DNA of 64,000 bases. Source: Dehalococcoidia bacterium (GTDB lineage Bacteria > Chloroflexota > Dehalococcoidia > UBA2979). A program made the translations under genes and the position numbers. This document shows positions 1 through 64,000 of the stretch, piece by piece. Numbering within the stretch: position 1 is the first letter of the stretch; the number at the start of each line of letters is the position of its first letter. Location: assembly GCA_964291495.2 (NCBI GenBank), contig OZ219872.1, forward strand, positions 320,001 to 384,000, written 5' to 3'. Below the pieces are notes generated by a model that saw only the letters and a list, made by a program, of their open reading frames with translations, was not told where the DNA came from and did not search any database.

Positions 1-653
1 CCGAGGCCGGCTCCGAGCGGATGCGCGAGGCGATCAACAAGGGCGTGAGCGAGGAGCAGATCCTGCGCGGGGCCGCCCTCGTCGGCGAGGCCGGGCTGAC
101 CCGCTTCAAGCTCTACTTCATGATCGGCCTGCCCGGCGAGGAGGACGACGACGTCTACGCCCTCGCGGCGCTCGGCAACCGCATCAAGGAGCGGCTCGAC
201 GCGGCGGGCAACGGCACGCGCCTGGTGTTCTCCGTCAGCCCGCTGGTCCCGAAGCCGTGGACGGCGTACCAGTACGAGACGCAGCAGCCTCCCGAGGTGA
301 TCAAAGCCCGCCAGGGCATCCTCAAGCAGCACCTCGCCTCGGGCATCGAGCTGCGCAGCGACTCGCCCCAGACCGCGCGCATCGACGACGTACTCTCGAG
401 GGCGGACGGTCGCCTCGCCGCGATGCTGGCGGAGTTGCCGGACTCCTCGCTGGGCAGCTACAAGCGCGCAATCCGCGAGCACGGCCTCGACGGCGCGCGC
501 CCCTGGGCGGGCGAGGCGCCCCCGTGGCACGTCGTCGATGTCGGTATGACGGAGCGCTTCCTGCTGCGCGAGATGGACAAGCACGAGCGCGTGCGTCGCA
601 CCATCCCCTGCCCCCCGCCCGAGGTGGGCTGCAAGCTCTGCGGGGTGTGCTGA
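1..653 (+). CDS. Radical SAM protein, C-terminal part (5' truncated by window)
   Basis: EAGSERMREAINKG...KLYFMIGLPGE...VPKPWT motifs typical of the C-terminal half of B12-binding-type radical SAM proteins; C-terminal CxxCxxC. Confidence 0.75.
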   Translation, partial: EAGSERMREAINKGVSEEQILRGAALVGEAGLTRFKLYFMIGLPGEEDDDVYALAALGNRIKERLDAAGNGTRLVFSVSPLVPKPWTAYQYETQQPPEVIKARQGILKQHLASGIELRSDSPQTARIDDVLSRADGRLAAMLAELPDSSLGSYKRAIREHGLDGARPWAGEAPPWHVVDVGMTERFLLREMDKHERVRRTIPCPPPEVGCKLCGVC

Positions 654-674
654 GCGGCGCAGCACCGCACCTCT

Positions 675-710
675 GTGGCTTAGCTGCTGTTCATCGACGA
701 GAGCGGCCAC
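675..710 (+). pseudogene. Remnant of a DUF3800-like gene N-terminus
   Basis: GTG GCT TAG CTG CTG TTC ATC GAC GAG AGC GGC CAC = MA*LLFIDESGH, resembling the DUF3800 'YLLFIDESG' start with a nonsense codon; similarity not evident further on. Confidence 0.35.
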
Positions 711-921
711 GGGCCCTCGATCCGGGTGGCGCCGGTGCGGTGGACTCCCTCAGGCCATCCGGCCCCGCCAGGAGTGACGCCCCTCGCCTCGTGCGTAGTC
801 TCGCGGGCGCGGATGACGAGGTGGTGACGGCCGTGTGGCGACGCGATGAAGCTTGCGTTTCGGCCAGATGTCGGGCGCCTGTCTCTGGCGGCAGGCCGTG
901 CCGGGGGCGTAGCCTTGCTGC

Positions 922-1635
922 ATGACCACGACCGCCACCTCCATCGCCGCCAACCTCGCCGCCGTGCGCGAGCGCATCGCCGCGGCGTGCGAGCGCGCAG
1001 GGCGCGACCCCGCCGAGGTCACCGTCGTCGGAGTTTCCAAGACGCACCCGCCCGAAGTCGTCGAGGAGGCGCTGGCGGCGGGGCTCAGCGACATCGGCGA
1101 GAACCGCGCGCAGGAGCTGCTGCCCAAGGCCGAGGCGCTCGAGGCGAGCGGGCTCGCGCCGCGCTGGCACTTCATCGGACGGCTGCAGCGCAACAAGGTG
1201 CGCGGCGTGCTGCCGCGCATCGCCGCGCTGCACTCGCTCGGCTCCGTGCGGCTCGCCGACGAGATCGAGCGGCGCGCCGAGCGCCTCGAGGCCGGGGGCG
1301 GCGCGGGGGCGCGTGAACCGCTTCCCTGCTACCTTGAAGTCAACGTGGGCGGCGAGGCCTCGAAGGACGGAATCGCCCCGGAGGAGCTGCCGGCACTGCT
1401 GCGCGAGACGGCGAAGCGCCGCCACATCGCGGTCGCCGGGCTGATGACGGTCGCGCCGCTCGTGGACGATCCGGAGCAGGTCCGGCCGGTCTTCCGGCAA
1501 CTGCGCGAGCTGGCCCGCGCGCACGGCCTCGAGGGGCTCTCGATGGGCATGACCGACGACTACGTCGTCGCCGTCGAGGAGGGCGCGACGGTGGTGCGGC
1601 TCGGGCGCGTGATCTTCGGAGCGCGGCGCTCGTAG
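922..1635 (+). CDS. yggS: YggS family PLP homeostasis protein
   Basis: VSKT, GENRAQE, WHFIGRLQRNK, LSMGMTDDY, EEGATVVRLG motifs; upstream of proC. Confidence 0.95.
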   Translation: MTTTATSIAANLAAVRERIAAACERAGRDPAEVTVVGVSKTHPPEVVEEALAAGLSDIGENRAQELLPKAEALEASGLAPRWHFIGRLQRNKVRGVLPRIAALHSLGSVRLADEIERRAERLEAGGGAGAREPLPCYLEVNVGGEASKDGIAPEELPALLRETAKRRHIAVAGLMTVAPLVDDPEQVRPVFRQLRELARAHGLEGLSMGMTDDYVVAVEEGATVVRLGRVIFGARRS

Positions 1636-1654
1636 CCAAGGCGGAGGACACAGC

Positions 1655-2461
1655 GTGCGGATCGGGATCATCGGCGGCGGCTTCATGGGCGAGGCGTTTC
1701 TGCGCGGGATTCTCAGCGCGGGAGTCGCCGAGGCGTCCAACGTCGCCATCGCCGAGCTGATCGCGAGCCGCCGGCGCGCCCTCGCGGACCACGGCGTGCG
1801 CGTCACCGACGACCCGGAGAGCGCCTGCATCGGCGCGGACGTCGTGCTGCTCGCGGTGAAACCGGACGACCTGCCCGCGACAGCGCGGAGTCTCGCCGGG
1901 GCGATCCCCGCCGGCGCCGTGCTCGTCTCGATCGCCGCCGGGACGCCGCTCGCCGAGGTGCAGCGCCACAGCGGGCACGGCGCCTCCGTGCGCGTGATGC
2001 CGAACCTGCCCGCCGCGATCGGCGAGGGCGCCGCCGTCTACCTCGCCGCCCCCGAGCTTAGCGACGAGCAGCTCGCCCGGGTGCGCGAGGTGCTCAGCGG
2101 CGTCGCGACCGCGATCGTCGAGGTCGGCGACGACGAGGCGGTGGACCTCGCGACGGCGTTACACGGATCGGGCCCCGCCTACGTCTATCTGCTGATCGAG
2201 GCGATGGTGGACTCGGCGGTGCGGCTCGGCATGAAGCGGCCGCAGGCGACGGACCTGGTGCTGGCGACCGTCGCCGGCTCGGCGCGCTACGCAATCGAGA
2301 GCGGGGAGCACGCCGCGACCCTGCGCAACGCAGTGACCTCGCCGGGCGGCACGACGGCCGCGGCGCTCTCCGAGCTGGAAGCCGCCGGGGTGCGGGCGGC
2401 GTTCGACGACGCAATCGAGGCCGCGTTCACGCGGGCGCTGGATCTGGGGGAAGCGGAGTGA
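1655..2461 (+). CDS. proC: Pyrroline-5-carboxylate reductase
   Basis: GxGxMG, LAVKP, RVMPN, GSGPAY, VTSPGGTT motifs. Confidence 0.95.
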   Translation: MRIGIIGGGFMGEAFLRGILSAGVAEASNVAIAELIASRRRALADHGVRVTDDPESACIGADVVLLAVKPDDLPATARSLAGAIPAGAVLVSIAAGTPLAEVQRHSGHGASVRVMPNLPAAIGEGAAVYLAAPELSDEQLARVREVLSGVATAIVEVGDDEAVDLATALHGSGPAYVYLLIEAMVDSAVRLGMKRPQATDLVLATVAGSARYAIESGEHAATLRNAVTSPGGTTAAALSELEAAGVRAAFDDAIEAAFTRALDLGEAE

Positions 2462-2712
2462 CCACGCTCATCACGCTCCTGAGCATGCTGCTGAACGTGC
2501 TGTGGTTCGCGATCTTCGCGCGCGCGATCGTGAGCTGGTTTCCGATCGATCAGAACGGCCCGGTGATCCGGGCGCTGGACGCGATCACGGAGCCGGTGCT
2601 CGAGCCGCTGCGGCGGGTGGTGCCACGCGTGGGGCTGTTCGACATCACGCCGATGGTCGCGATCATCCTGATCCTCATCATCCAGCAGATGCTCGTCTCG
2701 AGCCTGCCGTAG
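2458..2712 (+). CDS. yggT: YggT family membrane protein
   Basis: ITEPVLEPLRR..P..G.FDITP motif; two hydrophobic segments; yggS-proC-yggT synteny. Confidence 0.9.
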   Translation: MTTLITLLSMLLNVLWFAIFARAIVSWFPIDQNGPVIRALDAITEPVLEPLRRVVPRVGLFDITPMVAIILILIIQQMLVSSLP

Positions 2713-2733
2713 CGTCGCTCCGGCGCCACACGC

Positions 2734-3021
2734 TCAACCACCCCCGAGGCGCCGCCGCAGCTCCACCGCCTCGAGGCCGTCGACGGCCACAACCTTGTTG
2801 CGCGATGTCTGCCCCGCCACCACGCGCACGGCGCCTCGCGGGACGCCGAGGCGCCGCGCCAGCAGACGCACGAGCGCGGCGTTGGCGCGACCCTCGACCG
2901 GCGGCGCGGTGACGCGCACGCGCAGCGTCTCGCCCTCGAAGCCCACGACCGCGTCGCGCGAGGCACTAGGCGTGAGGCGCACCGCGAGCCGGACCGCCTC
3001 CAACAGAGTCTCCTCGCACAC
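2734..3021 (-). CDS. DUF167 (YggU) family protein
   Basis: VTAPPVEGRANAALV..LA, GQTSRNK motifs; start uncertain. Confidence 0.85.
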   Translation of the reverse strand: MCEETLLEAVRLAVRLTPSASRDAVVGFEGETLRVRVTAPPVEGRANAALVRLLARRLGVPRGAVRVVAGQTSRNKVVAVDGLEAVELRRRLGGG

Positions 3022-3044
3022 CCGCGCCGCCGCCCGGCGAGGAC

Positions 3045-3073
3045 TTGACGGTATAGAACCTGCGTTCTATTCT
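3045..3073 (+). promoter_or_regulatory. recA promoter (TTGACG-N17-TATTCT) with LexA box in the spacer
   Basis: Perfect palindrome ATAGAAC-CTGC-GTTCTAT (3053-3070) = GAAC-N4-GTTC Gram-positive/Chloroflexi-type SOS box. Confidence 0.88.
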
Positions 3074-3133
3074 TCCCTGCGTACCAACGACGTGCCACGA
3101 TAGAACAGCAGCGTACGCGGAAGGACCACCGCA

Positions 3134-4246
3134 ATGGCCAGCAGGCAGCGCAGCAAGAGCAACCCCGAGCAGCGGCGCCACGAGGACCTCAACCGCGCCA
3201 TCGAGCAGATCACCAAGGACCACGGCAAGGGCGCGATCATGCGCCTCGGCGACGAGCAGGCTGCGATCAACGTCTCAGCCATCCCCACCGGAGCCCTCTC
3301 GCTCGACATCGCCCTCGGCATCGGTGGGGTGCCGCGAGGGCGCGTGACCGAGATCTTCGGGCCGGAGTCGGCCGGCAAGTCCACCCTCGCCCAGCACATC
3401 ATCGCGCAGAGCCAGCGCGCGGGCGGCACCACCGCCTACATCGACGTCGAGCACGCCCTCGAGCCCGACTACGCCGCCGCCTGCGGTATCGCCGTCGACG
3501 ACCTGCTGATCTCGCAGCCCGACACCGGCGAGCAGGCGCTCGAGATCTGCGAGGCGCTGATCCGCTCGAACGCCCTCGACGCCGTCGTCGTCGACTCCGT
3601 GGCCGCGCTCGTGCCGCGCGCGGAGATCGAGGGCGACATGGGGGACTCACTGCCGGGCCTGCAGGCGCGGCTGATGTCGCAGGCGCTGCGCAAGTTGACC
3701 GCCGCGGTGGCGCGTTCGAACACCGCGCTGGTCTTCATCAATCAGCTGCGCGAGAAGATCGGCGTCGTTTTTGGCAACCCGGAAACCACGCCCGGCGGGC
3801 GCGCGCTCAAGTTCTATTCCTCCGTGCGGATCGACATCCGCCGCATCGAGTCGCTGCGCCAGGGCTCGACGATCATCGGCAACCGCGTCCGCTGCAAGGT
3901 CGTAAAAAACAAGACCGCGCCGCCGTTCCGCCAGGCCGAGTTCGACATCATGTTCACCCCCGAGGAGCACGGCATCAGCCGCTCCGGCGACCTCCTCGAC
4001 CTCTCGGTCGAGCACGGCATCGTGAAGAAGCTCGGGTCCTACTACTCGCTCGGCGAGCAGCGGCTCGGCCAGGGGCGCGAGAACGCGAAGGCGTTCCTCC
4101 GCGAGCACCCCGCGATCGCCGACGAGATCGAGGTCAATGTCCGCGCCGCCGCCGGGCTGCCCGGCACCGAGCACCTGCCGGCCGAGGCGCCCACGGAGGC
4201 CCCCGAGAGCGCCACGGCGATCTCCGGCCTGCCGCTTGATGCGTAA
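3134..4246 (+). CDS. recA: Recombinase A
   Basis: GPESAGKST Walker [42 protein letters not shown]. Confidence 0.99.
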
Positions 4247-4796
4247 GGCCGCTCGCGCCCGCCGGCGCGGCAACGCCGCTCCCCCAAGCGACGATCCGCG
4301 CAAGGCGGTCCAGCACGGACTGCGTCTGCTCAGCCGCAGCGCTCGCAGCGAGCACGATCTGCGCGAGCGCCTCGAGGCGCGCTTCACCATCGAGGCAGCG
4401 ACGGCCGCGTTGAGGCGGCTGCGCGCGCTCGGCTACGTCGACGACCGCGCCTGGGCCGCCGCCTACGTCGAGCGCCCCCGCTCGCTGCTCTGCAGCGCGC
4501 GGCTGCTGCAACGCGAGCTGCGTTCGCGCGGCATTTCCCACGAGATCGCGGAGGCGGCGACCGGCGGACACGATGACGACCGCGCCGCCCTCGCCGCCGC
4601 GCGGATCGCGCTGCGGCGGCTGGCCCGCGGAGGCGGCGGCAGCGACGCGGGCAGCGATGCGCGGGGCGATCCCAGGCGCTCGAGACGGCTCGTCGCGGCG
4701 CTGGCGCGTCGCGGCTTCGACCCCGGAACGATCGAGCGCGTCCGCTCGCGCCTGCGCAGCGACCACGCTCACGAGGCCGCCTCGGTCACACCGTAG
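4239..4796 (+). CDS. recX: RecA regulator RecX
   Basis: LLS..ARSE.DLR..L, GYVDD..WA, ELR.RGI, L.RRGF motifs; overlaps recA stop. Confidence 0.85.
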
Positions 4797-4959
4797 CGCG
4801 GGCGCGCGAGGCGCACCGTCAAGCGCGGTGGTAGACTGTCCCCATCAACAACGGCGACGGCGCTGACTGGCCCCTCAGTCATACGGCCGCGCCGGGATGC
4901 CGACTCACGGCTCGCGACCCGCTGCGGCGGAGGCGCGGCCCTCGAATCGAGGCCACCTC

Positions 4960-6537
4960 ATGGAGGATGCACCCGTACTCAGCGCCCTTGTGGGCGTGAT
5001 CGCTCTCGTGATCGGCTTCCTGATCGGCTACGCCATCCTCGGGCTCGGCGCGCGGGACGTGCGCCGCCGCGCGGAGCAGGCCGCCGACCGCATCCGCGAG
5101 CAGGCCGAGAGCCGCAGCCGTGAGCTCGAGCTCGAGGGGCAGCAGGCGGGCCTCCGCTACCGCGAGGAGGTTGAGGAGGAGCTGCGCGAGGAGCGCCGCG
5201 AGGCCGCCCGCGTCGAGCGCCGCCTCGAACAGCGCGAGGAGTCGCTGGAACGCCGCGCCGAGGGACTCGACCGCGGCGAGCAGTCGGTCCGCGACCGCGC
5301 CGCCGGCCTCGACCGCCGCGAGAAGGATCTCGAGGCTGGTCAGGATCGCCTGCAAGGCGAGCACGAACGGCTGCGCGAGCAGGAGTCCGAGCTTCGCGGC
5401 GAGCTCGAGCGCATCGCCGGGCTGAGCGCCGACGAGGCGCGTGACCTGCTGCTCGACAGCCTCGACAGCGAACTGCGCGATGAGTCCGCGCGCCGGGTGC
5501 GCGCGATGGAGGCCGCCACCAGGGCCGAAGCCGACATGCGTGGACGCAAAATCCTCGCCACCGTGATGCAGCGCATGACCTCCGAGATCACGGCGGAGAC
5601 CACCGTCTCCGTGGTGCCGATCCCCTCGGACGAACTGAAGGGCCGCATCATCGGCCGCGAGGGCCGCAACATCCGCGCCTTCGAGGCGGCGACCGGCTGC
5701 GACCTGCTGATCGACGACACGCCCGAGGTCGTCACCGTCGTCGGCTTCGATCCCGTGCGCCGCGAGGTCGCCCGCGTGGCGCTCGCGCGCCTCGTCCAGG
5801 ACGGCCGCATCCAGCCGAGCCGGATCGAGGACGCCGTCGAGAAGGCGCGCAACGAAGTTGACCGCATGGTCACCGAGGCCGGCGAGCAGGCGCTCGTCGA
5901 CGCAGAGGTGGCGGCGCTTCACCCCGAGGTCGCGAAGACCCTCGGCAAGCTCCGCTTCCGCTACTCCTACGGCCAGAACCAGTTGCGCCACTCGGTGGAG
6001 ACCTCGTGGCTCGCGGTCGCGCTTGCGCACGAGCTCGGCGCGGACGTGGAGACGGCCCGCATCGGGGGCCTGCTCCACGACCTTGGCAAGGCCGTGGACC
6101 GCGAGATGGAGGGCACGCACGCCGCGCTCGGCGGCGAGATCGCGCGCCGCTTCGGCGTCGGCGACGAGATCGTGCACTGCATCGAGGCCCACCACGAGGA
6201 GATCGCGCCCGAGACGGCAGAGTCGCTGATCGTGATCATCGCCGACGCGATCTCGGGCAGCCGCCCGGGCGCGCGCCGCGACTCCATCGAGCAGTACGTC
6301 AAGCGCCTCGAGGCCCTCGAGGCGGTCGCCAACTCCTTCGACGGCGTCGAGCAGTCCTTCGCCATCCAGGCGGGGCGGGAGATCCGCGTGCTGGTGCGGC
6401 CGGACGAGGTCGACGACCTCGCGGCCACGCGGCTCGCGCGCGACGTCTCGCGCAAGGTCGAGGAGACGCTGCAGTACCCCGGCCAGATCCGGGTCACCGT
6501 CGTCCGGGAGACGCGCGCCAGCGCGGTCGCACGCTAA
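4960..6537 (+). CDS. rny: Ribonuclease Y
   Basis: N-terminal TM, coiled coil, KH domain (KGRIIGREGRNIR), HD domain (LLHDLGK), ADAISGSRPGAR. Confidence 0.97.
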   Translation: MEDAPVLSALVGVIALVIGFLIGYAILGLGARDVRRRAEQAADRIREQAESRSRELELEGQQAGLRYREEVEEELREERREAARVERRLEQREESLERRAEGLDRGEQSVRDRAAGLDRREKDLEAGQDRLQGEHERLREQESELRGELERIAGLSADEARDLLLDSLDSELRDESARRVRAMEAATRAEADMRGRKILATVMQRMTSEITAETTVSVVPIPSDELKGRIIGREGRNIRAFEAATGCDLLIDDTPEVVTVVGFDPVRREVARVALARLVQDGRIQPSRIEDAVEKARNEVDRMVTEAGEQALVDAEVAALHPEVAKTLGKLRFRYSYGQNQLRHSVETSWLAVALAHELGADVETARIGGLLHDLGKAVDREMEGTHAALGGEIARRFGVGDEIVHCIEAHHEEIAPETAESLIVIIADAISGSRPGARRDSIEQYVKRLEALEAVANSFDGVEQSFAIQAGREIRVLVRPDEVDDLAATRLARDVSRKVEETLQYPGQIRVTVVRETRASAVAR

Positions 6538-6540
6538 CCC

Positions 6541-7317
6541 GTGCGCGTCCTCATGGTCGGCGATATCGTCGGCCGGCCGGGCCGTGAGATCGTCGGCTCC
6601 GCGCTGCCGGAGTTGCGCGACGCCCTCGGCATCGACCGTGTGATCGCCAACGGCGAGAACGCCGCGCGCGGACGAGGGCTCACCGAGCGCACCGCCAACG
6701 AGCTGTTCGCCGCCGGCGTCGACGTCATCACCTCCGGCAACCACATCTTCGACGTGCGCGAGTTCGTCCCCGCCCTCAACCGCGACTGGCCCGTGCTGCG
6801 CCCCGCGAACTACCCGCCGACGGTCCCCGGCCGCGGCGTCTGGAGCATCGATGGACTGATCGTGATCAACCTCATGGGCCGCGTCTTCATGCCCGCCGTC
6901 GTCGACGACCCGTTCCGCGTCGTCGACCAGCTGCTCGAGGACGTCGAGCCCGGCGCCAGCATCGTCATCGACTTCCACGCCGAGGCGTCCAGCGAGCAAC
7001 AGGCGCTCGCCTGGTACCTCGACGGGCGGGTCGCCGCGGTCGTCGGGACGCACACGCACGTCCCCACCGCGGACGCGCGGCTGCTCGCCGACGGCACCGC
7101 GGCCGTGGGCGACCTCGGCATGGTCGGCGTGCGCGACTCGGTGATCGGCGACGACATCGAGTCGGTGATCAGCCGCTTCCTGACCGGGATGCCGACGCGC
7201 CTGCCCGTCGCCTCGGGCGAGGACGGCGTCTTCAACTCCGTGCTGATCGAGATCGACGACGCGAGCGGCCTGGCGACCGGCATCGAGCGCGTCGACCGAG
7301 TGCTCCCGCTGTGGTGA
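6541..7317 (+). CDS. ymdB: YmdB-family metallophosphoesterase
   Basis: GDIVG, NGEN, TSGNH, DFHAEA, GTHTHVPTAD; follows rny. Confidence 0.93.
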   Translation: MRVLMVGDIVGRPGREIVGSALPELRDALGIDRVIANGENAARGRGLTERTANELFAAGVDVITSGNHIFDVREFVPALNRDWPVLRPANYPPTVPGRGVWSIDGLIVINLMGRVFMPAVVDDPFRVVDQLLEDVEPGASIVIDFHAEASSEQQALAWYLDGRVAAVVGTHTHVPTADARLLADGTAAVGDLGMVGVRDSVIGDDIESVISRFLTGMPTRLPVASGEDGVFNSVLIEIDDASGLATGIERVDRVLPLW

Positions 7318-7366
7318 GGACGGTGGGCCGCAACGCGAGGCGCCCGCGGCGCGGACGGGCGGCCTT

Positions 7367-8227
7367 GTGAGCCGCGGCGACTTCCACACGCACTCGACCT
7401 GCTCCGACGGCCTGCGCACGCCCACCGAACTCGTGGACCTGGCGGCGGGCCGCGGCGTCCGCATCATGGCGCTCACCGACCACGACACCCTCGACGGACT
7501 CGCCGAGGCGGAGGCCGCGGCCGCGCGCCACCCGGGCTTCACACTCGTGCCGGGCGTCGAGCTGTCATGCGACGTGCCCGGCACCGAGGTGCACATCCTC
7601 GGCTACTTCATCGACCGCGATCGGGCGGAGTTCCGCAAGCAGCTCGATGAGTTTCGCCGGGGCCGGATCGACCGCGCGCGGCGCATCATCGACGCCCTCG
7701 AACGGCTGGGCGCGCCGATCGAGTGGTCGCGCGTGCAGGAACTGGCGGGCGAGGCCTCGGTCGGACGCCCGCACATCGCGCAGGCCCTGCTCGAAGCCGG
7801 GCACATCGAGCGCTTCAATGAGGCCTTCGAGCGCTTCATCGGCCGCAACGGTCCCGCGTACGCCGAACGCCCGAAGCTCGCTCCCGCCGAGGCGATCTCG
7901 ATGATCCGCGAGGCGGGCGGTCTGGCCGTCTTCGCCCACCCCTCGTTCACCGATGATTACCCGCGCGTCGCCGCCAAACTCGCCGCCGCCGGCGCGTTCG
8001 GCCTCGAGGCCTACTACAAGGGCTACAAGCCGGAGCTCGTCGAGGAACTGGCCGCGCTGGCCGAACGCCTGGGCCTGTTCGCGCTCGGCGGGTCGGACTA
8101 CCACGGTATCGATCGCGAGGACGAGCGCCTGCCGGGCGAGATTCCGCTGCCGGACGCCGTGGCCGACGCCTTCCTCGACGCGGCGCGCGAGCGCGGCTGC
8201 CGCGTGCCGGAACCGGCTCGCGGATAG
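7367..8227 (+). CDS. PHP domain phosphoesterase (TrpH/YciV-like)
   Basis: DFHTHSTCSDG, LTDHDT, GRPH, AHP, GGSDYHG. Confidence 0.92.
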   Translation: MSRGDFHTHSTCSDGLRTPTELVDLAAGRGVRIMALTDHDTLDGLAEAEAAAARHPGFTLVPGVELSCDVPGTEVHILGYFIDRDRAEFRKQLDEFRRGRIDRARRIIDALERLGAPIEWSRVQELAGEASVGRPHIAQALLEAGHIERFNEAFERFIGRNGPAYAERPKLAPAEAISMIREAGGLAVFAHPSFTDDYPRVAAKLAAAGAFGLEAYYKGYKPELVEELAALAERLGLFALGGSDYHGIDREDERLPGEIPLPDAVADAFLDAARERGCRVPEPARG

Positions 8228-8278
8228 CCCTCGGGAGCGGCCCGCCGCTACACTCGCGGGGAAGCACCCGGAGGCGAG

Positions 8279-8524
8279 ATGTCCCGACGCTCACGCAGGC
8301 AGCGCAACCGGCCCCGGCGCGCTCCGCTGCCCGGCCCCCCTCCGCCCGGACCGCCCGCCCCGGGCGCCACCCCTGCCGCCCGAGCGGCCGCCAGCGAGCG
8401 CCCTCGGAGGTTGCTCGAGCGCGACGCGCCGTTCATCACCGGTGAGCTGCTGCGGATCGGGATGATCAGCGCGGTATGCGGCGGCCTGCTGGTGCTGCTC
8501 GTGCTGATCGATCGGTTCAGGTAG
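8279..8524 (+). CDS. Small membrane protein with Arg/Pro-rich N-terminus and C-terminal TM helix
   Basis: GGAGG RBS before ATG, upstream TACACT -10-like hexamer, hydrophobic C-terminus. Confidence 0.6.
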   Translation: MSRRSRRQRNRPRRAPLPGPPPPGPPAPGATPAARAAASERPRRLLERDAPFITGELLRIGMISAVCGGLLVLLVLIDRFR

Positions 8525-8549
8525 CGGGCGCGGCCAGACGCCTCGAGGG

Positions 8550-9125
8550 CTACGCGAGGCGGTTCCAGGCGACGAGCGCGCCGATCACCGCGAAGACGAT
8601 GCCGCCGGCGTCCTGCGTGATCAGGTCCAGCTCGCCGGAGACCAGCAGGCGCAACAGCGCCGCCGCCACGATCGCGCCCGAGGCGAGCAACTGCAGTGCG
8701 CGCCCCCGCTTGCGGTTCGTGACCGCATCGAACGCCCGGGCCAGCAGCGTCGCCGCGCCGACGCCGCCGAGCAGCGCGATCGCGAACAGTAGCAGGCTGC
8801 CTACCGGCCTCGGCGGCAACAACAGCGCCGAGGCGACGCCGAGCGCGACGGCGCCGAGCAGCGCGACGGCGCCCGCCCGCAGGTAGTGCCCTGTCTCCAG
8901 CTCGTACATCGGCGGGCGGCGGAGCTGCGCGCAGTCCGGGCAGCGAATGCCACCCGGCGCGTGGATCATGCAGCGCGGACAGATCGCGACCTCGCAGCGT
9001 CCGCAGCGCAGCTCGGTCTCGACATCGTGGTGGCGCTCACAGTGCGGAATGGCTGCCTCCGAAGTCGCGCCGGCCCTCGCGGCGCCGTCCGGCGATTGAC
9101 CCCCCTCGGCGCACGCATCTACCAT
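8550..9125 (-). CDS. Zinc-finger (B-box-like) membrane protein
   Basis: C.RH...ET.LRC.RC...IC..C......G.RC..C motif followed by about 4 TM helices; the longer ORF start overlaps tRNA-Asp and is rejected; true start uncertain. Confidence 0.75.
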   Translation of the reverse strand: MVDACAEGGQSPDGAARAGATSEAAIPHCERHHDVETELRCGRCEVAICPRCMIHAPGGIRCPDCAQLRRPPMYELETGHYLRAGAVALLGAVALGVASALLLPPRPVGSLLLFAIALLGGVGAATLLARAFDAVTNRKRGRALQLLASGAIVAAALLRLLVSGELDLITQDAGGIVFAVIGALVAWNRLA

Positions 9126-9137
9126 CAAGGGGTAAGC

Positions 9138-9214
9138 GGCCCCGTAGTGTAGCGGTCTAACACGCCACCCTGTCACGGTGGAGATCGGCGGTTCGAATCC
9201 GCTCGGGGTCGCCA
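9138..9214 (+). tRNA. tRNA-Asp(GTC)
   Basis: Acceptor GGCCCCG/CGGGGTC, anticodon arm CCACC-CTGTCAC-GGTGG, GTTCGAATC T-loop, encoded CCA. Confidence 0.97.
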
Positions 9215-9267
9215 GACAACCCGACCTCCGCACGCCCTGCAACCGCCGCCGCTCGCGGCGCTCTCCG

Positions 9268-9804
9268 CTACGCGTCCGCGCCCGGCGGCCCCGCCGCCGA
9301 CTCCACGATCTCGACGGTGTGCAGCAGGTCGCCGGCCGGCAGCTCGCCCGCTGCCGCGGGGTCGCGCGGCGTGAGCGCGCGCGCCGCCTCGAGGCCGTCC
9401 TCGACGCTGCCGAGGTAGGTGAAGCGCCCGCTGAGGTGCGGCGCGTCCTGCAGTGCGATGAAGAACTGCGAGCCGTTGCTGTCGGGCCCGGAGTTGGCCA
9501 GCCCGACGGCGCCCGCCGCGAACGGCTCCTCGGAGAGCTCGTCGCGCAGGCGGTAGCCGGGCCCGCCGTGACCGCGCCCCGTCGGGTCGCCGCCCTGCGC
9601 GATGAAGCCCGGGATCACGCGGTGGAACGTCGTACCGTCGTAGAACCCCTCACGCGCGAGGAAGACGAACGAGTTGACCGACTCCGGAGCGAGATCGGGA
9701 CGCAGCCGGATGCGGATCGCTCCCCGCGCAGTCTCGAGGAGCGCGTGGCAGGCGCCGTCTTCGGCCAGCCCCATCGGGGCCGGCTCCTCGTAGCGGCGCG
9801 CCAC
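9268..9804 (-). CDS. Cyclophilin-type peptidyl-prolyl isomerase
   Basis: FYDGTTFHRVIPGFIAQGGDPTG, SNGSQFFI; GTG start 1 nt after upstream gene stop. Confidence 0.92.
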   Translation of the reverse strand: MARRYEEPAPMGLAEDGACHALLETARGAIRIRLRPDLAPESVNSFVFLAREGFYDGTTFHRVIPGFIAQGGDPTGRGHGGPGYRLRDELSEEPFAAGAVGLANSGPDSNGSQFFIALQDAPHLSGRFTYLGSVEDGLEAARALTPRDPAAAGELPAGDLLHTVEIVESAAGPPGADA

Positions 9805-9805
9805 C

Positions 9806-10636
9806 CTACTCGCCTCCGCCCGCCGTCTCAATGATCTCGATGCTGATGATGCGGTCGGCGGGCGGCGCGCCAGGGCCGGGCTCGCGCGCGGTCAGCGAGC
9901 GCGCGACATCGAGGCCCTCGATCACGCGGCCGAAGACGGTGAAGTCGGGCTCCAGGAACGGGGTCGGATCGAGCGTGATGAAGAACTGCGAGCCGCTCAC
10001 CGCAGTGGACTTCGCCATCGAGATGACGCCGGCGTCGAACGGCAGCTCGTTCGTCTCCTCCTCGAGGCTGTAGCCGGGTCCGCCCGCGCCCCCGCCGGTA
10101 GGGTCGCCGCCCTGGGCGACGAAGCCGGTGAGGACGCGGTGGAAGGTGAGGCCGTCGTAGAAGCGGTTGCGCGCGAGGAAGACGAAGTTGTTGACGTAGC
10201 CGGGAGCCTCTTCGGGCAGTAGCTCGACCCGGATGTCGCCGCGTTCCGTGCGAATCAGTGCCTCGTAGCGGTTGGCCGGATCGATCTCCATCGCCGGGGG
10301 CTCGCTGTACGTACGGAGGATCCCGTCGGCGTCCGGCGTCGGGGTCGGCTCCGGCGTTGGTTCGGAGGTCCCCTCGGCCGCCGCGGCCGCCTCGGTCGGC
10401 GTTGGAGTCGGCGTCGGCTCGGGCGACTGGTTGCCGAACTGCGTGGTGATGAAGACGCCGCCGAGGCTGACGACCAGCACCATGATGCCGACCGCGAAGA
10501 GCACCCGCTGGCGGCGCTGCAGCCAGCCGAAGATGCCGGGGAACTCCACTGGGCCGGCGGGATCGTAGCTGCGCAACTGGCTGCGGCGCGCGCGCTGCCG
10601 CTGGCGGCGGCGTTGCCTTCGGCGATCGTTACTCAC
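9806..10636 (-). CDS. Membrane-anchored cyclophilin-type PPIase
   Basis: N-terminal TM, PT-rich linker, FYDGLTFHRV..GFVAQGGDP, SGSQFFI. Confidence 0.92.
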   Translation of the reverse strand: MSNDRRRQRRRQRQRARRSQLRSYDPAGPVEFPGIFGWLQRRQRVLFAVGIMVLVVSLGGVFITTQFGNQSPEPTPTPTPTEAAAAAEGTSEPTPEPTPTPDADGILRTYSEPPAMEIDPANRYEALIRTERGDIRVELLPEEAPGYVNNFVFLARNRFYDGLTFHRVLTGFVAQGGDPTGGGAGGPGYSLEEETNELPFDAGVISMAKSTAVSGSQFFITLDPTPFLEPDFTVFGRVIEGLDVARSLTAREPGPGAPPADRIISIEIIETAGGGE

Positions 10637-10846
10637 GCGCGTCTCCTTGCCTCCTGGCTCCGGTTGCCGAGGCCGCCGGTCGCCTCGGCGAATGTACTAC
10701 GAACTCGGCGGAGGGTAATCGGAGTCCGCTCGGCGGGCTCGCCTGGTGAAGTCTTGAACGAGATCTCGATGTCGCGGATCGCCTGCGACAGCGCCCCGTC
10801 GATCAGGCTATCGTGCAGTGGGATCACACGGAGCACAGGGGGAGCC

Positions 10847-11371
10847 ATGAGTACCGTCGCATTCATCCAGCGCAGCCTCGAGTTCACGCACGCCGCGCTC
10901 ATCGACGCGCGCAACGGCAGCGACGAGCAACTGCACTTCGTCCCCGAGGACGGCAGCCACTCGATCGCCTGGTGCCTCTGGCACACCTCGCGCGTCGAGG
11001 ACCTGATCATCAGCCGCGTGATGGGTCAGCCTCAGCTGTGGACCGAGGAGTGGGCCAACCGCACCGGCCTCGCCCTTGAGGGCTTCGGCACCGGCATGTC
11101 CGACGAGGACGCCCGGCAGGTCCGCGTCACGGACCTCGACGCGCTCGGCAGCTACCAGGACGCCGTCTTCGAGCGCACGTCGCAGTTCCTCGCGAACGCC
11201 ACGGACGAGGACCTCGAGCGTGAGATTCCGGCCCGCAACGGCAGCGAGAGCGTCGGCGAGGCGATCTCGCTGCACATGATGGGCCACTTCAACGGCCACC
11301 GCGGGGAGATCAACCTCCTCCGCGGCATGCAGGGCATGCCCACCGTCATGGCCGCCCAGGGCACCCACTAG
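10847..11371 (+). CDS. DinB/YfiT-family metalloprotein
   Basis: SIAW.LWH....ED and H...H.GEI..LR metal-ligand pattern; GGGGAG RBS before ATG 10847. Confidence 0.88.
   Translation: MSTVAFIQRSLEFTHAALIDARNGSDEQLHFVPEDGSHSIAWCLWHTSRVEDLIISRVMGQPQLWTEEWANRTGLALEGFGTGMSDEDARQVRVTDLDALGSYQDAVFERTSQFLANATDEDLEREIPARNGSESVGEAISLHMMGHFNGHRGEINLLRGMQGMPTVMAAQGTH
11197..11371 (+). repeat. Direct repeat copy 1 (3' 175 bp of the DinB-family gene)
   Basis: Matches 20151-20325 with 2 mismatches. Confidence 0.97.
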
Positions 11372-11757
11372 AGTGCATTCGCCGCCCTGCGCCATCAGTC
11401 TCAGCCGGGCGTGGCGCGACCACCCGCAGTTTGGGGCCACACGGACGCCCACGCCGCCCGAAGTAATGGCGGGTTCCAACGGCTCCGGAGCCGTCTCGCC
11501 GGCCCACTGCAAGCCCTGCACCGCGTCGGCCCTCGTACGCCGGATGGCGCCGCTCAAGGGCGGATGGTGCTACCCGGCTGGCGGTTCGAACCGAGTCTCC
11601 CAGAATCTACGTGCTCGGTACGCTCCCCATTAGGGCGGGGGTGCGTGGCGCGGGAACGCGGTCCGGCTGTAGCACCTCACGCTGGTGCCGCGCGGCGACT
11701 CGCCGGCCGCGCTCTCGGCCTGGCGCAAGCCACAGGTCTCCAGCCGTCGTTCCTGTG

Positions 11758-12603
11758 TCAGCTCGACTCCACTCGTGCATGCACCAGCGCGCCAGCGAAC
11801 CGGCGCCGCACCGTCGGGACGCAGGACAGCAGCCGATACAGGCGCGTTCTCGATGGGAACGGATCGGCGTAGCTCTGCACCGAGACGGGTCGGAGGCCGG
11901 GAATCCCACAGAGGAACGCCGCGACATCGTCGATCGGGATGCCCCAGGGCATCGGCGGCGTCCTGTACAGCTTGGTCCGGCGCCAGCCACGCTCGCTGCG
12001 CCGCGCGAGGAACGGCGGAATCGTGTCGAAGAAGACCTCCGCGCCCGGGAATCGCTCGGCGATCCGCGCCAGCAGCCTTCGGACCTCGTCCTCCGTGAAG
12101 TACATCAGCAGGCCTGAGGCCGAGATGAACGGCCGCACCCCGGCAGGCACGCCGTCCATCCACTCCGCGTCGAGCGCCGAGCACTCCACCGCCTCGGGGC
12201 CGTCGGCCGGCAGCAGCGACCGCCGCACGCCGATCGCCTCGGGCACGTCGACGCTCACCCACCGCACCCGCTCGTCGCCGATCCGCCAGTACTGCGTCTC
12301 GAGGCCCTCCCCGAGGGCGACGACCAGCGGCTGACCGAGTGTGCTCGCGATGAAGTCCCGGACCAGGTCGTCGCAGACCCGGGCGCGAATGGCGTGCATC
12401 ACGTTCGGCTTTCCGAAGTGCCCACGAAAGTCGTAGTCGATCCGATCGACGAGCTCGATCGCCAGTGGATCCTCGATGAGCGGGCGCCTCCGCCGCGCCT
12501 CGGCGGCTCGGTTCCAGAGCGACCAGAGCATGGTCTCCGGGACCCCGCTGAGCTCGACCTGCTCGGTGGCGCCCGTGCTACCGGACTCCTGAGAAGCACT
12601 CAT
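11758..12603 (-). CDS. Class I SAM-dependent methyltransferase (LCM/TcmP-like O-methyltransferase)
   Basis: LSGVPETML..L..RA.E, VVALGEGLET, W.SVD.PE, A.GLLMY. Confidence 0.85.
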   Translation of the reverse strand: MSASQESGSTGATEQVELSGVPETMLWSLWNRAAEARRRRPLIEDPLAIELVDRIDYDFRGHFGKPNVMHAIRARVCDDLVRDFIASTLGQPLVVALGEGLETQYWRIGDERVRWVSVDVPEAIGVRRSLLPADGPEAVECSALDAEWMDGVPAGVRPFISASGLLMYFTEDEVRRLLARIAERFPGAEVFFDTIPPFLARRSERGWRRTKLYRTPPMPWGIPIDDVAAFLCGIPGLRPVSVQSYADPFPSRTRLYRLLSCVPTVRRRFAGALVHARVESS

Positions 12604-12654
12604 CCGACATCCTTCCGGCAGCGGCACGGCCAACGCCGCGAGCCTAGATGCGAG

Positions 12655-13356
12655 CTACCTCGCGAGCACGTCTTCGAGCGTTCGGCCGTCGTTGAAGCGG
12701 AGCGACGCGACACGGTGCTCGCGACCGGCGCCGATCCGGTAGCTGAACCCGGCGGCCTCGACCGTTACGGCATCCTCCGAGGCGCGCGGCGTGCCTCCAC
12801 CGAGCATCGCCGCGAGGCGTTCCGCTAACTCCACCGGCTGCGCGCTCTCGAGCTCAAGCGACGCGAGACGGAGCAGCCCGTTCGCATGCCGGCGGTCGCC
12901 CTCCGGGATCGCCGGTGCTGGTTCGTACGGACTCATCACGAACGGCAGATCGAGGCGGGGAGGCAGCGTCAGGGACCAGCGCAGCGTCACCCCGTCTGCT
13001 CCGGTCCGCTCCGCCCCGAACGCAGGGCCCGTCTCAATCCCGCGCGCGGCCAGCCCCTCGAGGATCGCCTCCATCGGCCTGTCGCCCTCGAGCGCGTGCT
13101 CGCACAGCCCGCGCGCGTCTACCCACGCCCCGACACGTGGTGGCATCCGCGCGCGGAACTCGTCCGGATCGGCGTCCGCCGGTACAGGGTCGAACAGCTC
13201 GATGAACGGCCCCTCGCGGAAGTGGATCAGCGCGTTGTGCGCCGTCCCGGGATCGCTGCCCCACTGCACAGTGAATCCGGCGGCCTCGTACTCCGCGACG
13301 GATCGCGCCAGATCCTCCGCACGCACGAGCACGTGGCTCGGGATCAGATCGCTCAT
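12655..13356 (-). CDS. VOC/glyoxalase-like family protein
   Basis: HV...V.DL, G..HNALI.F..G.FIEL, R...DG..L.W, LPF, H.NG motifs. Confidence 0.82.
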   Translation of the reverse strand: MSDLIPSHVLVRAEDLARSVAEYEAAGFTVQWGSDPGTAHNALIHFREGPFIELFDPVPADADPDEFRARMPPRVGAWVDARGLCEHALEGDRPMEAILEGLAARGIETGPAFGAERTGADGVTLRWSLTLPPRLDLPFVMSPYEPAPAIPEGDRRHANGLLRLASLELESAQPVELAERLAAMLGGGTPRASEDAVTVEAAGFSYRIGAGREHRVASLRFNDGRTLEDVLAR

Positions 13357-13465
13357 TCGGTGTCGTCCAGTCCGTAGTCACGGTCCGGCTGATCGGACCG
13401 GCTGAGCCTCCAGTGCCCCGCCTCACCCACCTGCTCCGCAGGTCTCTCTGAGCCAGTTCCGTGGT

Positions 13466-13524
13466 TTGACGCTACCGCGCAACTGGGATTAAGGTTGCCC
13501 GCTGCAATGATACAGAGTCTCAAT
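13466..13524 (+). promoter_or_regulatory. Putative promoter (TTGACG-N18-TAAGGT) and Fur-like operator AATGATACAGAGTCTCAAT
   Basis: AT-rich TGA-N9-TCA imperfect palindrome (13508-13522) in very GC-rich DNA, between the -10 and the GGAGG RBS. Confidence 0.45.
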
Positions 13525-13562
13525 AGGCAGGGCCAGTCGGCTCTGCGGGAGGAGGATCCCGA

Positions 13563-15251
13563 ATGAACGACGAGCGATTGAGCCGCCGACGGCTCCTGAA
13601 GCTGGCCGCCGGATCGATGTTCGTCTTGGCGGCCGCGCCGGTGCTCATCGGCTGCGACGCCGATGACGACGATCCCTCGCCGCCGCCGACCGGCACCCCG
13701 CAGCCATCGAGTGGCGCCGCCACGCCGACGGCCACCGCCACCGCCGAGGCAGCCGCGACGGCCGCCGCGACCGCCGCTCCGACGGTCGCCGCCACCGCCA
13801 CGCCGACGGCCACCGCCCAGGCGCCCGCCCCCGCGAGCGGCGGCCGCGTCCGCGTCGCCGCGGGCGGCAGCGCCACCGCCACGTTCAATCCGTTCAACGC
13901 CGCGGGCAGCGCCGACTACGCCGGCTTCTACCACGTCTTCGACAGCCTGGCCCAGCTCAGCGGTTCGGAGGTGCGGCTTGGCGTCGCCGAGTCGATCGAG
14001 CCGAACGTGGACGGGACCGAGTGGACGATCGTCCTCAGGGACGCCACCTTCCACGACGGCCGACCGCTGACCTCGGCCGACGTCGCCTACACGCTGCGCT
14101 CGTTGGCCGACCCGGAGGTGGCTCCGCGCCTCGCCGGCGGCTTCAGCATGATCGACGCCGCCAACATCTCGACCCCGGACGCCCGCACGGTCGCCGTGCC
14201 GCTGACGGTCCCGCGCGGCGACTTCCTCGACGCCGAGCTGTCGATCACGTCGATCGTGCTTCCCGAGGGCTCGATCGGCGGGCCTGGCGCGATCGGCACC
14301 GGCCCGTTCAGGCTGGAGGCCTTCGAGGCCGGCAGCAGCATCCGGATGGTCCGCAACGCGGACTATTGGGACGCTCCTGCGCTGCTCGATGAGCTTGAAG
14401 TCGTGGTCGTCAATGACCCGACCGCGCGGTTGAATGCGCTGAAGGGCGGCGAAATCGAGTTCGCCTGGGGGCTCACGCCCGCCGCCGCCAGGGCGGAGGA
14501 AGGCAACGAAGCGATCGCCCTGCACCGGGGCGGCGCCGCGAACTCCCGGGCGATGGGGTTCGCAGCGAACATCACGCTGCCGCCCTTCGATAACCCGGAT
14601 GCGGTACGGGCACTGAAGCTCGCGGTCGACCGGCAGGCGTTCGTCGACACCGTATTGCTGGGATTTGGCGAACTCGGGAACGACCTCGTCGGCAAGGGGC
14701 TCCCGGGGTACGCGGACGTGATTCCCCAGACGGAGCGCGACGTGCAGCAGGCGCGGGCGCTCTTCGAGTCCGCGGGGGTGACCGAGCTGACGATGCTGAC
14801 CGGCGAGACCACCGCCGGGACGGTCGCGGCTGCTGAGCTGCTGGTGCAGCAGCTGGCGGAGGCCGGCGTCACGCTCACGCTGGACGAGCTGCCGGCGGAC
14901 CAGTACTACTCCGACTTTGCTCGACTGTTCTCCACGCCGTTGCAGTCGTGCTGGTGGGTCAACCGGCCGGCTGACGTGCACCTCACGTCATTCACCGGCT
15001 CCAAAGCGGGCTTCAACCTCACCGGCATCGGCAACGAGGAGTACGATGGGCTGCTGGCGAGCGCGCAGGCCACCGTCGATCGCGATGAGCGCCTTGCGAT
15101 CGTTGAGCAGCTGCAGCAGTACTCGTTCGACCATGACGGCATGGTGATCTGGGGCTACCGGGAAGACCTCAACGCCTCCGTACCCGGGCTGACCGGCGTC
15201 TCGTTCACGCAGTCGGCGCCACTGTTCCATCGAGCATCGCTCGAGGCATAG
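13563..15251 (+). CDS. ABC transporter family-5 substrate-binding protein (Tat-exported lipoprotein)
   Basis: SRRRLLK twin-arginine, LIGC lipobox, AT-rich linker, FHDGRPLTSADV, IGTGPF. Confidence 0.93.
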   Translation: MNDERLSRRRLLKLAAGSMFVLAAAPVLIGCDADDDDPSPPPTGTPQPSSGAATPTATATAEAAATAAATAAPTVAATATPTATAQAPAPASGGRVRVAAGGSATATFNPFNAAGSADYAGFYHVFDSLAQLSGSEVRLGVAESIEPNVDGTEWTIVLRDATFHDGRPLTSADVAYTLRSLADPEVAPRLAGGFSMIDAANISTPDARTVAVPLTVPRGDFLDAELSITSIVLPEGSIGGPGAIGTGPFRLEAFEAGSSIRMVRNADYWDAPALLDELEVVVVNDPTARLNALKGGEIEFAWGLTPAAARAEEGNEAIALHRGGAANSRAMGFAANITLPPFDNPDAVRALKLAVDRQAFVDTVLLGFGELGNDLVGKGLPGYADVIPQTERDVQQARALFESAGVTELTMLTGETTAGTVAAAELLVQQLAEAGVTLTLDELPADQYYSDFARLFSTPLQSCWWVNRPADVHLTSFTGSKAGFNLTGIGNEEYDGLLASAQATVDRDERLAIVEQLQQYSFDHDGMVIWGYREDLNASVPGLTGVSFTQSAPLFHRASLEA

Positions 15252-15353
15252 CCGGGACGGCGGGGCGCCCCGCCGGAAAGGGCCGGACCGAATGACAGTG
15301 CCTCCCTGCTGGAACCGGCGCCGGCGCCGGCCCGGTCCGGCGCGACGGCAGGC

Positions 15354-16319
15354 ATGAGCGCGCGCCCGCATCCGATCGTGCGAGCCCTGGCTCGACGGAT
15401 CGCGGCGAGCGTCGCCGTGCTCCTTGGCGTGTCGGTGCTGCTCTTTGCCGCGACGGCCGTGCTGCCCGGCGATCCGGCCTCGAGGATGCTCGGTCAGGAC
15501 GCCACCCCCGAGAACCTCGAGGCGATGCGGCGGCAGCTGGGTCTCGACCGCCCCGTTCCGGTGCAATACGCCGACTGGCTGGGCGGAGTGCTGACCGGCG
15601 ACTTGGGCACCGCCACAACCGGTCGCCCGGTCGGTCCGCTGCTCCGCGAGCGGGCGAGCAACTCGCTCATCCTCGCCGGCGCCGCCGCGAGCCTGACCGT
15701 GGCGATCGCCCTCGTGGTCGGCGTGGCCAGCGGCCTTCGCGCCGGCCGGCCGGCGGACTCGGCGCTTTCGGTCGGAGCACTGGTCGGGGTCAGCGTCCCC
15801 GACTTCGTGGTCGCGGGCGTGCTGATCTCGCTCTTCGCCTTCACGCTCCAGTGGTTTCCGCCCGTGTCGCTCATCCTCGCGGGGGGCAGCCCGCTCGACC
15901 GGCCATCGATCCTGGTGTTGCCGGCGGTCGCCCTGGCGGCACCGGCCGGTTCGTGGGCCAGCCGCTACGTGCGTGCGGCCGTCGTGGACGCGCGGACCGC
16001 GCCGAACGTCGAGGCGGCGCGGCTCGCCGGCCTCTCACCCCAGCGCGTGCTGCTTCGTCACCTGCTGCCCGGGGTGATCGGCCCAACCGCGCAGGTGTTC
16101 GCGGCGGCGACGGGCTTCCTCGTCGGGGGTTCGGTCGTCGTCGAGGGGATCTTCGCCTACCCGGGGATGGGCTCCTTGCTGGCGAACGCCGTCGCCGTCG
16201 AGGACGTCGACGTGATCCTCGCCACGGGCCTCGTGATGGCGACCGCGGTGGTCGCCTCCTTCCTGGTCGCCGACCTCGCCGGTGTGTTGTCGAACCCGCG
16301 GCTGAGGACCGCGCCATGA
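15354..16319 (+). CDS. ABC transporter permease (DppB-like)
   Basis: LPGDPA, LGLDRP..QY, GDLG, EAAR.AG, VVE.IF.YPG.G. Confidence 0.93.
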   Translation: MSARPHPIVRALARRIAASVAVLLGVSVLLFAATAVLPGDPASRMLGQDATPENLEAMRRQLGLDRPVPVQYADWLGGVLTGDLGTATTGRPVGPLLRERASNSLILAGAAASLTVAIALVVGVASGLRAGRPADSALSVGALVGVSVPDFVVAGVLISLFAFTLQWFPPVSLILAGGSPLDRPSILVLPAVALAAPAGSWASRYVRAAVVDARTAPNVEAARLAGLSPQRVLLRHLLPGVIGPTAQVFAAATGFLVGGSVVVEGIFAYPGMGSLLANAVAVEDVDVILATGLVMATAVVASFLVADLAGVLSNPRLRTAP

Positions 16320-17188
16320 CCGCGCGAGCCGACGTCACCGAGGCCTCTGCGACCGGGACGCGCCACATTGATCGGGCGGGCGCGATCACCGCCGGCGCGG
16401 GCCGCTTCGCGCTGCTGCTCGTCGCGGTTCCCGGGGTCGTCGTGATCGTGCTGGCGATCATCGGTCCCTGGATTGCGCCGCATCCGCTGGGCGCGACGGT
16501 AGCGCCGCCGTTCGAGCCGCCGGGCGACGGTCATCCCTTCGGGACGGATCGTCTGGGGCGAGATCTGTGGTCGCAGGCCCTCTACGGCGGGCGCGGCCTG
16601 CTGATCGTGCCGCTGATCGCCACCGTCGCGACCGTCTTCGTCGGCGCGGCGGTCGGCATGACCGCCGGCTACCTGCGGGGCCGTGTCGACGCCCTGACCC
16701 TCGCCATGCTCGATCTGCTGCTCGTGCTGCCTGGCGTGCTGGTGATGCTCGTCCTCGCCTCGGGCTGGGGCGCGGGACCGGTGGTGATCGTGATCGCGAT
16801 GGTGCTCACGGGCTCCCCGTTCCTCGCCCGCCTCGCGCGCGCCGCCACGCTCGATGTCAGCCAGGCCCCCTTCGTTCAGGTCAGCGTCACGCAGGGAGAC
16901 GGCACCTTCACCATCCTGCGCCGCGACGTGCTGCCCAACGTCGTCGGGCCGCTCCTCGCCGACTCCGGCATGCGCTTCCTGGGTGCGCTCTACCTCGTCG
17001 CGGCGCTCAGCCTCCTCGGTTTCGGACCGCCGACCCCCGAGACGAACTGGGCGGTGATGATCCGCGAGAACGCCGAGGGCGCCGGCCTGAACGTCTGGGC
17101 GCTGGCGCTGCCGGCGCTGCTGATCGCGCTGCTATCGATCGCGGTGAACGTGGTGCTGCAGACCGTCGCCGATCGGTTCGCACGATGA
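16316..17188 (+). CDS. ABC transporter permease (DppC-like)
   Basis: HPFGTDRLGRD, LPNV, LSLLGFG.P.P..NW; ATG overlaps the previous stop. Confidence 0.92.
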   Translation: MTARADVTEASATGTRHIDRAGAITAGAGRFALLLVAVPGVVVIVLAIIGPWIAPHPLGATVAPPFEPPGDGHPFGTDRLGRDLWSQALYGGRGLLIVPLIATVATVFVGAAVGMTAGYLRGRVDALTLAMLDLLLVLPGVLVMLVLASGWGAGPVVIVIAMVLTGSPFLARLARAATLDVSQAPFVQVSVTQGDGTFTILRRDVLPNVVGPLLADSGMRFLGALYLVAALSLLGFGPPTPETNWAVMIRENAEGAGLNVWALALPALLIALLSIAVNVVLQTVADRFAR

Positions 17189-18822
17189 ACGACCATGCGC
17201 CCGATCACGTCGTGCAGGTGGACGGACTGCGGGTCGAGGACCGTACCGGACACCCGATCCTGGGCGGTGTCTCCGTCTCGCTCCCCGCGGGCTCGCGCCT
17301 GGGGATCGTCGGGGAATCGGGCGCCGGGAAGACGACGCTTGCCCTCGGGCTCCTCGGCCACTTCCGTCCCGGCCTCACCCGCACGGCCGGTACGATCCAC
17401 GTCGCCGGCCACGACGTGCTCGCGGCGTCTGCACGCCAGCTCCGCGCCTATCGACGCAGCGTCGTCTCCTACCTCGGTCAGGATCCCGCGGCCGCCCTCA
17501 CCCCGAACATGCGGATCGGCGCCCAGGTCGCCGAGCTCCTGCACGGCGATCGCGGCGACGATGTCCTCCGTGCCAGGTTCGAGGCGGTGGGTCTTCCGGG
17601 CGACCGCGACTTCCGCCGCCGCTACCCGCACCAGGTGTCCGGCGGGCAGCTGCAACGCGTCGCCATCGCCCGGGCGCTGGCGCCCGACCCGGCCGTGCTC
17701 GTGCTCGACGAGCCGACCGCCGGCCTCGACCTCGTCACGCGCGGCCTGATCGCGGAGGAGATCGAGCGCCAGGCCGACCTGCGCTCGCTGGCCCTCGTGA
17801 TGGTCTCGCACGATCTCGCGATGGTGGCGCGCTCTGCAGACGAGTTGGTGGTGCTTCGCGACGGCGTCGTCGTCGAATCAGGCTCGGTTGGCGGCATGCT
17901 GACGCGACCGACCCATGCCTATACACGCGAGCTTGTTGAGGCCTGCGACGGTGAGGCTTCCCGACCCGAGAGCGATCCGGGCCCGGCGGGCGATGCGGCC
18001 TTGAGGGTTCGCGGCCTGGCGGCCGGCTACCGGCAGGGCAGGGAATCGATACCCGTCGTCGAGGACTTCGACCTCGATGTCGCCCCGGGTGAGTGCGTGG
18101 CGCTGATCGGCGCTTCCGGGGCGGGCAAGAGCACCATCGCCCGCTGCCTGCTCGGGTTGCATCTGCCCGCGCGCGGCGAGGTCACCGTGGCGGGCGGCCG
18201 CCTCGCCCCCGCGGTTCGGCAGCGCAGCGTGGCGGAGCGGCGGACGATCCAGCTGGTGCCTCAAGACCCTCTCGGCTCGCTCAACCCGCGCCGGCGGGTC
18301 GGCGATACGCTGCGGCACGCGCTCCGCACGATGCGCGGCCTCAGCCGTCGCGAGGCGGACGCGGAGGCCGCGCGATTGCTCGAGCGGGTGCGGCTCTCGC
18401 CGGAGCTGCTCAAGCGGCTACCGCGCGACCTCTCAGGCGGGGAGCGCCAGCGGGTCGCGATCGCCCGGGCGCTGGCCGCTGAGCCGCATGTCCTGATCTG
18501 CGACGAGGTGACGTCCGCCCTCGATGTCTCGGTCGAGGCGTCGATCCTTGACTTGATCGACAGTCTGCGCGCCGACAGCGGGATGGCGGTGCTGCTGATC
18601 GCGCACGATCTGCGCGTGGTGCGCCGCATCGCCGACCGCGCGGTGGTGCTGCACGACCGGCGCGTCTGCGAGCATGGTCCGGTCGAAGACGTCCTCGGAT
18701 CCCCCGGCCACGAGCTGACGCGCGCGCTCGTCGCTGCGGACCGTCCCGTCGCGGCAATCGTCCACGATCGAGCGCATCAGGCGCGGTCCCCGCGGCCCGT
18801 GCCGGAAACGGCGCCACTATGA
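17185..18822 (+). CDS. ABC transporter ATP-binding protein (fused DppD/F)
   Basis: Two ATPase domains: GESGAGKT/SGGQLQR/DEPT and GASGAGKS/LSGGERQR/DEVT. Confidence 0.95.
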   Translation: MNDHAPDHVVQVDGLRVEDRTGHPILGGVSVSLPAGSRLGIVGESGAGKTTLALGLLGHFRPGLTRTAGTIHVAGHDVLAASARQLRAYRRSVVSYLGQDPAAALTPNMRIGAQVAELLHGDRGDDVLRARFEAVGLPGDRDFRRRYPHQVSGGQLQRVAIARALAPDPAVLVLDEPTAGLDLVTRGLIAEEIERQADLRSLALVMVSHDLAMVARSADELVVLRDGVVVESGSVGGMLTRPTHAYTRELVEACDGEASRPESDPGPAGDAALRVRGLAAGYRQGRESIPVVEDFDLDVAPGECVALIGASGAGKSTIARCLLGLHLPARGEVTVAGGRLAPAVRQRSVAERRTIQLVPQDPLGSLNPRRRVGDTLRHALRTMRGLSRREADAEAARLLERVRLSPELLKRLPRDLSGGERQRVAIARALAAEPHVLICDEVTSALDVSVEASILDLIDSLRADSGMAVLLIAHDLRVVRRIADRAVVLHDRRVCEHGPVEDVLGSPGHELTRALVAADRPVAAIVHDRAHQARSPRPVPETAPL

Positions 18823-19868
18823 GCACCGCGCACGAGGCCCCGGGCACGCCCATGCAGTTCGGTCTGTTCCTGAACAACGGCATCTTCGAGGGCGTCGATG
18901 ACGCCGGGGCGCTCGCGCTCACCGTCGAGACCGCGGACCTTGCCGAGGAGCTCGGCTACCACGAGTTGTGGGTGACGGAGCATCACTTCATCGAGTACGG
19001 CGTATGCCCCTCGGCGATCACGCTGGCCGGGTTCCTGCTCGGGCGAACGAGCCGCATCCGTGTCGGCACGGCGGTCACGCTGGCGCCGCTGGTCCATCCG
19101 GTGGCGCTCGCCGAGCAGACGGCGCTCAACGACCAGCTCAGCGGCGGTCGCTTCGACCTCGGGCTGGGACGCGGTGGCTACGAGCTCGACTACAAGGTCT
19201 TCGGCGTCTCGCCGATGCGCTGGACAACGGAGATCGAGGCGACGCTCGATGCCGTGATCGACGCGCTGTCGAATGACGAAACGCGCAGCACCAACGGCTT
19301 CTTCCCCTACGACACGGTCGCCGTCCGCCCGCGAACGCGCACCCGCCCACACCCGCCGATCTACGTCGCCACGACCACGCCCGGCTCGCTGAAGGCGGCG
19401 GCGCGAAAGCGGCTTCCGCTTCAGTTCTACCACCATCTCCCCGCGGCCGAGGCGCGCGCCGAGATCGCCAGCCAGTACCGCGGCTTCGCCGAGGAGGCCG
19501 GCTGGGATGGCGCCGCCGACCACCTCCACACCGTGATCTGCTTCGTAGACGACGACGAGGCGTCCGCGCGCGAGCGACTGACCGAGGGGTTGGTTCATTC
19601 CTGGAGCAAGGGCATGCACCCGGGTCTCTACCGGCGCGAAGCGCCGGTCGGAGAGCCCGAGGAACGCGCCGCCCGGATCGTCAACCAGAGCCCCGTTGGC
19701 CCGCCGGACCTCGTTGCCGGCTGGCTCGAGGAGTTCTCCCGGGCCACGGGCGCCACAAAGTTCGGGCTCTACATGGAGGCCGACGGGAACCCGGCGCGGG
19801 TGCTCACCTCGGTGCGGCGGTTCGCCGAGGAAGTGATGCCGCGCCTGCGCGGCCAGGCGCCGCGCTAG
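18819..19868 (+). CDS. LLM-class (luciferase-like) flavin-dependent oxidoreductase
   Basis: AEELGY..LWVTEHHF, TSRIRVGTAV, SGGRFDLGLGRG, PHPPIY, FAEEVMP. Confidence 0.93.
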   Translation: MSTAHEAPGTPMQFGLFLNNGIFEGVDDAGALALTVETADLAEELGYHELWVTEHHFIEYGVCPSAITLAGFLLGRTSRIRVGTAVTLAPLVHPVALAEQTALNDQLSGGRFDLGLGRGGYELDYKVFGVSPMRWTTEIEATLDAVIDALSNDETRSTNGFFPYDTVAVRPRTRTRPHPPIYVATTTPGSLKAAARKRLPLQFYHHLPAAEARAEIASQYRGFAEEAGWDGAADHLHTVICFVDDDEASARERLTEGLVHSWSKGMHPGLYRREAPVGEPEERAARIVNQSPVGPPDLVAGWLEEFSRATGATKFGLYMEADGNPARVLTSVRRFAEEVMPRLRGQAPR

Positions 19869-19870
19869 CG

Positions 19871-20150
19871 TGTCCTATTCCCGAGTAGCTGCGACAGGTG
19901 CCGGGCTTCTGAGATTGGGGCCAGGCGGTACATCCTGCTGTGTGTCCAAGCACAGGAAAGAGATCCGCCGTGACCCCTGACGACCGACTGTACCGCTTCC
20001 GCCAGCGCACGCTCGCACTCGCCGAGGAACCGGGCAACGTCCGCGCCGCCTGCCGGGTGATGGACATCCATCCCTCGACCTTCTACCGCTGGCGCAGGGA
20101 CGCCGAGCGCTACGGGCTGGAGCTGCTGCGTCCCCGCGAGCGCCGCCGCC
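19871..20150 (+). mobile_element. Truncated IS481-family element (left end plus transposase N-terminus)
   Basis: Begins TGT...; ORF from GTG 19970 MTPDDRLYRFRQRTLALAEEPGNVRAACRVMDIHPSTFYRWRR..ERYGLELLRPRERRRP is an HTH typical of IS481 transposases; cut at repeat copy 2. Confidence 0.75.
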
Positions 20151-20325
20151 CGCCACCGACGAGGACCTCGAGCGTGAGATTCCGGCCCGCAACGGCAGCG
20201 AGAGCGTCGGCGAGGCGATCTCGCTGCACATGATGGGCCACTTCAACGGCCACCGCGGGGAGATCAACCTCCTCCGCGGCATGCAGGGGATGCCCACCGT
20301 CATGGCCGCCCAGGGCACCCACTAG
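20151..20325 (+). repeat. Direct repeat copy 2 (displaced 3' fragment of the DinB-family gene)
   Basis: 173/175 identity with 11197-11371; ends at the same TAG. Confidence 0.97.
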
Positions 20326-20409
20326 CGCCGACCGGATCTCCGTCGGGGTGGTGGCGGCACGCCCGCCGCATGCGGCGCGTGCCATAGTCCGTCGCCTTAT
20401 GTCTGGTGA

Positions 20410-20484
20410 TGGCACCCTCGGCAGGATTCGAACCTGCGCACCCGGCTCCGGAGGCCGGTGCTCTATCCCCTGAGCTACGAGGGC
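20410..20484 (-). tRNA. tRNA-Arg(CCG)
   Basis: Reverse complement GCCCTCGTAGCTCAGGGGATAGAGCACCGGCCTCCGGAGCCGGGTGCGCAGGTTCGAATCCTGCCGAGGGTGCCA; anticodon CCG. Confidence 0.97.
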
Positions 20485-20530
20485 GCGCCGATCAGTGTAG
20501 GGAGCGCGCTTCGCCGACGGCAAGCGCGCG

Positions 20531-21670
20531 CTATGTCTCGGCCGCCGCCACGTCGGCGAAGAACGCCGCGACATCCTCCGCGAACAGCCGCGGCTGCTCC
20601 AGCGCCGCGAAGTGGCCGCCGCGCTCCGGCTCGCTCCAGCGCACGAGGTTGAACGATCGCTCGACGAGCGGGCGGGGCGCCGTCCACGGCTCGCCGCGGA
20701 AGCGCGCGAACGCCATCGGCGCGGGCGGGGCGGACGCCGCACGGAACGGCGGCGACTCGCGACGGCTCTCGAAGTAGGTGCGCGCCGCGGACAGTGCGCT
20801 GCCGGTCAGCCAGTAGAGCGTGACGTTCGCCAGGACCGCATCGCGATCGAAGATCTCCCAGAGCTCGCCCCCCTCGCTCCACGCCTCGAACTTCTCGAGG
20901 ATCCAGGCGAGCAAGCCGACCGGCGAGTCGTTGAGCGAGTAGGCGAGAGTCTGCGGCTTCGTGCCCTGGATGTGGCCGTAGGCGCCCTCGAGGTCACGCC
21001 ACTCCGCCATCTGCTCGCGCCACGCAGCCTCCTCCTCGGAGAACTCCTCGCCCGGCCCTCGCTGCACAAGCCCTGCAGGGAAGTTGAGGTGTAGCCCGAT
21101 CACGGCCTGCGGCTGCTGGTGCGCCAGCCGCGCCCCGACGATCGAGCCCCAGTCGCCGCCCTGCACGCCGTAACGCTCGTGGCCGAGCTCCGTCATCAGC
21201 GCGTGCATGCGCTCCGCGATCCGGCCCGGGTGCATCCCCGGCTCGCGGGCCGCCTCCGAGAACCCGTAGCCGGGCAGCGAGGGCACGACGACCTCGAAGG
21301 CCGGCGCATCGCCGACGCCGTCCGCGAGCAGCTCCGCCGCTGGCAGCAGCTCGATGAACGAGCCCGGCCAGCCGTGCAACAGCAGCAGCGGTACACGCCC
21401 TTCGCCTGCTCCGAGGACGACGCAGTGCAGCGCCTCGGCGTCGCCGACGGGGCCGCGCAGGTGCGTGAAGCGGTTGAGCGAGTCCTGCACCTCGAACCAG
21501 TCGAACTCCTCGCGCCAGTAGCGCACGAGGTCGCGCAGCACGCCGTCGTCGGTGCCGGCGGACCAGCCGGTGGCGAAGGGAATCGAGGGCCAGCGTGTCT
21601 CGTCGATGCGGCGGTGGAGGTCCGCGACCGCGTCCTCGCCGAAGTCGATGCGGAAGGGTTGCAGCGCCAT
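20531..21670 (-). CDS. Epoxide hydrolase (alpha/beta fold, EHN-type)
   Basis: LLLHGWPGS, PSLPGYGFS, QGGDWG, DSPVGLLAWI.EKF, GGHFAALEQP. Confidence 0.93.
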   Translation of the reverse strand: MALQPFRIDFGEDAVADLHRRIDETRWPSIPFATGWSAGTDDGVLRDLVRYWREEFDWFEVQDSLNRFTHLRGPVGDAEALHCVVLGAGEGRVPLLLLHGWPGSFIELLPAAELLADGVGDAPAFEVVVPSLPGYGFSEAAREPGMHPGRIAERMHALMTELGHERYGVQGGDWGSIVGARLAHQQPQAVIGLHLNFPAGLVQRGPGEEFSEEEAAWREQMAEWRDLEGAYGHIQGTKPQTLAYSLNDSPVGLLAWILEKFEAWSEGGELWEIFDRDAVLANVTLYWLTGSALSAARTYFESRRESPPFRAASAPPAPMAFARFRGEPWTAPRPLVERSFNLVRWSEPERGGHFAALEQPRLFAEDVAAFFADVAAAET

Positions 21671-21684
21671 GGGCGCAGTATCGC

Positions 21685-23214
21685 CTACTCGCGCCCCCTG
21701 CGCCGGTACTGGATCGCCTCGGCGAGGTGCGCCGACGAGATCTCGTCGGCGCCCTCGAGGTCGGCGATGGTGCGGGCGACGCGCAGCACGCGGTGGAAGG
21801 CGCGCGCGGAGAGACCGATCTGCTCCATCGCGGCCGCGAGCAGCGGCTCGGCCCCCGCCTCGAGGCGCTGCTGGCAGAGGCGGCGCACCTCCTGCGGACC
21901 CATCTCCGCATTCGTCAGCGCGTCGCCGGGCGCGTGGTTCCCGGCGGCGAGCCGTTCGCGCTGCCTCGCTCGCGCCGCCTCGACGCGCTCGCGCACCTCG
22001 GCGCTCGACTCGCCCGAGGGCGCGCGCGTCAGGTCGTCGTACTCGACGCGCGGCACGTCGACGAAGAGATCGAAGCGGTCGAGCAGCGGCCCGGAGACGC
22101 GGCGCTGGTAGCGCGAGACGGTGGCCTCCGGGCAGGCACAGGAGCGGCGGCTGTCGCCGTAGTAGCCGCAGGGGCAGGGGTTCATCGCCGCGACGAGCAG
22201 GATGCGCGCGGGGAAGCTGACCGAGCCGCGCACGCGCGAGATCGTGACCGAGCCCGCCTCGAGCGGCTCGCGCAACGCCTCGAGGGCGCTCCCGGGGTAC
22301 TCCGGGAACTCGTCGAGGAAGAGCACGCCGCGGTGCGCCAGCGAGATCTCGCCCGGCCGGATCACGCTGCCGCCGCCCACGAGACCGGCGTGAGAGATGG
22401 TGTGGTGCGGGGCGCGGAAGGGCCGCTGGCGGATGAAGGGGCGGTCCCGGCCCATCATGCCGGCGACGGAGTAGATCTTCGTGACCTCGAGGGCCTCGGC
22501 GGCGGTCAGCTCCGGGAGCAGGCCTGGCACGCAGCGGGCCAGCAGCGTCTTTCCGGAGCCGGGCGGGCCTTGCAGCATGACGTTGTGCCCGCCCGCGGCG
22601 GCGACCTCGAGCGCGCGCTTGACGTGCTCCTGCCCGTGGACTGCCGCGAGGTCGAAGGCAGGCTTGGGAAGCTCGTCCGGCTCGCCGTCGCCGTCCTCGC
22701 AGGCCCAGCCGTCCGGCTCGGCGCGCACGTCGGCGAGGCTGGCGAGGCCGCGCACGTCCACCAGCTCGGCGAGCCGCGCCTCGGCGACGTCGTCGGGCGG
22801 CACCACGGCCGTGCCGATGCCCTCGTCGGCGCACATCGAGACGAGCGGAAGCACGCCGCTGACGTGACGCAGGCGGCCGTCGAGCGAGAGCTCGCCGAGC
22901 AGCGCCATCTCCTCGAAGCGGTCGGGCACCTGGTGCGAGGCGACGAGGATCGCGACCGCGATCGGCAGGTCGTAGAGCGGGCCCTGCTTGCGCACGTCAG
23001 CGGGGGCGAGGTTGACGGTGATGCGGCGCAGCGGGAACTCGAAGCCCGCGTTGCGGATCGCCGCCCGCACGCGCTCCTTCGCCTCCTGCACCGCGGTGTC
23101 GGGCAACCCCACGATCTGGAACGCGGGCAAGCCGCTCCCGATGTCCACCTCGACGTCGACGGGGATGCCGTCGATGCCCACTACTGCTCCGCTGCGAACC
23201 TTTGCGAGTGCCAT
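21685..23214 (-). CDS. comM: YifB/ComM Mg-chelatase-like AAA+ ATPase
   Basis: GLPD.AV.E...RV, NLAPAD, GPPGSGKT, RAPHH, PGEISLAHRGVLFLDE, NPCPCG, LSAR. Confidence 0.93.
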   Translation of the reverse strand: MALAKVRSGAVVGIDGIPVDVEVDIGSGLPAFQIVGLPDTAVQEAKERVRAAIRNAGFEFPLRRITVNLAPADVRKQGPLYDLPIAVAILVASHQVPDRFEEMALLGELSLDGRLRHVSGVLPLVSMCADEGIGTAVVPPDDVAEARLAELVDVRGLASLADVRAEPDGWACEDGDGEPDELPKPAFDLAAVHGQEHVKRALEVAAAGGHNVMLQGPPGSGKTLLARCVPGLLPELTAAEALEVTKIYSVAGMMGRDRPFIRQRPFRAPHHTISHAGLVGGGSVIRPGEISLAHRGVLFLDEFPEYPGSALEALREPLEAGSVTISRVRGSVSFPARILLVAAMNPCPCGYYGDSRRSCACPEATVSRYQRRVSGPLLDRFDLFVDVPRVEYDDLTRAPSGESSAEVRERVEAARARQRERLAAGNHAPGDALTNAEMGPQEVRRLCQQRLEAGAEPLLAAAMEQIGLSARAFHRVLRVARTIADLEGADEISSAHLAEAIQYRRRGRE

Positions 23215-23225
23215 GTGCAGGTTGT

Positions 23226-23239
23226 AGCACACACGTTCG
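23226..23239 (-). promoter_or_regulatory. Putative LexA box upstream of comM/yifB
   Basis: CGAAC-GTGT-GTGCT (one mismatch to GAAC-N4-GTTC) between TTGCCA and TACAAC promoter-like hexamers. Confidence 0.6.
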
Positions 23240-23274
23240 CTTTGTGGCAACCCCGTGTCAGGACGGAGCCGCGC

Positions 23275-25470
23275 TCAGCCCTCGGAACGGGTGACGGAGA
23301 CGACACCGCGCACGCTGTCGAGGCGGCTCATCAGGCGCGAGACCTGGGCGCGACCCTCTGTCTCGAGGGTGAGGTGGACCGTGGTCATGCGGTCATCGTG
23401 CTCCGTGCGGACCGCGACCATGTTCACCCGCTCGGCCGCCACCAGCGTGCTGATGTCCCGCAGCAGCCCGACGCGATCCCAGGCGTGGACCTCGACGGCG
23501 GCGGCGTAGAGCTCGCCCTCGCGGCCCCAGTCGCACTCGACGAAGCGCTGCGGCTCGGCGCCGCTGCGCGTGTTGTGACAGTCGCGGCGGTGCACCGTGA
23601 CGCCTCGGGAGCGCGTGATGTAGCCGATGATGTCGTCGCCCGGCAGGGGCCCGCAGCAGCGCGCGAGCGTGACGTGCAGTCCCGCGGAGCCGAGCACGCG
23701 CACGTTCGGCGGCCCCCGCCGCACCGAGGGGGCGCGCGTGCTGATCTCGGGCTGCTCGGGCAACTGATCGGCGATCTTCTGGCCGAGCGCCTGCAGCGAG
23801 ACGTCTCCGTAGCCGATCGCGGCGAGCATGTCCTCGAAGGACTCGTAGTGGAACTCGCGGTGGAGGTCGTCCGGAACCTCAGCGATGCCCATGCGCCTGC
23901 GCTCGCGCTCCAGCAGCTCGCGGCCCTTGGCGACGTTCTCGCCGCGCCTCTGCCGCCGGAACCACTGCCGCACCTTCTGGCGCGCCAGGCTCGACCCGAG
24001 GTAGCCGAGCTCCGGATTGAGCCAGTCGCGCGACGGCCCCCCGTCTCGCCGGCCGCGCACGATCTCGATCACGTCACCGTTCTGCAGCTTCGTGCTCAGC
24101 GCCACCAACCGCCCGTTGACCCTCGCGCCGGTGCAGTGGTGGCCGAGGTCCGTGTGAATGCGGTAGGCGAAGTCGATCGGGGTCGAGCCGGCCGGCAGCA
24201 CCCGCACATCCCCCCGAGGCGTGAAGACGAAGACCTGGTCGCGGAAGACGTCCGTCTTCACCGAGTCGAGGAAGTCCTCGGTGCCCGAGGCTTCCTGCTG
24301 CCACTCGATGAGGTGGCGCAGCCAGGCCATGCGCTCCTCGTACTGTCGGTCGCGCGCGCTGGCGTGCTCCTTGTAGGCCCAGTGGGCGGCGACGCCGTAC
24401 TCGGCGACCTCGTGCATCTCCCGGGTGCGGATCTGCACCTCGAATGGGCGCGCCCCGGGACCGAGCACGCTGGTATGCAGCGACTGGTACATCGACTCCT
24501 TGGGGTTGCCGATGTAGTCGTCGAAGCTGTTCGGGATCGGGTGCCAGGTCTGGTGGACGACACCGAGCGCGTGGTAGCACTCGGCGACCGAATCGACGAG
24601 GACGCGCACGGCGAGCAGGTCGTGGATCTGGTCGAAGGATTTCCCCTCGGCCGCGTAGCGCAGCATCTTCTCGTGGATCGAGTAGAGGTGCTTCACTCGC
24701 CCCATCACCTCGGCCTCGATGCCCGCCTCCTCGAGCGACTCGCGCAGGCCGCGCTCGACCCGGCGCAGGAAGCGCTCGCGCTCCGTCCGCCGCGAGGCGA
24801 GCGTGGAGGCGACGCGGCGGTAGTGCTCCGGCTCGAGCACGCGGAACGCGAGGTCCTCGAGCTGCCACTTCATCTGCCAGATCCCGAGCCGGCTCGCGAG
24901 CGGGGCGTAGATGTCCATGGTCTCGCGCGCGATCGCCTGTTGCCGATCCGGATCGAGGAACTGGATCGTCTGCATGTTGTGCAGCCGGTCGGCGATCTTG
25001 ACGATGACGACGCGCACGTCCTCCGCCATCGCCACCAGCATCTTGCGGAGCGTCTCGGCGTCCTCGGCGCTCTTGCGCGCGCCCAGCGCGACGCCCGCCG
25101 AGGGCAGGTGCTCGATCTTCGTCGCGCCTTCGACGAGGCTGACAACCTCGGCGCCGAAGCGCTGTCCCAGCTCGCGGGCGCTCACGCCGCAGTCCTCGAT
25201 CACGTCGTGCAGCAGCGCCGCTTGGACGGTGTGCACGTCCATGTTCAACCCCGCCACGAGACGGGCGACGGACACCGGGTGGACGATGTAGGGATCGCCG
25301 GACTTGCGCAGCTGGCCCTCGTGGCACTCGGCGGCGTAGGCGTAAGCCTCGCGCGCGGCCTCGACGCGGTCGTCCGGGAGGTAGTCGCGGAGCGCGTCGA
25401 GCAACTCGGCCGAGCCGTCCGGCTGTGCGCGAACCGCGATGCCCTGCTCGCTGCGCCCGTTCCCGGTCAT
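23275..25470 (-). CDS. relA: Bifunctional (p)ppGpp synthetase/hydrolase Rel/SpoT
   Basis: H.GQ.RKSGDPYI.HP, LLHDVIED, KIADRLHNM, YQSLHT, EVQIRT, TGS and ACT domains. Confidence 0.97.
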   Translation of the reverse strand: MTGNGRSEQGIAVRAQPDGSAELLDALRDYLPDDRVEAAREAYAYAAECHEGQLRKSGDPYIVHPVSVARLVAGLNMDVHTVQAALLHDVIEDCGVSARELGQRFGAEVVSLVEGATKIEHLPSAGVALGARKSAEDAETLRKMLVAMAEDVRVVIVKIADRLHNMQTIQFLDPDRQQAIARETMDIYAPLASRLGIWQMKWQLEDLAFRVLEPEHYRRVASTLASRRTERERFLRRVERGLRESLEEAGIEAEVMGRVKHLYSIHEKMLRYAAEGKSFDQIHDLLAVRVLVDSVAECYHALGVVHQTWHPIPNSFDDYIGNPKESMYQSLHTSVLGPGARPFEVQIRTREMHEVAEYGVAAHWAYKEHASARDRQYEERMAWLRHLIEWQQEASGTEDFLDSVKTDVFRDQVFVFTPRGDVRVLPAGSTPIDFAYRIHTDLGHHCTGARVNGRLVALSTKLQNGDVIEIVRGRRDGGPSRDWLNPELGYLGSSLARQKVRQWFRRQRRGENVAKGRELLERERRRMGIAEVPDDLHREFHYESFEDMLAAIGYGDVSLQALGQKIADQLPEQPEISTRAPSVRRGPPNVRVLGSAGLHVTLARCCGPLPGDDIIGYITRSRGVTVHRRDCHNTRSGAEPQRFVECDWGREGELYAAAVEVHAWDRVGLLRDISTLVAAERVNMVAVRTEHDDRMTTVHLTLETEGRAQVSRLMSRLDSVRGVVSVTRSEG

Positions 25471-25598
25471 GGGCTCTGAGCGTATGCCCTGCGCGGCATC
25501 GCCGCAACGCTTGTCATCGCGGCGAGCGCCCGGCGCACTGCGCCAGCGGCGGCGAGGCCGTAGGCTGGAAAGCGGTGGACCGCGCCTCGGAGGGAACG

Positions 25599-26876
25599 AT
25601 GGCGGACCTGCAGGCGCCGCGCGGCATGAGCGACCTGTTGCCGGAGGACGAGGCGCAGTGGCGCTTCGTCCGCGACACCACGGAGCGCGTCGCGGGACTG
25701 TTCGGCTACTCGCTGATCGCCACGCCGATCGTCGAGGACGTGCGCGTCTTCTCGCGCACCTCCGGCGACGAGAGCGACATCGTCTCGAAGGAGATGTACG
25801 TCTTCCAGGACCGCGGCGGGGGCGAGCTGGCGCTGCGGCCCGAGGGCACCGCGTCCGTCTGCCGCGCCTACCTCGAGCACGGCATGGCGAGCCGTCCGCA
25901 GCCGGTGCGCCTCTACTACTTCGGCCCGATGTTCCGCTACGACCGCCCGCAGGCGGGCCGTTACCGCCAGCTCTGGCAGCTCGGCGCGGAGTGCATCGGC
26001 GACGCCTCTCCCGCCGCCGACGCCGAGGTGATCGAGCTGCAGCACGCGATCTTCCGAGAGCTCGGGCTCGATGGCCTCGTGCTGCGCATCAACTCGATCG
26101 GCACGGCGGAGACGCGGCGCGGCTACATCGCGCACCTGCGCGAACACCTGCGCCCGCACCTCGACACGCTCTCCCACGACGCGCAGCGGCGCTTCGAGAC
26201 GAACCCGCTGCGCATCCTCGACTCGAAGGAGGACGCCGCCCACGAGGCCGTGCGCGAGGCGCCGAGCATCCTCGACCACCTCTCCGCCGAGGACGCCGAG
26301 CACTTCGCGACCGTCCGCTCCCTGCTCGACGCCGCCGGGGTCGCCTACGAGGTCGCACCCCGCATCGTGCGCGGCCTCGACTACTACGCGCGCACGGTCT
26401 GGGAGTTCGAGCCGCCCCCGGAGGACGGCACGGAGTCCGGCGGACAGTCGACGGTGGGCGCGGGCGGGCGCTACGACGGCCTGATCGAGCTGCTCGGCGG
26501 CCCGTCCACGCCCGGCACGGGCTTCGCGACGGGCATCGAGCGCACGCTGCTCAACATGCACGAGCGCGGCATCGAGGCGCCCTCGGCAGCCGCAGTCGAT
26601 GTCGCGACGGTCCCGCTCGGCGAGCTCGGCCCGGCGGCGGCGCTGCGCCTCGCGCAGGCGCTGCGGGCGGCGGGCTTCGCCGTCCGCGCCGGCGTCCCCG
26701 GCCGCTCCCTCCGCGCGCAGCTGCGAGGCGCGAACGCCTCGGGCGCGCGCTTCGCCGCCATCGTCGGCGACGACGAGGCCGCCCGCGGCGTCGTCCAGCT
26801 CAAGCCCCTCACGGGCGACGGCGACCAGTTCGAGGTCGCGGTCGGGGACGCGGCGGCGGCGGTGCGGGGGGAGTAG
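25599..26876 (+). CDS. hisS: Histidyl-tRNA synthetase
   Basis: LRPEGTA, FRYDRPQAGRYRQ, VRGLDYY, GGRYDGL, GIER. Confidence 0.97.
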   Translation: MADLQAPRGMSDLLPEDEAQWRFVRDTTERVAGLFGYSLIATPIVEDVRVFSRTSGDESDIVSKEMYVFQDRGGGELALRPEGTASVCRAYLEHGMASRPQPVRLYYFGPMFRYDRPQAGRYRQLWQLGAECIGDASPAADAEVIELQHAIFRELGLDGLVLRINSIGTAETRRGYIAHLREHLRPHLDTLSHDAQRRFETNPLRILDSKEDAAHEAVREAPSILDHLSAEDAEHFATVRSLLDAAGVAYEVAPRIVRGLDYYARTVWEFEPPPEDGTESGGQSTVGAGGRYDGLIELLGGPSTPGTGFATGIERTLLNMHERGIEAPSAAAVDVATVPLGELGPAAALRLAQALRAAGFAVRAGVPGRSLRAQLRGANASGARFAAIVGDDEAARGVVQLKPLTGDGDQFEVAVGDAAAAVRGE

Positions 26877-26880
26877 GGCG

Positions 26881-27753
26881 TCAGCGGCAGCACCCAGGGG
26901 TAGTGTTATCCGCCTTCGAGAGTTGTTCGAGGAACAGCAGTTGGCCCGCATAGCCCGCGTGCTTGCCGAACTGACCTCGGACCCACTGCATCAGTTGCGC
27001 GTTCTTCGCTCCTGCTGTGTATCTCTGCTCGTAGTGCTCCTTCAGGCCGTTCTCGATATGCCTATCCACGGGGAACGCCTCGTCCATCCCGAGTGAGAAG
27101 AGGCAAACGCAGTCAGCGATCTTCGGGCCGATGCCCTCGTAGCTCATCAGCCCACCCCTGACGAGCCTGTACGGCAGACGGGTGAGGGCCTCGAGGTCCA
27201 GGCTGCCTCCATCCACGTCCCTGGCGAATGCGAGGATTCGCTTCTCGCGGCTCAGCCCCAATCGCATCGGCTCCAACTCTTGCTCGTCGACCTTCGCCAG
27301 ACGCTCAGCCGACGGGAACGAGTCGCAGTTCACGCCATCGAGGGTGTGGGGCTCGCCGTAGCACTCCGCGAGCGTGTTCACAATCTCGGTGATGCGCTTG
27401 ACGCTGTTGTTCTGGGAGCAGATGTAGGCGACGAGGCACTCCCACGGATCCTGCCGCAGGATGCGCATGCCGCCATACTCGTCGACTAACCCTCGCAACT
27501 TGTCGTCCTCGCGCAGCGCGTTGTGGACCGCCGCGATGTCCTGGTCGAGGCGGAAGTAGTGCCGGACGGCAGCAGCCAGCGACTCCTCGGCTGGTTTGCT
27601 GCGGAACTCGATCCCGCCTTCGCAGTTGCGCACCTTGATCAGGCGGCCCCCGACGAAGCCGTAGTACCAGCCGTCCCGTTCACACCAGCGGAAGGCCTGT
27701 GCCTGGAGCCACCTGAGGTCGAGTTCGAATGGCTGCGGGGCGGGCAAGTGCAA
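26881..27753 (-). CDS. 8-oxoguanine DNA glycosylase (OGG1-like, HhH-GPD)
   Basis: G.RILRQDPWECL..YI.SQNN, GIGPKIADCV.LFSL....FPVD.H with catalytic K/D; GGAGG RBS before TTG. Confidence 0.9.
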   Translation of the reverse strand: MHLPAPQPFELDLRWLQAQAFRWCERDGWYYGFVGGRLIKVRNCEGGIEFRSKPAEESLAAAVRHYFRLDQDIAAVHNALREDDKLRGLVDEYGGMRILRQDPWECLVAYICSQNNSVKRITEIVNTLAECYGEPHTLDGVNCDSFPSAERLAKVDEQELEPMRLGLSREKRILAFARDVDGGSLDLEALTRLPYRLVRGGLMSYEGIGPKIADCVCLFSLGMDEAFPVDRHIENGLKEHYEQRYTAGAKNAQLMQWVRGQFGKHAGYAGQLLFLEQLSKADNTTPGCCR

Positions 27754-27813
27754 GGCGCTCCTCCTTCCATTCGAGCGAGCGCCCCGACCGGGCTCCCGCT
27801 CGCGACCCCTCGC

Positions 27814-28182
27814 TCAGTCGATCGGGGTCAGCCAGTGCTCGCCCTCGATCTCAACGCCGGATATCAGGAGAGCGTCGAGCGCGTTCACGAGGCGGCCGCC
27901 TGCTCGGATACCGGAACGGGTGCGGAGCCAGGTCTGGTCATCCGTGAAGATGCACGCCGGGTACAGGCGACCGGCTCGCAACTCTGCCTGGGCCATGGGG
28001 CGAAAGTCCTTGGCGTTCTCGGTGACGACCACTCGGCCCTCGGCCACGGCCGCCGCCAGGACCACGGCGTCAGGCCGGGTTCGGAGGTCGTGGCGTTCCG
28101 CGACCGAAATCACGTCATGCCCGCGCTCGCGCAGGGCCTGAGCGACAAACCGAGGCCACATCTCGTCGATGAGCAGCCTCAA
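27814..28182 (-). CDS. DUF5615 PIN-like toxin (VapC45-like)
   Basis: MRLLIDE, GHDV, D..VL..A..EGRVVVTEN.KDF. Confidence 0.85.
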   Translation of the reverse strand: MRLLIDEMWPRFVAQALRERGHDVISVAERHDLRTRPDAVVLAAAVAEGRVVVTENAKDFRPMAQAELRAGRLYPACIFTDDQTWLRTRSGIRAGGRLVNALDALLISGVEIEGEHWLTPID

Positions 28183-28619
28183 CCGGTGGGCAGCTTCTGC
28201 CTACTGACCCACTCTGCTCTGGCTCGTTCCGAGTACTCCTCGAGGTCGCGGATCCACTCGTCAATCTCATCGCGATAGTCCAAGTAGTAGCGAATCGCGG
28301 TCCGCACCTGCTCGTGCTCCAGTTCCATGAATTCAGCTGTCTCGGCGGCAGCGCACTCAATGGCCTCGTCGGTATCGAGTGGCTGTTCCCGGAAGATCTC
28401 CGCGAGCACCCACACCTGAGGGCCGTCGGCGAGCGCAGGGCGTCGGCCGGTCGCGCCGTCGCGGAACACCACTCCCGGGTGCTGCGCCATGCGCAGCCCC
28501 TCTTCGACCAGCCGCTCCGCTGCTGCCGAGCGAGACTCACCCGTCCCACGGCTGTGCTCGGCCAGCCGCTCGTAGGTGTCGTCGCCGATGCTGACTGAGT
28601 GTCGGCGAGTCGCCATCAT
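28179..28619 (-). CDS. RHH/DUF433-like antitoxin (VapB45-like)
   Basis: N-terminal RHH, EEGLRM..HPGVVFRDG..GRR, A.RYY..Y..EID; 4-nt overlap with toxin. Confidence 0.82.
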   Translation of the reverse strand: MMATRRHSVSIGDDTYERLAEHSRGTGESRSAAAERLVEEGLRMAQHPGVVFRDGATGRRPALADGPQVWVLAEIFREQPLDTDEAIECAAAETAEFMELEHEQVRTAIRYYLDYRDEIDEWIRDLEEYSERARAEWVSRQKLPTG

Positions 28620-28704
28620 GGTCCTCCGCAGTCAATTGTCGCCACACATCGTAGCACCGGCCCCCGCGCGGGCCCGCGCACGCGCCCCCTGCTACCCTAG
28701 TTCC

Positions 28705-29775
28705 ATGCACGAACGTATCGCGGAGATCGAGGCGCGCTTCGAGGAGCTGACGGGGCTCCTCGGTGACCCGGAGGTGGCTTCCGACCACCGCCGCATGGCC
28801 GAACTCGCCCGCGAACGCTCCCGCCTCGAGCCGATCGTCGAGCGCGGCCGCCGCTTCCGCGAGACCGAGGAGGCGCTCGCCGACGCCCGCGACCTGCTGC
28901 GCTCCGGCGACGAGGACGAACGCGAGCTGGCGCGCGAGGAGGAAGAGCGGCTGACGCCGCTGCTCGCCGACCTCGAGGACGATCTGAAGCTCGCGCTGCT
29001 GCCCCGCGACCCCGCCGACGAGAAGGACGCGATCATCGAGATCCGCGCCGGCGCGGGCGGCGAGGAGGCCGCGCTGTTCGCCGCCGACCTGTTCCGCATG
29101 TACCAGCGCTACGCCGAGCGCCAGGGCTGGCGGCTGGAGGTGCTCAACACCTCGGAGGCCGGCCCCGGCGGCTACCGCGAGATGACCTTCGAGCTGTCAG
29201 GCGAGGACGCCTACCGGCGCATGAAGCACGAGTCCGGCGTGCACCGCGTGCAGCGCGTCCCGGAAACCGAGTCGCAGGGCCGCATCCACACCTCGACGGC
29301 CACGGTCGCCGTCCTGCCCGAGGTCGACGAGGTGGAGGTGGAGATCGACTGGGCCGAGGTGCGGACGGACATCTTCCACGCTTCGAGCGCGGGCGGGCAG
29401 AACGTGAACAAGGTCGCCACCGCCGTGCGCTTCACCCACGAGCCGACCGGCATCGTCGTCGTCTGCCAGGACGAGCGCTCGCAGGCCAAGAACCGCGCGA
29501 AGGCGGAGAGCGTGCTGCGCGCCCGCCTCTACGACCTCGAGCGCGCGAAGGCCGACGCCGAGGTCGCCGACGCGCGCCGCTCGCAGGTCGGCAGCGGCGA
29601 TCGCTCGGAGAAGATCCGCACCTACAACTTCCCCGACGACCGCGTCACCGACCACCGCGTGCGGCTCACGAAGCACGGCCTCCCGCGCATCCTCGACGGC
29701 GAGATCGACGCGCTGATCGACGCCGTCGCGATGGAGGAGCAGTCCCGCCTCCTGCAGCAGGCCGCGACGACCTGA
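28705..29775 (+). CDS. prfA: Peptide chain release factor 1
   Basis: EIRAG.GG.EA.LF, ESGVHRVQRVPET (PxT), GGQNVNK, RTYNF. Confidence 0.97.
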   Translation: MHERIAEIEARFEELTGLLGDPEVASDHRRMAELARERSRLEPIVERGRRFRETEEALADARDLLRSGDEDERELAREEEERLTPLLADLEDDLKLALLPRDPADEKDAIIEIRAGAGGEEAALFAADLFRMYQRYAERQGWRLEVLNTSEAGPGGYREMTFELSGEDAYRRMKHESGVHRVQRVPETESQGRIHTSTATVAVLPEVDEVEVEIDWAEVRTDIFHASSAGGQNVNKVATAVRFTHEPTGIVVVCQDERSQAKNRAKAESVLRARLYDLERAKADAEVADARRSQVGSGDRSEKIRTYNFPDDRVTDHRVRLTKHGLPRILDGEIDALIDAVAMEEQSRLLQQAATT

Positions 29776-29785
29776 CCACCGCCCG

Positions 29786-30700
29786 ATGGCGCGCGAGTCA
29801 CAGGGCCCCGAGGACACCGTCGGCGCGCTGCTGCTGGAGGCGGCGCGCGAGCTGGTCGCCGCCTGGGGCGCGGAGAGCCTCGATGAGGCGCGGCTGGAGG
29901 TCGACCTGCTCTACGGGGAGGCGGCGGGCCTGAGCCGCGCGCAGGTGATCGCGGCCGGCCGCGACACGCCGACGCCGGAGGCGCGCGCACGCTTCGAGGC
30001 GCTGCTGCGGCGCCGCATGGCGCGCGAGCCGCTGGCCTACATCCTCGGGCGCCGCGAGTTCCACGGCCTGACCTTCGAGGTCGGCCCCGGCGTGCTGATC
30101 CCGCGCCCGGAGACGGAGACGCTGGTCGAGGCGGCGCTGGCCGCGATCCGCGAGCACCCGAACGCCCGCCGCATCGTGCGCGTCGCCGACGCCGGCACCG
30201 GCAGCGGCGCGGTCGCGATCGCGGTCGCGCGGCATGCGCCCTCGGCGAAGGTCTTCGCGACGGACGCCTCGACGGAGGCGCTGGCCTGGGCGGGCCGCAA
30301 CCGCGCGCGGCTGGGGCCGATGGAGCGCGTCGTGCTGCTCGCCGGCGACCTGCTGGAGCCGATCGGCGAGCCGCTCGACGTGGTCGCCGCGAACCTGCCC
30401 TACATCCCGACCGACGAGTACGAGCGCCTGCCGGAGGAGATCCGCGCCGGCGAGCCGCGCCTCGCCGTCGACGGCGGCGACGATGGCCTCGAGCTGGTCC
30501 GCCGCCTCGTCGCTCAGCTCCCGGACCACCTCGCGGACGGCCCCGTCGCCGTCCTGCTCGAACTCGGCGGCGGCCAATCCCCCTTCGTCGCCGACTGGCT
30601 CACTTCAGCCCTCGACGGCGACGACGCCGGCGTGACTGTCGAGGTGCACCGCGACCTGGCTGGCAACCGACGGGTGTTGGAGGTGCGGCGGGGGTACTGA
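29786..30700 (+). CDS. prmC: Release factor glutamine methyltransferase
   Basis: EPLAYILG, VLIPRPETE, D.GTGSG, NLPY, DLAG..R; follows prfA. Confidence 0.95.
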   Translation: MARESQGPEDTVGALLLEAARELVAAWGAESLDEARLEVDLLYGEAAGLSRAQVIAAGRDTPTPEARARFEALLRRRMAREPLAYILGRREFHGLTFEVGPGVLIPRPETETLVEAALAAIREHPNARRIVRVADAGTGSGAVAIAVARHAPSAKVFATDASTEALAWAGRNRARLGPMERVVLLAGDLLEPIGEPLDVVAANLPYIPTDEYERLPEEIRAGEPRLAVDGGDDGLELVRRLVAQLPDHLADGPVAVLLELGGGQSPFVADWLTSALDGDDAGVTVEVHRDLAGNRRVLEVRRGY

Positions 30701-30712
30701 GGGGTGAGAGAG

Positions 30713-31030
30713 TTACTCGTGCTCTTGTACGGGCAAGGGCTTTGCGAGAGGCGGCTCGCGCCGGAGGATTCGATCGGCCATGTCGAGTACCTCGTCGAGA
30801 GGAAGATCGCCATCGAGGCAACGCCGGTATGCCTTGTGCAGGGCGGAGTCCTGCCTCGCGGCCCCGACTGCGGGCGGCGCCCCCTCTGCCTCAACGCTCT
30901 CTCCCTCGCCATCCCAGCCGCCACGCAGGAAACCCCGCAGGTGATCAGCGAGATCGAGGACTGAGTCGAGGGAGCGCTCGCCGGCAAGATACTGCCGATA
31001 GGCCTCGCGCAGTATCGCGGTTCGCTTCAT
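30713..31030 (-). CDS. Hypothetical protein with internal 27-aa duplication
   Basis: GAGGGA RBS; two copies of AL..AYR..L.G...LD.VLD.AD. Confidence 0.65.
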   Translation of the reverse strand: MKRTAILREAYRQYLAGERSLDSVLDLADHLRGFLRGGWDGEGESVEAEGAPPAVGAARQDSALHKAYRRCLDGDLPLDEVLDMADRILRREPPLAKPLPVQEHE

Positions 31031-31326
31031 GGCCGGGATCCCTCTCTCAACGTCAACAGCACGTCTCGTTCGTGCCAGATGGCCCAGTACCAGTGCCGCG
31101 GCTCCATCCGGTGGACGGGCCCGGGCTCGACCCCCGCCGTATGGACAGCAAGCGCACGGAGCGGGAGCGGTCCGCCTCCAGCATCGCGCAGATCGCCGAC
31201 GAGGAGGTCGCCTGCAAGGTTCACCAACCCGTGCTCACGCCGCAGATCCGCTCCCGGCTGCTCCACGACGTACGAGCAGATGTCACACGCATCGGGCGCG
31301 GGATCGGCATGGTTCTCAACCGGGAC
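31027..31326 (-). CDS. Hypothetical protein (possible CxxC); start uncertain (GTC 31326 or GTG 31266)
   Basis: Stop overlaps ATG of the next ORF; GGAGGTG SD precedes GTC; upstream TATACT. Confidence 0.45.
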   Translation of the reverse strand, partial: VPVENHADPAPDACDICSYVVEQPGADLRREHGLVNLAGDLLVGDLRDAGGGPLPLRALAVHTAGVEPGPVHRMEPRHWYWAIWHERDVLLTLREGSRP

Positions 31327-31418
31327 GCGGCACCTCCGCCCTGGTCAATACTGCGCAGGGAGTATAGCGGATGGTTCATGTGTGCCACAACCGGCGCCCG
31401 GAGGCCGCGCCCGCGCCC

Positions 31419-32570
31419 CTACCCCGGCATCTGCTGCGCGAGCTGGTAGATCTTCCCCTCCGTCTTGATCGAGGGGGCGATGACCATGCGCGCGGCGTGG
31501 AACTCGGCGATGGACTGGGCGCCGCAGGTGGCCATCGAGGTGCGGAGGGCGCCGACGAGGTTCTCGGTGCCGTCCGTGCGCGAGGTCGGGCCGGAGAGCA
31601 GCGTGTCCAGCGTGCGCGGCTGGCCGACGTGCACGCGCACGCCTCGAGGCAGCTCCGCGTGCGGCGTCGCCATGCCCCAGTGGTAGCCGCGGCCCGGCGC
31701 CTCCTTCGTCGCGGCGAAGGGGGAGCCGATCATCACCGCGTCGGCCCCGGCGCAGATCGACTTCGAGAGGTCGCCGCCGGTGCGGATGCCGCCGTCCGTG
31801 ATGATCGGCACGTAGCGGCCCGTGCGCTCGTGGTAGAGGTCGCGCGCGTAGGCCGTGTCCAGCGTCGCGCTCACCTGCGGGATGCCGATGCCCAGCACCT
31901 CGCGCGAGGTGCAGGCCGCCCCCGGCCCCACGCCGACGAGGATGGCGTGGATGCCCGTCTCCATCAGCTCCAGCGCCGCGCCCGTGTCGACCGTGTTACC
32001 GACGAGCACGGGAACGGGATCGATCTGCTCGACCAGCTCGTCGAGGCGCAGGCCGCGCAGCGATCGGGAGACGTGGCGCGCCGTGGTGACGGTGGATTGG
32101 ACGGCGAAGAAGCTGGCTCCGGCCTCCTTCGCGACGGGGGCGAGGCGCTTCGTGTTCTGCGGCGTGGCGCTCACGGCCGCAACGCCGCCGAGCTTGATGA
32201 TCTCCTCGATGCGCCTCCCCACGAGCTCGTCGCGGATCGGCTGCGAGTAGACGTGCTGGATGATCTCGGTCGAGTGATCGAGGTTGGCGGCGGCGATCTC
32301 CTCGTAGATGCCGTCGGTGTCCTCGTAGCGGGTGTGCAGGCCCTCGAGGTTGAGGACGGCAAGCCCGCCGGCCTTCGTGAGCGCTGCCGCGAAGGAGGGG
32401 TCGACGACGGCGTCCATGGCCGAGGCGAGGATCGGGACGGGGAAGGAGTGTGCGCCGAGGGTGAAGGTGGGCTCGACGAGGTCTGGGTTGGTGGTGACGG
32501 CGCCGGGGACGATCGCCACGTCGTCGAAGCCCCAGGCGCGCTCGAGGCTCTTGCGCTCTACTGCCGTCAT
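31419..32570 (-). CDS. guaB3: GuaB3-family IMP dehydrogenase-related protein
   Basis: FDDVAIVPG, SAMD.V, VLNLEG, VG.GPGAACTSR.VLG.G.PQ, DGG, no CBS domain. Confidence 0.93.
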   Translation of the reverse strand: MTAVERKSLERAWGFDDVAIVPGAVTTNPDLVEPTFTLGAHSFPVPILASAMDAVVDPSFAAALTKAGGLAVLNLEGLHTRYEDTDGIYEEIAAANLDHSTEIIQHVYSQPIRDELVGRRIEEIIKLGGVAAVSATPQNTKRLAPVAKEAGASFFAVQSTVTTARHVSRSLRGLRLDELVEQIDPVPVLVGNTVDTGAALELMETGIHAILVGVGPGAACTSREVLGIGIPQVSATLDTAYARDLYHERTGRYVPIITDGGIRTGGDLSKSICAGADAVMIGSPFAATKEAPGRGYHWGMATPHAELPRGVRVHVGQPRTLDTLLSGPTSRTDGTENLVGALRTSMATCGAQSIAEFHAARMVIAPSIKTEGKIYQLAQQMPG

Positions 32571-32787
32571 CGCCGTGGTCCCTCCCCCGTCACGCTCAGG
32601 TGACGCCGTGCGGCGGGGACGGCAACCGGGGAGAGTGCCTGGAGGAGCAGATACACAAAGACCCCGCCACGGGGGAGGGGTCCTGCTCGGGATGCACCCG
32701 AGGTCGTCTGTTGCCAGGCTGTCGCATGGGTCCCGCCACGGTCACCCTGCTTTTGAGAATGGTAGGGCCACCCGGATCGGGGGTCAA
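32571..32787 (-). promoter_or_regulatory. guaB3 promoter (TTGACC-N17-TACCAT) and long structured 5' leader, candidate riboswitch/attenuator
   Basis: -35 at 32782-32787, -10 at 32759-32764; nested helices and a terminator-like GACCCC..GGGGTC-TTTGTGTAT. Confidence 0.6.
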
Positions 32788-32846
32788 CGCCGCGCCCCTC
32801 GAAACGCGCGATCCGGGCCTCCGGCGGCGACCACACAGCCCGAGGG

Positions 32847-33572
32847 CTAGCGCACCTCGCGCGCGTACCAGCCCGTCCAGACCGCCTTACGGCGGCGCAG
32901 CAGCGCGATGAACAGCGGGTTTGTCCAGACCAGCACCCGCCACAGAGGCCACTTGTCGAAGCGGCGCGTCGAGGGCCGGACGCGCGGCTGGCGGATGAAC
33001 GCGACCTTGCGTCCCGTGTCCCGCGCGAGGCGCTTGAGGCTCCAGAAGAAGTCGACGTCCTCGCCGATCCACGCCGTCTCATCGTACCCGCCGGCCTCCT
33101 CGAAGGCGGACGCTCGGGAGAACTGCGCGGCGCCCTGCGCCATGCCCGTGAGCCGCGCGAGCAGGCGCCAGGCGCGCAGGTAGAACCTCGCGAAGCGGCG
33201 CTGCGGCCGGTAGTCCACGTCGACGGCGCCGCCGAGGCAGCTCGGGTCGCTCAGCGCCGCATGGATCGCCCGGAGGAACGTGGGCGGCACGATCACGTCC
33301 GCGTCGACGAAGACCAGCACCTCGCCCCTGGCATGCCGCGCGCCGGTGTTCCGCGAGCGCGCGATGCCCTGCTCCGGCTCGTGGACCACCGTCGCGCCTC
33401 CCACCAGCGCCACCGCCGCGGTCCGGTCGCTGCTGTTGTTGTCGACGACGATGGTTTCGACCGCCCCGTCGATGCGGTCGAGCAGGCGCGTTGCGGACTC
33501 CTCGATCGCATCGAGGGTCGCGGAGAGGTACTCCTCCTCATTGAAGGCCGGTACGACGATCGTGAACCTCAT
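32847..33572 (-). CDS. Glycosyltransferase family 2
   Basis: VVPAFNEE, VVDN.S.D.T, RN.GA, FVDAD, GG....ED, S.RRF. Confidence 0.92.
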   Translation of the reverse strand: MRFTIVVPAFNEEEYLSATLDAIEESATRLLDRIDGAVETIVVDNNSSDRTAAVALVGGATVVHEPEQGIARSRNTGARHARGEVLVFVDADVIVPPTFLRAIHAALSDPSCLGGAVDVDYRPQRRFARFYLRAWRLLARLTGMAQGAAQFSRASAFEEAGGYDETAWIGEDVDFFWSLKRLARDTGRKVAFIRQPRVRPSTRRFDKWPLWRVLVWTNPLFIALLRRRKAVWTGWYAREVR

Positions 33573-33646
33573 CGCAACGAGCGTACCCGAGCCGGCAGGC
33601 AGGCGGCAGGTGGCCCTGCGGAGTGCAGGTGCTACGATTCCTTGCG

Positions 33647-35314
33647 ATGGCTGAGACGGTCCTCGCCGCGGTCGCGTGGCCCTATGCGAACAGCGCGCTG
33701 CACGCGGGCCAGATCGCCGGTGCGTACCTGCCCGCCGACATTTTCTCCCGCTACCACCGCATGCGCGGCAACCGCACGCTGATGGTCTCCGGCTCCGACG
33801 TGCACGGCACGCCCGTCACGATCCGCGCCGAGGAGGAGGGCTCGACCCCCGAGGCGGTGATCGAGCGCGCCCACGCGTCCTTCCTCGACACCTTCGAGCG
33901 CTTCGGGATCTCGTTCGACCTGTTCACCTCGACGGGCACACCGAACCACGCCGAGGTCACGCAGGACCTCTTCCTGCGCCTCCACGAGCAGGGCCACATC
34001 TACGAGGCCGAGATGACGATGCTGTTCGACCCCGAGGCCGAACGCTTCCTGCCGGACCGTTATGTCGAGGGGGAGTGCCCCTACTGCGGCTACGACGGCG
34101 CGCGCGGCGACCAGTGCGACGAGTGCGGCCGGACGATGGACGCGCTCGAGCTGATCGGGCCGCGCTCGCGCCTTTCCGAGGCCACGCCGGAGGCGCGCCG
34201 GACGAACCACTGCTTCCTCAAGCTCAGCGACTTCAACGACCAGCTGCTCGAGTGGGTCGATCCGCAGACGCACTGGCGACCGGCCGTGCGCAACTTCACG
34301 CTCGGCCTGCTGCGCGAGGGGCTGCACGACCGCGCGATCACGCGCGACATCGAGTGGGGCGTGCCCGTACCCCTCGAGGGCTGGGACGAGAAGCGCATCT
34401 ACGTCTGGTTCGAGGCGGTGATCGGTTACCTCTCCGCGACGAAGGAGTGGGCGCAGCACTCCGGGCAGCCGGACGCCTGGGAGGCTTGGTGGAAGGACCC
34501 GGGGGCGCGGACCGTCTACTTCCAGGGCAAGGACAACGTCCCCTTCCACACCACCATCTGGCCGGCCATGCTGCTCGGCTACGGCGGCCTCAACCTGCCC
34601 TACGACGTGCCGGCCAACCAGTACGTCACGATCTCCGGCTCGAAGGCCTCGTCCTCGCGCAACTGGGCGATCTGGATGCCCGACTACCTCGACCGCCACG
34701 ACCCCGACCCGCTGCGCTACGGACTGACGGCGATGATGCCCGAGACGTCCGACACGGACTTCACGTGGGCCGAGTACGTGCGCCGCAACAACGACGAGCT
34801 GGTCGCGCGCTGGGGCAACCTCGTCCACCGCGTGCTGACCCTGACGCGCCGACACTTCGACGCGCGCGTGCCGGGCACGGAGGCGTCGCCCTCGCCGGAG
34901 TCGGCGGCGCTGCTGGCGCGAGTCGACGCAGCCTTCGAGGAGGTCGGCGCGCACATCGACGGGCTGCGCCTGCGCGCCGCGCTGCAGGGCGCGATGGGGC
35001 TCGCGCAGGAGGCGAATCGCTACCTCGACGAGCGCGCGCCCTGGGCGGCCGTGCGCGAGGACCGCGAGTCGGCGGCAGAGACGCTCTCGACGGCGATCCA
35101 GGCGATCGCCGGGCTCGCCTCGCTGCTGCAGCCGTTCCTGCCGTTCACCTCGCCGCGCGCGTGGGCCCTCGCCGGCTGCGAGGGCGAGATCGAGGCGGCG
35201 GGCTGGCAGCGCACGCCGGTAGCGCCGGGCACGCCGCTGCCCGAACCCGCGCCGCTGTTCCGCAAGCTCGACGACTCGCTGGTCGATGAAGAAGAGGCGC
35301 GGCTCGGCCAGTAG
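33647..35314 (+). CDS. metG: Methionyl-tRNA synthetase
   Basis: WPYAN..LHAG (HIGH-like), GSD.HGTP, zinc knuckles, YVWFEA, GKDN.PFH, KASSS; no C-terminal tRNA-binding domain. Confidence 0.96.
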   Translation: MAETVLAAVAWPYANSALHAGQIAGAYLPADIFSRYHRMRGNRTLMVSGSDVHGTPVTIRAEEEGSTPEAVIERAHASFLDTFERFGISFDLFTSTGTPNHAEVTQDLFLRLHEQGHIYEAEMTMLFDPEAERFLPDRYVEGECPYCGYDGARGDQCDECGRTMDALELIGPRSRLSEATPEARRTNHCFLKLSDFNDQLLEWVDPQTHWRPAVRNFTLGLLREGLHDRAITRDIEWGVPVPLEGWDEKRIYVWFEAVIGYLSATKEWAQHSGQPDAWEAWWKDPGARTVYFQGKDNVPFHTTIWPAMLLGYGGLNLPYDVPANQYVTISGSKASSSRNWAIWMPDYLDRHDPDPLRYGLTAMMPETSDTDFTWAEYVRRNNDELVARWGNLVHRVLTLTRRHFDARVPGTEASPSPESAALLARVDAAFEEVGAHIDGLRLRAALQGAMGLAQEANRYLDERAPWAAVREDRESAAETLSTAIQAIAGLASLLQPFLPFTSPRAWALAGCEGEIEAAGWQRTPVAPGTPLPEPAPLFRKLDDSLVDEEEARLGQ

Positions 35315-35340
35315 GCCGGGCGACGGAGGACGAGCACACG

Positions 35341-36156
35341 ATGAGTCCCCTCGACGCCCCGATCGTCGACGCGCACGCCCATACCTGGTCCGGCGCCTTT
35401 TCCGAGGACCACGCCGAGGTGATGGAGCGCGCCTGGGGCTCCGGCCTGACGGCCGTGGTCGAGGTAGGCGGCACCGCGCCGAGCAGCGAGGAGGCGTACG
35501 CTCTCGCTGCCGCCGACGAGCGCGTCCATGCGGTCGCCGGGTTGCACCCGCACCGCGCGAAGGATCTTCCGGAGCAGCGCGAGCAGCTACGCGAGCAGGC
35601 GCACAGCGGGCGCTTCGTCGGCCTCGGCGAGATGGGGCTGGACTTCTACCGCAATCTCTCGCCGCACGATATCCAGTACGAGGCGTTCCGCTACCAGCTC
35701 GACCTGGCGCGCGAGGCCTCGCTGCCTGTCGTGATCCACAGCCGCGACTCCGACGAGGAGTCGTACGCCGTGATCGAGGAGTGGGCGCGCCACTCGGGGC
35801 GCTACCTCGGGCCGGACCGCGAGATCGGGATGATGCATTGCTACGCCGGCGACGCGGAGCTCGGCGAGCGCTACCGCGTGCTCGGCTTCCTGCTCTCCAT
35901 CCCCGGCCCGGTCACCTACCCCGGCGGCACGCAGCGTCAGAACGTCGCGAGGACGGCGCCACTCGAGCAGTTGCTGGTCGAGACGGACGCGCCCGCCTTG
36001 ACGCCGCAGTCGAACCGCGGGCGGCGCAACGAGCCGGCCTACATCCTCGAGACGATCGCCTTCATCGCGCAGTTGCGCGGCGACACGCCCGAGCACGTGG
36101 CGCGCGTGACGGCGGAGAACGCCGCGCGGCTGTTCGGCTTCGAGCTGCCGCGATGA
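35341..36156 (+). CDS. tatD: TatD family hydrolase
   Basis: DAHAH, GLHPH, GEMGLD, IHSRD, HCY, ETDAP, RNEP. Confidence 0.95.
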   Translation: MSPLDAPIVDAHAHTWSGAFSEDHAEVMERAWGSGLTAVVEVGGTAPSSEEAYALAAADERVHAVAGLHPHRAKDLPEQREQLREQAHSGRFVGLGEMGLDFYRNLSPHDIQYEAFRYQLDLAREASLPVVIHSRDSDEESYAVIEEWARHSGRYLGPDREIGMMHCYAGDAELGERYRVLGFLLSIPGPVTYPGGTQRQNVARTAPLEQLLVETDAPALTPQSNRGRRNEPAYILETIAFIAQLRGDTPEHVARVTAENAARLFGFELPR

Positions 36157-37130
36157 CCGCGCCGGCCAGCCAGTTCGAGGTGTACGGGCCCGTCGCGGAC
36201 GACCTGCCGCGTGTCGACGAGCTGCTCGACTCGCTGCGCGATGTCGAGTTTCCGTGGCTGCGCGAGATGCTGGGCGCGGTGCTCGGCGGCGGCGGCAAGC
36301 GGCTGCGGCCGGCGCTGACCCTGCTCGCCGGGCGCCTCGGGCGCTACGACCTCGACCTGCTCGTGCCGATGGCGGCGAGCGTCGAACTGCTGCACACGGC
36401 GACGCTGGTCCACGACGACGTGATCGACCAGGCGGAGGAGCGGCGCGGGCGGCCGACGGCGGCGGCGCAGTTCAACAACGGACCGAGCGTGATGCTGGGC
36501 GACTACATGTTTGCCCACGCCGCGCACTTCGTGGCGCAGACGGGCAACCTGCGCGTGGTGCGCAACTTCGCCGAAACGCTGCGCGTGATGGCGCGCGGCG
36601 AGCTCAGCCAGGACCTCGCGGCCTACGAGTACTCGCCGGACGTGCGGCGCTACCTCGACCGCATCCACGGCAAGACCGCCTCGCTCTTCGCCACCGCCGC
36701 CGAGGGCGGGGCGATCGTCTGCGGCGCGCCGGAGCCCCTCGTCGAGCCGGTCCGCCGCTTCGGCGAGCAGCTCGGCATGGCCTTCCAGGTGGTTGACGAC
36801 GTGCTCGACTTCAGCGCGACGGCCGAGGAGCTGGGCAAGCCGGTCGGCTCCGATCTGCTGGCGGGGACGCTGACGCTGCCCGCGCTGCTCTACCTGGACC
36901 GCTACCCCGACGACAACCCGATCCGGCGGGCCTTCGCGGGCGTCCGCCGACGGGCGAACCTGCAACGCGCGATCAACGAGATCCGCGAGTCGGGCCTCCT
37001 CGAGGAGTCGATGGAGACGGCGCAGCGCTTCGCCGCGGAGGCTGCGGCCGCGCTGGAGCCGCTCCCGGCCGGGGAGCCGCGCGAGACCTTCGAGTCGCTG
37101 GCGGAGTACGTGCTGACGCGCCGCAACTGA
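36153..37130 (+). CDS. Polyprenyl diphosphate synthase
   Basis: GGKRLRP, LVHDDVID...RRG, KTA, AFQVVDD.LD, GKP.G.DL. Confidence 0.94.
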   Translation: MTAPASQFEVYGPVADDLPRVDELLDSLRDVEFPWLREMLGAVLGGGGKRLRPALTLLAGRLGRYDLDLLVPMAASVELLHTATLVHDDVIDQAEERRGRPTAAAQFNNGPSVMLGDYMFAHAAHFVAQTGNLRVVRNFAETLRVMARGELSQDLAAYEYSPDVRRYLDRIHGKTASLFATAAEGGAIVCGAPEPLVEPVRRFGEQLGMAFQVVDDVLDFSATAEELGKPVGSDLLAGTLTLPALLYLDRYPDDNPIRRAFAGVRRRANLQRAINEIRESGLLEESMETAQRFAAEAAAALEPLPAGEPRETFESLAEYVLTRRN

Positions 37131-37169
37131 ACGCGGCTGCGAGCGGTAACCCGGACCTCGCGAGTCAGG

Positions 37170-37583
37170 CTACGAGGCGCCCTTGCCCTCGCCGCGGGCG
37201 CGGCGGCGGCCACGCGAGCCGCTGCCCCTCACACGCTCGCGGACCTGCACCGCGGCCTTCTTGGCCGCTACCTCATCGGGTGTCACCTTCGTGGCGGCGG
37301 GCACGATGCGCGGATCCTTGACGAGGAAGGGCTCCATCTTCGTCATGTCGTTCGTCTGCATCGGCTTCGTGGACTGACCCTTGGGCGTCCAGTAGAGGTT
37401 CTGGTCCGGGATGCGGCGAGGCATCCCGCCGCGCATCGTGAAGGCGTGCACCTCGGTCGGCATCAGGCGCCTGCCGTCGCCGTCGCAGACGACGCACGGC
37501 TGCGGGTCCGAGGACTCGCGCACCGGGCGAATCAGCTCGAAGATGCCGTCGCAACCCTCGCAGTAGTACTCGTAGAGCGGCAT
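37170..37583 (-). CDS. FmdB-family zinc-ribbon protein
   Basis: MPLYEY.C..C...FE...C..C motif. Confidence 0.85.
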   Translation of the reverse strand: MPLYEYYCEGCDGIFELIRPVRESSDPQPCVVCDGDGRRLMPTEVHAFTMRGGMPRRIPDQNLYWTPKGQSTKPMQTNDMTKMEPFLVKDPRIVPAATKVTPDEVAAKKAAVQVRERVRGSGSRGRRRARGEGKGAS

Positions 37584-37606
37584 GCCGCGTCTCCTCGATC
37601 CGTCAA

Positions 37607-38473
37607 TCAGGCGTTCAGGCTGTCCGGCTCAGTATACGCGGACAACGGCTCAGCCGATGCACTCGCCGCCGCCGCCGCCTCGGACGCCTCGTCGCCGCCC
37701 TCCGCCCGGGGCGTCTGGCGCACCTCCGACAGGAAGCGCGCACTGCCCAGGTCGCGCTCGGCCATCGCGCGCATCAGCTCGTGCATGACCCGCTCGAGGG
37801 CCGAGGCGAGCTCGGGGGTGAGGCGCACGCGCGCGGCCTCCTCGTACGGCTCCTGCTGGATGTAGCGCAGCACCTTCAGCACGGGCGCTTCGATCGGCCC
37901 CGCCTCCGGGTGCGAGCTGCGGCAGGCCGTACAGATCACGCCTCCCGCGAGCGGCGACCAGGCCAACGTGTCCGCCGACACCGGCTCCCCGCAGGCCGCG
38001 CAGTCGCGCCACTCCGGCCGGAAGCCGGTCGCATCAAGCAGCCCCAGCTCGAACGATCTCGCAACGAGCTGCTCGCCGTCGCCGCGCGCGAGCCGCAGCA
38101 GCGCGATCAGCAGCAGGCGGTAGACGGCGTCCGCCTCGGCGTGCTCGACCGTGAAGCGGTCGGCCAGCTCCAGCAGGTAGAGCGCGAGGCTGAGCCGGTC
38201 GAGGTCGTCGCGGATCGCGGCGAAGCCCTCGAGCGTCTGGGCCTGGGTAATGATGTCGAGGTTGCGGCCGTGGGCAAGCAGCACCTCGGCATGGGTGAGC
38301 GGCTCCAGGTGGCCGGCGAGCCGGCTGCGCGGGCGCAGCGCGCCCTTGGCGATCGCGTCGATCTTTCCCCGCGCGGGGGTAAGGAGGGTGACGATGCGAT
38401 CGCTGTCGCCAAAGCGGCGGTGGCGGATCACCACCGCCTCGCTGCGGGTAACGCGGGGGGCGCGCGCGGGCAT
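37607..38473 (-). CDS. recO: DNA repair protein RecO
   Basis: DRIVTLLT...GK..A.AKG, C..CG...GG..C..C zinc finger. Confidence 0.93.
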   Translation of the reverse strand: MPARAPRVTRSEAVVIRHRRFGDSDRIVTLLTPARGKIDAIAKGALRPRSRLAGHLEPLTHAEVLLAHGRNLDIITQAQTLEGFAAIRDDLDRLSLALYLLELADRFTVEHAEADAVYRLLLIALLRLARGDGEQLVARSFELGLLDATGFRPEWRDCAACGEPVSADTLAWSPLAGGVICTACRSSHPEAGPIEAPVLKVLRYIQQEPYEEAARVRLTPELASALERVMHELMRAMAERDLGSARFLSEVRQTPRAEGGDEASEAAAAASASAEPLSAYTEPDSLNA

Positions 38474-38490
38474 GGGTACAGGTTAAACGA

Positions 38491-38518
38491 CGGGAGCCGG
38501 CCCAGAGGCCGGCTCCCG
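38491..38518 (-). terminator. Stem-loop after the SBP gene (probable terminator)
   Basis: CGGGAGCCGGCC-4nt-GGCCGGCTCCCG 12-bp hairpin followed by TCGTTT on the minus strand. Confidence 0.7.
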
Positions 38519-38539
38519 GTTCTCTCGCCTCGTGCGAGT

Positions 38540-40549
38540 CTAGCCGCGCAGGTCCACCGTGAGGCTCTGCTCCGGCGGGTCGGGGTCGAGCCACGTCTTG
38601 TGCATGGAGTAGCCCCAGTCCCAGAAGCTGTGGATGCCGATGTACGGCCCGTGGAAGCGCACGAAGCGCACCTCGGGGCGCAGGATGAAGATGCCCGCCG
38701 AGGCCGGCAGCTTGTCCATCCAGTACGCCTCGTCGTTCATCTGCTTCATGATCTGCACGAACAGCTCACGCCGCGCGTCCGGGTCGATCTCGCTGAACTG
38801 CCGGTCGGCGAGGTCGTCGATGACCGGGTCCACGATGTTGAAGTGCTGCACCGAGGACTGGGAGTGGATGTTCTCCCAGAAGTAGCCGTTTGCCGTCGGG
38901 GCGGCGGTCGACCAGCCCTGGATCATGTCCGATCCGCGGCGCTCCGGGTCCGAGAACCCCTGCGCGTAGTACTGGTCGGCGAAGGCGGCGCCGTCGGCCG
39001 GCAGCTGCTCAGGGGCGAAGCCGAGAGCGGTGAGATCCTCGAAGATCAACTGCGTGTCCGCGCCGGGCCCCGAGAATCCGCCCGGGGCGCGGTGGCGAAT
39101 CTTCGTCCCCGGCTCGACGCCGGCCGCAGCGATCAGCTTCGCCGCCTCGTCCGGGTTGTAATCCTTCGTGCTGCCGAAGGCGTCACGGCCCGGGTACGTG
39201 TCGGAGTAGAACGGCCAGCCGAACGCCGGCAGCGAGTCCGGCCACTTTTGGCCTGGGTAGCGGATCGCGAGGTAGCGGTCCACGTCCATGCCGAGCTTGA
39301 TGGCGCGGCGCACGCGGGTGTCGTTGAACGGCGCGACGTTGGAGTTGACCGCGTAGATGGAGATGCCCATCAGCGACGGGTTGCTCATCACGTTCATGCC
39401 CGGGACGCTGTCCCACATCGCGTCCAGTTCCTCGATCCGCAGGGTCGGCAGGCCGTGGTAGGTCTGCCCTGTGCGGAACGCGGCCTTGAGCGTCTCGCCG
39501 TCCGTGATCGTGTCGAACCGGAAGGCGTCGAGCAGCGGCGCGCCGCCCCAGTAGTCGGGGTTGGCCGCGAACGTCATCCGCTGGTCCTGGCTGGTGTTTG
39601 CCGGGTCCAGGATCCCCGGCCCGGTCCCGATCGGCGTCGTGTCGGCAATGCCGGCGTCGTAGACCTCGGTCGCGTAAATCGGCAACTCGCGATTGCCCGC
39701 CACGACGAGGATGTCGGCGTTCGGCTTGTCCATGTTGAAGCGCACGGTGCGATCGTCCACCGCCTCGGCGGCTCCGAGGCCGAGCAGCAGGCCGGACTGG
39801 CGGCCGCTCTGCATGCGCGCGTAGTGCTGCGCCACGTCGGCGGCGACCAGCGCGCGGCCGTTCACCGGCGCGACGTTGTGGAAGTTCGCCTCTCGCAGCG
39901 AGAAGGTCAGCGTCAGACCGTCCGGCGCCACCTCCCAGCCGGTCGCCAACCCGAAGTCCGGGTTGAGCTCCATCTGGTAGACGTTGAAGTCCGGCCCGTG
40001 GTGGTAGCCCACCAGCATGTCGCCGGCCATCGTGTTGACCGACTGCGTGATGTAGCCGCCGGTGGTGACGTTGTCGAAGCTCCCGTGGCCGTACCGCGCC
40101 CCGTAGGTGAGGATGCCGCCGGAGACCGGGGTCTTGTCCGGCTCCTTCCAGCCGTAGGCGAACGGCGCGCCGTCGTTGCGCGCGTTGCCGACGTAGTCGT
40201 AGGCCGGCTCCAGGGCATAGCCCGGGCCCGACGGCTCGGGAGCCGCGGTGGCCGTCGCCGCTGCCCCGGCCGCCGGCGTCGCCGTCGGGGTCGGGGTTGG
40301 AGTCGCGGTCCGCTCGATTGCGGCGGTCGGGATCGCGGTCGCGGCTGCCGTCGGCGTTGCCGCAGCCGGCGCCTGCGTAGCCGCGGGGGCCGGAGCCTCG
40401 TCGTCGTCGTCGCCGCAGCCAATGAGCGCAGCAGCGGTCAGCCCGGCCGCGCCGATCACGCCGCCGCGGAGAACGCTGCGCCGGCTGACGCGTGACCCGA
40501 CGAGTCTGGACAGCCCGTTCTGCTCGGTGCTCGGTGCTTGCTTCGTCAT
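38540..40549 (-). CDS. ABC transporter family-5 substrate-binding protein (Tat lipoprotein)
   Basis: SRRSVL twin-Arg, LIGC lipobox, AT/P linker, FH..APVNGR...A.DV, IGTGP, PFND.RVR.A. Confidence 0.9.
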   Translation of the reverse strand: MTKQAPSTEQNGLSRLVGSRVSRRSVLRGGVIGAAGLTAAALIGCGDDDDEAPAPAATQAPAAATPTAAATAIPTAAIERTATPTPTPTATPAAGAAATATAAPEPSGPGYALEPAYDYVGNARNDGAPFAYGWKEPDKTPVSGGILTYGARYGHGSFDNVTTGGYITQSVNTMAGDMLVGYHHGPDFNVYQMELNPDFGLATGWEVAPDGLTLTFSLREANFHNVAPVNGRALVAADVAQHYARMQSGRQSGLLLGLGAAEAVDDRTVRFNMDKPNADILVVAGNRELPIYATEVYDAGIADTTPIGTGPGILDPANTSQDQRMTFAANPDYWGGAPLLDAFRFDTITDGETLKAAFRTGQTYHGLPTLRIEELDAMWDSVPGMNVMSNPSLMGISIYAVNSNVAPFNDTRVRRAIKLGMDVDRYLAIRYPGQKWPDSLPAFGWPFYSDTYPGRDAFGSTKDYNPDEAAKLIAAAGVEPGTKIRHRAPGGFSGPGADTQLIFEDLTALGFAPEQLPADGAAFADQYYAQGFSDPERRGSDMIQGWSTAAPTANGYFWENIHSQSSVQHFNIVDPVIDDLADRQFSEIDPDARRELFVQIMKQMNDEAYWMDKLPASAGIFILRPEVRFVRFHGPYIGIHSFWDWGYSMHKTWLDPDPPEQSLTVDLRG

Positions 40550-40706
40550 TCGCCCCTCCTGGATCGCGGACGGACCCGCGCGCCGCAGGCCGCCCTGATC
40601 GCTGTACGCTTCGCGCTACGGTACGGTTCTGTTCAACCCTGCGCAAGTACCGAACCACGTCGCGGATAATGATTGTTCACGAGGTTGTCCCAGCGCCCTC
40701 GTGCAG

Positions 40707-41600
40707 CTAGCGCGAACCTCGCAGCCTCGGGTCCAGAACGTCTCGCACTACATCTCCGAGCAGGTTGAACGCGAGCACGGTGACGCTGATCGCAACGGCG
40801 GGGAAGAACGCCAGCCAGGGCGCAAGCTCCATGTACTGGCGGCCCTTGTCGCTCAGCATCAGGCCCCACGACGGCTCCGGCTCCTGCGCGCCCATCCCGA
40901 GGAAGGCGAGCCCGGCCTCGATCAGGATCGCCGCGCCGAGGACCGTGGACATCATGATCAGGATCGGCGCGACCACGTTCGGCAGGATGTGGCGCAGCAT
41001 GATGCGCAGCGGGCCGGCGCCGATCACCCGCGCCGCGTCCACGTAGACATTCTCCTTGACGGCGAGTACGGCGCTGCGGATCACGCGCGCGTTGAAGGGG
41101 ATGATCACGAGGATGATCGCAACGATCCCAGTCGTCACGCCCGGCGTGAAGATCGAGACGAAGAACAGCGCCAGGACGATCCCCGGAATCGCCAGCATCG
41201 CGTCCACGACGCGCTGCGAGATGAGGTCCAGCCAGCTTCCGGCGAACCCCGAGATCAACCCCCACGCCGCGCCGACAAGGCAGCCGCCGGCCGTCGCGAG
41301 GAAGCCCACCCAGAGCGAGATCCGCGCGCCCTGCATCACGCGCGACAGCTGATCGCGGCCGAGGTCGTCCGTGCCGAACGGGTGATCGAGGCTCGGCCCC
41401 ACCAGCACCGCCCGCGACGTCTGGTACGGATCCTTCCCCACGTCGGCGAAGACCGCGCCCAGGACCACCAGGGCCAGCACCCCGAACGACGCCGCGCCGA
41501 CGGGCGAGGTGAGGATCCGGATCGCCGCGTCGAGGGCGGGATGGCGCCCCGCGCCGAGGAACTCGCGCACTGCCGGGGCCGCCACCGTCTGCTCAGCCAC
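40707..41600 (-). CDS. ABC transporter permease (DppC-like)
   Basis: HPFGTDDLGRD, AAR.IGA, HILPN, PSWG.ML, FNLLGD..RD.LDPR. Confidence 0.95.
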   Translation of the reverse strand: MAEQTVAAPAVREFLGAGRHPALDAAIRILTSPVGAASFGVLALVVLGAVFADVGKDPYQTSRAVLVGPSLDHPFGTDDLGRDQLSRVMQGARISLWVGFLATAGGCLVGAAWGLISGFAGSWLDLISQRVVDAMLAIPGIVLALFFVSIFTPGVTTGIVAIILVIIPFNARVIRSAVLAVKENVYVDAARVIGAGPLRIMLRHILPNVVAPILIMMSTVLGAAILIEAGLAFLGMGAQEPEPSWGLMLSDKGRQYMELAPWLAFFPAVAISVTVLAFNLLGDVVRDVLDPRLRGSR

Positions 41601-41614
41601 GCCCTACTCCCCCG

Positions 41615-42643
41615 TTACGAGTACCGGATGCGCGGATCGATCAGCCCGTAGGTGAGATCGACCACGAGGTTCACAAGGACGAAGACGACCGCCATGAGCA
41701 GCACCGTCGCCTGGACGACCGGATAGTCGCTGATCCGGACCGAATCGAGCGTGAGCCGGCCGAGGCCCGGAAGGCGGAAGATCTGCTCCACGATCACGGT
41801 GCCGCCGAAGACGAAGGCGATCTGGCCGGCCATGATCGTGAGCACGGGAATCACGGCGTTGCGCAGCGCGTGCTTGAGGATCACGGGGCGCTCGGCGAGG
41901 CCCTTGGCGCGCGCGGTGCGCACGTAATCCTCGCGCAGCACCTCCAGCATCGTCGAGCGCATCATGCGGGCGCTGATCGCCGAGAGCCGGTAGCCGATGA
42001 TCAGCGCGGGGAGGATCAGCGCCTGTAGGTTCGTCCACGGATCATCGAAGATCGGCACGTAGAGCGGCGGCAGCCAGGGCTGCAGCGCCCCGAACGTCAC
42101 TTCGTCGATGTAGACGGTGAGAAACAGCACCAGCAGCGTGCCCCAGACGAAGTCCGGGACCGAGAGCCCGAAGATCGTGAACAGCCTCGCGCCGTAGTCG
42201 ATCGGGCGGTCCTGGTTCACCGCCGAGATGATCCCCAGCGGCACGGCCAGCGCGGGCGCCAGCAAGACCGCCAGCAGCACGAGCTCCATGCTCAGCGGCA
42301 ACCGCTCCTTGACCAGATCGTTGATCGAGTTGTGCGTACGCAGCGAATCGCCGAGGTCGCCCCTCAGCAGCCCGCCGCCCTCGCAGCCGCCGAGCCCGGG
42401 CAGCCCGTTGAAGGCGTCGCCCAGCGCCCAACACTTGTACTGGTGGGGCCACGAGCGATCGAGGCCCAACTGGGCCCGCCGCTCGTCCAGCCGTTCCTGG
42501 TCGAGCACGCCGCCGCCGTCGGCGATCGCCATCTTCGTGACCGCGTCGCCCGGGATCAGCCGCATCAGGCTGAACACGATCACGGTGACGAAGAAGACTG
42601 TCGGGATCGCCGCGAGCAGGCGCTTGATGATGTATTGCGTCAT
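41615..42643 (-). CDS. ABC transporter permease (DppB-like)
   Basis: YII.RLL, PGD, DYVRTARAKGL, HALRNA, E.IF.LPGLG, DYP, IDPRI. Confidence 0.95.
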   Translation of the reverse strand: MTQYIIKRLLAAIPTVFFVTVIVFSLMRLIPGDAVTKMAIADGGGVLDQERLDERRAQLGLDRSWPHQYKCWALGDAFNGLPGLGGCEGGGLLRGDLGDSLRTHNSINDLVKERLPLSMELVLLAVLLAPALAVPLGIISAVNQDRPIDYGARLFTIFGLSVPDFVWGTLLVLFLTVYIDEVTFGALQPWLPPLYVPIFDDPWTNLQALILPALIIGYRLSAISARMMRSTMLEVLREDYVRTARAKGLAERPVILKHALRNAVIPVLTIMAGQIAFVFGGTVIVEQIFRLPGLGRLTLDSVRISDYPVVQATVLLMAVVFVLVNLVVDLTYGLIDPRIRYS

Positions 42644-42761
42644 GCCATTCCGCGCCCAGCTCTCACCGGCGTACGTGCACGCCGGCGGGCGTGTCTTGCA
42701 GCGTCGGGGAGTCTCGCAATGGGCGGGGTGGATGTCAATCGCCGCGCCAGAGAACGCACGG

Positions 42762-43427
42762 CTACTCGACGCGCTGACGGTGCGCCAGGGCGCGCTCGAG
42801 CGTGACGTTGTCGGCATACTCGAGGTCCGCCCCGGCCGGCAGGCCGCGCGCGAGGCGCGTGACGCGCACCCCCAGCGGCTCGATCAACCTCGCGAGGTAC
42901 ATCGCCGTCGCCTCACCCTCGAGGTTCGGGTTCGTGGCGACGATCACCTCGAACACGGGCACGGTCGTCGAGGCGTCCGGCTCCTCCCCGCCCTCGTCCG
43001 CCGCCGGGTCCGCGCCGTCGAGCCGGCGCAGCAACTCGCGGATCCGCAAGTCCTCGGGGCCAACGCCGTCGGCCGGCGAGATCACGCCGTGCAGCACGTG
43101 GTAGAGCCCGTGGTATCCCTGCGTGCGCTCGATCGCCACGAGGTCCAGCGGCTCCTCGACCACGCAGATCACGCTGCGGTCGCGCTGCCCGTCGAGGCAG
43201 ATCGGGCACGGGTCGTCGTCGCTGATCTGCTGGCAGCGCGAGCAGAAGACCGTACGCTCCTTCACCTCGATCAGCGCCTCGGCGAGGTCCCGTGCCTCGC
43301 CCGTGGGTGAGCGCAGCACGTGGTAGGCGAGGCGCTGCGCCGACTTCGGGCCGATGCCCGGCAGCCGCCGGAACGCCTCGACCAGGCGCGAGATCGAGGA
43401 GCCCGTGTCGCCATCGCGCAGCGTCAC
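42762..43427 (-). CDS. recR: Recombination protein RecR
   Basis: LPGIGPKSAQRLA, C..C...C..C, YHVLHG.ISP, EGEATA, GLP.G..LEY.D. Confidence 0.96.
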   Translation of the reverse strand: MTLRDGDTGSSISRLVEAFRRLPGIGPKSAQRLAYHVLRSPTGEARDLAEALIEVKERTVFCSRCQQISDDDPCPICLDGQRDRSVICVVEEPLDLVAIERTQGYHGLYHVLHGVISPADGVGPEDLRIRELLRRLDGADPAADEGGEEPDASTTVPVFEVIVATNPNLEGEATAMYLARLIEPLGVRVTRLARGLPAGADLEYADNVTLERALAHRQRVE

Positions 43428-43497
43428 GATCGGCGCTCCCGGAGGGAGTGCGCCTTCGTGCGCAACGGGTGGTCCAGGGGGCGCCGCACGTTCGCCG

Positions 43498-45276
43498 TCA
43501 GTCCTCGATCGGGACCGCGCCGAGCTTGCGCGCCTCCTCGAAGAGGTGGCCGCCGCGCTCGGCGGGCGGGGCTGCGGGCGGTGGCCCGGCAGGAGGCGGC
43601 GCGCCGCCCGGCGGTCCCGCGGGCGGCGCCGAAGCAGCAGGGGCGGCGGCGCGCGGCGGGGCGGCGCTCTGCAGCGCGTCCCAGACCACCGGCACGACTT
43701 TGACCTCGCGGCCCGCGACGCCCCCGACGGCAGAGCGCATCGCCTCGAGCACAGCCGGATCGCCGAGCGCCTTCTCGACCAGGAACTGCGACTGGAAGCC
43801 GATCTCCACCGTGTCGCCCTCGAAGCTCTTGATGTAGCAGCGCGAGTTGAGCAGCGCGCCTGCCGTCTGGTGCGCGGCGCGCGCGCCATCCCGGATCTCG
43901 GCGTGGCGCTCGCGCAGCGCGACGAGCTCCGGCGAGGCGTCCTCGCCCTCGGGCAGCACCGGCGGCGGCGGCCCGCGGCGGGCAGGCGTCGTGGTGCGCT
44001 GGGCGGCCGCAGGCGCCGGCTCGGTGCGCGGCTGCGGCGGGCGTGGCCCGCGAGGCGCGGCCTGCTGCTGTCCGCCTCGCGGCTGGCGCTGTGCCCGCTC
44101 GCGGCGCGGGGCCGCCTCGCGGCGTCCTTGCGCGGAAGGCTGCTGCGCCGGCTGCGGTGCGGGAGGGGCCTCGGACGCCGCGAGGGCGTCCCCCTCCGCC
44201 GGCAGCCCGACGGCGAGCGAGGCGAAGGCGATCTCCGCCGGCAGCGCGTCGTAGGCGTCGCCCGCGAAATCGATCTCACCAAGGGCGCGGAGCGCGGCGA
44301 CGATGTCCGCCGCCTGCGTCTCCTCGACGATCGGCCGCAGCTCGGCGAGCTGGGCGTCGGACAGGCCCAGCTCCTCGTTCCCGCCCGCGCGCAGCAGCAG
44401 CACCGTGCGCAGCGTCTGCACCACCTCGCGGACGAACGCCCGCACCTCGATGCCGTCGTCGCGCACCGAGGCGAGCAGTGCGAGGCCGGCGGGCAGGTTG
44501 CGGCCGACCGCCGCGCGGGCGAGCGCCGTCGCGCGATCGTCGACGACGAGCCCGAGGCCGCGCTGCACCGCCTCGAGGTCCAGCTCGCTACCGTGGTAGG
44601 CGGCGAGCTGGTCGAGCAGGTTGACGGCGTCGCGGAAGGAGCCTCCGGCCTGCCGGGCGATCAGCTCCGGGCCGCCCTCGGCGACGCTGATGCCCTCGCC
44701 TCCGGCGATCACGGCGATGCGCTCGACGAGTGCGGGCATCGAGGCGCGGCGGAAGTCGAAGCGCTGGCAGCGCGAGCTGATCGTCGGCGGGATGCGGTGC
44801 GGCGCGGTGGTGGCGAGCACGAAGATGACGTGGGCCGGCGGCTCCTCGAGGGTCTTGAGCAGCGCGTTGAAGGCCGCGTCGGTCAGCATGTGGACCTCGT
44901 CCACGAGGTAGACCTTGTACGCGCCCGCGTTGGGCGCGTAGCCGACGCTCTCGCGCAGCGCGCGCACCTCGTCGATGCCGCGGTTGGAGGCCGCGTCCAG
45001 CTCGATCAGGTCCAGGGCACGGCCCTCGTTGAAGGCGAGGCAGGAGGTGCAGGCGTTGTCCGGCTCGCCGTCGCGAGGGGCCTCGCAGTTCACGGCCTTG
45101 GCGAGGATGCGCCCGGTGCTGGTCTTGCCGGTGCCGCGAGGGCCGGTGAAGAGGTAGGCGTGGGCGGGCGAGCCGGCGGCGACCGCGTTGCGCAGCGTGG
45201 TGGTGATCGGGTCTTGTCCGGCGACCTCGGCGAAGCCGCCGGGGCGCCACTTGCGGTAGAGGACTTCCTGGCTCAC
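43498..45276 (-). CDS. dnaX: DNA polymerase III subunit gamma/tau
   Basis: LYRKWRP, GPRGTGKTS, ELDAASNRG, DEVHML, LKTLEEPP, SRCQ. Confidence 0.96.
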   Translation of the reverse strand: MSQEVLYRKWRPGGFAEVAGQDPITTTLRNAVAAGSPAHAYLFTGPRGTGKTSTGRILAKAVNCEAPRDGEPDNACTSCLAFNEGRALDLIELDAASNRGIDEVRALRESVGYAPNAGAYKVYLVDEVHMLTDAAFNALLKTLEEPPAHVIFVLATTAPHRIPPTISSRCQRFDFRRASMPALVERIAVIAGGEGISVAEGGPELIARQAGGSFRDAVNLLDQLAAYHGSELDLEAVQRGLGLVVDDRATALARAAVGRNLPAGLALLASVRDDGIEVRAFVREVVQTLRTVLLLRAGGNEELGLSDAQLAELRPIVEETQAADIVAALRALGEIDFAGDAYDALPAEIAFASLAVGLPAEGDALAASEAPPAPQPAQQPSAQGRREAAPRRERAQRQPRGGQQQAAPRGPRPPQPRTEPAPAAAQRTTTPARRGPPPPVLPEGEDASPELVALRERHAEIRDGARAAHQTAGALLNSRCYIKSFEGDTVEIGFQSQFLVEKALGDPAVLEAMRSAVGGVAGREVKVVPVVWDALQSAAPPRAAAPAASAPPAGPPGGAPPPAGPPPAAPPAERGGHLFEEARKLGAVPIED

Positions 45277-45414
45277 CGACACCCCATGGCCCGGCCGGGG
45301 GGACTCGGCCGTCGCCGCCCGGCCAGTGTACCAGCGCGGCGGACCGGCAGCCGCTTGCCCTCGAGGGCGTCCCACTCCACGGCGCGCAAGTGCGGCCGCC
45401 TGTACCCTCGACCC

Positions 45415-45927
45415 GTGGGCTACGAGATCTCGATCGAGCTGGACGGCGCGGCGCGCGACCTGGACGCGCGGCCCGTGCGCGTGATGATCCGGCGCGCCCT
45501 CGCCGGCGAGGGTGTCGCAGACGCCGCCGTCGCGCTGCTCTTCGCCGGGGACGAGTTGCTGCTGCGGCTCAACCGCGAGCACCGCGGCATCGAGGACTTC
45601 ACGGACGTGCTCGCCTTCCCCGCCGAGGAGGGCGAGACGGCCCCTCGCGACGACTTCCGGGGCGACGGTCCCGAGGGCGACGACGAGCCGCCGCCGTTCC
45701 TCGGCGACATCGCCGTCTCCACACCCGCGGTGCGCCGCCAGGCCGAGGACGCCGGCCTCGCCTTCGAGACGGAGCTGCACCACGTCGTGCTGCACGGCCT
45801 GCTGCACCTGCTCGGCTACGACCACGACGCCGCGGAAGGCGCGGTGGCGATGCGCGAGCGCGAGGAGGCCGTGCTCGGCGGCGAGATCCACGCCGCAGGC
45901 GGCGGCCACGGGACGCACGGAGACTGA
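45415..45927 (+). CDS. ybeY: rRNA maturation RNase YbeY
   Basis: LN.E.RG....TDVL.F, LGDI.VS, HGLLHLLGYDH. Confidence 0.94.
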   Translation: MGYEISIELDGAARDLDARPVRVMIRRALAGEGVADAAVALLFAGDELLLRLNREHRGIEDFTDVLAFPAEEGETAPRDDFRGDGPEGDDEPPPFLGDIAVSTPAVRRQAEDAGLAFETELHHVVLHGLLHLLGYDHDAAEGAVAMREREEAVLGGEIHAAGGGHGTHGD

Positions 45928-45953
45928 CGGGGTCTGCGCTCGCCGGTCTCGAG

Positions 45954-46337
45954 GGCGCCTCGTAGCTCCGTGCCGCGAGTGGCTCGGACGGGCTCGCGCT
46001 GGCGCGCGGCCCGGACCCACCCACCCGCCCCGGATTCCTTCTGATGTGGGGGGGCTGCGCCCCCCACGCCCCCGCCGGATCTGCAGGCAACCGCAGGAGC
46101 GGCGCCAAGCGCGCCTCTTCGTGCGAAACGCGCCCCACGGACCTGGGTTGATCGGCACCTCCGGCCCCCTCTCCCCTCGCGGGAGAGGGCGGGGGTGAGG
46201 GGGCGCCGCGCGCCAGCGCGGCTACTCGAGGCGCCTGATCTCCGGGCAGTATGAGGGTGCGCCGCGCATCGTGGTGCTGGAGACCATGGAAAGCTGCGCC
46301 CTCCAGACCCCAGGAAGACCGAGGGCGGGTGGGTGGG
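45954..46337. repeat. Cluster of nested inverted repeats / REP-like elements
   Basis: 16-bp perfect IR 45995-46010/46205-46220; 15-bp IR 46016-46030/46323-46337; GGGGGGCTGCGCCCCCC and CCCTCTCCC..GGGAGAGGG hairpins. Confidence 0.7.
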
Positions 46338-46419
46338 CCAGGGCCGCCCTGCGGGGTATCCCCGCGTCAAGGGCAGCACGGCGCGCGTGCTCGTCCGGGA
46401 TGGGGCGTGGGAGGCCTCG

Positions 46420-47895
46420 CTACGGCGTGGCGATGACCAGCGTCTCGGCGGCGCGCTGGGCCGCGTCGAGGAGCGGGTTGGGGACCAGGCCGAAGAACAG
46501 CACCGCGAGGGCGGCGAGGCCGAGCACCGCCTGCACGGGCGTGCTCGCGTGGAAGGGCGCCTCGTCCTCGGGCTCGTCGAGCACCATCGTGCGCACCCAG
46601 CGCAGGTAGTAGAACGCCGAGACGGCCGAGTTGAGCACGGCGATCACGACAAGCCAGACCAGCCAATCGTGCCCGGACTGGACCGCGCTGTTGAAGACGT
46701 ACAGCTTTGCGAGGAAGCCCGCGGCCGGCGGGATGCCCGTCAGCGAGAGCAGGCACAGCACCAGCACCGCGGCGACCAGCGGCGATCGCTTCATCAGGCC
46801 GGCGTAGCCGCTCACGTCCTCGACGCCGACCCGCTCGGCGACGACGATCACGCAGAGGAACGCCCCCACGTTCGTCGCCGCGTAGGCCCCGAGGAAGAAG
46901 AGCACCGCCGAGGGACCGGCGACGCTCCCGGCGGCCACCGCGGCGAGCCCGACCGCGATGTTGCCCGCCTGTGCGATCGAGGAGTAGGCGAGCAGCCGCT
47001 TCACGTTCGTCTGCAGGATCGCGGCGGCGTTGCCGAAGCACATCGAGGCCGCCGCCAGCACGGCGATCAACGCCGCCCAGTGCTCGGCGATGAAGGTGTC
47101 GCCCCCTCCGAGGCCGCCGTAGAAGATGCGCAGCGCCACCGCGAACCCCGCCGCTTTCGAGGCGACCGAGAGGAAGGTGGTGACGGTCGTCGGGGAGCCC
47201 TCGTAGACATCGGGCACCCACGCCTGGAAGGGCGCGATCGACATCTTGAAGCCGAGACCCGCCGCGACCAGCACGAAGCCGAGCACGAGCGCGAGCTGCG
47301 TCCCGTCCGACCCCGTCTGCACGAAGGCGGCGATGCCCTCGAGGGAGGTCGTCCCGGAGAGCCCGAACAGGAAGGCGAAGCCGTAGAGCAGCACGGCGGC
47401 GGCGACGGCGCCGCTCAGCAGGTACTTGATGCCCGCCTCGGAGGAGCGGTCGTCGCGGGCGATGCCGGCCAGCACGAACTGCGCGATCGAGGTGGTCTCG
47501 AGGGCGATGAAGATCGCGATCAGGTCGTTGGACTGCGCGAGCAGGACCATCGCGCCCGTCGCCGTCAGCAGCAGGGCGAAGAACTCGGGGCGGTGCTGGA
47601 CGCGCGCGAGGCCCTCGGAGGTGGCGATCACGACCGCGAGCGCGACGCCGATCAGCAGGAAGGCAAAGAACAGCGCGAAGCGGTCGACGACGACCGCGCC
47701 CGCGAGCGCGGGGCCGTCGATGCCGGAGACGGCCTGCACGATCGCCCAGACGCCCGCCGCGACCAGCACGAGGATGGTGATCGCGACGACGGGCGCGCGG
47801 CGCGGCGCGATCAGGTCGGCGGTCATCACGATGCCCGCGCCGAGCAGCAGCGCGAAGGCCGGGCCAATGTGGTGGATCTGCTCGTACCAGTTCAT
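46420..47895 (-). CDS. nuoN: NADH-quinone oxidoreductase subunit N
   Basis: EAGIKY, GFK....PF..W.PDVYEG.P, KRLLAYSSIA, SL.G.PP..GF..K. Confidence 0.94.
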   Translation of the reverse strand: MNWYEQIHHIGPAFALLLGAGIVMTADLIAPRRAPVVAITILVLVAAGVWAIVQAVSGIDGPALAGAVVVDRFALFFAFLLIGVALAVVIATSEGLARVQHRPEFFALLLTATGAMVLLAQSNDLIAIFIALETTSIAQFVLAGIARDDRSSEAGIKYLLSGAVAAAVLLYGFAFLFGLSGTTSLEGIAAFVQTGSDGTQLALVLGFVLVAAGLGFKMSIAPFQAWVPDVYEGSPTTVTTFLSVASKAAGFAVALRIFYGGLGGGDTFIAEHWAALIAVLAAASMCFGNAAAILQTNVKRLLAYSSIAQAGNIAVGLAAVAAGSVAGPSAVLFFLGAYAATNVGAFLCVIVVAERVGVEDVSGYAGLMKRSPLVAAVLVLCLLSLTGIPPAAGFLAKLYVFNSAVQSGHDWLVWLVVIAVLNSAVSAFYYLRWVRTMVLDEPEDEAPFHASTPVQAVLGLAALAVLFFGLVPNPLLDAAQRAAETLVIATP

Positions 47896-49363
47896 GCGGC
47901 CGCCTGCACGATCAGCGCGATCGGCTCGATGCCGATCTCGACCACGTCGGTAAGCAGTCGCGGGTAGACGCCGACGCCGATGATGAAGACCAGCATCGCG
48001 GCCATCGCGGCGAGCTCGTACCACTCGGTCGCGTCGCCGAGGCCGGACCAGCGCTCGTCGGCGGGGCCGGTGAAGACGCGCTGCACGGCCCAGAGGATGT
48101 AGCCCGCGGCCAGCACCACGCCGAAGACGGAGATGATCGTCGCCGCCGGGTGCACCTGGAGCGATCCGGCGAAGACGGCGAACTCGGCGACGAACCCGCT
48201 CAGTGCGGGCAGGCCGAGCGCGGCGAAGCCCGCGATGATCGCGACGAGGCCGAGGAGCGGCATCTGGTGCAGCAGCCCGCTCATGTCGGAGATCTGGCGC
48301 GTGTGCGTGCGGTCGTACATCACGCCGACGACGATGAAGAGCAGGCCGGTGATGACGCCGTGCGAGAACATCTGCAACGCCGCGCCAGAAAGCCCGGCCG
48401 CCCCCATCGCGGAGACGCCAAGCAGCACGTAGCCCATATGCGAGACCGAGGAGTAGGCGACGAGTCGCTTCAGATCGCGCTGCTGGAGCGTCAGGATCGC
48501 GCCGTAGATCACGGAGAAGGCGGCGATCGCCGCGAGGATCACCCGGAAGTCCTGCGCCTCGCCCGGAAGGATCGGCAGCACGATCCGCAGGATGCCGTAG
48601 CCGCCCATCTTCAGCAGCACGCCGGCCAGCATCACCGAGACCGCCGTCGGCGCGTCGGTGTGGGCGTCGGGCAGCCAGGTGTGCACCGGGAAGACCGGCA
48701 GCTTGACGAGGAAGGCGGCGATGATCAGCCAGAACACGATGCTCAGCGGGACCAGCGCCTCCGTCGGCGGATTGGCGGTGAGCGTGGCGATGTCGAACGT
48801 CCCCGCCTGGAGGCCAAGCACGAGGAACCCGGCGAGCATCAGCGCGGAGCCGGCCATCGTGAACAGCAGGAACTTCATCGCGCTGTAGCGCGGCCGCCCG
48901 CTGCCCCAGATGCTGATCAGCATGTACATCGGGAGCAGCTCCAGCTCCCAGAAGAAGAAGAACTGGATCAGGTCGAGCGAGGTGAAGACCCCGGCGACGG
49001 CGGTCTCCAGCAGCAGCAGCCAGGCGAAGTACTCCTTGACCCGCAGGTCGATGCGCCAGGAGACCAGCACCGAGGCCAGCCCGAGCAGCCCCGTGAGCAG
49101 CACCAGCGGCGCCGAGAGGCCGTCCACGCCGAGCACGTACTGCACCGCGAACCCGGTGTCGCCCGCACGGATCCACTCGAAGTGGTCGACCATCTGGTAG
49201 CCCTCGGCGGCGTGGTCGAGGCGGGCGAAGATCACGATGCCGACGATGAAGGTGATCGTGCTGAAGAAGAGCGCGATCCAGCGCGCGTCGGCCGTGCGGT
49301 GGCGCGGCAGCGTCGCGATCAGCAGGGCCCCGACGGCCGGCAGGAAGACGAAGACCGACAGCA

Positions 49364-49364
<1 letters not shown>
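47892..49364 (-). CDS. nuoM: NADH-quinone oxidoreductase subunit M
   Basis: GVDGLS, FWE..L.P, KLP.FP.HTWLPDAH..APT, LLKMG.YG, AYSSVSHMG. Confidence 0.95.
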
Positions 49365-51319
<1,955 letters not shown>

Positions 51320-51365
51320 CAGACCTCGCCAGCGTCCCTTCGGCTGCGCTGTGTACGCATCGCCG

Positions 51366-51554
51366 CTAGATCTTGTTCAGCACTTCGCGGGCGACGTGGG
51401 TCTTTCCGTCGGGCGCCCAGATTTCGCGCGGCGCGGACATCGGGCCGACCTCGAGGGGCGGCACGATGCGCACGGAGACGGCTTCCGTATTGAACAGCTC
51501 CCACCACATGGCGGCGGCGTAGCCGTCGGGCGCATCCATGAACTTGACCCACAT
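51366..51554 (-). CDS. Small soluble protein (DUF2007-like) inserted between nuoK and nuoL
   Basis: 62 aa W..V..A.....A.....L..E.V...V...A.E.L pattern; AAGGGG RBS 9 nt after the nuoK stop region. Confidence 0.7.
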   Translation of the reverse strand: MWVKFMDAPDGYAAAMWWELFNTEAVSVRIVPPLEVGPMSAPREIWAPDGKTHVAREVLNKI

Positions 51555-51563
51555 ACGCGCCCC

Positions 51564-51890
51564 TTACCAGCGCATCAGGTTGATGCGATCGAGGTCGACC
51601 GTCTCGCGCCGCCGGTAGATCAGCACCGCCATTGCCAGCGCGACTGCGGCCTCGGCCGCCGCGACGGTGAGCACGAAGACGACGAAGACGTGACCGGCCA
51701 GCGGCGCCTCGGCGCCGTCGAACGCGCCGCCGAAGCGCGAGAAGGCGAGGAAAGTGAGGTTGACGCCGTTGAGCATCAGCTCGACACCCATGAGGACGGC
51801 GATCGCGTTGCGCTTGGAGAGCGCGATCGCGATGCCGGCGCCGAAGATCATCGCGCCGACGGTCAGGTAGTGGGCCAGCTCGACGCTCAT
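51564..51890 (-). CDS. nuoK: NADH-quinone oxidoreductase subunit K
   Basis: RN...LM..ELMLN, VAAAEAAV.LA. Confidence 0.95.
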   Translation of the reverse strand: MSVELAHYLTVGAMIFGAGIAIALSKRNAIAVLMGVELMLNGVNLTFLAFSRFGGAFDGAEAPLAGHVFVVFVLTVAAAEAAVALAMAVLIYRRRETVDLDRINLMRW

Positions 51891-52402
51891 GCCGGCTCGT
51901 CCTCTCGCACCAGCACGATCGCGCCGATCAGCGCGGCGAGCAGCAGCACAGAGGCGACCTCGAAGGCCAGCACGTAGCGCCCCATCAGCGCGTCGCCGAT
52001 CGCGTCAGCCGTGGTCGCGAACGACTGGCCGGCGAGCGCGGCGCTGCCGAGCGCGCCCCAGTCGGCATCGATCGCCACGATCGCCACGATCACGGCGAAG
52101 GCGCCGCCGAGCAGCACGCCGGGCACGACGTAGAGCGAGTTGCCGTTGTCGCGCCCCGCGAGCGGGGTGAGCATCACGGCGAAGACCATCAGCACGGGAA
52201 TCGCGCCGGCGTAGATGAGCACCTGCGCGACGGCGATGAAGTCCGCGGAGAGCGTGACGAAGAGGCCCGCGGTCGCGACAAAGGAGAGCACGAGCAGCGC
52301 GACGGCGTGGATCAGGTTCCTCGCGAGGAAGACGCCGACGGCGGAGCCGACCGCGATCGCGGAGAGCAGCCAGAAGGCGACGATGATGCCGGCGGAGTCC
52401 AT
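51887..52402 (-). CDS. nuoJ: NADH-quinone oxidoreductase subunit J
   Basis: A..Q.LIYAGAI.VL..F..ML, Y...FE..SVLLL.ALIGAI; ATG overlaps nuoH TGA. Confidence 0.93.
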   Translation of the reverse strand: MDSAGIIVAFWLLSAIAVGSAVGVFLARNLIHAVALLVLSFVATAGLFVTLSADFIAVAQVLIYAGAIPVLMVFAVMLTPLAGRDNGNSLYVVPGVLLGGAFAVIVAIVAIDADWGALGSAALAGQSFATTADAIGDALMGRYVLAFEVASVLLLAALIGAIVLVREDEPA

Positions 52403-53829
52403 CAGGCCTGCGTCCCCATCTCCGATGCAAGCCGCCGCGCGGCCTGTAGCCCGCCGACGCCCTGGGTGAGGATCGGTTGCCGCACCGCCTCGCGCTCGGG
52501 GCGGTAGCCCATGCGGCGCGCCCACTCGCGCACGAGGATGATCGCGGCCGCCCAGTTGACGATGGCAAAGAGCCCGAGGCTGACGATGCCCTCGACCTCC
52601 CAGCGCGCGAAGATCGAGGCCTGCACCGCAACGACGAGCAGGTTGATGAGCGAGAGCGGGATCAGGAACTGCCAGGCGAACTTCATCAGTTGGTCCAGGC
52701 GGAAGCGCGGCAGCGTGCCGCGCAGCCAGATGAGCAGGAAGTAGGCCGCCGAGATCTTCGCGCCGAGGATCAGGTAGCCCGGTACCCACTCCTCGAGGCC
52801 GAACAGCGACCAGCCGCCGAGGAACAGCGTCGCCGTCAGCGCCGCGACGAAGAGCGCGTTGCCCAGCTCGACGGCGTAGAACAGCCCGAACTTCATCCCG
52901 GAGTACTCGGTGTGGAAGCCCGCGACGATCTCGGACTCGGCCTCGGCGATGTCGTTGGGCGTGCGGTTCAGCTCGGCCGTCGAGGAGAAGAAGTAGGTGA
53001 ACATCGCCAGCGGCAGCAGCGCGGCGAGCCAGACGTTGTGGGTCGACTGCCACTCGACGATCGTCGAGAGCTGCATCGAGCCGCTGAGCAGCACGACGGA
53101 GAGCAGCGCGATCGAGAGCGGGATCTCGTAGGAGATCATCATCGCGATCGTGCGCATCGCGCCGAGCAGCGCGTAGTGGTTATTCGACGACCAGCCGGCC
53201 ATGAAGATCGCCAGCGTGGTAAGCGAGCTGATGGCGATCAGGAAGAGGATGCCGACGTGCACGTCGAGGTACGACATCTGCGCGCCCCAGGGGATCGGGC
53301 CCCAGGCGACGATCATCGGGATGAAGATCAGCGCGGGCGGCAGGAAGAAGAGCACCTTGTCCGCGCCGCGCGGCATCAGCACTTCCTTCTGGATCAGCTT
53401 GACCGCGTCGGCGATCGGCTGGAGCAGGCCGTAGGGCCCGACGCGGTTCGGTCCGCGGCGGATCTGCATCCGGCCGATCAGCCGTCGCTCGACCCAGATC
53501 AGGATCAGCAGCGTGCCTCCGACGATGCTGAGGATGCCGGTCGCGCCGAGCAGCGCGGTGACGGCGTACGAGATCCAGTGCTGGCCGAGGAAGTCGAGGA
53601 TGCCCGGTTGGTCGGCGTTGCGGTCGTCGAGCCACTCGCGCAGCCCCTGCACGCCGATCCCGAGGTCGCGCACGTCGTACCACTGCCCGTCGAGCCGCCC
53701 GTCGATCACGACGTAGCCGATGACGACGTTGACGGCGACGAACCCGAGCGCAACGACAGCGCCGAGCGCCATCAGCGCGCGCGGGACCGTGCGCTCCGGC
53801 AGCCGGCGGCCGATCCGCAGCGAGCTCAT
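52402..53829 (-). CDS. nuoH: NADH-quinone oxidoreductase subunit H (N- and C-terminally extended)
   Basis: ERR....Q.R.GPNRVG..GLLQ..AD..KL..KE, SYE, E.NR.P.D..EAE.E..AG..TEYSG, RF..DQLM. Confidence 0.95.
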   Translation of the reverse strand: MSSLRIGRRLPERTVPRALMALGAVVALGFVAVNVVIGYVVIDGRLDGQWYDVRDLGIGVQGLREWLDDRNADQPGILDFLGQHWISYAVTALLGATGILSIVGGTLLILIWVERRLIGRMQIRRGPNRVGPYGLLQPIADAVKLIQKEVLMPRGADKVLFFLPPALIFIPMIVAWGPIPWGAQMSYLDVHVGILFLIAISSLTTLAIFMAGWSSNNHYALLGAMRTIAMMISYEIPLSIALLSVVLLSGSMQLSTIVEWQSTHNVWLAALLPLAMFTYFFSSTAELNRTPNDIAEAESEIVAGFHTEYSGMKFGLFYAVELGNALFVAALTATLFLGGWSLFGLEEWVPGYLILGAKISAAYFLLIWLRGTLPRFRLDQLMKFAWQFLIPLSLINLLVVAVQASIFARWEVEGIVSLGLFAIVNWAAAIILVREWARRMGYRPEREAVRQPILTQGVGGLQAARRLASEMGTQA

Positions 53830-54929
53830 CGGTCGATCTCCCCAACCACGATGTCGACGGAGCCGAGCGCGACGATCGCGTCCGGCAGCGACGCGCCGAT
53901 CGCCATCTCGCGCAGCAGCGAGAGGTTGATCAGCGAGGGCGCGCGGATGTGGAAGCGGAACGGGGCCGAGCCGCCGTCGGAAACCACGTAGAAGCCAAGC
54001 TCGCCGCGAGGGCCCTCGACGCGGGCGTAGGCCTCGCCGGGGTCGGGGCGCAACGCGAGCGGGATCTGCGTCTTGTGCGGGCCCGAGGGCAGCGCGTCGA
54101 GCGCCTGGCGGATGATCTTCGTCGACTGGCGGACCTCCTCGAGGCGCACGAGGAAGCGGTCATACGCGTCGCCCTGGCGGCCGACGGGGATGTCGAAGTC
54201 GAAGCGGTCGTAGACGCAGTAGGGCTCGGCCTTGCGCAGGTCCCAGGGCACGCCCGAGCCGCGCAGCATCGGCCCGACGAGCGAGCCGTTGATCGCGTCC
54301 TCGGCGGAGATGATGCCGACCCCGCGCCCGCGCGCGAGCAGGATCTCGTTGTCGACCAGCAGCTCCGCGTACTCCTCGATGCGCTCGGGCAACTCGTCGA
54401 CCAGCGATTCGATCGCCGGGTAGAACTCGTCGGGCGGATCGAAGGCGACGCCGCCGATGCGCATGTAGTTGGTCGTGAGGCGTGCGCCGCAGGTCATCTC
54501 GAACAGATCGAGGATGCGCTCGCGCTCGCGGAACATGTACATGAGCGGCGTCTGCCAGGCGCCGGCGTCGTTGACGAACGTGCCGTTCGCCATCGAGTGG
54601 CTGGCGATGCGCTGCAGCTCCGCGAAGATCACGCGCAGGTAGGAGGCGCGCTCCGGCACCTCGACGCCCGCGAGGCGCTCCACCGCCAGGCAGTAGCCGA
54701 GGTTGCCGCTCATCGCCGCCAGGTAGTCGGCGCGGTCGGTGAAGGGGATGTTCTGCGTGTAGGTGCGCTCCTCGGCCAGCTTCTCCATCGAGCGGTGGAG
54801 GTAGCCGACCACCATCTCGACGTCCTGGATGCGCTCGCCGTCCATCACGACGCGCAGGCGGAAGACCCCGTGCGTCGAGGGGTGCTGGGGCCCGATGTTC
54901 AGGACGTACGGCTCGGTCGCGGTGGTCAT
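53826..54929 (-). CDS. nuoD: NADH-quinone oxidoreductase subunit D
   Basis: NIGPQHPSTHGV.R, GYLHR..EK, DR.DY, E.PRGE, R.PS, D.V.GE.DR; no NiFe CxxC motifs. Confidence 0.95.
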   Translation of the reverse strand: MTTATEPYVLNIGPQHPSTHGVFRLRVVMDGERIQDVEMVVGYLHRSMEKLAEERTYTQNIPFTDRADYLAAMSGNLGYCLAVERLAGVEVPERASYLRVIFAELQRIASHSMANGTFVNDAGAWQTPLMYMFRERERILDLFEMTCGARLTTNYMRIGGVAFDPPDEFYPAIESLVDELPERIEEYAELLVDNEILLARGRGVGIISAEDAINGSLVGPMLRGSGVPWDLRKAEPYCVYDRFDFDIPVGRQGDAYDRFLVRLEEVRQSTKIIRQALDALPSGPHKTQIPLALRPDPGEAYARVEGPRGELGFYVVSDGGSAPFRFHIRAPSLINLSLLREMAIGASLPDAIVALGSVDIVVGEIDR

Positions 54930-54939
54930 CGCTGCACCG

Positions 54940-55455
54940 TCATCGCGCCTGCACTCCGGACTCCTCGAAGGGGAACTTTGGCAGGCCGGGGTGGTGTTCG
55001 GGGATCTGCAGGAAGTCCTTGCGCAGCGGGAAGCCCGGGTAGCCCTCCCAGAGGAACATGCGGCGCAGGTCCGGGTGGCCCTCGAAGCGCACGCCCATCA
55101 GGTCGTAGACCTCCCGTTCCTGCAGCAGCGCGCCCTTGTAGACGCCGGTGGCGCTGGGCAGCGAGGGCTCCTCGTGCTCGCCAACGATCGCCTTCACGAC
55201 GATCTGGTGGTTCCGGTCGAGCGACTGCAGGTGGTAGACGACCTCGAAGCGGTCGTAGCGGTCGACGGCACAGAGGTTGCTGAGCTGGCGCGCGTCGAGG
55301 TCGGCGTCATCGTGGAGGAAGCGCAGCACCTCGGCGATGCGCTCGGGGCGGACCTCCACCCACTCCTCGGTGGCGCGCAGGATGGCGTCGGGTACGGCGG
55401 CGGCGAGGGGCGCCGCGACGGCCTCGCCGCTCAGCTGCCGGGGGCCCGCCGGCAC
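54940..55455 (-). CDS. nuoC: NADH-quinone oxidoreductase subunit C
   Basis: VD....FEVVYHL, ERE.YDLMG..F.GHPDLRR, PLRKDF. Confidence 0.95.
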   Translation of the reverse strand: MPAGPRQLSGEAVAAPLAAAVPDAILRATEEWVEVRPERIAEVLRFLHDDADLDARQLSNLCAVDRYDRFEVVYHLQSLDRNHQIVVKAIVGEHEEPSLPSATGVYKGALLQEREVYDLMGVRFEGHPDLRRMFLWEGYPGFPLRKDFLQIPEHHPGLPKFPFEESGVQAR

Positions 55456-55456
55456 G

Positions 55457-55831
55457 CTAGCGCCACTCCAGCGCGCCGCGCCGCCAGGCGTAGGCGAGGC
55501 CGAAGGCGAGCACGCCGACGAAGATCGCGGCCTTGAACAGCGCGTCCGTGTTGAGCACTCCGTGCTGCAACGCCCACGGGTAGAGGAAGACGACCTCCAC
55601 GTCGAAGATCACGAAGCCGAGCGCGAACAGGTAGTAGCGGGCGTTGAACTGGCCCCAGGCGTTGCCCTCGGACTCGACCCCGCACTCGTAGGTCGCGTGC
55701 TTGATCGGGTCGGGGTTCTGGGGGCGACGCCGCAGCAGGTAGAAGGCGAACGAGGCGACGAGCGGGAGCGCGGGGAAGACGACGCCCAGGACAATCAGTA
55801 CCCCGACGCGTCCGAACAGCTCTGGAATCAC
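55457..55831 (-). CDS. nuoA: NADH-quinone oxidoreductase subunit A
   Basis: K...YECG, YY..A..F.IFDVE..FLYPWA, GAL.W; GTG start after GAGGAG. Confidence 0.94.
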   Translation of the reverse strand: MIPELFGRVGVLIVLGVVFPALPLVASFAFYLLRRRPQNPDPIKHATYECGVESEGNAWGQFNARYYLFALGFVIFDVEVVFLYPWALQHGVLNTDALFKAAIFVGVLAFGLAYAWRRGALEWR

Positions 55832-55956
55832 CCGCGCGCGCTCCTCAGCGGCCCCCAACGACGTGGTTGCGCGTCCCCGGAACAGGGGATCCCGTAACCC
55901 GCGATCGGGCCCCGAACCGCTCGGCCCGGCATCGAGCGAGAAGGTAGCATCGGCCC

Positions 55957-56562
55957 CTACAGCGCGCCAGCGCCCGGAGCTTCGCCCTGGCCCTGCTCGC
56001 TCCCCTCCGAGGCGGCGCGCTCCTGCAGCGCGTACTCCTCGCGGCTGATCTCCATCCGCTCGAAGTCGTAGCCGTCGCGCCGGACGGAGCGGAGGCGGCG
56101 GAAGCCGGCCCGCCGGAAGGCATGCTGGGCGCGGGTGTTCGTGGTCAGCGTGTGAAGGTAGACCCGCCGCAGCTCCAGCTCCGCGAAGAGGTGCCCGAGC
56201 AGGCAGCGCACGGCCTCGCTGCCGTAGCCCCTCGACCAGTACGCCCGCTCCCCGATCGTGATGCCCAGCTCCGCCTCTCCGAGGTACGAGTCATACCCGT
56301 AGTACATCACGTTGCCGATGTGCCGCCCGCTCTCGCGGTCCTCGATCGCGAACGTGCGCCGGAACTTGGAGGGGCGGCGCAGATCCTCGGTGATGGTCGC
56401 CGTGTAGGCGCGGAAGGTCATCGTGATCGGGCGGGTCGCGTCGTAATCGGCGAGCTCGCGGTCCTTGCGCCAGCTGTAGTCCCGCCAGGCGTCCTCGATC
56501 TGCTTCTCGCGCAGGCGCACGAGGCGGCCCTCGGCGATCACGCGCGGCGCGGTGGCGGTCAT
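55957..56562 (-). CDS. GNAT acetyltransferase (RimJ/RimL-like)
   Basis: AELGI.IG...W.RGYG.EA, L.RVYL.....N.RA...F.R.GF. Confidence 0.88.
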   Translation of the reverse strand: MTATAPRVIAEGRLVRLREKQIEDAWRDYSWRKDRELADYDATRPITMTFRAYTATITEDLRRPSKFRRTFAIEDRESGRHIGNVMYYGYDSYLGEAELGITIGERAYWSRGYGSEAVRCLLGHLFAELELRRVYLHTLTTNTRAQHAFRRAGFRRLRSVRRDGYDFERMEISREEYALQERAASEGSEQGQGEAPGAGAL

Positions 56563-57020
56563 CGCGCCGCCTCCGCGCCTGCCAGCGCCTCGATCGCGCG
56601 CTCGACGATCGCCCGCTCGTTGGGATATGTCATCCGCTTGCACGCCTCGTGCGCGTCGTACCACTCGACGAGATCGTACTCGCCGTCGTGGCCTGCGAGG
56701 TCGCCGCCGGTCGGCTGCATCAGGTAGTGGTGCACGGCCTTGTAGACGCGCCCGGGCCTGCCCGGCACCTCGTAGGTGTAGCGGATTGAGCCGATCGGTT
56801 TGCGCCCGTCGATGGCGACCTGCAGCCCGGTCTCCTCGGAGACCTCGCGCAGGGCGGTCTGCTCGACGCTCTCGCCGGGCTCCGGCTTGCCCTTGGGCAA
56901 CGCCCAGAGCCGCTCGCGCGGCCGCGCCACGAGCACGACCTCGAGGCCGGAGTCCCCGCCGCGCCGGTAGACGACGCCGCCCGCCGACCAGATCTCGCGC
57001 ACGCCGTCCTCGGAACTCAC
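56559..57020 (-). CDS. NUDIX hydrolase
   Basis: SAGGVV, W.LPKG..E.GE....A.REV.EETG Nudix box. Confidence 0.92.
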   Translation of the reverse strand: MSSEDGVREIWSAGGVVYRRGGDSGLEVVLVARPRERLWALPKGKPEPGESVEQTALREVSEETGLQVAIDGRKPIGSIRYTYEVPGRPGRVYKAVHHYLMQPTGGDLAGHDGEYDLVEWYDAHEACKRMTYPNERAIVERAIEALAGAEAAR

Positions 57021-58033
57021 GGCGCGCCGGTCCAGGGCAACGGCGCTTCGCCCTCGAAGTCGACCGACATCATCCGCGCCTCCTCGGCGGCGAGCTGGGC
57101 CGCTTCGACGATGTGCGGTTCGGGACTGCGGAGCAGATCCTGCAGGATCTGCTCCGCGCGGTCGCCGGCAATCTCGCCCAGCGCGCGGATCGCCGCCACC
57201 TGCACCTCTTCCTCCTCGTCCTCGAGTAGCAGCGTCAGCGGCTCGACGGCGGCCTCGAGCAGCAGATTGCCGGCGGAGAGCGCGGCGGCTGCGCGCACGT
57301 CCTCGTCCTCGTCCTCGAAGGTCTGGATCAGCACGGGCAGCCAGTCGTCGGAACCGTGGCGGCCTATCGCCTCGACGGCGGCGCGGCGCAGCCGCGTGCT
57401 GCCCATCTCGTAGTGCTCGGCGATCAGCTCGGCCACCCACTCCTCGGAGGACGCTCCGAGCGCGGCCAGCGCGCTGCCGCACACCTCGTCCTCCTCCGTC
57501 ACGTCCTCAACGCGGTCGCGCAGCCCCTCGAGCAGGCGCTCGCCGAGATCGACCGGCAGCACCCCGAACTCGTTGCCGACCACGAAGCTCGCGAGGCTCT
57601 CGGCGGCGGCGGCCCGCACGCTCGCCTCAGCGTCGTCGCGCACGATGTCGAGCAACACGGCCGCGTACTCGGGACGCTCGCTCTCCCAGAGCCCGCGGAT
57701 CGCGAGGATGCGCGTCGCGGTGTCCGGGTCGTACAGCGCGGAGAGCTGGATGCGCTCGAACTCCAGCGTCGCGTCCTCCTCGGAGAGCTGGTGGAGCGCC
57801 GCGAGGAAGTCGCGTCGCCGGTTCGGCGTGAGACGGCTCCAGAGCGCCAGGGCGCGGCCCGCAGTGGCGTCGTCCGGATTGCTCAGCGCCGGCAGGTCGG
57901 CGAAGGGGATCGGGCGCGTCTCGTCCGCGATCGCGGCGAGGACCTCGGCGGGAGGCGGGTACGCGCGCGGCGACTCGTCCGCGAACGGATCGAGGCCGTC
58001 AGCGGCGCCATCCGTCGGTTCGGGAGGACTCAT
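57017..58033 (-). CDS. HEAT-repeat protein
   Basis: Repeated D....VR.AA..ALG acidic helical repeats. Confidence 0.8.
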   Translation of the reverse strand: MSPPEPTDGAADGLDPFADESPRAYPPPAEVLAAIADETRPIPFADLPALSNPDDATAGRALALWSRLTPNRRRDFLAALHQLSEEDATLEFERIQLSALYDPDTATRILAIRGLWESERPEYAAVLLDIVRDDAEASVRAAAAESLASFVVGNEFGVLPVDLGERLLEGLRDRVEDVTEEDEVCGSALAALGASSEEWVAELIAEHYEMGSTRLRRAAVEAIGRHGSDDWLPVLIQTFEDEDEDVRAAAALSAGNLLLEAAVEPLTLLLEDEEEEVQVAAIRALGEIAGDRAEQILQDLLRSPEPHIVEAAQLAAEEARMMSVDFEGEAPLPWTGAP

Positions 58034-58082
58034 GGGCGACCTCCGACGGCAGTCTATCAGCGCCCACCGCCACGGTCCGCCG

Positions 58083-59099
58083 TCAGGCGAGCTCCGCCAT
58101 CGGATCGCGCCCGAGCAAGGCAGCCATCGCCTCCTGCGGCGACATCTTCCCGTCGAGAATCGCCTGCAGCGCGGCGGCGATCGGCAGTTCGACCCCGAGC
58201 CTGGCGGCGAGGCGCAGCGCGGCGGGTGTCGTTGACACGCCCTCGACCGTCTCGCCGATGGTCTTGAGGGCCTCATCGCGGCTCGCGCCGCCGCCGATCA
58301 GCTCGCCGAGGCGGCGGTTGCGCGAGAGCGGGCTGTAGGAGGTCGCCATCAGGTCGCCGATGCCGGCGAGGCCCTGGAACGTGAGCGGGTCGGCTCCGGC
58401 GGCCACGCCGAGCCTCGATATCTCGGCGAGTCCGCGCGCGATCAGCGCCGCCTTGGCGTTATCCCCGAAGGCGAAGGCGTCGGCCATCCCGGCGGCGATC
58501 GCGATGATGTTCTTGAGCGCCCCGCCGAACTCGGCGCCCACGACGTCGCCACTGGTGTAGACGCGGAACGAGGCGCTGTGGAAGGCGGTGCGGATCGCCT
58601 CGAGCGACGGGGCCGCCGAGGCGATGACAGTGGCGCCGGGCAGCCCGGGGGCGATCTCGCGCGAGAGGTTCGGCCCGGACAGGGCGGCGAGCGGCCGGCC
58701 CGGCAGCAGCGAGGCGAGCACCTCCGTCATGCGGCGTCCGCTCTCGGTCTCGATGCCCTTCGAGCCAGACAACAACGGCGTTGCAGGCGGCACATGCGGG
58801 GCGACCGCGGCGGCGTTCTCCGCCATCGTCTGCGCCGGCACCACGAAGCAGATCAGGTCCGCGTCCTCGAGCACGGCGAGGTCGGCGGAAACCGCCAGGC
58901 CGGGCGGGAACGCGACATCGGGGAGCCGGGCGTGCGCACCGGCGCTGCGCAGGCGCGCGGCCTCCTCGTCGGTGCGGGCGAGCAGGGTGACGGACACGCC
59001 GTTGCGCGCGAGCAGGACCGCGATCGTCACGCCCCAGCCGGTGGCCCCGATGACCGCGGCCCGGCGGATTGGCGCCGGGGCCGCTGCGCGCTCAGGCAC
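58083..59099 (-). CDS. gpsA: NAD(P)H-dependent glycerol-3-phosphate dehydrogenase
   Basis: KGIE, LSGPN, G.E.GGALKN, G.NAKAAL..RG..E, G.GDL..T, SRN. Confidence 0.95.
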   Translation of the reverse strand: MPERAAAPAPIRRAAVIGATGWGVTIAVLLARNGVSVTLLARTDEEAARLRSAGAHARLPDVAFPPGLAVSADLAVLEDADLICFVVPAQTMAENAAAVAPHVPPATPLLSGSKGIETESGRRMTEVLASLLPGRPLAALSGPNLSREIAPGLPGATVIASAAPSLEAIRTAFHSASFRVYTSGDVVGAEFGGALKNIIAIAAGMADAFAFGDNAKAALIARGLAEISRLGVAAGADPLTFQGLAGIGDLMATSYSPLSRNRRLGELIGGGASRDEALKTIGETVEGVSTTPAALRLAARLGVELPIAAALQAILDGKMSPQEAMAALLGRDPMAELA

Positions 59100-59715
59100 C
59101 GCCCGCGCGCGGCGCGCCGCCCTGCCCCAGCTTGGGCTCCACCCCGGCGATCAGGCGCCGGATGTTGCCGATGTGCCCGAGCTCGATCGAGGCCGTCACC
59201 GCGAAGGCGAAGAGCAGGTAGTGGACGGGCAGCCAGCCGGCAACGACGAGGGCGACCACCGAGAGGCACCCCGCGGCCGTTGCGGTGATCGTCGTGAGCG
59301 AGGCGTAGCGCGTCGCCGCCAGCGCGATCGCGGCGCACACGATGAGGACCGCGCCGGCGATCGGGGCGATCACGGCGAAGGCGCCGAACGCCGTCGCCGC
59401 CCCTCGGCCGCCCCGGAAGCCGGCGAAGATCGGGAACATGTGGCCGGCCACCGCGGCGACGCCGCCGAGCGCGACCGCCCACGGGTCGTCGAAGACGAAG
59501 CGCGCGATCAGCACCGGCACGGCGCCCTTCGCGATGTCCGCGGCGATCACGATCAGCGCGGCGCCCCAGCCCAGCGAGCGGAGCGTGTTGGTGAAGCCCG
59601 ACTTGCCCGAACCGTAGTCGCGCACGTCCACGCCTCGGTAGACGCGCCCGACGAGCACGCCGAACGGGATCGACCCGATCAGGTAGCCAATCACGGCGAT
59701 CAGTGTGGCAATCAC
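59092..59715 (-). CDS. plsY: Glycerol-3-phosphate acyltransferase PlsY
   Basis: YL.GSIP.G, D.R..GSG, D..KG, GH..P.F..FRGG.G.AT, H..NI.RL..G.E. Confidence 0.94.
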   Translation of the reverse strand: MIATLIAVIGYLIGSIPFGVLVGRVYRGVDVRDYGSGKSGFTNTLRSLGWGAALIVIAADIAKGAVPVLIARFVFDDPWAVALGGVAAVAGHMFPIFAGFRGGRGAATAFGAFAVIAPIAGAVLIVCAAIALAATRYASLTTITATAAGCLSVVALVVAGWLPVHYLLFAFAVTASIELGHIGNIRRLIAGVEPKLGQGGAPRAGGA

Positions 59716-61064
59716 GCCAATGCCTCCACCTGCTCCGGCGTGCGGCTGCGGAAGCGCATCCGGATCGCGGTGCCTTCGAACCCGAAGGCGTCGCGGATGC
59801 GATTCTCCAGGAACCGACGATAAGCGAAATGGAGCAGGTCTGGATCATTCACGAAGAACACGAACGTGGGCGGCTCCACCTCCGCCTGCGTCACATAGAG
59901 GACCTTGAGCCGCCGCTGGCCCTGGTAGCGCGGCGGATGCTGCGCCACCGCCCGCAGCAGCACGCGGTTCAGCTCCGAGGTCTGCACGCGCCGCCGCCGC
60001 ACCTCCTGCACATGGATCGCGAGCTGCAGCAGTTCCGCGATGCCCTCGCCGGTCAGCGCCGAGATGAAGTGCACCGGCGCCCACGGCGCGAAGCGGTAGC
60101 GGCGGTCGATGCGCTTGGCGAACTGGTGGCGGTCCGTGCCGGGCTCGGCGAGATCCCACTTGTTGACGGCAAGCAGCAGGCCGGTCCCTCGCTCGATCGC
60201 GCGCCCGGCGATGTGCGCGTCCTGCGCGGCGATCGGCTCCGAGGGATCGATCAGCAGCACGACGACGTCAGCGCGCGCGATCGCTCCCTCGGCCTGCTGC
60301 ACGGAGTGGCGCTCCGCCCCGCGGCCGATCTTGCCGCGGCGGCGGATGCCCGCCGTGTCGATCAGCACCATCGCTCGCTCCTCCCACTGGAAGGGCGAGT
60401 CGATGGCGTCGCGCGTCGCGCCGGGAACCTCGGAGACGATCACGCGCTCCTCGCCGAGGATCGCGTTGACGAGCGAGGACTTGCCGACGTTGGGCCGTCC
60501 GACGATCGCGATCCGCAGCGGGCGGTCGCCGTCCTCGGCGGCCTCGGGCTCGTCCGGCGCCTCCGGCAGCGCGTCGAAGACGAGGTCGAGCAGGTCGCCG
60601 ATGCCCTCCGCGTGGTAGGCGGAGATCAGCAGCGGATCGCCGAGGCCGAGCGCGTGCGCCTCGTGCACGTTCGCCCGCGCCTCGCGACGGTCTCCCTTGT
60701 TGGCGACGACGATCGCGGGGCGCCCGGCGCGGCGCAGCTGCTCGGCGATCGCGTGGTCCGCCGCCGTCAGCGCGTTCGATGCGTCGACAACGAAGAGCAG
60801 CAGCGCGGCCTCGGAGAGCGCCAGCCCGACCTGCTCGCGGATCGGCGTGTCGAAGGGGTCGTCCTCGGGGCCCTCGAGGCCGCCGGTGTCGACGACGCGG
60901 AACTCGCGGCCGCGCCAGCGGCAGACGCCGTACTGGCGGTCGCGCGTGGTGCCGGGAAGGCGCTCGACCAGCGCGCGCCGAGAGCGCGTCAGCCGGTTGA
61001 ACAGCGCCGACTTGCCGACGTTGGGACGGCCGACAATCGCGACCAGGGGGGCTTCCGGGGTCAT
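59712..61064 (-). CDS. der: Ribosome biogenesis GTPase Der
   Basis: Two GRPNVGKS GTPase domains (DTGG, DTAG) and C-terminal KH-like PP.F. Confidence 0.97.
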   Translation of the reverse strand: MTPEAPLVAIVGRPNVGKSALFNRLTRSRRALVERLPGTTRDRQYGVCRWRGREFRVVDTGGLEGPEDDPFDTPIREQVGLALSEAALLLFVVDASNALTAADHAIAEQLRRAGRPAIVVANKGDRREARANVHEAHALGLGDPLLISAYHAEGIGDLLDLVFDALPEAPDEPEAAEDGDRPLRIAIVGRPNVGKSSLVNAILGEERVIVSEVPGATRDAIDSPFQWEERAMVLIDTAGIRRRGKIGRGAERHSVQQAEGAIARADVVVLLIDPSEPIAAQDAHIAGRAIERGTGLLLAVNKWDLAEPGTDRHQFAKRIDRRYRFAPWAPVHFISALTGEGIAELLQLAIHVQEVRRRRVQTSELNRVLLRAVAQHPPRYQGQRRLKVLYVTQAEVEPPTFVFFVNDPDLLHFAYRRFLENRIRDAFGFEGTAIRMRFRSRTPEQVEALA

Positions 61065-62410
61065 TCGGAGCTCTCCGCGGTGGCTTCGGGAGAAGGCGTC
61101 GCCGTTGGTGTGGGCGTGGGTGTTGGCGTCGGCGTCGCGATCGTCCGAAGCGTAAGCTCGAGCTGGGCGGGCCGCACCTCGCTGACGCTCACGCCCGGCG
61201 GCGCCTCGACGTCCACGTCGACCTGCGACACACCCGGCCTCAACCCACTCGCGTCGACCACGGCGATGACATCGCCGCGGTCGAGGGCGTTGAGCACGGG
61301 CAGGTCGCCTTCCACCACGACCGTGATCACGAGTTGGCTGAGGGCGCCCTGCAGCCCGGCAGGCACTCCGACCAGCCGAGGCACGACAGGGAACGCGATC
61401 GAGCCCTCGATCGGTGCGATCGAGACGATGACGTTGACTTCCTCGCCGGACACGGCGCTGACGCCGGGCGGCAGGCTGGGCGATCGCACGACGCTCAGGT
61501 TTGCGCGCGCGCCGTCGAGCAGCACCTGACCCAGCGCGAGGCTGTCGATGGTCTGCAGCACGTCGAAGCTGCCCTCGATGGCGAAGACGCCGGGCAGGAT
61601 CTGGACCCCGTCGACGCGGTAGCCGGGAGCCGGCTGCCCAAGCAGATCGACGCCGAGCGGCACGGTGCGGGTCAGCACCGTCTGCTCGATCGCCACCTCG
61701 ATGAGGACGTTGGGCGGATCGATGGTGACGCCGCGAATCTCCCCGCCGCCTGCCCCGCGGGCGACGAGCCGGAGGGACTGCGAGATGCCGAGGGTCAGAC
61801 CTGTCACATTGATGTCGGCGCCCGCGTTGACCACGAGGTCGACGAGCGACTCGGGGCCGGAGACCTCGACGTTGGCGGGCTCGGGCACCGCCTCGCCGGC
61901 CGCGAAGCCCCGAGGCAGCGCCCCGACGATGCGCGCGTCGACGGGCACCTCGCGCGTCACGATCTGCTCGAGGTTCACGAGGATCGCGGGGGGTTCCACG
62001 CTGATCACGCGCACGCCGCGCGCGTCGTTCACCTCGATGCGCACGGGGACGGTCTGCTCGCGCGCATTGAGGCCGTTCAGGTCGACAATGGCGCGAAAGT
62101 TGGCGCTGGTCAGGCTGTCCCAGCGTTCGTCGGGCGCGGCGATACGGATGCTGGCCGACGGCAGCGCATTGGCCACAGCGACCTCGCGGCCGACATTGAC
62201 GGCGACGACCTCGATCGGGGCCGGGAAGAGCCCGCTGCGGGTCGGGTTTTCCTCCTCGGTGACGAGGATCCAGATCGCCACCCCGAGCACGAAGGAGAGC
62301 GCCAGCAGGCCGGGCGTGGCGCGCACCGCGCCCAGGCTGGGCCGCCAGAAGGCCGCGAGCATTTCGCGAAGATCGGTGAGGACCGAGCGGCGAAGGTTCG
62401 AGAACGCCAT
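61061..62410 (-). CDS. cdaR: CdaR/YbbR-like diadenylate cyclase regulator
   Basis: N-terminal TM followed by repeated beta-rich YbbR-like modules; follows cdaA. Confidence 0.85.
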   Translation of the reverse strand: MAFSNLRRSVLTDLREMLAAFWRPSLGAVRATPGLLALSFVLGVAIWILVTEEENPTRSGLFPAPIEVVAVNVGREVAVANALPSASIRIAAPDERWDSLTSANFRAIVDLNGLNAREQTVPVRIEVNDARGVRVISVEPPAILVNLEQIVTREVPVDARIVGALPRGFAAGEAVPEPANVEVSGPESLVDLVVNAGADINVTGLTLGISQSLRLVARGAGGGEIRGVTIDPPNVLIEVAIEQTVLTRTVPLGVDLLGQPAPGYRVDGVQILPGVFAIEGSFDVLQTIDSLALGQVLLDGARANLSVVRSPSLPPGVSAVSGEEVNVIVSIAPIEGSIAFPVVPRLVGVPAGLQGALSQLVITVVVEGDLPVLNALDRGDVIAVVDASGLRPGVSQVDVDVEAPPGVSVSEVRPAQLELTLRTIATPTPTPTPTPTATPSPEATAESSE

Positions 62411-62411
62411 C

Positions 62412-63251
62412 TCAGGACGCCTCGCTGCGCGGCGCGGCGCCTTCCTCGACCGGAAGCTCCCCCGACGAGCCTTCCCCAGTCAGATCGAACAACCGGCGCA
62501 GCTGAGGGCGCAGGCCCTCTTCGTCCAGATCGGCGAGCATCCGCCCCTGTGAAGCCAGCGAGATCCCGCCGCTCTCCTCGGAGACGGTGACCACCACCGC
62601 GTCACTGCCCTCGGTGATGCCGAGGGCGGCGCGGTGGCGCATGCCGAGGTCGGCGGGGAGCGGCGCGTCGGAGAGCGGCAGCGTGCAGCCGGCGGCGACG
62701 ATCCGGTTCGAGCGCACGATCACGGCACCGTCGTGCAGCGGGGTGCCGGGCGCAAAGATACTGCCGAGGATCTCAGGCGTCAGCTCCGAACCGAGCGGCA
62801 CGCCGGTGTCGATCACCTCCTGCAGACCGGTCTCGCGCTCCATCACGACCAGGGCGCCGTGCCGCTGCCGGGAGAGCCGCAGGGCGGCGCGCACGACGTG
62901 CTCGATGCTCTGCTCCTGCTGCGCGCGCACGAGCGAGGGCCTCCACCCGGTCCGCCCCAGCCGCTCGAGGGCGCGACGGATCTCCGGATGGAAGACGATG
63001 ATCACGCCGATCACGAGACCGGTGATCGTGCGCTCGAGGATCCAGTTGACGACGCTCAGGTCGAAGATCCGGGCCAGCAGGAAGGCGCCGAAGAGCAGCA
63101 CGGAGACGCCGCGCAGCACGGTCATCGCCGTGGTGCCGCGCAGCAGCAGCAGCAGCCAGTAGATCGCCACCGTGATGAGCAGGATGTCGAGCACGGCGCC
63201 CGCATCGAGGCGTCCGGCGACATCGCGCACGCCGTCCGGGATTTCCGGCAC
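62412..63251 (-). CDS. cdaA: Diadenylate cyclase CdaA
   Basis: 3 TM, F.PEIR..LE, PLHDGA, LPLS, G.RHRAA, SEE. Confidence 0.95.
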   Translation of the reverse strand: MPEIPDGVRDVAGRLDAGAVLDILLITVAIYWLLLLLRGTTAMTVLRGVSVLLFGAFLLARIFDLSVVNWILERTITGLVIGVIIVFHPEIRRALERLGRTGWRPSLVRAQQEQSIEHVVRAALRLSRQRHGALVVMERETGLQEVIDTGVPLGSELTPEILGSIFAPGTPLHDGAVIVRSNRIVAAGCTLPLSDAPLPADLGMRHRAALGITEGSDAVVVTVSEESGGISLASQGRMLADLDEEGLRPQLRRLFDLTGEGSSGELPVEEGAAPRSEAS

Positions 63252-63317
63252 CTGGACGCCTTCCCTTCAGTGGATCGCGCGTGCCGGGGAAGGCGTGGCG
63301 CTCCCCGCAGCCCGGGA

Positions 63318-64000
63318 TCAGCCGGCGCTGCCGCCCAATAGCCAGGCGAGCATCGCCTGCTGCATGTGCAGGCGGTTTTCTGCCTGATCGAAGATCACCG
63401 AACGCGGCGATTCCATCACGCCCTCGCTGATTTCCTCGCCACGGTGCGCCGGCATGTCGTGCATCACCAGCACGTCCGGCGGCGCGGACTCGAGCAGCGC
63501 CTCGTCGAGGCGGAACGCAGCGAACGCCTCGATCCGGCTCTGCAGCTTGTCCTCGTCGCCCATCGAGGCCCACACATCCGTGTAGACAGCGGCGACATCG
63601 CGTACCGCCTCGACCGGATCCGTGAAACGCTCGACGCGGCCTCCGCCGGGGGCGGCGTGCGCGTGCTCGATGTCGGCGTTGCTCAGCGCGTAGCCCTCGG
63701 GCGAGGCGCAGCGCAGCTCCATGCCGGCCAGCACGCTCGCATAGGCGAGCGCGCGCGCGACGTTATTGCCCTCCCCGAGGTAGGCGACTCGCAGGCCGCG
63801 CAGCGTCGAGAAGCGCTCGCGCAGCGTCAGCAGGTCGGCGAGCGCCTGGCAGGGATGCTCGCGGTCGCTGAGCGCGTTGATCACCGGCACCCCGGCCCAC
63901 TCCGCGAACTCGATGACCGTGTCGTGCGCGTAGGTGCGCGCGGCGATGCCGTGCACCATGCGCCCCAGCACCCGCGCGATGTCGCGCACCGGCTCGCGCT
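63318..64000 (-). CDS. argF: Ornithine carbamoyltransferase (5' part outside window)
   Basis: VINAL...HPCQ.LAD, YTDVW.SMG, H..PA.RG.E, DQAENR. Confidence 0.93.
   Translation of the reverse strand, partial: REPVRDIARVLGRMVHGIAARTYAHDTVIEFAEWAGVPVINALSDREHPCQALADLLTLRERFSTLRGLRVAYLGEGNNVARALAYASVLAGMELRCASPEGYALSNADIEHAHAAPGGGRVERFTDPVEAVRDVAAVYTDVWASMGDEDKLQSRIEAFAAFRLDEALLESAPPDVLVMHDMPAHRGEEISEGVMESPRSVIFDQAENRLHMQQAMLAWLLGGSAG

Follow-up and report, generated by a model that had tools for sequence, protein, structure and literature searches.

A conserved leader with a premature-terminator-like hairpin upstream of guaB3 in a family of uncultured Chloroflexota

In Escherichia coli, a stop codon lying 5 bp before a terminator cuts termination from about 90% to less than 10%, an effect that is gone beyond 27 nt, and a terminator early in a reading frame is effective unless ribosome and polymerase are coupled by pause sites, which is the situation at pyrBI (PMC4824070). 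The pyrBI leader resembles the guaB3 leader described here in that a short ORF (a candidate in the present case) close to the promoter of a nucleotide-biosynthesis gene reaches or crosses an intrinsic terminator, with a hairpin or pause element upstream of that terminator and with read-through expected when the ribosome is close behind the polymerase. The two differ in pathway, which is that of pyrimidines for pyrBI and that of purines for guaB3, an IMP dehydrogenase-type gene, and in host, the guaB3 leader belonging to the phylum Chloroflexota. Moreover, guaB3 leaders have no U-rich pause tract, other genera having alternating G-pyrimidine tracts instead, and the leader in the window (the whole stretch of 64,000 nt analysed, from contig OZ219872.1 of a Dehalococcoidia bacterium) adds a layer in which an anti-Shine-Dalgarno segment pairs with the Shine-Dalgarno sequence (anti-SD:SD).

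In attenuators of the trp/his type, too, the structural gene follows a short ORF, hairpins and a terminator, and the peptide sequence is poorly conserved, but guaB3 leaders show neither a run of regulatory codons nor a convincing 2:3 antiterminator. The stop codon of the short frame abuts the terminator in several genera, so that completed translation of a guaB3 leader would favour read-through, unlike in the trp/his type. The purine, ZTP, ykkC/PRPP/ppGpp and SAM-I riboswitches are comparable as 5' leaders with a terminator as expression platform before a nucleotide-metabolism gene, whereas guaB3 leaders match none of the covariance models and have no conserved multi-helix aptamer core across genera. 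Finally, in translational coupling the translation of an upstream ORF unfolds a helix that sequesters an SD; similarly, the candidate ORF of the window crosses the anti-SD segment, and 25 nt separate its end from the ATG of guaB3, but the position of its end varies within the genus of the window.

In the window, guaB3 reaches 390.1 bits with TIGR01304, for which the cut-off is 342.1, and it is the only full-length match to PF00478 in the 3.08-Mb genome, which is 93.7% complete. GuaB3-type IMP dehydrogenases lack the CBS/Bateman pair of canonical GuaB, and in cyanobacteria GuaB3 is the essential IMP dehydrogenase (PMC13273366), while the activity of mycobacterial GuaB3 is given as unknown (PMC9790621). 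The lack of the CBS pair, together with the presence of a single gene of the IMP dehydrogenase family in the genome, makes control of this enzyme at the RNA level plausible. So far as the literature searched shows, a conserved terminator-bearing guaB3 leader would be the first described RNA-level control of the entry step of GTP synthesis; full-text searches covering the main articles found nothing on a guaB3 leader, on leader-peptide attenuation of IMP dehydrogenase or on a guaB riboswitch in Chloroflexi. The host family consists of uncultured, partly sponge-associated Chloroflexota, and searches for riboswitches and attenuators gain a candidate of known coordinates, represented by about 80 natural variants and testable in vitro without culture.

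The leader spans positions 32787 to 32571 on the minus strand and consists, from 5' to 3', of a promoter, an A run, a first stem-loop (H1), a 21-nt linker, a second hairpin (H2), a terminator-like hairpin (T) and an 80-nt spacer with the anti-SD segment, followed by the ribosome binding site (RBS) with its SD and by the ATG. The features are the following:

31419..32570, minus strand: guaB3, the regulated gene (383 aa)
32759..32787, minus strand: promoter-like site, with -35 box TTGACC (32787-32782), 17-nt spacer and -10 box TACCAT (32764-32759)
32724..32750, minus strand: H1 stem-loop, with outer stem GCA/TGC and inner stem GGGT/ACCC
32596..32727, minus strand: candidate leader ORF (P0001) of 43 codons, with ATG at 32727-32725 and TGA at 32598-32596
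32686..32702, minus strand: H2 hairpin CTCGGG-TGCAT-CCCGAG (-9.4 kcal/mol, z -4.0)
32651..32683, minus strand: hairpin T, similar to an intrinsic terminator, with stem GGACCCC/GGGGTCT, 11-nt C-rich loop and tail TTTGTGTAT
32626..32636, minus strand: C-rich anti-SD segment CTCTCCCC, which pairs with the SD in minimum free energy (MFE) folds
32580..32588, minus strand: SD of guaB3, GGGGGAGGG, 9 nt before the ATG at 32570 and conserved in the genus

Judged by comparison of sequences, this region is a conserved, previously undescribed cis-regulatory leader that carries a hairpin resembling a premature terminator. An earlier note, made from the DNA of the window, had proposed an unrecognised structured cis-leader with a premature terminator and a sequestered RBS, and this general picture is supported, the element being conserved and matching no Rfam family. 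The promoter named in that note, TTGACC-N17-TACCAT, is the sole promoter-like site between 32300 and 33100, where 50 shuffled sequences gave a mean of 0.0, and the same scan found no second site between T and guaB3. We infer that transcription starts in the A run at 32754-32751. In folding stability, only H2 and T stand out from shuffled sequences, whereas the whole 211-nt leader is not above them (z +0.83) and the 104-nt RNA that ends with T has a z of -0.66, suggesting that the separate elements are real and that the global fold is not unusual. Three further helices of the note did not hold: GAGCAG/CTGCTC is not conserved in the genus alignment, GCCTGG/CCAGGC does not extend beyond the 6 closest genomes, and CAGG/CCTG is broken in 2-3 of the 17 sequences and competes with the better-supported H1.

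A guaB3 gene was found in all of the 41 relatives sampled. The genus of the window is represented by 18 loci, 17 of them with complete upstream DNA, the remaining one (L014) ending at a contig edge and retaining the 3' half only. The promoter, H1, H2 and T are present in 17/17 of these genomes, on the same strand and at equal distance from guaB3, so that the conservation in orthologous leaders which the note had named as a check is far above chance. The three-hairpin structure is well preserved, with 98.1% of 425 cells forming a pair in the 17 sequences against 33-58% in slid controls; three pairs are changed on both sides (one in H1, two in H2), and the values for pairing and for such changes were reached by 0-1 of 500 shuffles. 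A covariance model built from the 17 genus sequences scores the element at 132.8 bits in the 3.08-Mb genome, where the next best match has 15.8 bits, indicating a single copy. This model, which we judge too narrow, matches the genus itself, gives weak hits driven by the terminator, and finds a doubtful look-alike of H1 in a Chloroflexia MAG (G043). An upstream glycosyltransferase (GT2) gene is present at 9/18 loci of the genus and at 0/12 loci of other genera, and because this neighbour is variable, the stable partner of the element is guaB3.

The level of conservation differs strongly along the leader. In a comparison of 16 genomes, from which the most divergent one was excluded, the 5' block is invariant in 36/36 columns, compared with 42.7% of third-codon positions and 89-91% of first- and second-codon positions of guaB3, and with 4/16 columns of the linker, 9/19 of H2, 19/25 of T and 19/81 of the spacer. 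H1 lies inside the invariant block; its 12-nt loop contains a G-rich, SD-like GGCGGG and a 3-bp mini-stem, and the ATG of the short frame sits in its 3' strand. The fold of H1 (-11.0 kcal/mol, z -1.0) is not clearly above shuffles, and only one compensatory change was seen, from T-A to C-G in L018. The same architecture recurs in L118, which belongs to another genus. For H2, by contrast, none of 200 shuffles matched the stability, and two pairs are changed on both sides (T-A/T-G/C-G and C-G/G-C), which bears out the helix CTCGGG/CCCGAG of the earlier note.

The hairpin T, described there as a terminator-like GACCCC...GGGGTC, was recovered by a terminator scan at 32683-32651 with the tail TCTTTGTGTAT, the match consisting of CCCCGTGGCGGGG plus TCTTTGTGTA. 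The full stem has 7+2 pairs (-14.6 kcal/mol, z -2.1), and a G+C-rich stem-loop is followed by a T-rich tail, as in intrinsic terminators. Elsewhere in the family, tails resemble TCTGCGTTAT and contain few T, which leaves the strength of the terminator uncertain in those genera. The possibility that T is a genome-wide repeat was rejected, as the 3.08-Mb genome contains a single copy of the motif plus tail. The duplication of CCGTGGCGGG was also confirmed, at 32741-32732 and 32672-32663; the shared 8-mer GTGGCGGG is kept at both sites in 15/17 sequences of the genus, and the second copy reads GCGGCGGG in the other 2/17. The 104-nt RNA folds as H1 + H2 + T at -40.8 kcal/mol, and the pair probability of T is 0.97. 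If the 3' arm of T is left out, the best fold reaches -30.0 kcal/mol and is 10.8 kcal/mol weaker; here the H1 loop pairs through its GCGGG with CCCGT in the loop of T, a pairing that explains the duplicated motif, whereas the 5' arm of T is not clearly held. Since the terminator fold is far more stable than the alternative, termination is likely the default and read-through would need an active agent.

One candidate for such an agent is a metabolite. If the leader were a new class of riboswitch, its H1 and linker, perhaps with H2, would form an aptamer for a compound of the purine pathway, and the ligand would decide whether T forms. The invariant 36-nt block, the position of a terminator in the 5' leader of a nucleotide-synthesis gene, the loop-to-loop pairing offered by the duplicated 8-mer once the 3' arm of T is lacking, and the absence of a match to any known family all speak for it. 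However, the sequence, length and pairing between the motifs are not conserved among genera whose GuaB3 proteins are 70-80% identical, a distance at which aptamers normally stay conserved; H1 offers a single compensatory change, the 5' arm of T is not clearly captured by the alternative fold, and the conserved ATG with its SD-like motif is left without a role. We therefore regard a riboswitch as unlikely.

The search against known RNA families gave a consistent picture. At gathering thresholds, Rfam 15 recognised two tRNAs only in the window, and at E<=10 no riboswitch family was matched in the leader, the two matches between 32500 and 32900 both being of other kinds: TCV_Pr on the plus strand (17.2 bits against a gathering threshold of 40) and, beyond the leader at 32875-32900 of the minus strand, CRISPR-DR33 (13.5 bits against 39). 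Twenty leaders from 14 genera, searched in the same way at E<=10, gave three matches of 18.6-20.5 bits, far below gathering. The statement of the earlier note that the purine, ZTP and ykkC consensus is not matched thus stands even at E<=10, while the SAM-I-like or variant aptamer fold that it considered is unsupported, no SAM family being matched at that threshold in the window or in the related leaders, and no multi-helix core being conserved across genera.

Alternatively, the agent could be a protein, attenuation of this kind having its models in PyrR, TRAP and BglG. An RNA-binding protein would recognise the invariant H1, the repeated GTGGCGGG or both, and would promote or prevent the formation of T. 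This would suit a 5' block that is conserved as an exact sequence rather than as a structure, an identical 8-mer displayed in the tops of two hairpins, and a terminator so much more stable than the alternative folds that read-through needs an active factor. Yet no candidate regulator gene is linked to guaB3, the neighbours of which vary, and the 8-mer repeat is confined to the genus of the window, so that we consider this reading quite unlikely.

Within the whole family, whose organisms are named in the records as Chloroflexi or Dehalococcoidia MAGs, guaB3 was located in 94/99 genomes, and 60 further upstream regions were compared. Three scripted criteria were applied: a promoter of the form TTGAC-N16-19, a G-rich motif before ATG or GTG, and a hairpin with CCCC/GGGG arms and 6 or more pairs. 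Altogether, 66/82 family leaders combine the promoter, the SD-like motif with ATG/GTG and the hairpin. Of the other 16, 11 have no promoter match and 5 have no hairpin by the strict rule, although one of the latter (L005) plainly has a terminator with a single changed base; nine of the 11 promoter-less leaders come from two low-G+C genera with quite different upstream regions. When scored by regular expression, the promoter is kept in 17/17 leaders of the genus and in 49/60 other leaders of the family. The leader type is therefore not confined to one genus and is present in most high-G+C genera of the family. Between genera, the only conserved parts are a GGAAATC-like start, a GGCGGGG or purine-rich motif, the ATG, a hairpin with a G-pyrimidine tract, and a terminator with a TGCGT-type tail, and the sequence separating these motifs varies freely. 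Genus-wise RNAalifold predictions for the other genera gave inconsistent long-range pairings, with the exception of the terminator and the hairpin preceding it.

In many genera, guaB3 has an N-terminal extension, and its start codon and RBS (GGGGTGGGG) follow within about 10-25 nt of the terminator. This proximity leaves no room for a second promoter and speaks strongly in favour of a leader that acts in cis rather than of a separate sRNA gene. Such a gene, consisting of promoter, about 100 nt and terminator beside guaB3 and acting in trans, would account for the promoter and terminator that the element has of its own, and could use the invariant, unpaired loop and linker as its seed. It might also find a parallel in the weak H1 look-alike of the Chloroflexia MAG G043, which lies upstream of a PadR gene (22.3 bits), but this look-alike may be due to chance: a pattern scan of the genome contigs returned 41 loci, namely 17 in the genus, one in G043 and 23 others, and the latter, which by eye are chance matches in coding sequence of unrelated bacteria, are close to a rough chance expectation of about 22. 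Moreover, there is no promoter for guaB3 downstream of T, so that the element does not behave as an independent unit, the RBS follows directly after the terminator in many genera, and the linkage to guaB3 and the orientation are kept while the other neighbour changes. An sRNA gene is thus very unlikely.

As the SD-like motif and the ATG are the best-conserved features of the leader family-wide, the most likely decision-maker is a ribosome. In the window, the ATG at 32727 is preceded by GGCGGG, and a corresponding start is found in the 66/82 family leaders mentioned above; the start triplet varies at its first base only (GTG in L018 and in the genus g4, and, in our own alignment, TTG in L025). 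The window ORF crosses H2, T and the anti-SD segment and stops just short of the SD of guaB3. An intrinsic terminator lies between the ORF start and guaB3 with no promoter between them, and the ORF ends near T or crosses it, at distances that are effective according to PMC4824070. In addition, none of 65 leaders has an in-frame stop more than 21 nt upstream of the first downstream CCCC/GGGG hairpin. Within clusters of related genomes, the length of the ORF is constant despite many substitutions:

g126a (7/7 genomes): 25 codons, TGA in the terminator loop
g126b (3/3 genomes): 19 codons, stop 6 nt before T
g121 (5/5 genomes): 20 codons, stop 4 nt before T
g116 (7/7 genomes): 16 codons, stop 20 nt before T, with one TAA instead of TAG
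g6 (3/4 genomes): 19 codons, TGA overlapping the stem
g118/g127 (3/4 genomes): 19-20 codons, stop 3-4 nt before T

For g6, g121, g118/g127, g126 and g3, the stop falls within T or 0-6 nt ahead of it, and in g1, g25 and g120 the whole of T is crossed by the ORF. In g12, which represents another family (59% GC), 4/6 genomes have a 39-codon frame whose start lies 5 nt downstream of the -10 box and which spans two terminator-like hairpins before ending with a TAA just ahead of the SD of guaB3, a pattern that lends weak support to maintenance of the frame. In the genus of the window, the frame ends 25 to 32 nt before the ATG in 11/17 leaders, overlaps it as ATGA in 3/17 and ends just after T in 3/17.

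Several observations weigh against the ORF. GGCGGG is an imperfect SD just 4 nt from the ATG, the invariance of 36 nt exceeds what a plain SD and ATG need, and beyond about codon 7 indels put the frame in all three phases within the genus of the window. A peptide-coding signature was not detected: the ORF's own frame has a pN/pS of 0.88, the two shifted frames have 0.99 and 0.88, and there is no excess of changes at third positions. In-frame stops between the start and T are not significantly depleted (4/8/5 by frame, P=0.28), and the openness of the frame means little at about 70% GC, where open frames are expected by chance. Across genera, the 5' end pairs no better with the codons following its own ATG than with non-cognate ones (p=0.50). 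No shared enrichment of regulatory codons was found in the leader ORFs, and no convincing antiterminator overlapping them. Given the lack of coding selection, the chance openness at this GC content, the shifting phases, the null result on pairing and the excess invariance of the 36-nt block, translation of the leader ORF is something we infer rather than observe.

A few fixed motifs separated by free sequence fit a leader-ORF attenuator better than a ligand-binding aptamer, and our preferred reading, which we put forward tentatively, is that the guaB3 leader may be a transcription attenuator mediated by a leader peptide and the ribosome, similar to pyrBI. RNA polymerase would start at the single strong promoter and transcribe H1, H2 and T; by default T would form and the transcript would probably terminate there as an RNA of about 100 nt. 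As the gene has no further promoter downstream of T, guaB3 would be made only when T is read through. The decision would fall to a ribosome translating the short leader ORF, which, when close behind the polymerase, would cover the 5' arm of T and suppress termination. H1, which holds the start region of the ORF, would set the frequency of ribosome loading, and H2, or in other genera a hairpin with an alternating G-pyrimidine tract, would act as a pause that synchronises the ribosome and the polymerase.

In the window, the same ribosome would also melt the anti-SD:SD helix and thereby open the RBS of guaB3. That CTCCCC could sequester this SD had been suggested in the earlier note and is supported by the MFE fold of the 80-nt spacer, in which the two segments pair, as they do in at least 10/13 spacers of the genus. 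Moreover, the two sides change together between subclades of the genus, reading CTCCCC/GGGGAG in one and ATCCCC/GGGGAT in the other in the alignment.

As to the signal, nucleotide sensing by the leader is plausible on biological grounds, and by analogy with UTP at pyrBI it may be the supply of guanine nucleotides acting on the speed of the polymerase. In a specific form of the attenuator built on the pyrBI principle, scarce GTP would make the polymerase linger at hairpin and pyrimidine-G pauses, so that the ribosome would catch up, mask the terminator and open the SD of guaB3. We hold this form to be quite doubtful; if true, feedback at the RNA level would replace the nucleotide allostery that is missing in IMP dehydrogenases of the CBS-less GuaB3 type. 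In a bolder variant, the invariant H1 would itself be a new aptamer of small size and would control whether the leader ORF is translated.

RNA polymerase could also sense NTPs directly, with no leader peptide involved, through effects of the initiating nucleotide or start site at the GGAAATC-type start, or through GTP-sensitive pausing or termination at TGYG-type tails. The first transcribed bases are indeed conserved (GGAAATC in most genera, CAAAAGC in the genus of the window), alternating G-pyrimidine tracts or TGCGT-type tails follow hairpins in several families, and the Y-G step matches the consensus pause motif. However, this idea is drawn purely from sequence, the genus of the window has no G-pyrimidine tract upstream of T, and the conserved SD-like motif and ATG would be left unexplained, which makes direct sensing by the polymerase most improbable.

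Outside the family, many leaders of guaB3 in the class have a short 5' UTR, and some are long with terminator-like hairpins. In one of these other families, a long-range anti-SD helix precedes guaB3.

The only full-length match to PF00478 (IMPDH/GMP reductase) in the whole genome that holds the window, a 93.7%-complete assembly, is guaB3 itself (31419-32570, minus strand). Eight other matches to this profile are present, all restricted to profile positions 192-279, and the assembly yielded no canonical guaB of the CBS-containing type. Near guaB3, the 71% G + C content also produces numerous long ORFs that overlap on the two strands; these are artefacts.

The start of GuaB3 appears to lie about 20-25 codons earlier in most other genera than in the window (for example at loci L095, L093 and L122). 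The resulting N-terminal extension is conserved in these genera, opens with ATG/GTG GTC ACG AGC GAG CG, and begins immediately 3' of the terminator and a GGGGTGGGG ribosome-binding site. It has been lost in the genus of the window, where an 80-120-nt spacer takes its place.

Further upstream, a CCGATC motif inside the promoter spacer (32782-32764) is common to the window's genus and genus g3 (L019/L048/L050), and could be the operator of a DNA-binding regulator. Two tandem terminator-like hairpins in the same orientation separate the promoter from guaB3 in two genera, g3 (L019, L094, L100) and g123 (L042, L047, L099).

Outside the window's family, guaB3 is preceded by leaders of several kinds:
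Loci L181 and L193-L197: guaB3 leaders of genus g12, in another family of the same class.
Loci L170, L172, L185 and L187: long guaB3 leaders (about 200 nt) of family f53.
Loci L154, L157, L159, L162 and L163: conserved hairpin before guaB3 in family f23.

The g12 leaders carry a reading frame that may be leaderless, since its ATG sits only 5 nt downstream of the -10 box. In four of the six genomes this frame has 39 codons, spans two terminator-like hairpins and ends with a TAA stop directly before the guaB3 Shine-Dalgarno sequence (SD); a 1-nt insertion close to its end extends it to 42 codons in one genome, and in another it continues into guaB3. The f53 leaders contain a conserved CCTCCGCCGGCC segment complementary to a segment with the guaB3 SD at its end (GGCCCGGCGG ... 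GGAGG); the arrangement resembles a switch that sequesters the SD, but of a different design. The f23 hairpin (AGCGCGGC ... GCCGCGCT), located 40-60 nt upstream of guaB3, is followed by TGCGTT-type tails that resemble the terminator tails of the window's family, whereas the stems differ.

A look-alike of H1, the stem-loop near the leader 5' end (32724-32750, minus strand), was found away from guaB3 in a Chloroflexia MAG (G043; L038 1501-1604, identical to L060; 22.3 bits), where it precedes genes for a PadR-family regulator and for a solute-binding protein. Its outer and inner stems are identical in sequence to those of H1, the mini-stem is altered on both sides, and two hairpins come next. 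This may be a chance match, because pattern-scan matches in unrelated bacteria were about as numerous as expected by chance.

Other genes identified in the window, the two tRNAs (Rfam tRNA) scoring 64.5 and 65.9 bits, are:
9138-9211, plus strand: tRNA gene.
20413-20484, minus strand: tRNA gene.
29786-30700, plus strand: PrmC, release-factor glutamine methyltransferase (TIGR03534, 231.4 bits).
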